This document shows, one piece after another, positions 1-64,000 of a stretch of 64,000 bases of DNA. Each line of letters opens with the position of its first letter. The first letter of the stretch is position 1. Both the position numbers and the translations under genes were made by a program. This stretch comes from Octopus sinensis (lineage: Eukaryota). The stretch covers positions 59,024,001-59,088,000 of the forward strand of contig NC_042998.1 of the NCBI RefSeq assembly GCF_006345805.1. The letters run 5' to 3'. The notes beneath the pieces are model-generated. The model worked only from the letters and a program-made list of their open reading frames with translations, did no database searches and had not been told where the DNA came from.

Positions 1-290
1 CCTGGAGATTACGTCAGGGTAGGAGAGTGTGCGCCCTCTGGTATCGCGAGTAGATGGCTTCCAGAGGAGAAGAGTAGAAATTGCCTCGTTTAAGGCTCTA
101 CAAAAATGTCCAGCAAACTGGACTCTCCTAACTTTCACAAGAGATGATACAGGTGGTAGTCTCCCATATATTTGTACTTTGGTTGGATCACGTTTCCACG
201 AGAGATTTAGAGCTCTCATAAGGAGGCGAGTGTAAGTTCCATCCAACGGCCTCTCAAGCTTCTTTGATAACATCCAGATTTCTGAGCCAT
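1..290 (-). mobile_element. RTE-like non-LTR retrotransposon, RT C-terminal fragment (runs off window start)
   Basis: Minus-strand translation LDGTYTRLLMRALNLSWKRDPTKVQIYGRLPPVSSLVKVRRVQFAGHF resembles the RTE RT C-terminus; ends at the adjacent SINE. Confidence 0.65.
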
Positions 291-292
291 AT

Positions 293-514
293 AGGCGCAG
301 GAGTGGCTGTGTGGTAAGTAGCTTGCTTACCAACCACACGGTTCCGGGTTCAGTCCTACTGCGTGGAACCTTGGGCAAGTGTCTTCTACTGTAGCCTCGG
401 GCCGACCAAAGCCTTGTGAGTGGATTTGGTAGACGGAAACTGAAAGAAGCCCGTCGTGTCCTGCGTTGCTGTGTTTTTTTCTCTTTTTTTCTGTGTTTTC
501 TTGTTTGGATTAAC

Positions 515-548
<34 letters not shown>

Positions 549-775
549 ATATATGTGTGTGTGTTTGTGTGTCTGTGTTCCCCCCCAAAAAAAAACAACG
601 CTTGACAACCGATGTTGGTGTGTTTACGTCCCCGTTACTTAGCGGTTCGGCAAAAGATACCGATAGAATAAGTACTAGGCTTACAAAGAATAGATCCTGG
701 GGTCGATTTGCTCGACTAAAAAAAGCGGTGCTCCGGCATGGCCGCAGTCAAATGACTGAAACAAGTAAAAGAGTA
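293..775 (+). mobile_element. tRNA-derived SINE family 1 (bipartite, internal microsatellite)
   Basis: A-box-like TGGCTGTGTGG, B-box-like GGTTCAGTCC, CCTTGGGCAAGT segment, internal (TA)n(TG)n, 3' part ending GCAGTCAAATGACTGAAACAAGTAAAAGAG; many copies in the window. Confidence 0.85.
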
Positions 776-862
776 TAGTAGAATTGGTTCGGCTGTGGCT
801 ATATATATATGTATATATATTTTTTTTCTCTCCATTTTTTTCACTCTTTGTTTTCTGTGTCC

Positions 863-898
863 CTTTCTGTAGAAGAGCGTAGACTCGAAACGTAAAAG
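863..898 (+). ncRNA. Minimal hammerhead-like motif with variant core, in a short repeat (about 820-995)
   Basis: CTTT-CTGTAGA-AGAGC GTAG ACTC-GAAA-CGTA-AAAG; homologous copy on the minus strand at about 21548-21586. Confidence 0.45.
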
Positions 899-1533
899 AC
901 TTTTTCTATTCCTGAGCGTTATACTAATACATCTGTTTGTTTTGTACACCATCTGTCTTCGTCTTTTGTTGTTTTTTTCGTAAACTCTCCCTATATATAT
1001 ATCTGTCCCTTTCTCCTGTCTTTTGTCCTCACGTGGCCGCTAGCCACTGCTGGGCGCCCTTTTCGTTCCAGCAGTCGTCGAAGCAACACGTTTTTGTTCG
1101 TCTCCCGCGGCCATAAGGCACAACTTCATAAGCCAGCCCCAACTCAACTCGTCCTGTCGTAAGACCCTTGTTCTACGTCCTGGTTTTGTTTTGTTTTTTA
1201 TCCTTACCGTTATTGTTTTTACGTTTTTGTATTCTTATTCGTGCTTTCCTTATTGTTGTCACGTATTCTGTATTTTTATTCGTGTACATCTTTCGTTTTC
1301 CGTCCTTGTGTTGTATACATTCGAAGCTTTCTTCCAAGGGATCTAATGCGCTTGGCTTAGATTTCCCTTGGGGGCTGCCCAGATCGGAGCAATCTCAAGA
1401 TTAATCAGCCGAAATTGCGAAGATGATCTGGTTCTTGACTGATGACTGAGGGCTTCGAATGTCCCGTCCTGTGGTTCTTGTGTCGTCTCCTTGGTGTTTC
1501 TGTTCTTGTCCATGTCTGTATTTATTTTTTACT

Positions 1534-1582
<49 letters not shown>

Positions 1583-1691
1583 TATATGTATATATATTTA
1601 TACGTATATACATGAATATATATGAATATATACATACTTATATGTATATATATGTATATATGTGTGTGTATATATATATTTATATATATAC

Positions 1692-1741
<50 letters not shown>

Positions 1742-1942
1742 TATATATACACAAATTAGTAAATAAATGGCACAACTAAGTACCGATATTTACTGGAAAT
1801 AGCGAACGTAAAAATACGACGCTAAAGTGTAGCTTCACCGCGTATGTATTAGTAAAAATGCGTGTGTGCAACAAAATAGAGAAAAAAACCGTCTTACCTC
1901 CAGGGAGAACATCTGAAAGATGAAACACCCGGAAAATGGATA

Positions 1943-2019
1943 ATGTGGTACCTGCAGGTTTCAGGTTTTGCAAGATATGTCTCTCACCCATATTTGCTTT
2001 ACCTTCTTCAGCCAAACAT
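1943..2019 (-). ncRNA. Type I hammerhead ribozyme motif
   Basis: Minus strand TGG-CTGAAGA-AGGT..GCAAATATG(loop)CATATCTTGC..ACCT-GAAA-CCTGCAGGTA-CCA; intact core, palindromic helix III ACCTGCAGGT, GUA triplet. Confidence 0.75.
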
Positions 2020-2100
2020 ATACCAAGACGAAACTACGTGTGTATCGTTGGTGATTTTCTTTCTCCGTGTTCCCTTCCTTAGACCTTTCCTTTTTCTATG

Positions 2101-2135
2101 TTTCTGACGAAGAGCTCTGCTCGAAACGTTAAATC
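2101..2135 (+). ncRNA. Minimal type I hammerhead motif in a PLE-terminus-like repeat (about 2035-2240)
   Basis: CTGACGA-A-GAGC TCT GCTC-GAAA-CGTTA; palindromic AACGTT; helix I weak. Confidence 0.6.
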
Positions 2136-2289
2136 CTCCTTCTTTCTTTCCTTTCCTGAGCGTTCAATAACACAATACTTGTTCTGCGTCCTCCCGTTGT
2201 CGTGTTTTCTCTGTGTATTCATGTTTGGAGTAACTATTTATATATGTATATATGTATATATACATGTATATATAAATATATATATATAT

Positions 2290-2478
2290 ATGGTGTACCC
2301 CTACCATCGTTTGACAACCGATTTTGGTGTGTTTATTTCCCCATAACTTAGCCGTTTGGCAATACAAACCGATAGAATCAGTACTAAACTTACAAAGAAT
2401 AAATCCTGAGGTCGATTTGTTCGACTAAAAGTGGTGCTGCAGCATTGCCGCAGCCACATAACAGAAACAAGTAAAACA
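2290..2478 (+). mobile_element. SINE family 1, 3' half
   Basis: Similar to 590-775. Confidence 0.75.
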
Positions 2479-2556
2479 ATAAAAAAAACTATGCTATCTT
2501 AATTCCGAGCACCGCCGGGTATCTCTGCTAGAATATATATATATATATATATATAA

Positions 2557-2835
2557 GTAGTAAACGCAAATGGCGGTAAAATTTTATGTAATGTTGTAAA
2601 AGATTACAGCATCATAAACAATATACCATCAGCAGATAAAACTTTAAACGGGTGAGATTTTAACAGTCGAGCCCAGCAAATGTTGCTTATGTCCAAGTCG
2701 ACTGTTTAAAATCTTACATATTTAAAATTTTTACCAGACGATGGTGAATTGTATGTTATGATTTTATCTTTTACGACTGAAATACGTAAAATTCTGTCAG
2801 AGCAGCTGTCGTAAACTCCATTCGTGTTTTATACC
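2557..2835. repeat. Fold-back element with a decayed hammerhead in its right arm
   Basis: Central stem GATTTTAACAGTCGA/TCGACTGTTTAAAATC; CAGACGA (2735-2741)...GAAA-TACGTA-AAATT (2779-2793). Confidence 0.5.
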
Positions 2836-3829
2836 TATGCCATACCTAAGATCTGCTGGTGAATCGGATCGATGGTTACAAATTGGAAATGGTACTGGCA
2901 TATCTAACATTGCCCTGCCAGCACTTGAAGTCTACAGATTCACTTTATTTCACCGCGAGCTCTATGTGTTTGTAGCAAACCATTTTATGGAGTCTTACAT
3001 GTTGATGTGCCTTGAGGCTTAAAGAATCCTTATGACTAACATACACACACACACACACACATGATATATACATATGTGTCTGTGTGTGTGTGTACATGTG
3101 CGTTCGCGTATGAATATATTCATGTACAAATGTCTATACATACATAACAGTAAAATCGCTTATATTGTTATACTGCTATGAGAAAGCTTTCATACGGCCT
3201 CTCCGTATATGTCGAACAAAGTAACTTTCTATAAGAATGGCATTTTTTTCCTGAATGCTGTAACTTTTATAAAACCAGTAGAAATTCTGCCTCTAATTTG
3301 TGTACTATATGATTGGTAGTAGTTTATAAATGTATTGCATATTTTTCAATAGTTTGATATTTGAAATGGCATAAATTCCACATAGGTAGTACTGGGTATA
3401 TAGTCCTAAGAGATGACCTCTTTTAGAATTATATTCTTTGTTGTACACTTGTCATCTGTCCTACTTTGAGAACTGTCATTTACTAGTTTTATATTTACGT
3501 CAAAGACTAGACTCACTTCAGAAAGAGCCACATACAACTGTCTACGAGATAATACTGGTTTATTTCTCTTTCAATAATTTCAGTAACGCTGTTACGTCAG
3601 TGTTATGGAAACTACTGAAAATATAAAAAAAAAATAATGCTTATAGAGTAAACATTTGCAACTTGGATTAAATCAAAAATATGATTTTCCTATAATATTA
3701 TTTTGTTACTGTATGACTAAGTTAGCAATGTTTAAACAAATAGAAATGCAACCGTACAGACTGGTTATGGCTAGGCTCGAACTCAGAACCCTATGAAGGA
3801 AGTACTGTAACTATCCAAATGAGCTAACC

Positions 3830-4135
3830 ATTAACTTTAGCCATGCTGAAGCACCGTCTTAAGGAGCTTAGTCAAATCGCTTCCTGTATTTATTTTCAGC
3901 CTGGTATTATTCTATCGTTCTCGTTTTTCCCGAACCGCTAGTTAAAGGATATATGAATATTCCAACACTGACGATCAAAGGGTGAGAGACAACCGCAAAC
4001 GCACACGCGACGAATTTCAAATCAGAATGCATTTGTCGGTCCAAGAACATAGCAGAAAATATTTGACGAAAGTGGAGACTGAACTCAAAATCACGTGCTT
4101 GCAAAGCGACGTTCTTAACCACACAGCCATGCCGG
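3830..4135 (-). mobile_element. SINE family 1, decayed
   Basis: Ends CTTAACCACACAGCCATGCC, the reverse complement of the SINE head. Confidence 0.6.
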
Positions 4136-4412
4136 CGAATGTATAATTATTAAACAAAACAGTTAAACGTAGTTAAACATCTTAGGGACAGTATGCTTTG
4201 TATATATAAAAAAATTAGGTCTTCGATTTTGTTCTATAGTTATATTAGATATGAATAGCGTAGCAGATTATTATAGATTTATTTTGCTGACGCAGACCAC
4301 CACGACTCGCCTTCGATTCTACTTTTTTTAGACTTTTAATTTTATTACACATACTTAAACTTACTTACATAGAGATACACAGACAACACAGACAGATAGG
4401 CAGGTACATGTG

Positions 4413-4461
<49 letters not shown>

Positions 4462-4469
4462 CTATATTT

Positions 4470-4890
4470 ATCTTTTACTTGTTTCAGACAACAGACTGTT
4501 CCCATGCTAGGACACTGCCTTGAAGAGTTTTTAGTCAAATGAATCGATCCCAGTACTTGTTGCTTTTTAAAGCCTAGTATCCTATCTATTTATTTATTTT
4601 GCCAAACCGCTAGGTTACGAGGGCGTAAGCATGCCAACACCGGTTTTCAAGCGGCGTGGGTGAGGGGAACAAACAGAGACACAAACACACACACATACAC
4701 ACAGACGCACATACACATATTTATATGAATGTGTATACGATGGGCTTCTTTCAGTTTCCGTTTACGAAATTCACTGGCAAGGCTTTAATGGGCCCGATGT
4801 TATAGCAGGAGATACTCGTCCAAGGCCCCACGCAGTGGGACTGAACCCAGGATCAAGTGGTTGGGAAGCAAGCTTCTTACAACACGGCAT
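4470..4890 (-). mobile_element. SINE family 1
   Basis: Reverse complement of both halves with internal (CA)n/(TA)n. Confidence 0.8.
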
Positions 4891-5693
4891 ATATATCTTT
4901 ATATATTTATATGTGTATATAGTGAGGGCTCATGTTCAGGAGATACAGGGTTTTGCGAGTGTGGAATAAATTCTTAGTAGCCACCATTGTTCCCAAGTCC
5001 TTCCGCTCTGACACTGAGTAGTGGCGCCTACGGTGTCTCAAATATAGTCACGGAATTACCCTTAATGATCAGGTCCTTCAGCAATTTAACTACTCATCTA
5101 AGAGAAGGTAACTCAATACAAATCCCGCACCCTGATAACTACTGGGCTCGTGGTACTGCTTGCATCAGACCAATGCAAGCTTGAAGGACAAGCCAGTGGT
5201 ACTGACTCTACAAAAAATACCCATTATAATTATAAACCCCTGCTGCCCTCTAGGGTAATTTTATGAGCATTTACAAGCGGCCAAGGGAACAATCCCTTAC
5301 AGTAAATCTGGAGTGAGGGCCCAAAGGCATATATATGGATACGTGAAATGTATTTATTTGCCTTTCCTTCGTAGCGTCTCCATCAATGACTGAGATGGTT
5401 AGTGTACATGGGGCTACGTACTTACTTCGGGAAAAAAACCCACGTACAGCAGAGGTGATCAAATTACTGGCTCTGCAATACCGTCGGCCACCCATGAGAG
5501 AAAAGGTGGCTTAAAGCAAGTGTCATGGAATCATAATATAGGTAAGGATAGGTGACAAGTAATTCGGGTTTAAATGTCAGTCTTCTAAGAAACAGGGACA
5601 TCAAGAAAAATAGAAAAGTGAAGATACAGCATTTCGGTGGGAGATATATTGACTTGATAGTATGTGAGTGTACGTATATATAAATAAAGAATA

Positions 5694-5739
<46 letters not shown>

Positions 5740-5894
5740 TATGATATATATATATATGTATGTGTGTATGTATATTTAATTTCGATTATAGGGGCTGTGT
5801 TAACCTCATGAAGGGATATTTTCACCCAAGGAAATACTGGTTCAATATGTAGTATTGTGGGGGAATTAATTTCCTTAAAATAATATATATGTAT

Positions 5895-5925
<31 letters not shown>

Positions 5926-5934
5926 ACACACCAA

Positions 5935-5975
<41 letters not shown>

Positions 5976-6042
5976 TATATATAATATATATGTATATATA
6001 TGTATATATATGTATATATATACGTATATATACACACACACC

Positions 6043-6123
<81 letters not shown>

Positions 6124-6147
6124 AAACATACAGTTTTTATGCATCTC

Positions 6148-6511
6148 AAAGAAGTAAAAGAAAATGGAGGTTGGGAAGTTAATAATTGTTTATTATTAAC
6201 AACAAATTAATCATCATCCCTTACAGCTGTTTCAATTTATTTTCAGTAAATATTAAGTAAATATTAAATTTATATGACCTGATCATAATATCTTCAGATG
6301 GAAGTAAAAATATACTCTTGGATGTTTTATGTGTTTATGGATTCATTATAGCAGACTCTGACGATATTATGCTCAGCTCATGTAACTTTAATATTTCCTT
6401 AATATTTACTGAGTGTTAATTGAAACAGCTGTAAGGGATGATGATTAATTTGGTGTTAATAATAAGCAATTATTAACTTTAACTTCCCAATCTCCATTTT
6501 CTTTTTTCTTA
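6148..6511. mobile_element. Palindromic element with two back-to-back hammerhead motifs
   Basis: About 150-bp inverted arms; + arm CTGACGA (6358)...GAAA-CAGCTGTA-AGGGATG (6422-6440); - arm CTGAAGA (6297-6291)...GAAACAGCTGTA; (TA)n nearby on both sides. Confidence 0.75.
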
Positions 6512-7153
6512 TATATATATAACTTACTTATATATATATAACTTACGTGGTGTTTGATCATATAATAATATGAATGATATATAAATATACGCATATATAC
6601 GTAGATATATATATATACATACCTACATATACATGTATGTATACATGAATATATGGGTACAGGACATCGAAAAAACGTTGAACACAATGAGAAACGAAAA
6701 CATAAAAACAAAAACATAGAAATGAACATTTTTTGGAACAGCGAAAAAACCGAGAAGCGAGACATGATGCAACATAAAGAACATTCCCCTTCTTCAGTTG
6801 TCCCTATTTCATCTACTCCGCATTGCGAAAGCAAGGACAATACGCGACTTCGTTGAAACAGTCCTTCCCGCAAAGTAAATTAAATAAAATTTGAGATTTT
6901 TGCGGAGGGTGAAAGTGGTAACAAGAACAGGACAGTTAGAACAAAACAGTAAAAACAAACGTTGAGGGCTGTTAAGTCAAGACGATAGAAAAATTATTAT
7001 GAACGCTAGGAAGACGAGCTTATGAGAAGAGACAGTATAAGAGGAGACAGTTTTGTCTTTAGGAAGGTAATGAGCAGAAAGATAGATTCTCTTTCGTCAC
7101 GTGTCAGCGACGAGAGAGTCAAGGATGAGGAGTGAGAGAGAAGGAACGGCGAA

Positions 7154-7564
7154 GAAGAGAACCCAGTTACGACTGGGAGACAATTTCTGCGACCACATCA
7201 CCCCTAACATCTGACCACCTAACTCCCCAGACTACAACATCCTTGATTATTATGTGTGGGGCGCAGTTGAGCGAGGGACCAACAAAACCCCTTGTAACAC
7301 CAAAGATGAACTGAAGGCAAGGATTATGGCAGCATTCACCAACTTAAACAAGGAGACCATCCAGAAAGGTTGCAGGAAATTCCGAAGTCCGAAGTCGTCA
7401 GAAAGCCGTGGTTGAAGTTAACGGCGATTTTATTGAATAAATTTATCCTTTAGTATTTCAAAATAGTTTTATGCAATTTTGGTAAATATATGTGTTAAAA
7501 TGATATGTCAATATTGCTTCATTTTTGCGTAATTTAGACGACAGTTTATTCACCACACCTTGTA
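7154..7564 (+). mobile_element. maT/DD37D-like Tc1-mariner 3' fragment
   Basis: Encodes NFCDHITPNI*PPNSPDYNILDYYVWGAVE; ends in a terminus matching the 20523-21422 copy. Confidence 0.7.
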
Positions 7565-7701
7565 TATGTATATAAAGAAGTGTTATTACCATTATTAATG
7601 ATAATAAGATGGATAGCAAGTTTTTAGACCTTTACAGGCAAAATATATGCTAAATTTAGATTCAACACACACACACACACACGCACCACGCACACACACA
7701 C

Positions 7702-7772
<71 letters not shown>

Positions 7773-7819
7773 GATTTCAACGTGAGTGTGCGAGTGTGTG
7801 TATGTGACTTTGTCTCAGC

Positions 7820-8095
7820 TGTTGGCTCATTTGGAGTATGGGTGAGTTCGATTCCACTGCTCCCGTTTGTACCTCATGACGGGCCATCAGCTCATTAGGT
7901 ATTGTAGAGAGGTGGGAGTCTAGTTCCTTTTCGAAAACATCTACGCCCACATTAAGTAACTTTCTTAACTTTTGTGGCATGGCATTGAAGAGATGTGGGT
8001 CATTGAACTCTAGGCTATTGCAGAACTTGTTCCTGGATTTAGATGAAGTGGATGATATATTTGGTACAATACAGTGGCATCCAGTTCTGGCATTT
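7820..8095 (-). mobile_element. CR1/L2-group LINE, RT C-terminal fragment
   Basis: NSLEFNDPHLFNAMPQKLRKLLNVGVDVFEKELDSHLSTIPNE...AVESNS. Confidence 0.55.
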
Positions 8096-8189
8096 CTATA
8101 AATATATACACCTATTTAGATGTTTATATAAGCATATAGATATAGCATGTGTTAAATATTCTTTATACGTATTAAATGCATTATATGTA

Positions 8190-8350
8190 CGCACGAGTGG
8201 CTGTGTGGGAAGTAGCTTGCTTACCAACGACATGGTTCCAGGTTCATTCCCACTGCGTAACACCTTGGGCAAGTGTCTTCTACTATAGCCTCGGGCCAAC
8301 CAAAACCTTGTGAATGGAAGTGGTAGACGAAAAAAGAAAGAAACCAATAG

Positions 8351-8390
<40 letters not shown>

Positions 8391-8650
8391 AGTGTGTGTG
8401 TGTATGTGTGTGTGTGCACGCGCGTTGTGTGTGAATGTTTGTGTGTCTGAGTTTGTCCCCCCACTATGACGCTTGACAACTGATGTTGGTCTGTTCACGT
8501 CCCCGTAACTTAGCGGTTCGGCAAAAGTGACCGATAGAATAAGTACTAGTTTTACAACAAATAAGTCCTGCGGTCGAGTTGTTCGACTAAAGGCGGTGCT
8601 CCAGCATGGCCGAAGTCAAGTAACTGAAACAAATTAAGGAATAAAAGAAT
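8190..8650 (+). mobile_element. SINE family 1
   Basis: Full head, microsatellite and 3' part. Confidence 0.85.
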
Positions 8651-9016
8651 ATATGTACATATACATAAATACACACACACACACACATATATATATATGA
8701 ATGTGAATATATATTATTTATAAAAATATGTATGTATGTGAGTGTGTATGTGTGTAGGTGTACCTATGTATATATTTGCGTATCTCACCTCGCACGTATG
8801 TGCGTACATACATCATACATACATACATACATACATACATACATACATACATACATAGTATTGTTAAATTGTTTCTTTTATATATATATATTTATATACA
8901 TGTCTCAGTAAACTCAGGAAGTCAGCTAGTATAATCCCTCACACAATGTAATAGTAAGACAAAACTGGACTGGACTAGACTGGACTGGTATAATTTTATG
9001 TGTGTTTATATATATA

Positions 9017-9178
9017 CAGGCGTTAGCGTGCTTGTGTGACTCACATGGTTTAGTCCGGGTTCAGTCCCACAGCGTAACAACTTGGGAAAGTATCTTCTAC
9101 TGTAGATTCAGGCTGACCAAAGTTTTGTGAGAGTATTTGGTAGGCGGAAGCTGAAAGAAGCCTGTCGTATATATATAT

Positions 9179-9210
<32 letters not shown>

Positions 9211-9560
9211 GATTCTTTTATTCTTTTACTTTTTTTCAGTCATTTGACTGCGGCCATGCTGGAACGCCTTCTTTAGTCGAACAAATCGACCCTAGCCTGA
9301 TTCTTATTCCATTGGTCCCTTTTGCCGAACTGTGAGGTTACGGGGACCTATATATATATATATATTTGTGTGCGTGTATCTGTGTTTGTGTGCATGCATC
9401 TCCACCATCACTTGACAACTGATGCTTAGGTACCCGTGACTTGACAGTTCGGCAAAAGGGACCAATAGAATAAGAATCAGGCTGGGGTCGATTTGTTCGA
9501 CTAAAGATGGCGTTCCAGCATGGCCGCAGTCAAATGACTGAAACAAGTAAAAGAATACAA
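9017..9560 (+). mobile_element. SINE family 1 carrying an inverted copy of its own 3' half
   Basis: Head 9017-9168; antisense 3' half 9221-9345; sense 3' half 9400-9557. Confidence 0.75.
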
Positions 9561-10049
9561 GAGTATATATATATATATATTCTTTTATTCTTTTATTCTT
9601 TATACATATAAACATACATACTTATATATATATATATATATGGGAATGTTCATGTATGTGTGTGCATGTGCATGCATGTTGTTCACGTTTATAAACATAT
9701 ATAGGTATATGAGTGTGTATGCGTGTGTGTTTGTATGCGCGCGTGTGTGTGCGCGCGCATATTTGTGTGTCGGTGTATATGGACCTGTTTGCGTGTTTCG
9801 GAGATGTGCTTGTCCAGTATGTAGTTTGATTCGAGACCTTGCTTTGAAACTAAAGCAAGTAGACGAAGTTCTTAAATTTATTTTGAACATATATCTATAT
9901 CATAAGGAGTACCAATCACACTACTGCAACCAGTTCGCTTTGTTTACAATAATATACAATAACTAGTATTGAAATACACATAGACATATACACTTATGTA
10001 CACGCTTATATATACATATATACATGTGCAAACATAGGCATATATATAT

Positions 10050-10081
10050 ATTACACATATACAATTAACATGTAATGTATG

Positions 10082-10133
<52 letters not shown>

Positions 10134-10249
10134 ACATATATACGCGCATGTGTTGCTCCAGTATGACCATAGCCGCATATCTGAAGCGAATAGTGGACTG
10201 AAAGAATATCCATACATCATATATATATATATTTATAATTAATATGTAA

Positions 10250-10306
<57 letters not shown>

Positions 10307-10308
10307 AA

Positions 10309-10358
<50 letters not shown>

Positions 10359-10464
10359 TTATCTTTAAAGGTATATATTTATGACTAATGCGTGTATAAA
10401 TATGTATATATATATATATAGGATTAGGGTTAGGGTTAAGTATATATATATATAGAGAGAGATA

Positions 10465-10537
<73 letters not shown>

Positions 10538-11180
10538 GTGATACATAGATAGACCGACACATTTGCTCGTACATATATATATATTATACACACACACACA
10601 CTTATATATACATATATATAATATATATACATACACTCACACACCACACACACACATACATATAGATACTGTGATGTATAATGTCACTGCATCCATATCT
10701 ATACATCTGTCTATCTATTTATCTATAGTATACACATACATGCTTGCGTACATAAGTACTTATTCTTTTGGGCCACCTTTCAGTTGAACCTCTAAATTAA
10801 GAACTTCAACACCGGTAGAGAGAGATGCACAGAGAGAGTTACTTAAGTACACACTCATATCTATGTGTTTAAGAATGCTTGCAAGTACACGTACATATGT
10901 ATGTGTGTGTGCATATATATATATATACATGCATACATACATACACACACACGCACACACACTCACACACATATATATGTAAGTGTATGCATGTGTGTAG
11001 ATGATAGGCAAGAAGATAAGTTGGTAAATAGATAAGTTTGAAGGCTGTAGAATTAGTATGGTATCTAAAATATATATCAAATATATAATATATACATACA
11101 CACACCACACAGACACACATACACACATATATATATATGTGTGCGTGTGTGTGTTTGGGTGTATGTATGTGTGTGTGTAT

Positions 11181-11233
<53 letters not shown>

Positions 11234-11270
11234 AATATGTATGTATACATGTTTATATACATGTATGCAT
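10050..11270. repeat. Compound microsatellite tract (TA)n/(GATA)n/(CA)n
   Basis: Directly visible; (GATA)n at about 10465-10535. Confidence 0.9.
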
Positions 11271-12659
11271 ATTCGCATCGTTTCTGACTTCCTTATCGTA
11301 TATATACCCTTCCTGTTTATGACTGAAGCATGTGATTAAATCTTATATTTATCACCTATTTCTAACACACTGCATAACCTGTCATCACCGGCTCCCACAC
11401 TCATTATTTACATGGTTACGACCGATGTACAATTTCTACTTACCTTTACCGGTAAATTGTCTCATAATTCATAGGTAACCAGCGGATCGGGGTATTGCAT
11501 CCGTGTGTATAGTCTTTAACTAAAAAAAAAAGCAGGTTTCAACTGGGTAGCAAGTTAGTTATCCAACTGATCGACGTGGATCTTTAGCTTGTAGAATCCA
11601 GGAGTAGATACATTAGTAGCACATTAGTAGCACATTAGTAGAACGATGTCACCAGGATTTCTTGGAGATATACTCATGTGTAAAGTATAATTTACAAGTA
11701 CACTTTCCACTAATTGTTGATAGCTTTGTATTTATTTATTTTTCTTTTAAGCTCCAGCAATTCTGATGGATCAAACAACTTGAAAGTTTTACAGTCGTGA
11801 TTGTGCAGTTATTTCTTATTCAGACACAGGACAAGTAGGAGTTCAGTTTCCAAATTTCTTTGTTTAGATGTAATGGGTAATAAATAAGGGATATTTAGCT
11901 GCTATGTCTAGCACATGGGGAACCATTTACAAGGAAGTCTACGAGATGATAGAAGCTTTCACTCGCGTTGTTATAATTTTTTTTTCCTCCGATTGATCTT
12001 GTCCGAACTTATTCATGAGTAAAAGAAAGTATAAAATAAACGTGTTATATGTGTATGTATTTCGGTACACATATATTTATAAAAGTACGTGTGTGTATTT
12101 ATAAAAGTGTTCTTTGTGGTGTGTATGTTTGAATATGTACGTGTGTGTAACAAGAATTCTAACACAGAATGTAGTGCGAACGAAATCTTGTACAAATATA
12201 TTTCGCCTAGCTGGGCTGTGAAATTAGTCCCACGACGGCTTTTTTCGGTCCGGGGCCGGGATGAGAAATATTCATTCAACGAAGATAATTCTACGCTGCT
12301 TTCTCTTCGGTCTGTGGTATTTCTCTATTATCTACCGCTCTGTATAAATTTAGCAACTATGAAAGGCAAGCCATAACAAGCTGAACAAAACGTAACTTTT
12401 TTTAAAAATAAAAGTAAATAGAAAATAAACTTCAACAGCAACAAGGAAGAATAATAACGAATGAAACTTCTTGTACTAGTCGGCTTTTAAAATGTAAATT
12501 TTAGAACAATAAGCACCTAACGACAGGAAAAGCAGTGCGTGATGTCAATGGGTATTTATGGAAATGAAAGTGTGCGTAGCTTGAAACCGTGCAAGAATCA
12601 TTATGCCGTAGGTTTCGTTCGATAACAGATATTCGATGAATGGGACTACCCCGCCGAAG

Positions 12660-12781
12660 ATGACCACAACAGTGACGGCGACGACGATGATGATGATACG
12701 ATGGCGAGAACGAAACTAACAACAACAAAAAAATAACGACGACAGGCACATCAACAATAAGAACAAAAACAGCAACAACAG

Positions 12782-12823
<42 letters not shown>

Positions 12824-12881
12824 TTACGACGACGACTACTACTACACTACTACTAATACTACTACTACTACTACTATTACG

Positions 12882-12920
<39 letters not shown>

Positions 12921-13260
12921 GCTGCTGCTGCTGTACTGCTACTACTGCTGCTACTACTACTACTACTACTACTGTTGCGTCGATAATACAACAACCGTAA
13001 TAGCAATAACAACAGCAACAGAAACAACAACAAAAACTACTACTACTACTACTACTACTACTACACTACTACTACTGTTGCTTCTGCTGCTGCTACCGTG
13101 ATGACAATACAACAACCATCATTGCGATAACAACAGCAACAACCTCAAAACTGACGATATCAACACCAGTAACGGTTACAACGACTATCACAACGATAAC
13201 AACAACGACAACAACTATATGGCAGCAAAAACTTCAATAACAACAATAACAATACCTAGA
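12660..13260. repeat. Trinucleotide microsatellite tract (CTA/CAA/CTG/GAC)n
   Basis: Directly visible. Confidence 0.9.
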
Positions 13261-13319
13261 GCAAAGACTACAAAAACAACTACAATAATGGCAAAAAAAA
13301 AATTACTATAAATTACTAT

Positions 13320-13491
13320 AGGCGCAGGAGTGGTTGTGTGGTAAGTAGCTTGCTTACCAACCACATGGTTCCGGGTTCAGTCCCACTGCGTGGCACCTTG
13401 GGCAAATGTCTTCTACTATAGCCTCGGGCCGACCAAAGCCTCGTGGGTGGATTTCGTACACAGAAACTGAAAGAAGCCCGTCGTATATATG

Positions 13492-13548
<57 letters not shown>

Positions 13549-13795
13549 ATATATATGTTTGTGTGTGTGCGTGTGTGTGCGTAGGTGGTGTGTGTCTATG
13601 TTTGTTCCCCCAACATCGCTTGACAACCGATCCTGGTGTGTTTACGTCCCCGTAAATTAGCGGTTCGGCAAAACAAAGACCGATAGAATAAGTACTAAGC
13701 TTACAAAGAATAAGTCCTGGGGTCGATTTGCTCGACTAAAAAAGGCGGTGTTCCAGCATGGCCGCAGTCAAGTGACTGAAACAAGTAAAAGAGTA
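13320..13795 (+). mobile_element. SINE family 1, well-preserved copy
   Basis: Closely matches 293-775 in both halves. Confidence 0.9.
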
Positions 13796-14669
13796 TAACA
13801 AAAAAGCTACAATATCAAAAGCGATTCACACACGCCGATGTAGAAATTCAACTTTGCATCCATTCCATAGCAAAATAATTCAGAAATATTTGTTTGACGT
13901 TACAGTAGTTCATCACTGGGGTTGTTTAGAAGAATTTCTCGGTGACTGTTTTGTTGTTGCTGTTGTTGCTGTTGCTGTTTGTTCTATAGATTTATTTGTT
14001 TAGTCATTTCTTTTCTTTTATTTATTTATTTATTTATTTATATATCTTTTTTTATTTTTTACTTTTTTTGGTTCCTTCCGTTCTGTGCCGACATCCAATC
14101 GAATCATAGATTCCCGGAATTTGCTGCTCGTGTTGCTAGCATTTCGCAAACTTTTGTGCGCGCTCGCATTATGTGTGAGTGTGTGTATAAGAGTATGTGT
14201 GTGCGTGTGAGTGTGTGAGTATATGCTTTTGTGTGTGTGTGTGTGAGTGTGTGCGTGTGGGGGTGTGAGTATATGCATTTGCGTGTGTGAGAGAGTATGT
14301 GCATTTGTGTGTATGTGTATGTGTGTATGCGTGTGTACATACATACACGTATGAATGTTTGTGTAGAAGCGTGCGTGGGTGTCTACGTGCGGGTGAATAA
14401 TCTTGTGTGTGTGGGTGTGTGTGGGTGTGTGTGGGTGTGTGTGTATGTGTGTGTGCATTTAAATACGTACGTGTGTATATATACATAGATACGCACTTTC
14501 ATGCGTGTGTGCCAGTGTGTGCGCGCATGCTCGCACTCATCAAGTATATTTCAGATAAAATAAATAAAATAAAATAGTAAAAAAAAGTATTCTCTTTCGA
14601 ACTCCCTTTCACTCTCTCTCTCTCTTTCTCTCTCACCTGTTACAGTTAACAGTTAAGTAATTGTATGAG

Positions 14670-15420
14670 ACTTATGGAGGGGGGAAGAGAAAGGGGGAGA
14701 GAGTGAGTGAAAAGTGAACGAGCGTGTGAGAAAGAGAGAGAGAGAGAGAGATAGAGGAGGGAGGATAACATCTGATTGCGAAGGAGGTGAAAGAAAAGAA
14801 ATGATAACGGAGTACTGGGAAGGGAGAAAAGGAAGCGGAAGATGAGAAAATGTAAAGAAAAGGAAAACAAAGCGAAGAAGTAATTAGAGGAAATAGACGT
14901 GAGTGGTGGGAAGAGAATAAGCAAAAGAAGTGGTTGTAATCGTTGGTGTAATTCTGTTGGAGTAGGAGTAGGAGTAGGCGGTAAATGAAATGGGAAAGTA
15001 AAGGGAGTAACGGCATGAAAGAAATGTATAGAAATCCAGGGAAATACGGAGTGAGAGTGAGAGAGAGAAAGTAAGAGAGAGAGAGAGAGAGAGTGAGAAA
15101 GAGAGAGAGAAAGGGAGAGAGAGATAAGACTGATTTTAAAGAGATAGAAAGAAGAAAAGACGGAGATATAGAGAGAAGATAGAAGAGGGATAGAGACAGA
15201 GAGAGATGTGTCTGAAGTAGGAAACAAACTATAGGAGAGAAACAGGGACACAATGAGAATATATGAGATTGAAAGAATGTATGAAATAGAAAACGAGAAA
15301 CGATATGAACAGGGGAAGGTGGACACGCTGGTAGAGGGAGATAGGGGAGGATACGGAGGAGTATGACGAGCGGATTAGTGGAGTTTAGATGAAGAAGAAA
15401 GTGAGAAGGAAGGGCGGAGA
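14670..15420. repeat. GA-rich low-complexity tract
   Basis: (GA)n runs and strong purine bias on the + strand. Confidence 0.8.
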
Positions 15421-15598
15421 GGTTATTGTGAAATTAACTTTAGAAACTTCTGTCCGAAACTTGCAGTCAGTGGGTATGGAACTGTATGTATGTATGTATG
15501 TATGTATGTATGTATGTATGTATGTTATGTATGTATGTATGTATGTTATGTATGTATGTATGTATGTATGTATATATATATATATATATTATATATAT

Positions 15599-15651
<53 letters not shown>

Positions 15652-15944
15652 ATGTATATATATAAAAAGAAATCATAGAAGTGGGGTCTGAAACTCTTGA
15701 GTATGTTATGCTGCAAGTTTTGGAAAGAGCACGGGTGTGCGAAGCCTAAAATGGCTGCCATTTAAGCAATGTCATTTTTCATATGTGGTGTAGTGGTGTT
15801 GCAAAATTTGACTTTTGCATATTAATTTCTATTATGTCCTTTATACTGTATCAAAATTTCATGCATTTATTTTAAGTATGTTATTAAAAATTGAATCCCA
15901 TCAGTGACTTTTGGAACACCCTGTATATATATATATCTTATACA

Positions 15945-16300
15945 TGTTTACCTTTTATTGCGGTCATGCTGGGTCACCACTTGAAAGTCGAACAAATCGA
16001 CTCCAGGACTTATTATTGTTAAGCCTAATATATATCCTGACGGCCACTCTTACCAAACCGCTAGGTTACAGGGACATACACAGATCATCACTGGTTGTCA
16101 AGCAGTGACGCAGGACAAACACAGACACGCAGATAGATATAAAGATATATACATACGATCGGCGTCTTGCAATTTCCGTCTACTATATCTGCTCACAAGG
16201 GTTTGGTCAGCCCGAAGCTATAGTAGAAAACACATGTCCAAGGTGACACGCAGTGGGACTGAAGACAGAACCATGTGGTTAGGAAGCAAGCTGTTTTTAC
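15945..16300 (-). mobile_element. SINE family 1, decayed
   Basis: Reverse complement similarity including CGCAGTGGGACTGAA..ACCATGTGGTT. Confidence 0.65.
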
Positions 16301-16328
16301 CTTACAAGTACGTCTGTTATGATATATA

Positions 16329-16408
<80 letters not shown>

Positions 16409-16409
<1 letters not shown>

Positions 16410-17568
16410 CTTTATATATATAAAACTGAGAATATCTGTCTGTCTGTGTGTTTCCCTAAAACTTGAGAACTGCGCAACCAATTTCATTCAAATTTTACAC
16501 ATGCCTTACTTAGGGTCCGGGGAGTGTCATCGGAAAAAAAGATTTCGAACTTTTTGCCTAGGGCAAGCCCACAGCAATATCATATCTTCTCCATTACGAT
16601 TCCCTAAAACTTGAGAACTACACAACCAATTCCATTCAAATTTTACACATGCCTTACTTAGGGTCCATGTAGTTTCATGGGCAGAAAAAGTGCTCAACTT
16701 CTTGCCTAGAGCGAGCCCATAGCAATATCATATCTTCTCCTCTATTTCAGTATTACGTGTTAAAAGTGAAACAAAAACGTTTTTCTATTTTATGTCAGAT
16801 ACTTTCACTTTAACAATAAAAATAATAATAACAATTGAATTATATGTAGTAAGTAATAATTAAAATCAAACTAAAGTAACAACAAAAGTAAAAATAGCAA
16901 TTGGTATAAAATTGCATCAATGATTTGAACTTGAATAAGTGGTTTCACATGAATGGGAATAAATTAAAAATAAAATTAGCGTGCAGAAATGGAATAGTCC
17001 AGATGGATAATAAAAAATTAAATTAAAGAAAAGACTATTGTCTATAAAGTATGTAATGTAGAGAAAAAAGATTTGAACACATGGAGGAAAGCACCTTCGA
17101 AAAGTGTCTTGGTGCGACTATGAAAGGTATCTAATCAGAGGCGGTAAATTCGCCACAATAGAAGCAAGGTTCGAGTCAACGGAGCGTGCAAGAGAGTACT
17201 CGACTCGAACTTGCAAAGTGGAAATATTTTATTTTTACCTTTATACCTGGGACGTAGGACGTCCCTGAAAAAAAATTTTAATGCCCCCCCCCCCCAGAAG
17301 TAGAGGTAGGCTGGATTGTAGTCACACTTCTATACAAGAGGGAGAACAAGATACAATTGATCGAAATTACAAGAGACGGGCTAACAATTCCAGTCTGTTA
17401 TATATTTTGAGTATTGTTATCACTAGCGATATCAAGATATAACTTTGTATTTTGTATTTTATGTGTAGATGTATATATATAGATGTACATGTAATATGTA
17501 CACATATATATACACATATATACATGCACAAGCACTATGATCCGGCAACGACGGGTCTTTGAAGCTAG
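16409..17568 (+). mobile_element. Non-autonomous Helitron-like element
   Basis: 5' TC after A, 3' CTAG before T, subterminal hairpin CCGGCAACGACGGG, internal 148-bp tandem repeat (units at 16452 and 16600), inserted in (TA)n. Confidence 0.7.
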
Positions 17569-17741
17569 TATATATATATTCAGTAAAAGGTAAAGGCTAA
17601 TACACAGAAGGGACAATACAGGACAGACAAAACATGGAGTATGGATAATGAAGGTGTGGAAATGAGGAAAATGGAGTGATGGACACGGGTACCCACAAAC
17701 CACGCGTCACACTGCTCTTCATTTGAGTTCGCTGGTGTTCG

Positions 17742-17867
17742 CCGGACCCTTAGTAAGGCATGTGTAAAATTTGAATAAAATTGGTTGTGTAGTTCTCAAG
17801 TTTTAGGGAAACACACAGACAGACAGACAGACAGACACACACACATTCTCAGTTTTATATATAAAGA
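17742..17867 (-). mobile_element. Second Helitron 5' end in opposite orientation
   Basis: Reverse complement of 16409-16520 (TCTTTATATATAAAACTGAGAAT...CCCTAAAACTTGAGAAC). Confidence 0.7.
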
Positions 17868-17947
17868 TATATATATATATAATATATATATTATATATAT
17901 TATATATATATATATATATTATATATATATATATATATATAGATATA

Positions 17948-18060
17948 AAGTTAATCCAAACAAGAAAACAAAAAAAAACACAACAACGCGGACGTGGAAC
18001 AAATAAAGTATTATTGGACGCTCAGGAAGAAGGAAGAAGGCGGGTTTAACGTTTCGAGCG
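17948..18060 (-). repeat. Truncated copy of the 2035-2240 hammerhead-bearing repeat
   Basis: Minus strand GCTCGAAACGTTAAAC..CCTGAGCGT..TTTGGATTAACT; retains only the 3' half of the motif. Confidence 0.65.
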
Positions 18061-18095
18061 TATATATATATATGTATGTATATATATATATATAT

Positions 18096-18140
<45 letters not shown>

Positions 18141-18436
18141 CAGACAAGAGAGCGAGCTTCGAACGCAATATAGTTGTGAAAACAGCAGAGAGAAAGATTG
18201 AGTTTTTACCCTTATAAGGCGGTAAAAAGTTACCAGCACGCCTCCTTATCTTAAAGACCTGTTGAGTGCTCTTCCATTAGGCTAAACGGGTCCCACTTAC
18301 AATGCTTACCGTCAGTTTTAATGATAATTATTAGCTTTTAGAATGCGAGAAAATTTTATAAACAACCTTCAGAAGCGTCGAATGTGTTGATAATTTACAG
18401 GCATGAACTTAAATTTCGAAAGCATTATAGGCATGG

Positions 18437-18742
18437 TGGAGGCTCATGGCCTAGTGGTAAGAGCAGCGAACTTGCGGTCGAAGGATCGCGTGTTCGAATC
18501 TCAGACCAGGCGATGTGTGTGATTATAAGCGAAACATCTAATCTCCATGCGACCCCGGCAAAAGGTAATTGCGAACTTCTGCTAACTCTTTCGCCACAAA
18601 TTTCTCTCACTCTTTCCTCCTGCATCTTGCAGTTCACCTGCGACGGACCGGCGTCCCGTCCAGGTAGGGAACCTATACGCCAAGGAAACTGTGAAACCGG
18701 CCCTTATGAGCCACGCGTGACCCGGTCGTGAACAAACAACAA
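18437..18742 (+). mobile_element. tRNA-derived SINE family 2
   Basis: A box TGGCCTAGTGG, B box GTTCGAATC, tail GAAACCGGCCCTTATGAG...(AAC)n. Confidence 0.75.
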
Positions 18743-18908
18743 TTATATGCATGAAAGCAGCAGAGAGAAAAATCGGGTATTTTACCCTTATAAGACGGTA
18801 TGTGTGTGTGTGTGTGTGTGTGTATACACATACACACACGCACGCACACACACGCACGCACACACAAGCACACATCATGCACTTTGCAAACTAATGTGGT
18901 AACATGTA

Positions 18909-19190
18909 ACATTTTTGACCGAGGTTACCGCGGTCTTTTCCGTAGGCTTTTCTTTCCACGAATAAACCTTATCTGCTTCTCCCTTTACACTTTACATCAT
19001 GACATTTCTGTGATACACGATACCTTTTGAAATTTTTTCTTTTCTTTTTCTTTTTTTTTCTTTCCCTTTTACAATCCCTTTTGATCGAAAACCTACCCCA
19101 CTTTTTTTTTCTTTTCTCCCCCAAAAGAAAAGCTCTACTTTGTAATCTGTCCCGTCTGTGTGCAGCCCTGTGTGGCTAATAAAGAAACAC
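18909..19190 (+). mobile_element. 3' UTR-only copy of the Tx1-like LINE
   Basis: Homologous to 63795-64000; ends GGCTAATAAAGAAACAC immediately before (ATCT)n. Confidence 0.75.
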
Positions 19191-19278
<88 letters not shown>

Positions 19279-19290
19279 GTCTATCTATCT
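19191..19290. repeat. (ATCT)n microsatellite between two Tx1-like copies
   Basis: About 25 units, directly visible. Confidence 0.95.
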
Positions 19291-20211
19291 GGAGAAGAAC
19301 TGGAACGAGATAACGAGTAGGGTGGTCACTCTCGCCCAGCAATGGGCCGAGAGGAAACTGTCCCTAAAAGGTCGGGCGGAGGTGGCGAACACGTACATCG
19401 CGTCCATCATCTACTACCGCCTGACCGTCGTACCTTGTCCCGACCCTACCATCACCAAACTAGAACGCATTCTCTTCCGCTTCTTGTGGAAAGGATGCGT
19501 CCCGATGGTCAGGCGATCCATTTGCTGTCAACACCCGTTAAAAGGAGGGCTGGGCATGCCGTGGTTGATGATGCGCAGACACGCGCTGAGACTGCGACAT
19601 CTCCGGCTCTATGTAGACGACGGTGAACAGGTGTGGTCGCCGTTTGTGAGGCACGCATTCCCGCAACTCGTCTCCATGACCGAACTGCAGTCGTGGATCA
19701 AAAAGAGGCCGAAAAAGGGCGAATGGCACCGCGAGTGTCGCGTTACTCTCAAGCAACTCTGCCGTCCCGGGTCGACCTTGAGTGACTTCAACACAACCAA
19801 AGCATTCTATAGGGGATTAGTGGAGGGGAGGTACGACGACGATCTCGGGGCAAACCTGGACGTCGACGAGGAATACCTGACCCACCTGTTTCAAACGACT
19901 TTCGGCCCGGGACCTATGGACAACTTCCAGAGATCCCTGGCCTGGCGGTGCTACCGAGAAGCGCTACCCATTCGGGATAAGCTATATAGGCATGGCTCGA
20001 GAAACACGGGGCCGACCTGCCCGAGATGCGGGCAGAGCGACGAAACCGCTCTGCACGCAATCGTGCAGTGTCCAGCAATTTCCGACCTGTGGGCTTATGT
20101 CGAACGACTGCTGTCACGTGTGGGACGTGTCGGTTTATCAGCCGAGTCTATCGTTAATATCGTCACGCCTCCTTCCTTCAAACGGGAAGAAAGAGCTATT
20201 TTTATCATACT
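19291..20211 (+). mobile_element. Tx1/L1-clade LINE ORF2 fragment (RT C-terminus plus zinc knuckle), truncated at both ends
   Basis: WAERKLSLKGRAEVANTYI, FRFLWKG, PLKGGLGMP, CPRC-x4-ET-x2-H-x4-C; open frame of about 305 codons. Confidence 0.85.
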
Positions 20212-20522
20212 TATTATTATTATTATTTCTCTCTCTATACATACATATATATATATTGCGGGTTAAGTGGTGGACTAATGCACCTTGTAAGTGAATATTT
20301 GTTATGCTGCAGCAATTGCATTGTCGGGCCGTTAGCGACTAAATCGACAACAATACGAAGCATGCTTCGTGAAATAAAGGGGAGCCTTTCGGATACTCAA
20401 CAGAATGTAAAACAAGACCGACCGTCAAAGGATGGGACAGGTAAATGAACTCAGGAGAGTCAATGGGTATCCGATTACTTTACACCCCCCCCCACACACA
20501 CGCACATACACGCATATATATT

Positions 20523-21417
20523 TACAAGGTACGATAGGTAAATTTTTGCCATCTTGTATTTTTAAATTCACGATTGCACGTTGTTTTTGATGTGGTCGAC
20601 TACACAGTATGGTAGGGTCAGTTGGACACCGTCTTTGAGTAAAACAGCACCATAATGCAGTTCACTCTACCAGAAATTGAAAACGACATAATGTCCTGCT
20701 TGGCATTCGCACCGGAAGCTTCAGTACGAACATTTCAGAGTGTTTGGGTGTCCAATTGAGGACAATGCAATCTGAGAACATGTAATGTACCGAGAGTAAT
20801 AAAAATCAAACATCCAGTCAGCATCATGGTGTTTGGAATGATCACTAGAGATGGCGAAATTATGCCGCCATTCTTTTTCCCACACAGCCTCAGACTCAAC
20901 ATGGAGGCCTATATCAAGTGCCTGGTTGAGGTAGTGCTGCTCTGTGTCGCGAGGATGGCTGCTGGAAGACTCTATCTCTGGCAACACGGCTCTACACCAT
21001 GCCACACAAGCAGTAAAACCCAGTTATAGCTGTCAGACAACTTCTGCAACCACATCACCCCTAACATCTGGTCACTTAACTCTCCAGACTGCAACCTCCT
21101 TAATTATTATGTACGGGGCGCAGTTGAGTGAAAGACCAAGAAAACTCCTTGTAACACCAAAGATGCACTGAAGGCAAAGATTATGGCAATATTCACTAAC
21201 TTAAACAAGGTAGATGAGTTTCAGGATGAGTTGCAGGAGATTCCGAAGTCGTTTGGAGGCCGTGTTTGAAGTCAATGACGACTTTATTGAATGAATTTAC
21301 TCTTTAGCATTTCAAGATGTTTTTATGTAATTTTAGTAAATATATCTCTTAAAATGAGATGCATGTGTTATTTAAATTTTTGCGTAATTTAAACGTCAGT
21401 TTATTCACCGCAGCACC

Positions 21418-21422
<5 letters not shown>
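20523..21422 (+). mobile_element. Internally deleted maT/DD37D-like Tc1-mariner transposon
   Basis: TA-flanked degenerate TIRs (TACAAGGT.../...CACCCTGTA); MVFGMITRDGEIMPPFFF...PCHTS...NSPDCNLLNYY; spacing fits D37D. Confidence 0.75.
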
Positions 21423-21454
<32 letters not shown>

Positions 21455-21459
21455 TGGGG

Positions 21460-21640
21460 AGGGGGAGAGTTCACGGAAAAAAACAAAACAAAAGACGACG
21501 ACAGGTGGTGTAGAAGATAACAGAAGATAACGCTCTGGGTTTGAAAAAGTATTTTACGTGTCGAGCCTACGCTCTTCCACAGAAAGGAACACAGAAAGAA
21601 ATAAGGAGAGAAAAAATGTGTGTAGTGCCTACCGATCTAT
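21460..21640 (-). repeat. Copy of the 820-995 repeat with a variant hammerhead motif
   Basis: Minus strand TTTCTGTGGAAGAGCGTAGGCTCGACACGTAAAATAC. Confidence 0.6.
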
Positions 21641-21645
21641 CATGG

Positions 21646-21689
<44 letters not shown>

Positions 21690-21793
21690 TATATATAATA
21701 TATATATATATATATGTGTGTGTGTGCATGTATATATATATGTATATATAACATATATGTGTATGTATATATGTATGTATATATATGCGTATG

Positions 21794-21826
<33 letters not shown>

Positions 21827-21834
21827 ATGTGGTT

Positions 21835-22990
21835 ATAAAAGCAGCGCCTGTCCTTGCGAACCTAGTAATGGATGTCTTTGAATCTACCCTATATGAATGT
21901 TCACTTGAAAGATTTGGACCCCCAGGTATCTAGACGATTGTATTATCATCTGGAATGAAACCTATGATAAACTTCTGGACTTCAAATCTATACTGAACAA
22001 TATAAACTCCAATATTCAATTTACAATGGACTATAGCTGTGAACAGTTCCCTTTTCTGGACATTTGGTTATAAAAATTCCAACAACCAAATTGAAACCGA
22101 CAATTACCTGAATCCAACAGACTCAAAACAGTATCTTCTTTTCGGCCCATGCCATCCTAAACACATCAAAATAAATATCCCATTCAATCTAGCAAGAAGC
22201 ATCTGTACAATTGTATCTGATACCACTACTCGGGAGCTTCTACAAGACGTCAAAATAGCATTCATTGAACGTCAATACCCACCCGCACTTATAGACCATG
22301 AATTAAACGTGCCAAACAATTGGACGCAAATACACTAAGAACAACAAAACGCAACATCACACCTCACTTTAAATCACTCCCATACATATCAACCCATAGC
22401 CCCAGAAAAAAAAATGATGCATACAACACAATTGTACAAAATCTCCCTCTGCTCACTCAAGACCTGAAAATGAACAACATTCTGAATACACATAAACTCC
22501 TCAAATGCAAAAGACAACACAAATTACTTAAGAGACTCCTAACAAGTGCAAAACTGTACTCAACACATACGATGCCAACAGTAAAAAAATGTGGAAGACC
22601 TAATTGTGGTACATGCCCAAATCTAATTGAGGGCTCGGAATTCACATTCCAGCGAGGAAAAATATTTTAAATTATAAGCAACTTCACATGTGCCTCTCAG
22701 AACCTGATTCATGTCCAAACATGCTCAAGGTATGGTCACAGTTATGTGGCCACACGAGGCTTACTTTGAGATGCAGAGTTACATTGCATAAAGAACAGAT
22801 TCGTTTTCCTCAATATAGGTAGATAGCTCTGAGCGCAAACATATTGACAGATGCGCAAGATATAAAACATAGAATTTCCATATTTTTCTGTTATAACAAT
22901 TCAAAGATTCAATCTCCTTACAAGAACGCCTAAACAAGGAAAACATGTTTATACTAAAGTACAGACCACACCTGAATATACAAACTTGAC
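21835..22990 (+). pseudogene. Penelope-like element: RT C-terminal half and GIY-YIG endonuclease, frameshifted and 5'-truncated
   Basis: [68 protein letters not shown], ends KYRPHLN. Confidence 0.85.
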
Positions 22991-23334
22991 CCCTTGCTCC
23001 TCACACATTCCTTAAAAATAAAAATAAAAATATATACCCAAAATGTGAACCTGAATTGTAACACTTTCACTCAATTTATTGACAAATATATATACATCTT
23101 TCTTTGGCTTCTTTTATTTATATTACATTATATTGACAAAGATTTTTTCCGTTGTCTATAATAATTGAATATTGACAAAATGAGGAACTAGTATTATAAA
23201 TTACAATATATATATAAACATACCTCTAGTATATATTATGAACTGAAAGAGACTGTACATTTCAATTTCAGTTTCAATTTCCTTTTTTACAATTCTTCAA
23301 AATTGTAATTATCATTCTTCTTCTTCTTCTTCTT

Positions 23335-23420
<86 letters not shown>

Positions 23421-23487
23421 CATCATCATCATCATCATCATTATTTCATACTTCCTGTAGAAATTACCTCTCATATATTCAATAATG

Positions 23488-23656
23488 CTGAGGAGGTATT
23501 TGTCCCCCTTGCCACCTGTTGCCTCCCTATATCCACTCTCTCCACTCATTTATATTTCTCAAGAACTGCCAGATGGCATAATTCCTTGTCCAAAGGAATT
23601 ATCACTTCACAATGTCCCTTGAAAATCTAATTTAAATAGCGAAAACCGGTTAGATA
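23488..23656 (+). ncRNA. Candidate hammerhead with about 145-nt helix II domain in the PLE 3' region
   Basis: CTGAGGA-GGTATTT...AAATAGC-GAAA-ACCGGTTA; palindrome AACCGGTT; helix I poor. Confidence 0.4.
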
Positions 23657-23694
23657 TCACTTTATTTTATGGAAATAACTATCCATAAAATACG

Positions 23695-24095
23695 TTGGAG
23701 TGGCTGTGTGGTAAGTAGCTTGCTTACTAACCACATGGTTCCGGGTTCAGTCCCACTGCGTGGCACCTTGGACAAGTGTCTTCTAAAGCCTCAGACCGAC
23801 CAAAGTCTTGTGAGTGGATTTGGAAGACGGAAACTGAAAGAAGTCCGTCGTATATATGTATATGTATATATGTAAGTGTATGTATATGTTTGTGTGTTTG
23901 TGTTTGTGCCCCAACATCGCTTGACAACCGATCCTGGTGTGTTTACGTCCTCGTAACTTAGCGGTTCAGCAAAATAGACCGATAGAATAAGTATGAGGCT
24001 TACAAAGAATATGTCCTGGGGTCGATTTGCTCGACTAAATGGCGGTGCTCCAGGATGGCCACAGTCAAATGGCTGAAACAAGTAAAAAAAGAGTA
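23695..24095 (+). mobile_element. SINE family 1
   Basis: Full bipartite copy. Confidence 0.85.
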
Positions 24096-24283
24096 AATAT
24101 ATTTTATAAAAAGATATTAAAACTATGTGAAATGGAGGAATGTCTCTTCCCCCTTTTCTATGTTTCCACACATTTTCAATAGATAATATATACATACATA
24201 CATACATACATATATGTATATATATATATATATATTATATATATATATATATATTATATATATATATATATATAATATATATA

Positions 24284-24460
24284 TAGGTGCAGCCGTGCCT
24301 GTGGTAAGCAGCTTACTTCCCAACCACATGATTCCGGGTTCAGTGGCAAGTGTCTTCCGTGGCAAGTGTCTTCCGTGGCAAGTGTCTTCTACAATAGCGT
24401 CGGGTCAACCAAAGCCTTTTGAGTGTATTTGGTAGACGGAAACTGAAAGAAGCCCGTCGT
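24284..24460 (+). mobile_element. SINE family 1, 5' half, with an internal triplication
   Basis: GTGGCAAGTGTCTTC occurs three times in tandem at about 24343-24389. Confidence 0.8.
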
Positions 24461-24479
24461 ATATATATTAATACACACG

Positions 24480-24515
<36 letters not shown>

Positions 24516-25079
24516 CAGCAAAAAGAAAATGGAGGGGATATCAACTGTGAGACATTTTATTATGTCTATTTATTCTAAGGTATTTGTAAGAATATATACA
24601 TATAAAAAGACTGTGTGCTACAGACATATGTACCAGTAATACATAAAAGAGTAAAAGAACAGTTCCTTACGGCCGTTTATGCCAACAGGCCACTACACCC
24701 TCTATGTTTTTTCGATCTTTTTAGTGTTCTGTAGGGACTGGTAGATTTGGGTTTTGAATGTGCCTCAAGGCTTACTTAGAGGGTCAAAAAGAGAGTCTAA
24801 AAGGTTAAGAGGGCCAATGCATGCACACACACACGCATACACACACATATACATACACATATACATACACATACATACACATACACATATGAATCAGTTA
24901 CCAATAAGTACGGTATACTATTCTTATTGAAGAAGGCATAAGAAGAATAGGAGCAAAATAGGAAGAAACATTATTGTGTGAGAGGAGTACAACTTAGTAG
25001 AAATGGTAAGGTATATGAAAGTGAAATATATATATATATATATATATTAATATATATATATTATATATATATATATATG

Positions 25080-25285
25080 CGTGTGTCTTTATGTCTGTAT
25101 TTGCCTTCCTATCACCACTTCACAATCAGTGTTAGTGTTGCTGCGTCCACGTAACTTCGCAGTTCGGTGAAAGTGACCGATAGAATAACTACAAGACTTA
25201 AAAAATTAGTACAGGGGTTGATTCATTCGGCTAAAACTTCGAGGTGGTGCCCCAACATGGCTGCAGTCTAATGACTGAAGTAAGT
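25080..25285 (+). mobile_element. SINE family 1, 3' half, decayed
   Basis: Similar to the SINE 3' part. Confidence 0.65.
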
Positions 25286-25450
25286 AATACATATATATAT
25301 ATATATGCAGCACGGACTTTGTCAGTGAACAGGTCGCGGATTTTAGCGACGAAAATATTTTGACAAATTAAACTTAAATGTTGGAGTGAATCGAACGGCT
25401 TTTGTGTGTTTCTTAAATGGCTTATAAACACCTTCCACGCTGCAATTGTT

Positions 25451-25482
<32 letters not shown>

Positions 25483-27885
25483 ATTTGATATGTGTATAAT
25501 ACTTAAATTTTCGGTGGCTTGTCATACAAGCAGGGCAATCTTACGTGGCTAAAACAGCTATTTGAATAGTGAATAGTGAAAAGTATAATTTTTTTCAAAA
25601 TTGAACTAAGTTCTTTATATTATCCATCACTTAGCGCATGCGTATAAGTGCAAATTATCACCTGCTCCCTTGGAAATTGATATTTGCTGACATTGATGAC
25701 AGACGATATAATCGAACAAGAGAAAAAATGAAACCGAATAAGAGCGCAAACAGAAGCAATGGATCGAAACGCTAGAATAAGCACGGGAACATCAGTGTGC
25801 GGAAGAGAAAATATGAATCAAAGAGTATAGAGTGAATATTTACAACAGATAAGGGGACCTATTCAAGTTAGAATATAAAATGTAAATCAGAGGGAACGAC
25901 CAAGCAAAAACAAAAAAAAAAAAAAAACTGTAAATATACGGTTGAAAGTAACATTAATGACAGGAATATTCTTTGTAATCATAGTTGTATAGCTCTTAGA
26001 TTTATAAATGAACCTCTGAAATTTTGAAAGTATGGGGAATTCATGCTCCTTCAATTGCAGCCTTATCCAGAAAAAAATGAAAACTTTTTCTGTATGAGAA
26101 TTATGCAGAATGTGCAATTTATAAAGGAACGCTAATTTTTATGTCACTTTTTAAGCTTACAGCCATCTAAAATGATTCGCATTTATTGTGGAACTTCTCC
26201 GGGTACGGCTAGTAAAATATGTGTAACACCAACTGTGCTGAATGACTCTTAACGTGTGTCCACTCACTCATATAAATGTATGTGTGTGTGTATGTATGTA
26301 TGTATATATGTAGGTATGTATGTGTGTATGTGTGTGCGTGCATGCGTGCGTGTGTGTGTGTGCGAGTGTATGTGTGTGTACATGTACATGTATATGTGTG
26401 AATGCTCTAAAGACGTTCTTTTAGCTGGCATAGTTATTTGTTTTGTTTTTTTTTCTTATTAGAGTTCCACCGAAACTGGGTCTTTTGATCTGCGTGCGCG
26501 GCACCTTGCACGACAACAAACATAAGAAAGCCTTTCGGTAATCATTTGGCATCCTAAGAATAGTAACCTAATCCCCTTAGAAGCACACCATAATATTTTA
26601 AATGAAAAAGGATACATTTAAAACTGTAGTCTAGATAACCCTCGAAACGGGAATGTTATCCAACTCTATATTAGAAGGACACTGCCGAACAGAACAGACA
26701 TTGTTGTTCTACTCGAAAAGAGCAACGACTTCTCACAAATTATCAGTGAATGTTCCTTTAGCATTGCTATTGTTTATCGACACTCTGCCAGGGGCAGAAA
26801 AAAAATCACCGAAATCTGATTCTGTGGACTCGCATTTGTTAGACTCATCACATTAATGCCTGCTAATTTCTCTGCAGGCATTCTTTTAGTCCCGCTGTTG
26901 TTTATCTGAACACTATGAGGGTCAGTTAGTTATTGGTAAATCGAGAAGATTTGGAACAAACATTGTAGCTTTTAATTTTTCTGCCGGCATATATGTAAGT
27001 GTTAATATATATACGTGTTTATAACGTACTGTGAATTTTCGTGTGTTTATGTTTCATTTTGTCTGTGTTTATCTGTATATGTCTATATGTGTAGATGTAT
27101 GTGCGCGTGTCAATGACAGGATAACTTTATTTATTTTGTGTGGATGTTTGTGTTTTTCTTATATCTGCCGCATCAGAAGGTGTGAGTGTGTTTGCACCTG
27201 TGTTTATAGACACGTTCACCGCACGAAACCATTGCATCACATTATAATAGAGAGACGAAAAACAGCCAAAAAACAAGCAAACTAGATATAGATGCATTAG
27301 TCGATAACTCTAACATCATATAGAGAATTGCACACACATACACACACACACAAACACACACACACACACACACACATACACACACACACACACACACAAA
27401 CACACGCACAAAGTTTATCTACGGAAGCTTCATTAATAGCACAATATACGTAAAAACAATCAACAAAGAAAAACAGTACACACGAAATAAACTATGAAAG
27501 TAACGAAAAGTTAAACAATTTTAATCCGGCGAAGACAATTTATTAAGTTACAGTATACGAAATACTTGAAGGTTTAATGAGGTGAGAGACTGAAAGAGAC
27601 TGAGAGAGAGAGGGAGAGAAGGAGGGAGGGAAGCAGGGAAGCAGGGAGAGAGATGGCAGAATCGGAAGAGTATCCGACAAAATACAATGTATTTATCTGC
27701 GTCGACAGATATCGACTTCCCTTTTCACACGCACCTGCCATTTATGCAATCTGTGGGATCGATAAAATATCAAGTTCATTGATATTTTTCATATGTTCTA
27801 CTATAATCTTTCTCTATATAGATTTAATCAGGCCCTTTGCCTATGTTATAAATAAATATAAATAATAATAATAATAATAATAATC

Positions 27886-27937
<52 letters not shown>

Positions 27938-27951
27938 GTGATGATGATGAT

Positions 27952-28646
27952 ATACCCTGATGCAGTACCAGGCAGTGGCTCTTATGGCTTCTGATCTTAA
28001 CTGATTGGAAGTGTTATCATGTACATTGTTTTGTCTTGGTATTAAAGATGAGCTACAGCAAATATTCTGCTCAATACCACAGATTTGCTATGCCCTGATG
28101 CAGTATCAGACAGTGGATCTCGTGGCTTCTGATCTTAACTGATTGGAAGTGTTATCTTGTGCATTGTTTTGTCTAGGTATAAAAGATGGGCTACAGCAAA
28201 TATTCTGCTCAATACCACAGATTTGCTTGTCAGTTGTTTGACCTTAACTAGTTGACCATGTCCCTTAGTGGCTGACGATATGTACATCTCTGATCACGAG
28301 CAGAAGTAGTGGGGGAGCATCATAGCCATGTGTTGAGAGGAATTCTTTTAGGGTTTGAATAATTCACCTCTGGAAACATAGGTGTTCCGTTCAACATCCT
28401 TAAACAATTCTTATTCAGGGTTTTTTGAGCGGGACGGGTTACTCGACTAGAAGAAAATTCTAACTGGGCCCCACCTGCAAGGTCATACGCTGTTTATCTT
28501 GATATGAGTTCACCATGTCGCGCACATATGGTTGTGATGCATATGTCAAGTGTACCCTTATCAGACGGATAGTCATGATGGGTATACTGGGCTTCGTATA
28601 TTTTACCTCAGTGTCACTTTGATGGCATGCACTGCTCTCTCACTCA
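27952..28646. repeat. Unclassified interspersed repeat within (TAA)n, with a 138-bp tandem duplication
   Basis: 27952-28089 is repeated at 28090-28227; (TAA)n on both sides. Confidence 0.6.
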
Positions 28647-28670
28647 ATAATAATAATAATAATAATAATA

Positions 28671-28720
<50 letters not shown>

Positions 28721-28926
28721 TATACAATAATAATAGTATTATTATTATTATTATTAGTAGTAGTAGTAGTAATAATAATAATAATAATAATAATGAAGAA
28801 GAAGAAGAAGAAGAAGAAGAAGAAGAAGAAGAAGAAGAAGAAGAAGAAGAAGAAGAAGAAGAAGAAGAAGAAGAAGAAGAAGAAGAAGAAGAAGAAGAAG
28901 AAGAAGAAGAAGAAGAAGAAGAAGAA
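28646..28926. repeat. (TAA)n/(GAA)n microsatellite
   Basis: Directly visible. Confidence 0.95.
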
Positions 28927-29195
28927 ACAATTCCTATCAAAGTAGGCGCATTAGGTATGACAAAAAATTTTCAGACAAATATGTAGCAAAAACACCAGGA
29001 CTTACAAAAATATATAACATTCAGAAAATTGTACTACTGGGCACTGCACACATTCTACGCAAAACACTTTCAGTACAGTAACCGTAAGAACATCACAACA
29101 AACCACAGCACATACCAAAGGCACACATAGCTGCGCTCGGTCGTGAAGTGAAAGCACGCTATAAAAATATAACTACTAAGTAATAATAATAATAA
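28927..29195 (+). mobile_element. R4/Dong-like LINE 3' end
   Basis: TIPIKVGALGM...IQKIVLLGTAHILRKTLS, short 3' UTR, then (TAA)n. Confidence 0.75.
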
Positions 29196-29225
29196 TTAAT
29201 AAAAATGATGATGGTGATGATGATG

Positions 29226-29262
<37 letters not shown>

Positions 29263-29429
29263 TGATGATGATGATGATAATAATAATAATAACAGTCCTT
29301 TCTACTATAGGCACAAGGCCTGAATTTTTTGTGAAGGGGACCAGTCGATTACATCGACCCCAGTAAGTAACTTGCACTTATTTCATCGACTCCGAAATGA
29401 TAAAAAGCAAAGTAGACAATAATAATAAT

Positions 29430-29895
29430 GATGATGATTTCAAATTTTGGCACAAGGCTAGTAATTTCGGAGGAAAGGACTAGTCAATTATACCTATTTC
29501 TTTACTACCCACAAGGGGCTAAACACAGAAGGGACAAACAAGGACAGACAAACGGATTAAGTCGATTATATCGACCCCAGTGTGTAACTGGTACTTAATT
29601 TATCGACCCCGAAAGGATGAAAGGCAAAGTCGACCTTGGCGGAATTTGAACTCAGAACGCAGCGGCAGACGAAATACCGCTAGGCATTTCGCCCGGCGCG
29701 CTAACGTTTCTGCCAGCTCGCCGCCTTCAAATTATACCGACCCTAGTGTTTCACTAGTACTTAATTTATCAACTCTGAGAGGCTGAATGGCAAAGTCTAC
29801 TTCGGCGGAATTTGAACTCAGAACGTAAAGACGGACGGAATATCGTTAAGCACTTTTGCCTGACGTGCTAACGATTGTGTCAGCTCACTGCCTTA
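29430..29895 (-). mobile_element. SINE family 3, with a younger copy (29495-29729) nested in an older one
   Basis: Head AGGCGGCGAGCTGGCAGAAACGTTAGC, B-box-like GAGTTCAAATTCC; AATTATACC duplicated at 29486-29494 and 29730-29738. Confidence 0.8.
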
Positions 29896-31719
29896 AATAG
29901 TTCTTTCTGCCATAGGTACAAGGCCGCAATGCTCAGCCGGTTCTTATTTCATTGATCCCGAAAGGTTGGAATTTCAGCTTATAAAATATATTTTAATTTT
30001 TGAATTTAAAAAAAAAACAATTTGTAACCTTTCATTTTGAATTAAAAATGTTTTATTTATTTTATTTTCATTTGTATATTCCATATTTTTAATGAGTTTT
30101 AAGTTGTTCCCTAACCTATAACCAGTCATGATTTTTTCATTTCCTGCGTTCCAGGCTTGCCAGATTCAATCTCTGAACCTTCAATCTCACATCTGAGATG
30201 TAGGTATCAATTTACATTCCCTATCTGCTTGCATTCACTTACTATTCAATATTAATTTTCATTTCCTAAATGTAACTGTATATACATATTTATACAATAT
30301 ACCTCGAGTACACTAGTTCTTTCACCAATCACACAACCTTATAGTTGTGTTATCATAACTTTAATTTCCTTCATTCATAATGTAAGACGAAATGGTTATC
30401 CTTCTTATTCCTATTATTGTAATTTGATGATCCTATATTATTCGCTGTTTGTTTGTATCATTATGCAATTTCTTTATTTAAACTACAAATAAGTTTTGTT
30501 ATATCATCGGAATGTGCCCTTAACTCTTCCTTTTAACTGGTGAATTATAATACTTTGTACTTCTATAACGGATAATCTAATCTTCAATACTCTATTACTG
30601 AATATATTTTGCTTTATAATTAATTTCACTTCAATTTTGTGATTGCATTTGCTATATTAGTAACTCTTGACACGTGTTTGTTTTGTTTATTTGCCACCGA
30701 GTTTTCAATTATATTAATCGCATTCTGTATTACATCCTTATTAATATATCTTGGGGTCCTATACCTCTTCTGACCCATGAATTTCAAGTAAATGACTGGT
30801 TGTGTATTTACTAATTAGCTCATTAATTTGACGATTGATTAATTCACTCGTTCAGAAGTGAATTAATTATTGAGATTATATATTTCCTGTTTTTGTTATT
30901 CACTTAGCAGTTTATATCTGAAAAAAAAAAGAGCATAAAACGTGAAATATCAGTGCTATTTTCTCTATTAGATCATTTATTTTTAGTATTCTGTTTGATT
31001 TGTATCAAAATTCATTCATCGCTCTTTAGGACGCTTTGACTATTAAGTTGTAGACAAGCTTAAGTGACCGCGGTCACATTCAGAGATTTGTCCCCAAGAG
31101 TAGTTACCGTAATCATCTTTTTACCGATCTGAATTTTTATTGGGAGGTACTTTAGTGCCTTACTTTACTTCATCTTCCCCCCACCTCATTCTTGCTTTCT
31201 GTTTTATTGAGAATGTTGATGATATTCGCCAAGAAATATAAATCAAAGGAGTTGGTAAAATTTATTTGTGCATTATCAAATATGACGTTTGGTTGCTTTG
31301 GGTCATCAACTGAGCGAGATAATTAAGAAGAAAACTATAGTTGAGTGAATAACTAAGTAGAAAGAAAGATTCTCAAGCAAAAGAAGTGGCGTGCGAGGTA
31401 AGGATCTATGCTGGTGTGGTTGCAAGAAAGATGGGTGAAAATTTAGGGTTTGAAGGCAGAGAGGTCCATATCAAATGTGATACAATTAAATGAAGAGGAT
31501 TAAAGTATTACGGGAAGAGAGCGAGACAGACAGATATGCACTATGCGTTAAATAACAACTAATGCAGTTACTAGTACGACTACGCTTTGAACAAATGAGA
31601 AGAGGAGATTGTGGGATGATAGTACAGAAGCAGAGACAGCAGAGCATAAGGTGGAAATGAGAATACATATGCAAATACAGTTTCATCGCGATACAATTAC
31701 ATTACATATACAACTGTTC

Positions 31720-31775
<56 letters not shown>

Positions 31776-31894
31776 ATATATTATATATATACACAGAGAT
31801 GAATATAAACACTTACAGAGATTTCCTTACTTTATTATAAACATTCGTAATGGTTTTCCTACGGGAATAAATATATTAACGGCTTTCCGTGTAT

Positions 31895-31967
<73 letters not shown>

Positions 31968-31998
31968 TATATATATATATATGTATGTATGTATGTAT

Positions 31999-32055
<57 letters not shown>

Positions 32056-32279
32056 AAATGCTCATTTTAGTATTAAGTTTCACGTAGCATGCGTCATTGC
32101 GCATATTTTCTCAGTCATTTCCCCGTTTCTTTTTACTTATATTGGCGAGTATATGTATCTGCATGAATGTTTATATGTGGAAATATGTATGAAGGTGTTC
32201 CTATGTTGATGTGCGTATGTATACGAAGTGTTAAAATATATGTATGCATTTATGTATGATTGTATATATGTATGTATGC

Positions 32280-32746
32280 TATTATTCAGTTTTATTTCGA
32301 GATTTCTTGTCAATAGAGAAAGAGTAGGTTTCTAACCTAGATCCAAGCCTTCTTTACTGGAGTATTTTTGTACGTATGTATTTATACGTGCAGGTTTGTA
32401 TGTTTTGTTTTATGTATATCTTCTCATGCTTGTGCAAATATATCTAGAGATGCTCATATATACTTCAATAATAAACTTCTGGAAAGTTTTACAGATTTTT
32501 ACAGTTCCAGTGATGGATTGGATCTGTAGTCTTCCAATCGCCTTTCACCTTTCTGGTTTTGAGAAGCCTAATTTCTCAAGATTGGTATTTTGGCAGTGTG
32601 TTACATATCCCAGTGCCCCAATAATTACAGGTATAGACCTGAACTTGTAATCTAGATAGAGTAACTGCAGATTTCTCAATAGTTCAGCGTAGGTATTCTA
32701 TTTTTCACTGATCTTCAGCTTTATGTTAACATCCGCTGGGCAGCTG

Positions 32747-32750
<4 letters not shown>
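32280..32750 (-). mobile_element. R4/Dong-like LINE endonuclease C-terminus and 3' UTR
   Basis: ISCPADVNIKLKISEK*NTYAELLRNLQ...PVIIGALG...ITGTVKICKTF; continues the protein seen at 60745-61320. Confidence 0.7.
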
Positions 32751-32777
<27 letters not shown>

Positions 32778-34099
32778 TGTATGTATGTATGTATGTATGT
32801 ATGCATGCATGCATACATGTATGCATGTATGCGCATATGTATGTACGTATCTAAGTTTATATCAGTATGTATATGACCTCTACTAACTCTGGTGTTCTTC
32901 AGATTTCGTATTTTTTTGCCCTATACTCTTGCTGCTATGTATGAACAGTCACATGCCGTTATCTCCTGTAGTACCCATTCTTAGATAGAATGTACTCTCT
33001 TTTATTCATTCCTAACCGTCCACAACCATATTAAGTTATATAACTTAACTTAGTTTAACTCATTCAAATGTCACTTCTTAACGCAGTGGAGTGAAGAATG
33101 ACAGTAAAGCACATTAGCTGATACATTTGACTTAACACTAAACAACTTCCTGATTTACAAACCACTATTTTACTCTTCTGCAGTTCATTTTGTTACCTAA
33201 TTTACTGTTGTTAAGTAGGTTCCTCCCACTGGTATGATGTGTGACTGCCGTTGTACTGACTGTAGTTGCTGTTTTCTGCCAGTAGCCACAATAGTTCCTA
33301 GTCATCGGATATCGTAGTATGTCTTCGTACCGGAATAGTAATACACTAACTTCTGTCTTATTATCGCCGATAGCCCCACAAGACTACGACTAAAACTGTC
33401 AACTTTCAATTCTTCGACTCTCGAACCTCTCTTGACGGCCGGCTACTGCTCTATTTATAATGGCTTACCCTACCATATACTCAATAAAATTACAATTTTT
33501 GACCCAGGTAGCGATTTTTAAATAACTCCTCCATCGTTAACTATTTAAACCTACCATTCCAGTGCGGGTTCTTCTACAATTAACAGGAATTTTTCATAGT
33601 TTCATCGTTCTCTAACTCCCAACCAATGATTCTATATTTGTTGGTTACTTCAGCTACAGCAGACGTTATTTAATTCCATTAATCTTTATAATAATGATTA
33701 ACTTTCAAAAAATTAGAACAAATTTATTCTTTTCTTCAAAAACTATTCCTCACCATACCTATTCTCTACATTTAACAAAATTCTATAGATAGGAAACTAT
33801 CATTTGAAAACTCGTCAATTATATATATATATATCTCCGACAGATACTCATATATATAATTTTTAGTGTATGTACAAGTCCAGATCAAAATATTGTAAAA
33901 TCATAAGATACAGTTCAGTTTAGTTCCCGTGGCCGGTATCTGAAAGGTACGACGGGTTTCAACTTCTTGTAACCGCCTGCTGTTAACCTTTCTCCCATCT
34001 TCTAAGGGTAAATACCCAATCTTTCTTTGCTGTTTTCACACACATACTGCGTTCGAAACTTACTTCTTTGTCTGTAATATATATATATATATATATAAT

Positions 34100-34155
<56 letters not shown>

Positions 34156-34199
34156 TGGTTATAACTATAGATATACGTATTTACACCTAGACTACGGAC

Positions 34200-34680
34200 G
34201 TGTTGTGTGCGCTCTTTCACGCAAGCTTACCGAACGTATCGAGCAGAGACCATAAACCTATGTCTTGTCGGCAATGATGACGGTCTTCATGAAGTCTATG
34301 TCGTCGTTTCCACTCAGCCACGCCCATATTAGAAGCTGTTGTACTACTCCTTGTTCTGAGTTTTGCCTATGGCATCAACGCCAAAGGCCTGCGGAGTTTT
34401 CTGGGTGATTTGAGCATGAGTATCATCAAGCTTTTGGTAAAACGATGCCATTTCTCTGTTCGATGCCTTAGGTGAAAGTGAAAATTCGACGAACGCGCAA
34501 TATACCTCTGAATTCTAGACATAACAGCCTGAAACTAACGCGGCCTAGCGGCGTAAACATTTTCACGCATGCGCAGAAAGGGTGGTGTCACTTTCCACTC
34601 AAAAAAATTTTGCCTACACGGCATTAGTTTTGTCGGGAAAAAGTAAAGTCGGATCTTATTTGAACGCATGTCCTATGTAT
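34200..34680 (-). mobile_element. Decayed mariner fragment
   Basis: MKTVIIADKT*VYG resembles ITGDETWVY; TIR-like end AAGTCGGATCTTATTTGAACGCA. Confidence 0.4.
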
Positions 34681-34768
34681 GTATGTGTGTGTGTATGTAT
34701 GTATGTATGCATGCATGCATGTATTTATGTATGTATGTATATGATTTATATGTGTGTAAGTGTGTGTG

Positions 34769-35791
34769 TACAGGGTGGCCTGTAAGCCCCTACTCATCCA
34801 TGTATTTTATGTATTCAGTGTATCCAGGTGCTGTCCCTTATTCTCGCTGCATAATATTATGAGACACCATGTTCTGTGAGATATTTTCCTGAACATAACA
34901 AGGGTTATTGTTCCAAATACCGCGGTAACAGTTGCTTTCAATTCTTCGTTGGAATTATTACTTGTTCAGACGCAATGTCCTTTTGTATCCTCAAAAAGAG
35001 TTATCACATGTTGCGGGCCATTTCATGGTTGTCGGGGATTTTACAGAACCATGAGCTATCCATTTGCTTGGAAAAGTATCATTAAGATAATCTCGCACAG
35101 TGAGGGCATAATGAGCCAGGGCTCCATCTTTGAAACCAAATCTCCTCTCTGAATCCGAGTTAATCGAGTTTCGGTATAAACCATTGTTGTAACATGTTTA
35201 GAAATGAGGTATGGTATGTGTGACCCCATTCGGTTATGAATGACAATGGGATTGCACCTAGAAAATTACCCTCTGAGGCACAAGTCCGGGCAAGGTTGTT
35301 TATGGAAGACCAGCAGTCACCCATGCATACCAGTCTCCCCTCTCCATGTCACCGATGTTATCCAAGGCAGAGGGAAAAGACGATGCAGCTTTGCACCAAT
35401 GACGTTGCCGCTCATTTCTACAGCTGAGTGAACTGGAACAATGTGAAATAAAGTGTGTTACTCAAAAGCACAACACGCAGCCCGGTCCGGGAATCGAACT
35501 CACAACCTCAAGATCGTCTAACCACTGAGGTATGGTTTACTGGCACATTAGAAAAGTATAGACCAAAAACATGACGCGCATTAAGTGTTGCCCACATCAT
35601 GACATGCGGAGTGTTGTATTCAATTTCTTCATAATTATGAGGATTCTCCTTTGCCCAGAAGTAAACGTTTCGTGTCCGACTCGAACGGTAAATTGCGCAC
35701 TCGTCCGTAAAGGTCACTGTTCCTCGAGAAGAAATCGAATTGAATACAATAATAATATATGGACGGTCAGGGATTTACGGGTTACTCTGTA
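34769..35791 (-). mobile_element. Tc1-mariner (rosa/DD41D-like) remnant interrupted by a SINE
   Basis: TIRs TACAGGGTGGCCTGTAAGCCCCT / AGGGATTTACGGGTTACTCTGTA; FTDECAIY..WAKENPH..PHVMMWA; KDGALAHY..WP. Confidence 0.65.
35216..35525 (-). mobile_element. tRNA-derived SINE (family 2-like) inside the transposon
   Basis: B box GTTCGATTCCC on the minus strand; TGAGGTATGGT duplicated at 35205-35215 and 35526-35536. Confidence 0.75.
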
Positions 35792-35805
35792 CGTGTGTGT
35801 GTTGT

Positions 35806-35870
<65 letters not shown>

Positions 35871-35959
35871 CATAGTTCATAGATGAGATCCAGATATTCT
35901 CGTATAGAATAAGCTTAGTAGTGCCCAAGAAAATTAAACTTGAGCGAGTATAGAAGTAA

Positions 35960-36235
35960 ATGTAGAGAATACAAGTTAGACAGATCAATATATAAAGTAT
36001 TTTAAATACATGAAATGAAAAAAAATGTATATATGTACTAGTGAAGTCGTTAGCTGTGGCGTTTCGAACTTTAACAAAAACTTTTACAAGGCGTTCCTAC
36101 CCTTTAATCCTGTATATCATTTGTACTCTGGGTAACTTGGACCTTTTTTTGATGTATAGATATCTACATTTTTTGCGTTTCATGTATTTAATACATTTTA
36201 TATATTGATCTGTCTAATTTTCTTATCACTACATT
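35960..36235. repeat. Fold-back element
   Basis: TTAGACAGATCAATATATAAA..AAATACATGAAA versus TTTCATGTATTT..TTTATATATTGATCTGTCTAA; internal segment recurs at 37630-37680. Confidence 0.65.
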
Positions 36236-36724
36236 TGCACACACACATATATATACAAATCACAAAATTATAGTATATACATGCTAATTGTGTAAATAGC
36301 AATCTTAAAAGATAAATTAAGCTTTCAACTTGTTACATCTACGAATTGTATATTCGTAAAAATAAATTGTCTTTCACCCTTCGTCAACCAACTCTAAAGG
36401 TCCAACGCAATTGCAACCAAACTCATCCAAACACACACAACCACAACCAAACACAGACGCATACGCACTGATACTTATACATATATGCGTACATGCATAT
36501 GAATATCTTAAAATATTTCTTCCTGTCTCTCACTCCGTCTCTCTCATCCTTCATTTCCTTCTCTCTCTCTCTCTCATAAGGTAAAGTGTTAACTTTTCAA
36601 ACCACTGTCTGCATTATCAGATATAGCGAAACGCATAAGCAAATGACATTCTTTCTGCAAAAAAAAGAAAAGAAAGAAAAAGAAAAAGAAAATCCAAAAT
36701 TTCGTGTCTTTTAATTCTGTAATT

Positions 36725-37169
36725 GGATCTTTTCGGTTTGGACGGCAGTTTCTAACATAATTTCTAGGTAACTAAAACATTTTAAACTCCGTATACTGGT
36801 AGAATGTGTTTATAAAACGTCTTTTTCTTTTGGCTTTATTGAGAAAATTCTATGGTTTGTAAGATATTTGTTGTTTTTTTTTCTTCAATTTCCGTAATTC
36901 CAACCAATCAATGACGTCTATTGAGTTAAAAAATATTCTGTGCCGTTTGAATATGTCCCTCGTTTAAGAAACAGATTGGGTTTATTTACATTTGTGAAGA
37001 AAAAAAAAATACCCTTCCCCCTACCCCTAACACTAACCTTAACCAACCCTAACTAATCCTAACCCTAAAGCAGATTGAAATGCAATAGATCGATACTAGG
37101 GTCATAATTATGGGTGACAATTTCATATGACACCGCTAGAAAAAACTGCCGTTCAAACCGAAAAGATCC
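36725..37169. mobile_element. MITE with about 24-bp TIRs and internal (CCCTAA)-like repeats
   Basis: GGATCTTTTCGGTTTGGACGGCAGTTT ... AAACTGCCGTTCAAACCGAAAAGATCC. Confidence 0.8.
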
Positions 37170-38419
37170 CACTAAACTACTTCCAACATTACGCAGATAT
37201 CTAATAGTTATTTAATAATCGCCTGTCATATTACACTTCCTCTTCTTTCTTCTTGTCTCTATCTTTTCTTGTTTTTCTCATTCTCCTTATTTTTTCTCGT
37301 CTTCGCTTCATATCTCTTAGACTGCTCACTAGGTACTTCAGCAACATGTGTTCCAGGAATAACATGAATCTGACGCTCATATGTATTTAGTAATAAGCCA
37401 ACACTAAAAAAGGAGGGCGGAAAAGCAATACAAGAGGGACAAGTTTTAACAAAGCCGTTAATAGTTATATTTTTCTAGACATGCGATTTCTAATTAGACG
37501 GATTTTGAAATTCGCTTATCATAATTAGTTTAAACCATGGATTATAGTTGCATTCTACTTAATGAACACAATTATATTTTAGAATTTTTATAAATTTTTC
37601 CTTGTACACATTCACAAGTGAAATAGTTTGTCGTGACGTTTCGAACATTTACAGAGACATTTTCAAGGCGTTCCTACCACCTGTACAAGCACCTTACACC
37701 GTCATTCCTATATTCTATGTTTCTCCTCTCCTCTCTCTCTCTCAGTATTTAATTATAAAATTTATTTTCTTCTCTCTATAAAATTATAATTCTTCTTTGA
37801 ATTTCTGTAGAGGTCTACCCTTAATTTTCTAGCAGCAATTCGTCGACCACAGATACCAGCCTTCCTAATTTAATTCAATTTAGCATATCTCTTTTCGTCT
37901 CTATATTTAGAAAAAAAAACATGTTCAGTGAGACCATCCTATTTTTAAAATAGAAGCTCCTTTAACTGAATAAAATAATTCTTTCTTTTAAAAATTCCGT
38001 ATATCAGTGTATGGAAAGAAACACATGGCCATCTGTAATGAATATTGTATAAATATTAATATACATACCTGCACTCACGTATATGTGTACATACATAAGT
38101 GCGCGTATACTTAAATACACACACGCGCATACACACGCACGCGCGCGCGCGCACACACACGCACTCGCGCGCGCGCACACACACGCACTCGCGCGCGCGC
38201 ACACACACACACACACCACACAAATAGATACATAGATACATACATGCATACATATATACATACATATATACATGCAGTATATACATACTGATGGTTGCTT
38301 GTGTAATTTTTTCGATATATAACGTCTAATTTTTTTTCTATCCTCAATTCATCATTTGTTTTAGACATAGCTAAATGGAATAGTATAGCTATAATATTCC
38401 ATTCCACCATGTCTAATTG

Positions 38420-39480
38420 ACTGTTAATTTACCTTTCGATACTTGGAAAGTTGCCTAACACGAATCAGTAAACTGTCGATCCTCTTTTGGTAAAAAAAGT
38501 TTTGAATTTTTTGTCTTTGTTTAACTCTAGATGATCTCTGAATGTATGATCACAGTCTTCAAGCATTGACCGTTCCATAATATTTTTAGCTTTTGGTAAA
38601 CCACGATTCAACATTGAACATATAAATATATTTCTTAATTCAGAGTGATATGTTGTTATGTAAAACCAACACATATATAAATGCAACTCATAGCTAAGTG
38701 GAAAATGAACCCAAATTGTTTTGTTGACTCGAAGCTTCACAACAGTTACAAAACAATACCAGTGTTACACAAGCAAAGATTTTCTTAAGAGCACAGCTTT
38801 CTGAGGTTTTCCCCGCAATGTGGAAGATTTCCAATATTTTATTATTTTTTTGCTTCGGTTCTGCTATCAATTGGTAAAAGAAAATCTATGACCTAACATT
38901 GATTTTTACTCTATTATGATCTTATCTGCTTTCTCGACACTATTAAATGGTCTGCAAAATACCAAGAGAAGCGTTGTTCAGAAACTGGGAACATGGTATA
39001 TACTTTTCATGCATCAATCATCCTTTGCATGTAACTTCTCTTTGATAGTTTCTATGCCATAGGAACAATTTAACCATTTACTGTTATCGCACTACATTGT
39101 ATCCTGGAACCGTTGTTTAGTGATTATAGTGTACCTGGCGTTCACTTACAATTTTCCATATTTGCTGCATGTAAAAGTTGCACATTTTGGATTAGCTCTA
39201 TGCACGATTTTATTTACCAATATTATATAACATTCTCCTTTTCCAGATCTGTCAATATGGGAAGATTGCATTATCTTTTACTCTCTCTCTGGGCAGTTAT
39301 TTCCAATATTATTGTATCCATTGTATCAGTATCGTATATTGTGTTTTGTACATGCTTATGTTGCTTCTCGAAGTTATGTTTAAGTGTCAGCATATTTGAA
39401 TTAAACACACAAACGCCAGTGGATGGACATAATACTATGTTGTATACGTGGGTACATTATGCACTTGTAAAAACTGAGTA
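38420..39480 (-). pseudogene. Possible highly decayed DNA transposase (hAT-like)
   Basis: Only weak motifs (QGY..., KYIPCS) among many stops. Confidence 0.2.
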
Positions 39481-40087
39481 GACAGATATGATGTGAATAC
39501 TTACCTTGTTCTGATTGCATAATTTATATTTGATTTTAGCCTCTTGCTGCATTTAGTTTGGGATACATTTTGGTATTGTTGATTCAATGCAACTAATACT
39601 AGACCTTCTAGATCTGCCCCGAGCCAAGTGCTTTTGAGTTTGATGGCTTTCGCATTGGTCTACTCTCTCATGCAAGCTATTAACCATAAGGAGAAGAATA
39701 TGTTTTCAACAAGGTAAGAACAATTATAAGAGAAACATGTTTGAAAATAATTATAGGGTAAAAATTATTGAAAAGTTTTTGCCCAAGCCTTCTTCCCATA
39801 GGATCAAATAATCTAAATATAGTTTTCAGTTTTTGTAGATTATCAAAAATTCAATTAACAAAAATTGGATAATAAATGATTTCAGCAAAAAATTATCATA
39901 TGTAAGTTTAACAATCATTCTATCTCCCAAATGACTTAAAATTAACAGAGATAGCGACTGTTCCGTCTTGTGAAACCCAAAGACTGAATGACTTTTGGAT
40001 ATAACTATATTTGGAACATGTGCGGGGCTATATATTGCAACACTTAGATATGTTAAATCACATTACATTTACAACGAGTGAAGAAAC

Positions 40088-40745
40088 CTAATAGTTTCAT
40101 TTGATGTGTTTAGCCTGCGTACAAATATACCATTTTGGTTTAATAAATTGAATAACAATGGGAACTGTGGCAGGCCCCAAAAATCTAGGTAAAAATGTGA
40201 AATGTTTTTTAGAATTATTTGATGGAAAATAGAAATTGATATTTAGATGATTGTTTAATCGCATAGAAACAAGGCTTAGTTAAACTTTTTTTTTTACTTT
40301 AAGACTCATAAATATTATTAACATAGCATACTATGAAACATAGCAAAGATACATAACCATTCCAAGACATATTGGTTACAAAAGAAACTGAATAGAATCG
40401 AGAAAGCTGTATTTTAAACCAAAGACTCGAGGCATTATTTTTTTTTTATGATATGTCATCCGAAACACGCGAGAATCAATATTCCATTCAATCAGATTAA
40501 AAGAAGATATACTTTTGTATCAAATCCAAACACCCGAAAGAGAATACTAAAAGAAGTAAAAGATATTTTGATTGAAAAACGTTATCTACCATCATTAATT
40601 GATAACGAAATATACAGAAAAGAGCCAACTGATATCAGTGATTTAAGGCCTGTAAACAGCAAAATAGAAACGCCTGAACGAATAATCCCATGAATGTTGA
40701 AGCCTTTAATATGATTAATCAAAATTTGCCATTTCTGAAATGCGA
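40088..40745 (+). pseudogene. Decayed Penelope-like RT fragment
   Basis: IVSFDVFSLRTNIP, YLDDCLI, PFQDILV, CHPKHARINIPFNQIKR; related to 21835-22990. Confidence 0.75.
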
Positions 40746-40759
40746 CAGAAAACTGAAAT

Positions 40760-41095
40760 GAAGGCGTAACTATGTGATAAGAAGCTTGTTTTCCAACCAC
40801 ATGGTTCTAAGTTCAGTTCCACTGCATGACACCTTAGCGAAGTGTCTTCTACTGTTGCCTCGGGCGGACCAAAGTCTTGTGAGTGGATTTTGTCGGTGGA
40901 GTCAAAAAGATGTCCGTCACAAATATTGACATCTATGTGTACGTGTCTTTGTGTCTTTGTGTGTTCTCCACCACCGCTTGACAACCGGTGTAGGTGCATT
41001 TATGTCCCCGTAACTTAGCGGTTTGGAAAAAAGAACAGACCGATAGAGTAAGTACCAAACTTAGAAATATAACAACTGAGGTTGATTCTTACACT
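40760..41095 (+). mobile_element. SINE family 1, decayed
   Basis: Similarity across both halves. Confidence 0.7.
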
Positions 41096-41779
41096 AGAAT
41101 TTGGCATTCGTCGTGTGTGAAAATAAAATAGAATACGGGTGGACAGTCAATTTTTAATCACAACGAATATTTCCGCACAACATAATTCTTCATATATGCA
41201 TGTATTTGAATATGCAGCCGTTTACCTCTATAATGGGATCCAGTTGCATCTCCTCAGGTGATATTCATTTGCTGTCTCCGTTAGTAAACAACCTCCGACT
41301 TCGATGCTGTCACATCAATCTGCTTTATTTGAATTTAGTAGACGCTGGCAGTTTTCATTTCGCTTGCTGTTAACATGCTTCTGCGTTCCTGCTATGAGTG
41401 ATATTGGGTGTATTGGATGTTTATTTTGGTATTAACCGATTTTGGATCTCTTCCTCATGTTATGATGCACATGTGAAATTTTATCATCCGATATATTCAT
41501 TTTTGGTCGGTGCATTTTTTGGTTTAGCTTTAGCGAAAAGTGTAGACTTAGTTTTTCCATCATTTGACCCTTCGTAGTACGCTGATTCAAAAATCGCGAC
41601 TTCGACCAGTTATCTGGCTTTTGACAGTGTTATTTAAAGTATATTCCGTAAAGAACGTAGCAGTAGAGACCACGTTTACCCTAAGAATTGCCGAATAGCT
41701 GGTCGTATTAGGATATACTTCCAAGTCTAGATTTTGACATTCGTCTTGTATGAAAATAAAACTGAATAAGTTTGAGTCA

Positions 41780-42090
41780 GCAGGAAGGAATACAGTTGGA
41801 CAGTTAATTTTTTAATCATGCCAAATGTTTCCACACAATATAGTTCTTGTTGTATACAAGTATTTGATTATGCAATCGTTTACGCGTAGAATGGGGATTC
41901 AGTTGTATTTCCTCAGGTGATATTCAATTGCTGTCTCCGTTAGTAAAACGCCTCTGAGGATATACAGCTGAATCTCATTATTCAGGTAAACGGTTGCATA
42001 ATTAAATACCTGTATATATGAAAAACTAAATTATGTAGAAATATTTGTCGTGATTTAAAAAATAACAGTCCAGCCGTATTCCTTCCTGTT
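41780..42090. repeat. Fold-back element with decayed hammerhead-like arms; partial third copy at 41095-41290
   Basis: CAGGAAGGAATAC.. / ..GTATTCCTTCCTG termini; CTGAGGA in each arm (41954 on +, about 41916 on -); GAAA degenerate. Confidence 0.6.
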
Positions 42091-42119
42091 GACTACAATT
42101 TATTTAAATGTGCATGTTT

Positions 42120-42124
42120 ATATG

Positions 42125-42190
<66 letters not shown>

Positions 42191-42277
42191 ATAATAATAA
42201 TAATAATGATAATAATAATAATAATGATAATAATAATGATAATAATAACAATAATAGTAATAATGATAATATTAATG

Positions 42278-42346
<69 letters not shown>

Positions 42347-42372
42347 GGAAGAAGAAGAAGAAGAAGAAGAAT
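42120..42372. repeat. (CTA)n(TAA)n(GAA)n microsatellite
   Basis: Directly visible. Confidence 0.95.
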
Positions 42373-42472
42373 GTCAGGGAGTATGACTCCAAACTTACAA
42401 GGAAAAATTAAATTTAGTATTAAATCAAATTTCCCAATATATATATATAATATATATATAAATTAAAGAAAA

Positions 42473-42679
42473 ACCACTATTATGCAATTCAAAAAATGAT
42501 AGACATAAACCAAATCATATAGAAAAAAATAAAATATATTATGAAACATATAACTAGATTACAAAAAGTACAAAAAATGAATAAACTTTTTGTTATCTAG
42601 TTATATGTTTTATAATATATGTATTTTTTCTTTATGATTCTGTTTATGTCTATCATTCTTTGAATTGCATAAGAGTGGT
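42473..42679. repeat. About 85-bp-arm palindrome
   Basis: ACCACTATTATGCAATTCAAA..TAACTAGA / TCTAGTTATATG..TTTGAATTGCATAAGAGTGGT. Confidence 0.8.
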
Positions 42680-43524
42680 ATGTGCAATCTGCCAATCTGC
42701 CAATCTGCACATGTAAGAGCGCTATAAGTAAATAGGTTCACAAACGAAATTTCCAGTTCCCCGCCACTTTGTTTTTTTTTTTGCATACTCTGTGCTCTTT
42801 GTTACTATCCCCTGCAAAGCTTTCTTATTCTGAATACAGGAACACATCATGGAGTTAAAAAGAATGCTAATATGTCGAACAACTTCGCACACACTTACAT
42901 GCATGCGCGCGTTTGCATACATACATACGTACATACATACATACATACATACATACATACATACATACATACATACATACATACGTACATACATACATAT
43001 ATACATACATACATGCATGCATGCATACATATATATACATACGTGTATATACATATAGGTATGTGTGTGTCTATAAATGTATATATATATTATATATATA
43101 TATATATATGAATTTTTGTCTGTATATATATATGTGAATGTGTGTCCGTTTGTTTGTATGTGTATGTGTGTGTTTATGTATGTGTATGTGTGAGTGTGTG
43201 TGTGTATAATGTGAATGAAGTTGCTCGACATATTACCTTTGTGTGTCTATCATTTTGCATGCATATATATTCATACGTAACTATATCAAAGTTACTTTGG
43301 CTAATAGCCAGTATATCGCATGTGTATTTGCTTTGGGAACCTTTGAAGCAAACTATAGTTGCTGATTCTCAATAATCCACTGTATCACTGATGGTGAGAG
43401 TGGCCTACCTCGTCTTCGTGTATATTCGTCAGCTAAATAAGTCGCAAACAGCTACACACATATACATAAATACATATATATAAATATATGCATCTATCTA
43501 TCTATCTACCTACCTAGAAGTAGA

Positions 43525-44030
43525 TGCCGGTTAGAGAACATAGTTATTGAAATTTAAATTTAACTTAATAAGGATGAAAAATTGAATATTAATTTGATTA
43601 ATATCAATTTAAAACCAGTGGTCTAGCATATTAAAATCTGAAGTTTCAGAAAAATTATTTTCTGCAGAATTATTTCCTGTATTTTAGCGCGCCAAAACGA
43701 AGACTTTTGAAAGATAACCCCAAGTGTAATTGGTAGAACTGTATACATGTTCAATCTCATGTGGACATCTCGTGTATAGTTCTACAAATTATATTTGCAA
43801 TGACGATCATACTGATGAGCTACGGACAATTACGTAAGTAATTTGCGTAAGTGTTAATAGCGAAATTAGTTTATGATGAATCTTTATTTTGTTTCTTTTC
43901 ATTTGTCTTGCTCGCTTACTTTCTGGCGTTTGCTAAATTTTCTTGAGAACATCCTTTCTTAGTGGTAAGACCATAGCGGATCTACTTCTAGCATAACGGA
44001 TGTCCACGTAATGGTCATCCCTTTTATATA
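43525..44030 (+). mobile_element. Hammerhead-bearing non-coding element, copy A
   Basis: Homologous in inverted orientation to 45630-46290; ends at (TA)n. Confidence 0.75.
43806..43877 (+). ncRNA. Type I hammerhead ribozyme motif
   Basis: ATCATA-CTGATGA-GCTA..TAGC-GAAA-TTAGTT-TATGAT; 6-bp helix I, helix II with internal hairpin. Confidence 0.8.
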
Positions 44031-45517
44031 TATGTAATATAATTTTTCACATGTTTGCATGCATGCATGTATGTACATACCGATGTATGTATAAATATAA
44101 ACACGTAGATGTATAAATGTCATTACATATGTGGGCCCGTATACTTTGAGTTATGTATACGCACTTAAGTATATACATGTATGTATATTCAAGTTTATAT
44201 ACACGTATTACATACTAAAAGTCTTAAATGTTTTCAATATTTCGTCTGTGTCTTTGTGATTTTGTGGAACCCAAAGTCTCAAGAGCAGTACGTAGGCACA
44301 TGCTGAAGGCCTCCAATTATTATAGAAAGTAATATAAACTATAGACAAGACGAATAACTTAAGAGCTCTCTCCGATTCGCCATAGAGTTCTCCTTTCGCC
44401 AAACTTGAAAAACTATGCTGACATCTACTAGATAAATGATTTCAACTACTGTGCATAATTTCTCTCCGTATCAGTTCCTTATCTCTAGTCTGTTACGTCT
44501 GCATACTACTGTAGAATTAGGCCATTTGATAAAAGTTTTGCTAGATGAAATTGTGAGTTCTTCGTTTTACAACCATGTAAAGACATATATTCAACCTCAA
44601 ATCCATCCTTATTACTTTGAGAAAGTTGTAACAAAGATGAAGCTTTCCTTGATAACTTCATATGCTTGGCAAATATTTATAGATTATCCACAAAGAAACA
44701 ATGTGCTTGGTTAGTGTTTCTGCCTTTAGTCAATCGCATATCCCTAAAATTTCTTTAACAAAAAGAACGAGAGGTTTGTTGAAAGTATATACAGCATCAC
44801 AGAAATACTCCCTTTGAAATATAACTATGCATTATTGTATCTTATCGTAGACAATAGAACCTATGTAAGTAAGCAAGTATGGAAGATCGGACAGACGGAC
44901 AGTGGATGCAGCTTGTACATTTTCAGTCACTCGACTCAATCATCACTCGTAAAGTTTTGGTCAAACCGAGGCTAAAGTACAGAACATTTCACATCAACCC
45001 GGCGGTTGCAATATGATCTCTTTAACCGCCCAACATTGCCTTCAAAAGCGTTTTTCTTTCTGTGAGACTAATATTTTGCTGATTCTTTTTCAATACTTTT
45101 CATAAAAGGTTTCGATTTGGTTAAAGGGCTCCAACCACAACAATTGATGTCTGCTAAGAAATCACAGAAAATCAATAAAGATAGCATCTATTGATTGATT
45201 ATTTCCACCATAGCACTTACCGAATGCTGAAATTAATCATCTAAACTGCACATAGTTCTAACAAATACTATCAATACATATTTCATTGTTAAATCTTCAT
45301 TGCAATGCATACGCAAAAATTACATATCTATCCTTCCATCCATCTGTAGGTATGTGTGTGTATATATCTACGCATGTATGTATATATTGATATTTGTTTT
45401 CAAGTGAAGTTATATATTAAAATAAACAATGTAACATTAAACTGAATGATCATTCAATACATTTTTATTAGCGTACATATTAAATGTTTCAAGAAAGACA
45501 ATGAATAGTGATGGATA

Positions 45518-45562
<45 letters not shown>

Positions 45563-45629
45563 TATACATACACATACACGCACACACACACATATATATA
45601 TATATACATATATGTATATGTATATATAT

Positions 45630-46290
45630 ATAAGAGGGATGACCACTAAGTGAATCTCCATATGCTAGAAATCGCCCCCTATGGTCTTACCACTAAGAAA
45701 GGAATGTTCTCAAGAAAATTTAGCAAACGCCAGAACGTAAGCGGGTCAAATGAAAAGATACAAATGATACAGATTAATCACAAACCAGTTTCGTTGCTAC
45801 CACTTACGTAATCACTTACGTAGATGTCTGCAACTCTTCAGTGTGATCGTCATAGCAAAATATAATATACAGAACTATACATGAGGCGTCCGCATGAGAT
45901 TGGACATGTATATAGTTCTACCATTTACATTTGAAGTTATATTTCAAAAGTCTTCGTGTTGACGCGCCAAAATACCGGAAATAATTCTGCAGAAAATAAT
46001 TCTCTGCAGTGAATTTTGCCGGTTAGAGAACATAGTTATTTAAATTTAAATTTGAAATAATAAAGGTAAAACATTAAAAATGAATTTGATGAATATCAAT
46101 TTAAAACCAGTGGTCTAGCATATAGAAATATCTAACTTCTAGCATATGGATCTTCACTTAGTGGTCATTCCTCTTATATATATTTAAAATAATTTTTCCG
46201 AATCTTCAGATTTTAATATGCTAGACCACTGGTTTTAAATTGATATTAATCAAATTAATATTCAATTTTTCACTCTTATTAGTCTATTTT
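45630..46290 (-). mobile_element. Hammerhead-bearing element, copy B, with inverted termini
   Basis: 45630-46000 is the reverse complement of 43660-44030; about 42-bp inverted ends 45630-45672 / 46135-46178; further inverted piece 46185-46290. Confidence 0.75.
45777..45847 (-). ncRNA. Type I hammerhead ribozyme motif
   Basis: Minus strand ATCACA-CTGAAGA-GTTGC..GCAAC-GAAA-CTGGTT-TGTGAT. Confidence 0.8.
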
Positions 46291-46294
46291 AAAT

Positions 46295-46390
<96 letters not shown>

Positions 46391-46946
46391 ATATATATAT
46401 ATATATATGCTTATATATATATATATATATATGTATATATGTGTGTGTTTGTATGTGTCTGTGCATATATATGGATATCTGTCTATATATATTGTACATG
46501 TATAGTACATCTATCTATGTGTGTGTCTGTAAAATATAATTTCATTGAGCCAAGGAAGAAGGCAAAGAAGGAACCAAATCTCCTTCATATAACACAACAT
46601 CTTCATAAAAATGGCAGAATATATTGGATAATATAGAACCAGATAAACTCAGAAAAGATATAAGATCGTCGCCGATAGTACGTTTCTTTAATATTAATTT
46701 GTTCGATTAGGACGGGACTGGAGCTGAAACAATAAATCAATAATGAGGTGTTTTCGTTCTCAATCGACTCGGTTCAATTAACAACTATATCAACCATCTT
46801 TAAAGAAGGGTAAGGCAGCATTATGTAATATTATCGCAATGTCCTTGAGCAAACATGATAGGTAAGTTTGTAATGCCTTTTCATTTTCAGTTGTATGGGG
46901 TCAATTTTTTGCGGGGGATAAACAAGTGCATAACAACGAGTAATAT

Positions 46947-47160
46947 AAGGCGGCAACCTTGCAGAATCTTTACGGACAAACTGTTTGGCGAGATTTCGTC
47001 CACTTTTACATTTTGAGTTCAAATTCCGCCAAGGTCGACTTTACCTTTTGTCTTTTCGGAGTCGATAAAATGCGTACAACTTGAGTACTAGGTTCGATGT
47101 AATCGACTTATCTCGTCTCCCGAATTTTCTGGCCTAGTGCCAATAATTTGAAGGCAATAT
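46947..47160 (+). mobile_element. SINE family 3, decayed
   Basis: AAGGCGGC..GAGTTCAAATTCCGCCAAGGTCGACTTT. Confidence 0.7.
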
Positions 47161-47369
47161 TTTGGACTAGTGTTGGTGTCTCTATTTGTTCAGCACACCT
47201 ACTAAAAGTAGAAGCCAAGTTTTCGCCAATTGACCTGACCCTGCTGAGTTAAAAATCGAAAGACGCATTGTGTGATGAAATCTAGAAAAAGTACAAGAAT
47301 GGAGGTCATAGCTATGAATTATTTGATGATAGGTCTTCTTTGAGGTCTGGCCTCGGATTAAACACCATA

Positions 47370-47473
47370 CCACCACTACTGTCAACAACAACGACAACAA
47401 CAACAACAAATACTACTACTACTGCTGCTGAAACTACTACTACTACTACTACTACTACTGCTGCTGCTGCTGT

Positions 47474-47504
<31 letters not shown>

Positions 47505-47505
47505 G

Positions 47506-47556
<51 letters not shown>

Positions 47557-47570
47557 ATGCTACTACAGCT
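47370..47570. repeat. (CAA)n/(CTA)n microsatellite
   Basis: Directly visible. Confidence 0.9.
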
Positions 47571-48059
47571 GCATGGTACTTTATACCTAACAAAGTTACT
47601 GATCTCCAAAATCATGGCAGTTAACCAGGAATTACATTATGCGATATTCTTGCCATTCCACAAAACGGAAACAAGTGCTGTTGTTGTATTTGCTGTTGTT
47701 GTGGTGGTGGTAGCAGTAACTGTTGTTTAGTTCTAAGTCGGCTCTGATCGATCAGACAAATCTTTGATCAAAACCGCTTCTCCTACAAATCATATTTTTT
47801 TAGCCAAAATTTCTCTAAGAAATGCATTATTGCAAACGTCCTGTCATTTTGTTTGTTTACATTTTAAAAGAAGGAACGGATTGGTGTGAGGTTGATTTGG
47901 CTATTATTTCTAACAGACAACTTTCCCTCCTTCCTTCACAGAAATATTGTTGAAGTAAGATGTCTATAAAATAGGAATATTCTTTTTTTTGTTACCAAAG
48001 CAAACTCAGCTTGTGGGAATCACATTTCTATGAAGCTTCTCGGACAGATCAATAAAGAT

Positions 48060-48270
48060 TTCTAATTGAGGCACAAGGCCAGGAGTTTTGGGAAGAGGAA
48101 CTTAATCGATGCAAACGACCTCAGTACTTGACAGGTCTTTTTACTTTATCGAGCGCTGAGTGATAAAATTGAAAGCTGACCTTAGTAGGATTTAAACTCA
48201 GAATATAAATAATCAGAACAAAATCTGCAAGACATTTTTCCGACGCGCTAACGACTCAGCTGATCCAATG
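48060..48270 (-). mobile_element. SINE family 3, decayed
   Basis: Similar to 29430-29895. Confidence 0.55.
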
Positions 48271-50047
48271 CTCTAAAACGGAGTGTCATCCCTCAGTTGC
48301 CGAAATCCGGGCTGAATAATATTTGAGATTTGAATTTATAGATGGGCTACAAGCTATTACTTCACAATATTCAACATCAAGAGCAACATAAAACTAATCA
48401 AACAGAAAATCCTAAATTGTTCTCTGATCAAATTTTGATCATTGTTTTCAGCTTATTTGTGTGTATATATGTGTGTGTGCGCGCGCGCGCGTTTGTAGCT
48501 TGTAATTATGTGTGTGTGTTTAAACGGTGTGTTCAAATATTGCATTGTTGTTCTTTTTACCAATATATATGGTTAGGGCGAAAGTCATCGGTTATGATCT
48601 ACACATTTATCAACATTCTTTCTTTCAAAATGAGTGAATTTTGCTGCAAAATGTTTCTATTTGATTCTATGTAAATACGATCACGTTCAACGAATTGTTT
48701 TAAAGGGACTTACACGCTGTCGTTGCATGGGTGTACATAATAAGCAAGATAGAAAAGAAAGGTGAAATTTAATCAATACAAATCATGTATTGGCAAACTT
48801 TGAATGTTCAAAATATCCATCAATGAAAATAAAGCTAAAACTCTTCCTTCGTTCGTTTTCAACTTGTTAGAATCCAACATCCTGGAGTGATAAAGAAAGC
48901 ATGCCTTTAAATGCGACGACGACGATAGTAACGATGGTGATAATGATGATGATCATGGTGGTGGTTGGTGGTGGTGGTGGTGGTGGGTGGTGGTGGTGGT
49001 GGTGGTGGTGGTGGTGGTAATGATGGTGGAATATTACATCAAGAGCTAGCCTGGAAATATAGGATGCAAAGAAAGAGTGCATTAAATATAGATAGGGACA
49101 AACGTGTTCCCTTCTGTAACAGAAAAATGAAATCATGAAAAGAAAATGGCTATCACAGCTGGAGCTGGAAGTGCTCTTCAAAGCTGAAGGATGAAACTCA
49201 TGGCTACATTAAAAAGACATTTGACCAAAAAATATCAGAAATACCAAGAAATTATCAAAAGAAAAGGAATAATTGTGAAGATGAAAACAAGTTTCACTTC
49301 ATGGGGGGGGGGGTGGAATATATCACAGGGAAGGAAAAAGATTATTTCAACGTTTAATGAGACACAAATTAGGGATAAAACGAAAGTGGGAAACATGTAA
49401 AGCGGAAGACAAGAGGTAAAGTATTAACGAAACTCAAAGCTGGGAATATACCAAGTTCACATCTTTTTGAGAAATCTGATGCTATTCACTTGTTTTGCGT
49501 GTGGGGAACATGCTACGTGAGTCTTTATCATCAAGGTTATAAAATAGATTTACAGCTAATCGTTGCTGTTTGAGACCAACGTAAAGTTGAGAGCTTCCAT
49601 GAAAGTAGACTTCTTTTCTTGAGTCTTGTACGTCTTTTGCTTGGGAGTTTCATTTATTTCATATTTCCATTTTACTCGATGTCTCCCCGGCCTGGACACT
49701 ATTCTTCAGTCTCAATTGTATCCTTATTTTCGCAATACGATAGGATAACACTACTGCGAGAAAGGCATGCTTGGTCCTCACTTCTTTATAGAGGTTTGGG
49801 ATCGAAAACGAGACGATTTCCTCGGTATTTGCTGTCGCCAACTGCGCTGATCATTTCGTTTTAACTTCTCTGGGCTGTTTTAGCAGGAACATCTTATATG
49901 CTTCTTACTTTAACATGAAGCGCAGTTTGGGTTTCTACGATATACTCGCTACGGAGAACAATTCCATAATCATTTTGTGATTTTCAGATGTAATTAGGGC
50001 GGACGCGGAAAACTTTATACATATAACACACCTACATATTGTATATA

Positions 50048-50295
50048 GTGGAGACGCATGGCTTAGCGGTTACGGCGTTCGACTTATGATCGTAATATTG
50101 TGGTTTTGATTCCAGGACCGAGCGATGTATTGCGTCCTTGAGCAAAAACACTTCATTTCACGTTGCTCCAGTCCACTCAGCAGACAAAAATGGGTAATCC
50201 TGCGACGGACAGGCATCATGTCCAGGTGGGAAATAATACACGCAATGGAAACCGGAAGCTGGCCCCTATAAGTTAGTATGACTGGAGAAAGAACT
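50048..50295 (+). mobile_element. tRNA-derived SINE family 2
   Basis: TGGCTTAGCGG A box, degenerate B box, CCTTGAGCAA segment, GAAACCGG..GGCCCCTAT tail. Confidence 0.7.
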
Positions 50296-52749
50296 TAATT
50301 AACTTAATATATTGTATATAGCTACGTAAACACTCGCCATATATTGCATTCTAAAAACAATTATCTATGGACTATTTCACCATGACTCACATTTTCGCCT
50401 CACATAGTGGGAAAATAGTTTTTAGTCAGCTTACTATATTGCTCCATCGTCAGCATATAGGTTTATATTACCTCACTTGTCTGATAGGGCAAATCTTGTT
50501 ATCTTGTATCAGCCAGACTTTTCTTCAGCTCATTTTTTCAAGGCATAAAGAAAATACCTGTAACTTTGAAAATGCACAAATAACGTCACTTACCGCGGCT
50601 CTTGCGCTTCTGCAAACAAACAGTTGATATTTCAACTACATAGCCCATATTTAAAATTCTTCTATTACTGGTACCTCCAGTAATACTAACTTTGTATATT
50701 TATTGCTGACTTTAAAAATTTCAGGATTATTTTCGTTTATAGAAAAATATTATGAATTCCATCATGGCGTTAGAATTTATCACAAATGTAATTGTCTAAA
50801 GAAGTGTCATTATTTTACCTGTTAAACTTTTTGAATTTTGCCTTAAATCTTTTGTACAATTCTTGATTTTTTGAGCATTCCACTTCATGTTTTCAAGACA
50901 TATTTTAAAGTAGTGTTACGTTAGCTTCTACTGCTCAGCGAATAGAGAGAAGTCCATTTTGATAATGATCATTGAAACCAAAATTTCGGGGAAAATACAT
51001 TAAAATGATGTTTAGATCTTAACTCTGACGGGATTATTATATACAATGTCTTGCAACCGAATTTAATTCACAAAAGTTTTGTCGATCACAGACTGTGGTA
51101 GGAAAAATTTACTGAAAGTACCGTATAATGGATTTGAACACAAAACCACGTCGTTGGAAAGCAAACTTCATAACCACACTATGAACGTTTATAACAATAA
51201 CAACAGTATCAGAACCATTTGCAAAGGTAACTTGCGAACAAACAAGTTAAATTATATTAAATTTATATTATTCGTTGTGCTAATGTTTTCCTACGAATCG
51301 CATGGCTATTTCTAAATTAAATCAATTGAAATTTACGTGTTGTTATCCCATTTTAATTATTTGAGCTGTGGTGTTGGCCTCCTTCGTGCCTTGAGCAAAT
51401 ATAAATAAACATTGATCTCATGTTTACTTGTCAATCGAGTCATATTAAGCGTTGACACTTACTTTTTTAATTCAATGACTTTTTTGTTACACACTGCCCG
51501 AAAATTCCATCTTCTGAAGCTGAAATCAAACCTAGCTCCTTGATAAAATACTAGTCAACTTTGTAGAATCGTTCTATCCTTTTCTCTTTATACTACACGA
51601 TTCCTACCGACCAAACTACCATATTTGATTCTAAATGTGTCTCTAGTTCTATTCTTTCTACAGCAAATCTGTTAGATTTCCTGTTTTGTATTTATTTGAC
51701 TCAGGTTACAACTGCCATTTGAAACAGATTCACAGTGACGAACGGTTAAACATAAACATATCTATAGCGTAAAAAAGATTAACTGGTTTCTTTATCAGGT
51801 GTTCGAGCGTTTATTATCATGAGAACAATATCCTAGAGCATAAAGAAATGAAAGCTGAATTATTTCTCACTTCTACTGATTACCTTAGCACAATCTCAAA
51901 CGTTTGTTATCTATTTACATCTAGATGTACTGAGCTATTCACAGTTAACTGCCGTGGATATTAACTCTGTCAGATACAACTATCACATAACTCAATTAAA
52001 TGTACATTTAGCGGCACCAACAAACTTAAAGAGTTATGTAACAAATAACCATGTTATAAATCGTGGAAGTAGAATTATAGATAGAATTAAATTGTGATCA
52101 GAACAGACCGTTATTCTAATTACGATCAATATACATATTTAGGAAATTATGAGCAGACGGAACGAACGATATTTAAGCAAATTTCAACAATTTTAACTAG
52201 ACAAGTGATTAGTCAAAAATGAATGTATACTTCAGTCATACAAATTGGTATCTTGAACTATGTAATCTCAACGGACATCAATGTCCTCAACTCTAGAGCA
52301 TAAACATTCATGAACCTAGCCGAACTGTTATCCTCGTAAGAACACCCTGTCATTAGATGCAGGAATATATGAGGGGAAAAAATAAGCAAGCCGCGAACGA
52401 AAACAGCAAAAGAAAACAAATGCATCATTAGTAAATAAAGTGTTTGCAAGAAACAAAACAGTAAAATATGTATCAGATATCTGAAGAAATAACAGAAAAA
52501 GAATTCTGAAATGATACTGAAATACAATATTGAAGAAAAATTACACACACTCACAAACACACACACACGCGCACACACAAATATATAATTAGATATATAA
52601 TCAGTTAGATGCCCATTAGTGAGAAAAAAGCCACTCCAAAAACAAAATGGCTGTTATATTATCAAACGGTCAATCAGTAATTTTCCTGCTTGTGGCATAT
52701 ATATCTGATCAAGGCATTACCGACAGTTTTGCGCCGACTATTGCACTTA

Positions 52750-54200
52750 ACAATATTGACGACTCTTCAGACGTACTGGCTAGGGAAAAATAAGGAAAGG
52801 CTCTGACATTTTCCGGGAGGGAAAGAAAAGTTGCCTCCCATGAGACGGTGTCCGTTGGAGTCGAAGGACATAAGCTGTATGCGGGTACATGTCTTTCGTT
52901 CTAGTTCGAAAAAGGGAATGACAACGTTGCCAAAACAAATTTCCTTTCATAGGGGCAGTCAAGAAATATTTCGCATTTTTAGGTTCAGGAAGTCACCCGG
53001 ATCAAGCGAAATTTTGTGAAGAATTCCTCTGTCGGACTAGCAAAGCTTACACTGCCTACTTCCATTAAAATAAGGCGCAAACTGTTCCAGCAGTTTCGAG
53101 TTGATTTTGGACGGTGTATCTTCCACGTTTAATCAAAGCCTAATATTGTAACAGGGCACTTCTGTTTCATTCTAAAAATGGGTCTGATTATTTAGACCGG
53201 AATTAAACTCTACGTTGTCCCTCCGTTGTTTCTGTGTGTGTGCGCCTCTGTGTAACCGTCCGTTGTTGTTGTTCGATATTGCTATCTCTACTTCGTAGAC
53301 CATGGCTTCTGTGGTGAATTGGCTATTCACTTGGAACCCATTTTTGAACTGGTTAACTGAACTGATCCACAGAGTGCTTTTTGCGTGGCGATCGAACATT
53401 CAATAACAGAGATATCTATGACCCCAGACTCCTATTTATACTAGGTACTCTAAGTAAGAAATACCCATCAACCGGCTTTGGACAATAGTGCGACGACGCT
53501 TTTGCCACCTCTAGAGGCACAAATAGGCACACTCTGAGTAGGATCGGAGAAGACTTGATTTAGACTCTCAATTCCACAAGACTTTATGATGACGCTTTCA
53601 CTTGTGGGTGTAAGCGCCAGGCGTATAGGTGATGCTGTTGAGAGCAAATTTTTCAGTTGTAACACTCGATTTTGGAGCCAGTTCATACGGGTCCTATTGC
53701 AGTTGTCTTACATCAACACAACTTTGTGTCACCCACATGTAGTCTTTAAAAAACTTTATAAGAGGTATAAATTGGAAGATTTTGACTCTATCCTTGAATA
53801 AAGATGTTTTTGATTCTGCAGACCACAACTACAAGAAGGCTCCCGCAGCCAGCGTTTACGGACTGCATCAACTGTACCCCTGGCGCCTACACCCATAAGT
53901 AAAAGTGTCTCCATAAAGTCCTTTGATTCGCCATACCTTTCTAGCACCACATAAAAACCTGTGTGGAAGCTTCTTCCTTAGATTTTGGAATAAGCCTTTT
54001 ACACAAGATGTTAGATATAGGAAATTATTCAATATGCATAAATTGACGGTTTCGTTCAGCTGTGCGACTAGTATCACAGAGGTACGATGCTCATGTAGAT
54101 GGACAGTTAGTGCTTAGCAAATGGTCAATCCAACACAGATACTGCGGTGTAGGAAACATGCGTTATCCAACAACAATAACTACAATAAGAGAAAGATACA
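52750..54200. pseudogene. Possible scrambled Gypsy-like integrase C-terminal remnants
   Basis: Weak similarity (QRLRTA..LAPTP..KSF.SP.LS); one segment is present in both orientations (53578-53645 / 53852-53924). Confidence 0.3.
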
Positions 54201-54274
54201 CACATAGAGAATTATACTGGGGTCATAGAGATCCGCTTTTAGAGTGAGATATGCCATATTATAATATTTATTTC

Positions 54275-54470
54275 AATTTTTAGCATACGACCAGCAATTT
54301 GCGGGGAGGTGTAGTCGAGTACATTCACCCCAGCGTTCACTCGCTAATTATTTTATCGACCGCAGAAAGATAAAAGGCGAAGTCGAACCCGTAGGCACAC
54401 GTACTCGGAATATAAATTCCGAAGAAATGCCGCTAAGCATTGTTCCCAGCAAATAAGGATTCTACCGTAA
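54275..54470 (-). mobile_element. SINE family 3, decayed
   Basis: Similar to 29430-29895. Confidence 0.5.
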
Positions 54471-54825
54471 GCAATGTCATAATATTAGTCAGAAATATAT
54501 AGTGATCTAAAGGGGAAAGAGCGCCGTACAAGTTTCTGTTATTATCCTCTCCCTACTTCTTAATTTTGTCCTCCTTTCGCAACCGGTGTTGCTTTGTTTC
54601 ATGTTTTCTTTCTCTTTAAAACATATTCTTTTTCTGAGCTGCATTCGTCTACGTACGAAGAGCCTATTTCTCCATGCTGTCCGAAACATCGAATGTTCCC
54701 TTCCTACTCTGATATCACCTTACAGCACATTATATGCAGAAACTTTTCCCAGAATTCTGCTTTTTGACACACACACACACACGAGCACATACACAGACAC
54801 AAACACAAACACAAAGATGCACGCG

Positions 54826-54896
<71 letters not shown>

Positions 54897-54919
54897 GGGG
54901 TTTAAGTTTATATATATAT

Positions 54920-55221
54920 CACCGTGACCGACCAGACTATCAGATGTTGCTACACATCGCTCGTCACAATGCGCTTCGCATTGTTTTAGCTTTCAAATGA
55001 CGCCACCCCGCTGGCTAAGCGAGCAGGCCAACAGAAGAAAAAGTGAGAGAAAGTTGTGGCGAAAGAGTACAGCAGGAATTGCCACCACCTCCTGCCGGAG
55101 CCTTGTGGAGCTTTAGGTGTTTTCGCTCAATAAACACTCACAACGCCCGGTCTGGGAATCGAAACCCTGATCCTACAACCGCGATTCCGCAGCCATAATC
55201 ACTGGGCCATTGCTTCTCCAC
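54920..55221 (-). mobile_element. tRNA-derived SINE (family 2 subfamily)
   Basis: Minus-strand head TGGAGAAGCAATGGCCCAGTG..GTTTCGATTCCCAGACCGGGCG, similar to the 18437 head. Confidence 0.7.
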
Positions 55222-55241
55222 ACACACACACACCCACACGC

Positions 55242-55272
<31 letters not shown>

Positions 55273-55322
55273 CATACTTACAAGAATGTTAGAGGTTGTG
55301 AATTCAACCAACTACGGGATAA

Positions 55323-56607
55323 TACGAGGGGCGTTCAATAAGTAATGCCCCTGACCCACTTCCCATAGAAGTAGAGCAACGAAACTTGGCACAGTTATTA
55401 GTCTTTGTCTACATAGGAACCACCCAGAGTTACGCATTTCTCCTATCGTTTGATGCAGCTCTGGAGACCGTTTTTGTAGAATACCCCAGTTTGGTCCTCC
55501 AACCACGACGTGACTTCAGAAATCAAGGCTACATCATCTGGGAAACGCTTTCCTTTCAAAAACAACTTCATGGCTGGGAAGAGGTGAAAATCAGAGGGTG
55601 CAAGGTCAGGAAAGTAGGGGGGATGAGGGAGGAGTTCATAGCCGCACGTCTGTGCTTCTGATCTGGCGACACGCCAGAGCGTTGTCCTGCAGGAGGAGGA
55701 TGCCTTTGCTGATCTTGCCCCGCCTCTTGATTTTGATAGCTCCTCTTAATTTCTTCAAAAGTGAAGCATAATAGGCTCCTGTAATTGTGGTACCCTTTGC
55801 CAGGAAATCTGTCATCACTACTCCGTCCTGGTCCCAGAAGACTGTGAGCATGACCTTGCCAGCGGAGGGCTGCATCCTTGCCTTCTTTGGAGGCGGTGAG
55901 TCACGGTGCTTCCACTGCATTGACTGGGCTTTGGTCTCTGAATCATAGCGATGGACCCAGGTTTCATCCTGTGTAATCAGTCTTTTGAAAAACTTTGACT
56001 CATCTTCTTGGCACATCTCCAAATTCATCCTCGAGCACTCGACGCGTTCTTGCTTCTGGAAAGGTGTGAGCAACCTGGGAATCCATCTGGCAGACACCTT
56101 TCGCATATGCAAATGGTCATGGATGATAGTTTCCACAGACCCGGTACTAATCTTGACCTCATGGGCTATTTGGCGAATAGTTATGCGTCGATCTTCCAAA
56201 ATGGCAGCCTCAACTTGACGGACAGATGCCTCATCAATGACAGAAGGGGGCGACCAGATCTGGGAGCTGTTTCCACAGAGTTCCGACCATGTTTAAATTC
56301 ACGATGCCAGCGTTTTACAAGTTCATATGATGGGGCATCATCATCATAAGTTACTTTCATTTCATCAAAAGTCTCCCGTGGTGTGCGTCCTTTCAAATAC
56401 AAAACCCGGATCACTGCTCGACATTCAACTGGCTCCATTTCACACTTGACTCTGTTCAAACACCTGTAAATCAGAAACTACTGTGAGTTCAGCGCTGTAA
56501 TTTGCCACGTAGTCTATAGAGATATAAATAATTGCACATGTAAAATTTCAGCTAGATCAAATAATTGCAAGTGGATCAGGAGCATTACTTATTGAACGTC
56601 CCTCGTA
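55323..56607 (-). mobile_element. Near full-length mariner (DD34D) transposon, defective transposase at about 56459-55398
   Basis: TIRs TACGAGGGGCGTTCAATAAGTAATGCCCCTGA / TCAGGAGCATTACTTATTGAACGTCCCTCGTA; WIPRLL, QDETW, QDNA, YFPDLAPSD; frameshifts and one stop. Confidence 0.92.
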
Positions 56608-56730
56608 TCTATCCAATATACTGCTGGTAGAATACCGAATTATTAATACACAAGTTTTTTTTATTGCATTGCAATTACATTACCGAGTGTACTAAATAGG
56701 TGAGGGTAAAGAGTTATTTTACCATTAATT

Positions 56731-57193
56731 TATAGAGCAATAAGAAAATGAAGGGGATCAATAGGTGGTTCATCAACTTTTAGACATTCTATTATGTCAA
56801 TTTATTTATTTGTTTACTAAAATGACAAGTATTTATATATATAACTTAACCTTATGTACTTTCTAAAATCTCAGACGAAGCCTAGAGAAACAACCAAGTA
56901 CCTCAATTTCATCTACTAATTACTTCAGTCTACTGGAGGGATAAAGGTAGAATGAAGTATTTTTAACTCTTGGCTGAAACAGCTGTAAGATATTTTCCCA
57001 AATTCTATTCCTGTTTGTTATATATTTTAATAATTACTGGTATCTTTATATATTTTATATGTAAAGCATAATATGTTATACATTTATGTATATTCTTGTA
57101 ATTGTCATTTTAATAAATAAATAAATTGACATAATATAATGTCTATAAATTGAACCACCTATTGATCCCCTCCATTTTCTTATTGCTCTCTAT
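56731..57193 (+). mobile_element. Element with about 80-bp inverted termini enclosing a hammerhead motif with long helix II
   Basis: AGAGCAATAAGAAAATGAAGGGGATCAATAGGTGG / CCACCTATTGATCCCCTCCATTTTCTTATTGCTCT; AAAATCT-CAGACGA-AGCCTAGAG..CTCTTGGCT-GAAA-CAGCTGTA-AGATATTT at 56865-56996. Confidence 0.7.
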
Positions 57194-57234
57194 ACACATA
57201 CAACATATATATAATATATATGTACAGTCATAGC

Positions 57235-57355
57235 TGAATGATTAGAGGCTTTCTTTCCAACCACATGGTTCCGGATTTAGTCCAACAGCGCTGCACCTTG
57301 GGCAAGTGAGCCTTGTGAATGGATTTGGTAAACGGAAACTGAAACAAGCACATCG

Positions 57356-57415
<60 letters not shown>

Positions 57416-57650
57416 ATATACACAACAACAAACACATATATATGTATGAAAATATATTTTTGTGTGTGTGTGTGTGTGTCTTGTCCCCCCCACCATCGCT
57501 TGAAAACCGAGGTTGGTGTGTTTACGTTTTGGCAACAGAGGCCGATAGAATAAGCACTAAGCTGACAAAAGATATGTCCTGGAGTTGATTTCTTCAACTA
57601 AAACCCTTTAAGGCCACAGTCAAATGACTGAAACATGTAAAAGAAAAAAG
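57235..57650 (+). mobile_element. SINE family 1, decayed with deletions
   Basis: Similarity in both halves. Confidence 0.7.
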
Positions 57651-58177
57651 GTATAATATAGAACATATATAATATATAATTTGTGTGTGTGTGCATCCAT
57701 GTGCGTGTGTGTGCGTATCTGTGTGCGTGTGTGTGTGTGTGTGTGTGTCTATGCGCGCGTGTGTGTGCGTGGGTGTGCGTGCACGTGTGTGTGGGTGTGT
57801 CTGTGTGCGCGTGTGAGTAAATACACGCACTGAATGATATATTTCCATCTATGTACATAAAAACACACGAAATCAAACAACATACAAACATACACACATA
57901 TAATTATATTGTTAAAGGTAAACGTTGACAGTTACTTCGAAGTATATAGTCTTTAATAGATTGTCCAATGAAAGCTATATAGACCATACTTCGAATTAAC
58001 TACCTTTATTTTCCTTGTAAGTAAATATAAAAAAAAACAATATTGAAAACTATTGAATAATCCTTCAATTCCTTACACATACAAATACAAATAAATACAC
58101 ATACACACACACAACCATACTTACACACATATATAAATCTATGCTTATAAGCAAACAATAGTAAATGCGTATGTGTG

Positions 58178-58213
<36 letters not shown>

Positions 58214-59084
58214 TGTATGTATGTATTTATGGGTGTGTATGTTTGGACCTGTGGCTAATCTCAATTTACCTCCCCAAACTTCCTCTACTATATATGCCAT
58301 CTATTCTTTTATAAAAACTATCATTTATTTTATTTCATTTAGTTCATTTTAAAGCATTACATTAATATTTATTCCCTGTCTTTTTATTAATTCTTTTTTA
58401 TTATAGATAGCCTATATTGAGGTTCATAATATATTTATTGATGTTTATAATGTGTCTTCTACCCAATTTCCGGTCTATACCCAATTTCCGGTCTATTCTC
58501 AATTTCCTGTATTTTTTTATGTGTATTTAATATATATATATATGCATGGATATTATTTATTTTTAATGGGTTATTTTACTCCGTTCACCCCATCTCAGTT
58601 ACTACTACTCCAATGACCTTTGACATATCAGTCAATACATTTACATCTCAATTTCAAGTCTTTCTCGCTTTCGTCTTTTCAATTTTTTCCATGTCATTCT
58701 ATACCTAAAGGTCAACTATTCTAGCTCTTTTCTGAATATAATTTCCTGTTGTCACCCATAACCACTCACCCTACACGCTAAGTATTTCACGGTATATTGA
58801 TCAAATCCTGACACAAAATCGAACCCAATTCACCAGTCAGTCCTTGTTTTCACTTTACACAATGCTTTCAATAAAATCACTTCGTTTGCCCATTGATTTC
58901 GAAATTCGAAAGAAACATGATCACACATATAAAGGCCATCATCTCATAATACAAATATCTGCCCATTAATAAGGTACTCAATAAATACACGATAAGTGTG
59001 GATTATTGGGAACTAGATCTTAACAAGACAGTTCTCCTGACTTTTAAACCGTTATCTATTACTATACACACACACGTACGCACA

Positions 59085-59142
<58 letters not shown>

Positions 59143-59298
59143 ATATATTCGTTTTGCAAGATTCTTGATGTGAATTCGTGGGTTGAAACAAATAATATTT
59201 TTGGGGATGGTCATGTTGCCAGTTTAGCCAATGAAAACACACGCACTATATATTTGGTGTTCACTTGGTTGAGTTTTATTTTATATTAATTGTATTTT

Positions 59299-59500
59299 GG
59301 TCAGAGTTCTTTCGTAGCATTTCTGTGACTTCATCAGAGGCCATTGCTTTCGTCTTTCTTTTTTTTTCTTGTGTCATCCTTACTACCGATCTGCTATTTT
59401 GTATGGAGGATCGTTACTAAAGAGAGACACAAAACAAAAGAAAGGAGAAAGCAAAGGAGCACTGATTAGGTCACAAAAGTGTGACGAAAGAACTCTGGCC
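59299..59500. ncRNA. Back-to-back pair of hammerhead-like motifs
   Basis: Minus strand 59342-59299 GGCCT-CTGATGA-AGTCAC..AC-GAAA-GAACTC-TGACC; plus strand 59462-59500 CTGATTA-GGTCAC AAAAGT GTGAC-GAAA-GAACTC-TGGCC. Confidence 0.55.
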
Positions 59501-59832
59501 GAAATACAAAAGAAAAGAACGAAAAGAAAAGGGAATAATGATAGCGATATTTGATAGTCAGGGTATGGGGTGGAGGAAGAAATTAAAGTGAGGAAGTGGA
59601 AGGAAAGAATCGAGAGAACGAAGCAAGAGAGAGGAAGAAATGAAAACAACAGCAACTGATGTGGGCTATAAGAGGGGAGGAGTAAGTAAGCTGGTAAGTT
59701 TTTGCTAAGATTTTGCAGCTTTAATAAAGGCATATAACCCTACCTTGGCTATTCAAGTACTATCTTTTCCCATCTTGTTATTCTTTTATGTTTTCTAGTG
59801 TGTGTGTGTGTGTGTGTGTGTATGAATGTATA

Positions 59833-60739
59833 TATTGAGTCCCCCCATAAATAATGCGGGTTTCTTTATACTTTTATTTTTGAAAATTAAGATAAACAAA
59901 GTACTTTATCTAAAATATACTCTCCTTCATTTTCTGCAATGCTCTTCCATCTACCTAGTTGACTTACAAGGCCCCTCTTCTAAAATTCACTTGTCCACGA
60001 GGAAAATACTCCTCCACTATTATTCTGATCTCGTACTTTTTCCATCCAAATGATTCTGAAGACTGTGAAATAAATGATAATCAGATGAGACAATGTCCGG
60101 CGAATACGGTAGGTGGGGCATCGTTTCCCATTCAAACTGCTCCTGCCTTTGGAATGTCTTCGTCTCTCTATGTGGTAGAGCATTATCTTGATGGAAGAAC
60201 ACCTTGTGTTTTGAAACCAAAGATGTTCGTTTTTCTTCTAGTGCTGTCTTGAATGACTGGTTGAATGGCCAAATCCAAGCTTCTCTGCTGGTTCCTCAAC
60301 AGTTACGATGAGATTTTGTTCCATCAGGGTTTGCAGGACGTCATCGTCGAGCTCTACAGATCTTCTTGGACGAGGCTCGTCTTCTAGGCCAGAGTTGCCG
60401 GCTCGGAATTTCTGGAACCACAGTTGACATTGGCTTACGATTATTGTCTGATCCCCATATACTGCAATAATATTTCTCGCACTTCCCCTTGCATTGTTGC
60501 CTTTATTGAAATCATAATGCAAAATATGCCGAATGTATTCCTTTGTCACTTCCAATATAGCTTTGAAAAAATAACTGTTAAAATCGAACTGGACTGTTCA
60601 AAACTTGCATTAAAAGTAAGAATAAGGTAACATTCCTACCTGCTTTTATAGCAAGTTGATGCAGGTAGTTTATGCCGTCCCTTATGAATTTTAGCTCATG
60701 CAATTGAAAACACCGTATTACTTATGGGATGACCCAATA
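59833..60739 (-). mobile_element. Internally deleted mariner transposon
   Basis: TIRs TATTGAGTCCCCCCATAAATAATGCGG / CCGTATTACTTATGGGATGACCCAATA; IRHILHYDFNKG..WFQKFRAG; QDNALPH; PYSPDIVSSDYHLF. Confidence 0.88.
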
Positions 60740-60744
60740 CATAT

Positions 60745-61320
60745 GTGCATGCATATATCATGAGACTTGAAAAGCAGCTCCTTGGGCAGTATTCTTTGTC
60801 AAATAACGTTGAATACATGCCCAAAGATGCCGTATGATTCTATAACATTAGTAATCAAAGCAGTGTATCTTGGACCAATAATCGGATTACTAACTCCCAC
60901 ATTGAAGGAACAGGAAATGTCGACCAAATACCTGATGCACAAAAGGGACGGAGATACAAAAGAGAAAATAGCAAAATGCGATAACCAATGCAAACTCTGT
61001 GGAGTTAACACCGAACATATCAGCCATATTATAAGCAGTTTTCCAAAAATATCATCGTGGTATTATCTACCGGTGAAACATGATGTTGTAGCCAGGCCAC
61101 TGTGCAATTGGATCCGACGGAAAGATAAGCCCGAGGCCAAAGAAATAAGAACCCACTGTATGGTAGAGACTATATCCACTCATAATATGGACTACTGGTG
61201 GAATGACCCAGTGAAAACCTCAATAAAATGTAAACATAATAGAGCTGACATAGTGATTTGGGACAAGGAGAGAAGCTGTGTATGGTAGTAGAAATCAGCT
61301 GCCCAGCGGTTGCACTACAG
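60745..61320 (+). mobile_element. R4/Dong-like LINE fragment (zinc knuckle and restriction-like endonuclease)
   Basis: CKLC..EHISHIISS..YYLPVKHDVVA..WWN..KHNRADIVIWDK..EISCPA. Confidence 0.75.
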
Positions 61321-61467
61321 AATACATCAATAAAATTTTGCAATTTTGTCCACAAATATTTTGCTTCCTTTATATACTGTATTACGGAATATATCTAGAA
61401 ATTGTAGCCAACACTATATAATAGACAAATGTAAATATCTTGACATAATAATGTTTTCAGAGACAGA

Positions 61468-61680
61468 AAGGCGGGGAACTGGCACAACCGTTACAAGCCG
61501 GCAGAAATGCTGTTAAGCATTTCGTTCTTCCTTACATTCTTAGTTAAAATTCCACTGAAGTCGACTGTGCCATTCATCCTTTCAGGGTCGCTAAAATAAG
61601 AACTAGTGAAACACTGGGATCGTTGTAAGTGATTTACACCTTACCTCGAAATGGCTGGCCTTCTGCCAAAATTTGAAATC
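61468..61680 (+). mobile_element. SINE family 3, decayed
   Basis: AGGCGGGGAACTGGCA..GTCGACTGTGCCATTCATCCTTTC. Confidence 0.65.
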
Positions 61681-62064
61681 AATATTTTTTAAGACAGAAA
61701 GAAAGTGACGCCGGACTCGATTCACTTATTCGGTGAGATTTCATCAATAATCGAAAAGTTTTTCTTTGTCCCCGGATATGTTGGCTAAAATCCAGAAATA
61801 TATTTCCTGTGGTACAGTATGACAATGAAAGAAAAAAACGCATGTAGCACAACAACATGTATGTTGCTTTGAGAATACATATGTATGTTGCTGTATGTAT
61901 ACATATAAATAAATATATATATTGTATAAACATTCATGCATACACATACATACATGCATACATGCATGCATACATATATACATACACATATATATATGCA
62001 CATACACACATAAATACACTTACATACACACATGCGCGCACGCACACATATATACATACATACA

Positions 62065-62096
<32 letters not shown>

Positions 62097-62101
62097 CATA
62101 T

Positions 62102-62132
<31 letters not shown>

Positions 62133-62504
62133 CATATATACATACATATAATATGCTGTTAACTTATACTTTTGGCCAACATATTGCAACATGTCCGTAT
62201 AAATAGCACCGGAAAGGCTAATAGCATATATGTCTGTGTATGTGTGTATGTGCTTATATGTGCAACGAGTATGCTTTTGTATATCTATATCAATCTATAC
62301 CCCACCACACGACATATATACGTGTATATATATATGTATATATATATGTGCAGTTTCATCTATATATTTCCATACATTTATGCACACACCTGTATGTCGA
62401 TATATTTTATGTTATCGGTGCACATACACAAACATACACACACACACACACTCACACACACATATATACATACACAACATACACACATACACGCACACAC
62501 ACAC

Positions 62505-62547
<43 letters not shown>

Positions 62548-62558
62548 CATATATATAA

Positions 62559-62596
<38 letters not shown>

Positions 62597-62742
62597 CTTC
62601 TACAATATAAACAAACAACAACACAGGCAAACGTGCGCAGGCATAAACACGCAAACATGCTTTTATATAATTCCCAGTTTTCTAAGAATTTGGCGAAGAT
62701 ATTGCGATAATTTGGACGAATTATAAAGAAACAGCGAATAAG

Positions 62743-62858
62743 TCTATCTATCTATCTATCTATATCTATCTCTCTGCCTCTCTATCTCTCTATCTATCTA
62801 TCTATCTATCTCTCTGCCTCTCTATCTCTCTATCTATCTATCTTTCTATCTATCTATC

Positions 62859-62901
<43 letters not shown>

Positions 62902-62909
62902 ATCTATCT

Positions 62910-62979
<70 letters not shown>

Positions 62980-62992
62980 AATCTATCTATCT
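62743..62992. repeat. (ATCT)n-rich microsatellite
   Basis: Directly visible; abuts the LINE. Confidence 0.95.
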
Positions 62993-64000
62993 CCCGCAGC
63001 TCGTCTCCTTGGACGAACTACAGTCATGGATCAAGCAGAGACCGAGGCTAGGCGAATGGCACCGCGAGTGTCGCGTTGCTCTCAAGCAACTCTGCCGTCC
63101 GGGATCGAACTTGTGCGACTCCATCACAACAAAGGCATTCTATAGAGGATTAGTGGAGGGGAGGTGCGACGACGAACTCGGGCAGAGTCTGGGCGTCGAC
63201 GAGGAACACCTGAACCGCCTGTTCAGGACAACTTTCGGGCCGGGACCTATGAACAATCACCAAAGATCCCTGGCCTGGCAGTGCTATCGAGAAGCATTAC
63301 CTGTTCGGGATAAGCTCTACAGACACGGTTCCAGACACACTGGACCGACTTGCCCGAGATGCGGTCAGAGCGACGAAACCGTTCTGCACGCACTCGTGCA
63401 ATGTCCAACCATTTCCGACCTGTGGGCTTATGCCGAACGGCTGCTGTCACGTGTGGGACGAATCCGCCTATCGGCCGAGTCTATCCTGAGAATTGCTCCG
63501 CCCCCTTCCCTCAACCGGGAAGGCAAGGCAGTTTTCATCGTACTGGTGGCCATGGTGAAAGAATGTGTGTGGTGGACTCGAGCGAAAGGATTAGAGACAA
63601 ACACTTACCTCTCTGGCCAATCGCTCATCAACTTTTTCAAGTACCACTTGAAAAGGAAGGTGAGAATGGAGAGGGAAGTTTTGTCTCGCGAAAGATTCAA
63701 AAAAAGATGGGTGAATGTTGCAAAGATGGTGCGTGCTAGTAACGAAACCATTTTGAGCATGATCCTGTAGATCGTGAAAAAGAAAGAAAGAGAGCATTTT
63801 TGACCTCATGTGTTTATTTCCTCCCTGACTGGGGTTCCCGTGGTCTTTTCTGTAGGCGTTTCTTCCCACGGATGAACCCAATCTTGTTATATCAATGTTT
63901 ACACCATTATTTCTGTGATACACGATTTTCCTTTTTTTCCTTTTTTTTCCTCCTCTCGATCCCTTTTGATCGCAATCTTACATTTTTTAATTTTTTTCCA
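62993..64000 (+). mobile_element. 5'-truncated Tx1/L1-clade LINE: ORF2 C-terminus (stop at 63770) and 3' UTR running off the window
   Basis: Closely similar to 19660-20211; CPRC..ETVLHALVQC zinc knuckle; frame open to the stop. Confidence 0.88.

What the first reader, a model, noticed from the sequence alone, without database searches (positions are those of the whole stretch)
43806..45847. Two hammerhead copies with compensatory changes in helices I and II
Seen: helix I ATCATA/TATGAT versus ATCACA/TGTGAT; helix II GCTA/TAGC versus GTTGC/GCAAC; N7 varies (T/A) while the rest of the core is fixed; both keep an inner TACGTAA hairpin and a GUU triplet; the helix III sequences ATTAGT and ACTGGT each differ by one base from the palindrome ACTAGT. 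This is the strongest internal evidence of selection on RNA structure. A U at the cleavage position is uncommon among natural HHRs.
Basis: partly seen in the sequence, partly recalled or inferred. Interest (0 to 1): 0.72.

Follow-up and report, generated by a model that had tools for sequence, protein, structure and literature searches.

The report
Hammerhead retrozyme spread by Penelope enzymes
The two hammerhead motifs lie in two separate, worn insertions of a roughly 500-base protein-free repeat found at hundreds of places in this animal genome; their matched base changes are old differences between subfamilies, and the RNA likely cuts itself in pairs, likely closes into a circle and is likely copied back into DNA by Penelope-type retrotransposon enzymes, a known kind of element.

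Summary
Both type I hammerheads are real (43806-43877 +, 45777-45847 -). They sit in two independent, tail-to-tail insertions of one non-coding 503-541-nt repeat (920 hits to one 22-mer, control 0). The helix I and II swaps are subfamily markers. Across 12 subfamily consensuses, 161 of 163 stem cells pair, and 14 two-sided changes map to the tree (null mean 3.0, 0 of 5000). Helix III always stays self-complementary (6-8 nt), so cutting likely needs a dimer. Selection acted on the replicating lineages; inserted copies decay near neutrally, and each window copy has lost one base of a predicted tertiary contact. The two copies are on opposite strands and cannot pair in one transcript. Insertions carry Penelope-like marks: (TA)n targets, partial tandems, and two fixed 3' ends, with 40 of 40 intact inverted pairs using one of each. 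An autonomous Penelope-like element in this genome shows the same pattern. 62 of 119 arms run through the cut site, which fits a circular or uncut template. Verdict: a new non-LTR retrozyme family, a known kind; this scan reported the same kind on other DNA of this genome. Cleavage and circles are untested.

The parts
43525..43661 (-). Insertion 1, inverted 5'-truncated arm; its outer end (43525) is the long-type 3' end, next to a (TATC)n/TA-rich tract
   Evidence: (unit positions 168-306 of a 541-nt ruler)
43653..44048 (+). Insertion 1, main arm (subfamily A); runs through the predicted cut site and ends at the short-type 3' end in TA-rich sequence
43735..43783 (+). Upstream hairpin of the unit, covarying between subfamilies
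   Evidence: 6 of 8 predicted pairs have two-sided changes
43806..43877 (+). Type I hammerhead, copy 1: 6-bp helix I, CUGAUGA, 4-bp helix II with a hairpin inserted in loop 2, GAAA, GUU; predicted cut between 43871 and 43872
43865..43870 (+). Helix III self-complementary hexamer ATTAGT (self-duplex only -0.2 kcal/mol; ACTAGT in sister copies)
43878..43878 (+). Position 1.7 is G; U in 77 of 79 related copies. Private loss of the predicted U1.7 tertiary contact
   Evidence: role of U1.7 from PMC11875169 passages
44049..45614 (.). Spacer, not part of the element: microsatellites and unique DNA with an old antisense LINE reverse-transcriptase remnant at about 44560-44860
   Evidence: 0 of 9 loci hit by the spacer carry the unit
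45615..46133 (-). Insertion 2, main arm (subfamily B), nearly one full unit; ends at the short-type 3' end in the (TA)n tract 45515-45632
45777..45847 (-). Type I hammerhead, copy 2; predicted cut between 45783 and 45782
45784..45789 (-). Helix III hexamer ACTGGT, self-pairing with two G-U wobbles (-3.2 kcal/mol)
45797..45797 (-).
46135..46306 (+). Insertion 2, inverted 5'-truncated arm ending at the long-type 3' end, joined to (TATC)n at 46296-46406

Best explanation
The two motifs are type I hammerheads in two independent, decaying insertions of a non-coding 503-541-nt dispersed repeat whose RNA likely self-cleaves as a dimer through its palindromic helix III, likely closes into a circle, and is likely reverse-transcribed into (TA)n DNA by a Penelope-like retrotransposon protein acting in trans. 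Shown: the repeat, its subfamilies, the covariation, the lack of an ORF, the head-to-tail continuity of the unit, the (TA)n targets, the two fixed 3' ends and their pairing in inverted arms. Inferred: transcription of tandem copies, dimer cleavage, ligation to a circle, and the identity of the mobiliser. In this model the protein nicks both target strands and starts copying at two internal sites about 105 nt apart (as shown in vitro for another Penelope-like element), one site per strand, giving two 5'-truncated arms that meet head to head; long runs go round the unit more than once. Only source RNAs with a working fold kept being copied, so compensatory changes were fixed between subfamilies. 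The two window copies are likely dead ends.
For: Family: 2,714 and 2,720 first-look candidates (40 scored each); 920 hits to a 22-mer at up to 1 mismatch, 257 exact hits to a young-subfamily 21-mer, 217 exact intact-core hits, reversed controls all 0. Covariation: 96.0% of 916 cells paired vs 81.2% shuffled, score 0.480 vs 0.223, slid controls at most 0.117; 161 of 163 consensus cells paired and 14 joint changes vs null mean 3.0, 0 of 5000, while flanks fall to 39-66% identity between the main groups. Helix III changes letters and length (ACTAGT, ACATGT, ACTGGT, ACAATTGT, ACTCGAGT, ACCGGGT) yet self-pairs. No ORF in the unit; long arms continue into another unit, up to 1,399 nt. 113 of 119 arms end at one of two sites; 40 of 40 inverted pairs with both ends at these sites have one short and one long end (p=2e-12); 99 of 113 such ends abut TA-type repeats. 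An autonomous element with an 850-aa RT + GIY-YIG frame has the same target, two 3' ends about 40 nt apart (18 short, 10 long, 2 unscored of 30) and short+long pairing in 6 of 8 fetched regions. 62 of 119 arms cross the cut site and 5' ends do not pile up there (2 of 113 within 2-3 nt). Circular monomers fold better than shuffles (z -3.8, -5.7, -3.7) and better in sense than antisense. Both arms and tandem passes share subfamily and some private variants.
Against: No cleavage, circle or RNA end was observed; the only runs found were guessed-RNA contigs. No genomic footprint of cleavage: arms pass the cut site freely, which fits an uncut linear template as well as a circle, and hammerhead mutants of the Anolis element still insert in vitro (PMC11167929). 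The unit has no DNA similarity to the autonomous element found, so the mobiliser is not identified. The unit is longer (503-541 nt) than the 170-400 nt circles described, and arrays are short (at most 2.8 units among 74 loci). In one search the count of pairs with a two-sided change (13) did not beat the shuffles (12.0; 176 of 500), and those 44 rows were chosen by me, most after a core-pattern and helix II filter. The tree was fixed by hand from flank similarity, and group C is one sequence. 8 of 9 predicted Xenopus retrozyme dimers did not cleave in vitro.
Confidence: 0.8

Rival explanations
1. Same non-autonomous, Penelope-mobilised repeat, but the template is an uncut linear read-through transcript of tandem copies; the hammerhead is kept for another step (trimming, release from host transcripts) and no circle is copied.
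For: 62 of 119 arms cross the cut site with no 5' pile-up; in vitro, unprocessed RNA is the main substrate of the Anolis element and no RNA ends were seen at its cut site.
Against: Repeated passes within one arm share private variants and show no position-specific lineages in the small sample (7 private shared, 1 discordant in 15 comparisons), and the monomer folds well as a circle. Neither excludes tandem duplication after insertion.
Confidence: 0.12
2. The unit is only the pseudo-LTR of an autonomous Penelope-like element that I did not find; the copies are its 5'-truncated stumps.
For: All insertion marks are those of Penelope-like elements; 24 of 57 Xenopus retrozyme families match known transposons, mostly pseudo-LTRs. 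My searches score only the best 40 candidates.
Against: Every long arm among 74 loci runs into another copy of the unit, never into an ORF. Penelope-type ORF remnants near some units are separated from them or in unrelated orientation. The unit is non-coding in the three sense frames translated.
Confidence: 0.06
3. The two copies are a host-selected pair (or the inverted ends of one 2.8-kb element) kept for a local function.
For: They lie only 1.6 kb apart and both keep all core bases.
Against: Different subfamilies, each with its own complete short+long inverted structure; spacer unrelated; 54 of 79 copies keep the core anyway; each copy has a change at a conserved loop position; other close pairs occur among the first 100 hits.
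Confidence: 0.02

Closest known systems
Metazoan non-LTR retrozymes (Cervera and de la Pena 2020, PMC7229834, parts 2-3 of 6 and passages read; Li, Clavereau and Pollet 2026, bioRxiv 10.64898/2026.07.22.740005, parts 1-3 of 5 and passages read, supplements not seen)
   Same: Non-coding, low-GC (33-37%) repeat with one type I hammerhead per unit, head-to-tail copies, self-paired predicted circle, co-occurrence with Penelope-like elements. The 6-nt palindromic helix III matches the axolotl/newt dimer type (1 pair + palindromic tetraloop).
   Different: Unit 503-541 nt (170-400 nt for the tested circles; 51-972 bp in the vertebrate survey); mostly sub-monomer inverted pairs rather than long arrays; a 20-25-nt hairpin inserted in loop 2; GUU in several subfamilies; circles and cleavage not shown; no homologous pseudo-LTR found.
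Hammerheads in pseudo-LTRs of Penelope-like elements (Cervera and De la Pena 2014, PMC4209133, parts 1-2 of 4 read)
   Same: Type I topology, palindromic 15.2-16.2 region, families full of compensatory changes, copies often single or in opposite-strand pairs.
   Different: Canonical sizes here (6-bp helix I, 4-bp helix II, no extra base between A9 and G10.1, U1.7 and loop-2 A conserved) rather than the minimal form; no ORF attached.
EN+ Penelope-like retrotransposons: Poseidon PAc of Anolis (Frangieh et al. 2024, PMC11167929, parts 1-2 of 4 read) and the structure summary in Craig et al. 2021 (PMC8557442, passages)
   Same: AT-rich targets, partial tandems, inverted 5'-truncated copy, two internal start sites that define a tail present at one end only.
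   Different: Non-autonomous; tail about 105 nt rather than 30-40 nt. The strict one-short-one-long use of the two sites in inverted pairs is not stated in the parts I read (PAc showed no strand difference in vitro).

Membership tests
Type I hammerhead ribozyme | Core CUGANGA, GAAA, U16.1-H17 in type I order | tested here: met
   both window copies intact
Type I hammerhead ribozyme | Helices I and II supported by covariation | tested here: met
Type I hammerhead ribozyme | Helix III, or a palindrome that forms it in a dimer | tested here: met
   self-complementary in all 12 subfamily consensuses; duplex -0.2 to -6.4 kcal/mol
Type I hammerhead ribozyme | Loop 1 - loop 2 tertiary contact | tested here: inconclusive
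   U1.7 (77 of 79) and last loop-2 A (72 of 79) conserved in the family, each changed in one window copy; geometry with the inserted hairpin not testable
Type I hammerhead ribozyme | Match to an Rfam hammerhead model | tested here: not met
   no hit at gathering score or E up to 10; the long loop 2 and short helix III likely explain this (inference)
Type I hammerhead ribozyme | Self-cleavage | not testable with these tools
   needs in vitro transcription
Metazoan non-LTR retrozyme | Non-coding unit with one type I hammerhead | tested here: met
Metazoan non-LTR retrozyme | Head-to-tail copies with two or more complete hammerheads | tested here: met
   L102 (period 505) and L264; rare, and not at the window locus
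Metazoan non-LTR retrozyme | GC below 50% and strongly self-paired monomer | tested here: met
   GC 0.33-0.37, 61-68% paired, z -3.7 to -5.7 on 3 units, 40 shuffles each
Metazoan non-LTR retrozyme | Unit length 170-400 nt (2020 paper) or 51-972 bp (2026 preprint) | tested here: inconclusive
   503-541 nt: outside the first range, inside the second
Metazoan non-LTR retrozyme | Expressed as circular RNA | not testable with these tools
   only guessed-RNA contigs were available
Autonomous Penelope-like element | RT + GIY-YIG ORF joined to the pseudo-LTR | tested here: not met
   no ORF joined to any arm in the loci fetched
Penelope-mobilised insertion | AT-rich target, partial tandems, inverted truncated copy, two 3' ends | tested here: met
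Penelope-mobilised insertion | Sequence link to a named autonomous partner | tested here: not met
   no similarity to the one autonomous family compared; other families not compared

The most novel reading that the evidence does not exclude
Each inverted insertion is made by a dimer of the Penelope-like protein that copies one circular retrozyme RNA from two fixed start sites, one on each nicked target strand. This would show from the genome alone that animal retrozyme circles are direct templates for Penelope-like enzymes, and would explain the inverted pseudo-LTR plus one-sided tail of these elements as a single two-strand priming event.
Probability: 0.35. Interest if true: 0.6.

Novelty: new member of a known kind. 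Interest (0 to 1): 0.36.

Why it matters
It adds a retrozyme family with at least a dozen subfamilies that form a natural mutational scan of a dimer-type hammerhead: helix III changes sequence and length but stays palindromic, position 17 moves among U, C and A, and helix II carries a long insert. The insertion footprints support the proposed but untested mobilisation of animal retrozymes by Penelope-like enzymes, and a young subfamily (94-99% identity between copies) plus a young autonomous element in the same genome give ready material to test it. The two window copies themselves are ordinary decayed insertions.

Tried and rejected
Rfam: no hammerhead hit. Search for RNA: no RNA holder listed; guessed-RNA contigs cover the unit and not the spacer, but with hundreds to thousands of genomic copies this cannot tell transcription from DNA or read-through, and contigs show no ends; not used as evidence. 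A cluster of 5' ends near the cut site in a first sample came from a query that began at the cut; in the sample picked by a downstream motif it vanished, so cleavage has no footprint. The PLE ORF upstream of the unit in L017 is a separate insertion with its own 3' end and a microsatellite between. An apparent shared upstream flank (L002/L093) was microsatellite. The idea that inverted arms come from two different RNA molecules: a first signal (p=0.006) was due to misaligned arm ends and CpG sites; after filtering, 3 discordant vs 15 concordant sites in inverted pairs and 1 vs 21 in tandems, p=0.31; rejected as unsupported. The pair as terminal inverted repeats of one element: rejected. Pfam found nothing useful in four window frames. 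No paper on an octopus retrozyme or this family came up; the library is partial, repeat databases were not searchable, and supplements of the 2026 preprint were not seen. No source for how rare GUU is among natural hammerheads was found; one search lists GUU as an active cleavage site.

Full report
Observation. A type I hammerhead descriptor finds these two and nothing else in the window, and nothing in 100 shuffles. Predicted cuts are 43871/43872 and 45783/45782, after GUU. Rfam does not detect them.

Context. The motifs lie in about 390 nt of inverted similarity at 83.5% identity. The window comes from a 2.72-Gb animal genome; size and microsatellite load suggest an octopus, which is my recall and was not tested. 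Each copy retrieves about 2,700 first-look candidates, of which 40 were scored, the best at 89-92% identity, so each is closer to copies elsewhere than to its neighbour. Pattern counts give 920, 257 and 217 hits with reversed controls of 0. The unit is 503-541 nt, continues head to tail (505-nt period in L102; 1,399 nt in L264) and has no ORF. On a circular ruler the window holds two complete, separate insertions, 43525-44048 and 45615-46306, tail to tail, each a main arm plus an inverted truncated arm. The spacer is unrelated.

Covariation. These are subfamily markers. The fifth pair is not: C-A in 65, C-G in 7. A wider pattern found younger and more distant subfamilies with helix I such as GTTCGG/CTGAAC, ATTCTA/TAGAAT and ATCCTA/TAGGAT. 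On 44 rows that I picked, most after a core and helix II filter, 96.0% of 916 cells pair against 81.2% in shuffles and the covariation score is 0.480 against 0.223; the count of pairs with a two-sided change (13 vs 12.0) was not above the shuffles. To allow for kinship I collapsed rows to 12 subfamily consensuses on a hand-fixed tree guided by flank similarity: 161 of 163 stem cells pair, and at least 14 changes hit both sides on one branch, against a mean of 3.0 for randomly re-paired columns (0 of 5000). Flanks of the main groups are only 39-66% identical. An upstream hairpin also covaries, and three circular monomers fold better than shuffles and better in sense than antisense.

Helix III and position 17. 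Helix III is ACTAGT, ATTAGT, ACTGGT, ACATGT, ACCGGGT, ACAATTGT or ACTCGAGT; all self-pair, with G-U allowed. This is the dimer design described for newt, axolotl and Penelope-like hammerheads. Position 17 is U, C or A in the subfamily consensuses, never G; GUU is listed as a cleavable site. I found no source on its rarity in nature.

Where selection acted. Inserted copies decay near neutrally: core mismatches 31 of 787 vs flank 401 of 7,414 in old copies (p=0.09) and 9 of 379 vs 231 of 6,368 in 35 young arms (p=0.25; that flank count includes subfamily markers). 54 of 79 old copies keep all 10 core bases, so two intact cores are unremarkable. Copy 1 has G at position 1.7 (U in 77 of 79), copy 2 has G at the last loop-2 base (A in 72 of 79), and these two bases are the Hoogsteen contact described for full-length hammerheads. 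Copy 1's palindrome barely self-pairs (-0.2 kcal/mol). Being on opposite strands, the two cannot form a dimer in one transcript. Selection is therefore best placed on the source RNAs that were copied.

How it spreads. I took the first 100 of 257 hits of a motif about 105 nt downstream of the cut, fetched 82 loci and dropped 8 duplicates, leaving 74 loci and 119 arms. 113 arms end at one of two sites, about 154-176 (56) or 255-283 (57) nt after the cut; 99 of these abut TA-type repeats, against 14 of 31 for the 5' flanks of single arms. Of 43 inverted pairs, 40 have one short and one long end, none has two alike, and 3 have a broken end. I saw this before reading the scan's note e1-9996671, which reports the same for another family. 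Penelope-like elements show partial tandems, an inverted truncated copy and a tail at one end, and the purified Anolis protein nicks AT-rich DNA on both strands and starts at two internal sites that delimit the tail. This genome holds a young autonomous family with RT and GIY-YIG whose copies have two 3' ends at (TA)n and pair short with long in 6 of 8 regions fetched. It shares no DNA with the unit, so it is a candidate, not a proven partner.

Template. 62 of 119 arms run through the cut site, 5 through two or more, and the rate of 5' ends is flat around it. A cut linear monomer is thus excluded as the main template; a re-ligated circle or an uncut tandem transcript remain. Arms and passes of one insertion share subfamily and a few private variants, which fits one source. 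RNA data could not decide.

Comparison. The element meets the sequence criteria of a metazoan non-LTR retrozyme, with a longer unit than the tested circles, few tandems and a hairpin in loop 2; cleavage and circles are untested. It is not an autonomous Penelope-like element. Searches for an octopus retrozyme found no description in a partial library. The scan has reported the same kind of element in other families of this genome; none matched this sequence.

Verdict. Observation confirmed; interpretation partly supported. New member of a known kind, interest 0.36. The strict pairing of the two 3' ends is the most useful lead, because it makes Penelope-driven copying of a retrozyme directly testable.

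Noticed in passing
L017, L174-L203, L286-L293 (G000): Very abundant young autonomous Penelope-like family (150 scored hits at 94% or more amino-acid identity, 16,966 first-look candidates; frame up to 850 aa with RT, a CxxCxxC linker that I recall as Neptune-type, and GIY-YIG). Its 3' UTR holds a hammerhead-like motif with UUGAAAA in place of CUGANGA (U3-A8 swap) and a palindromic ACCGGT-C.
   Followed up: partly
L016, L020, L062, L063, L086: Five copies of the ACATGT/GUC subfamily share a U4C change in the core (CCGA), so a lineage with this core variant seems to have replicated.
   Followed up: no
L099 unit; window 43690-43725 with 43885-43915: Helix I is predicted to continue past an internal loop into a long stem that pairs sequence upstream and downstream of the hammerhead in both old and young units; RNAalifold on the divergent alignment did not recover it.
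   Followed up: partly
L244, L245, L281, L153, L165: Several arms that reach a second cut site stop within about 27 nt upstream of it (3 of 5 in the unbiased set); too few to interpret.
   Followed up: partly
runs X1-X4, X15, X16: The repeat family is held by runs under four organism labels; laid contigs of three labels cover the unit.
   Followed up: partly
window 21838-22977 and 39927-40848: Decayed Penelope-like ORF remnants (tblastn to the L293 protein, best E 8e-67 and 4e-16).
   Followed up: partly
window 41094-42104: Another repeat with two direct copies about 658 nt apart and an inverted copy, ending at a (CTA)n/(TAA)n tract.
   Followed up: no
window 55443-56477 and 59980-60597: Frames that look like mariner transposase remnants (recognised from recall).
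   Followed up: no
window 19085-20266 and 62742-63770: Two related LINE 3'-end frames, each starting in a (TATC)n tract (recognised from recall).
   Followed up: no
window 44560-44860 (-): Old LINE reverse-transcriptase remnant between the two insertions, 67-76% identical to many genomic copies.
   Followed up: partly
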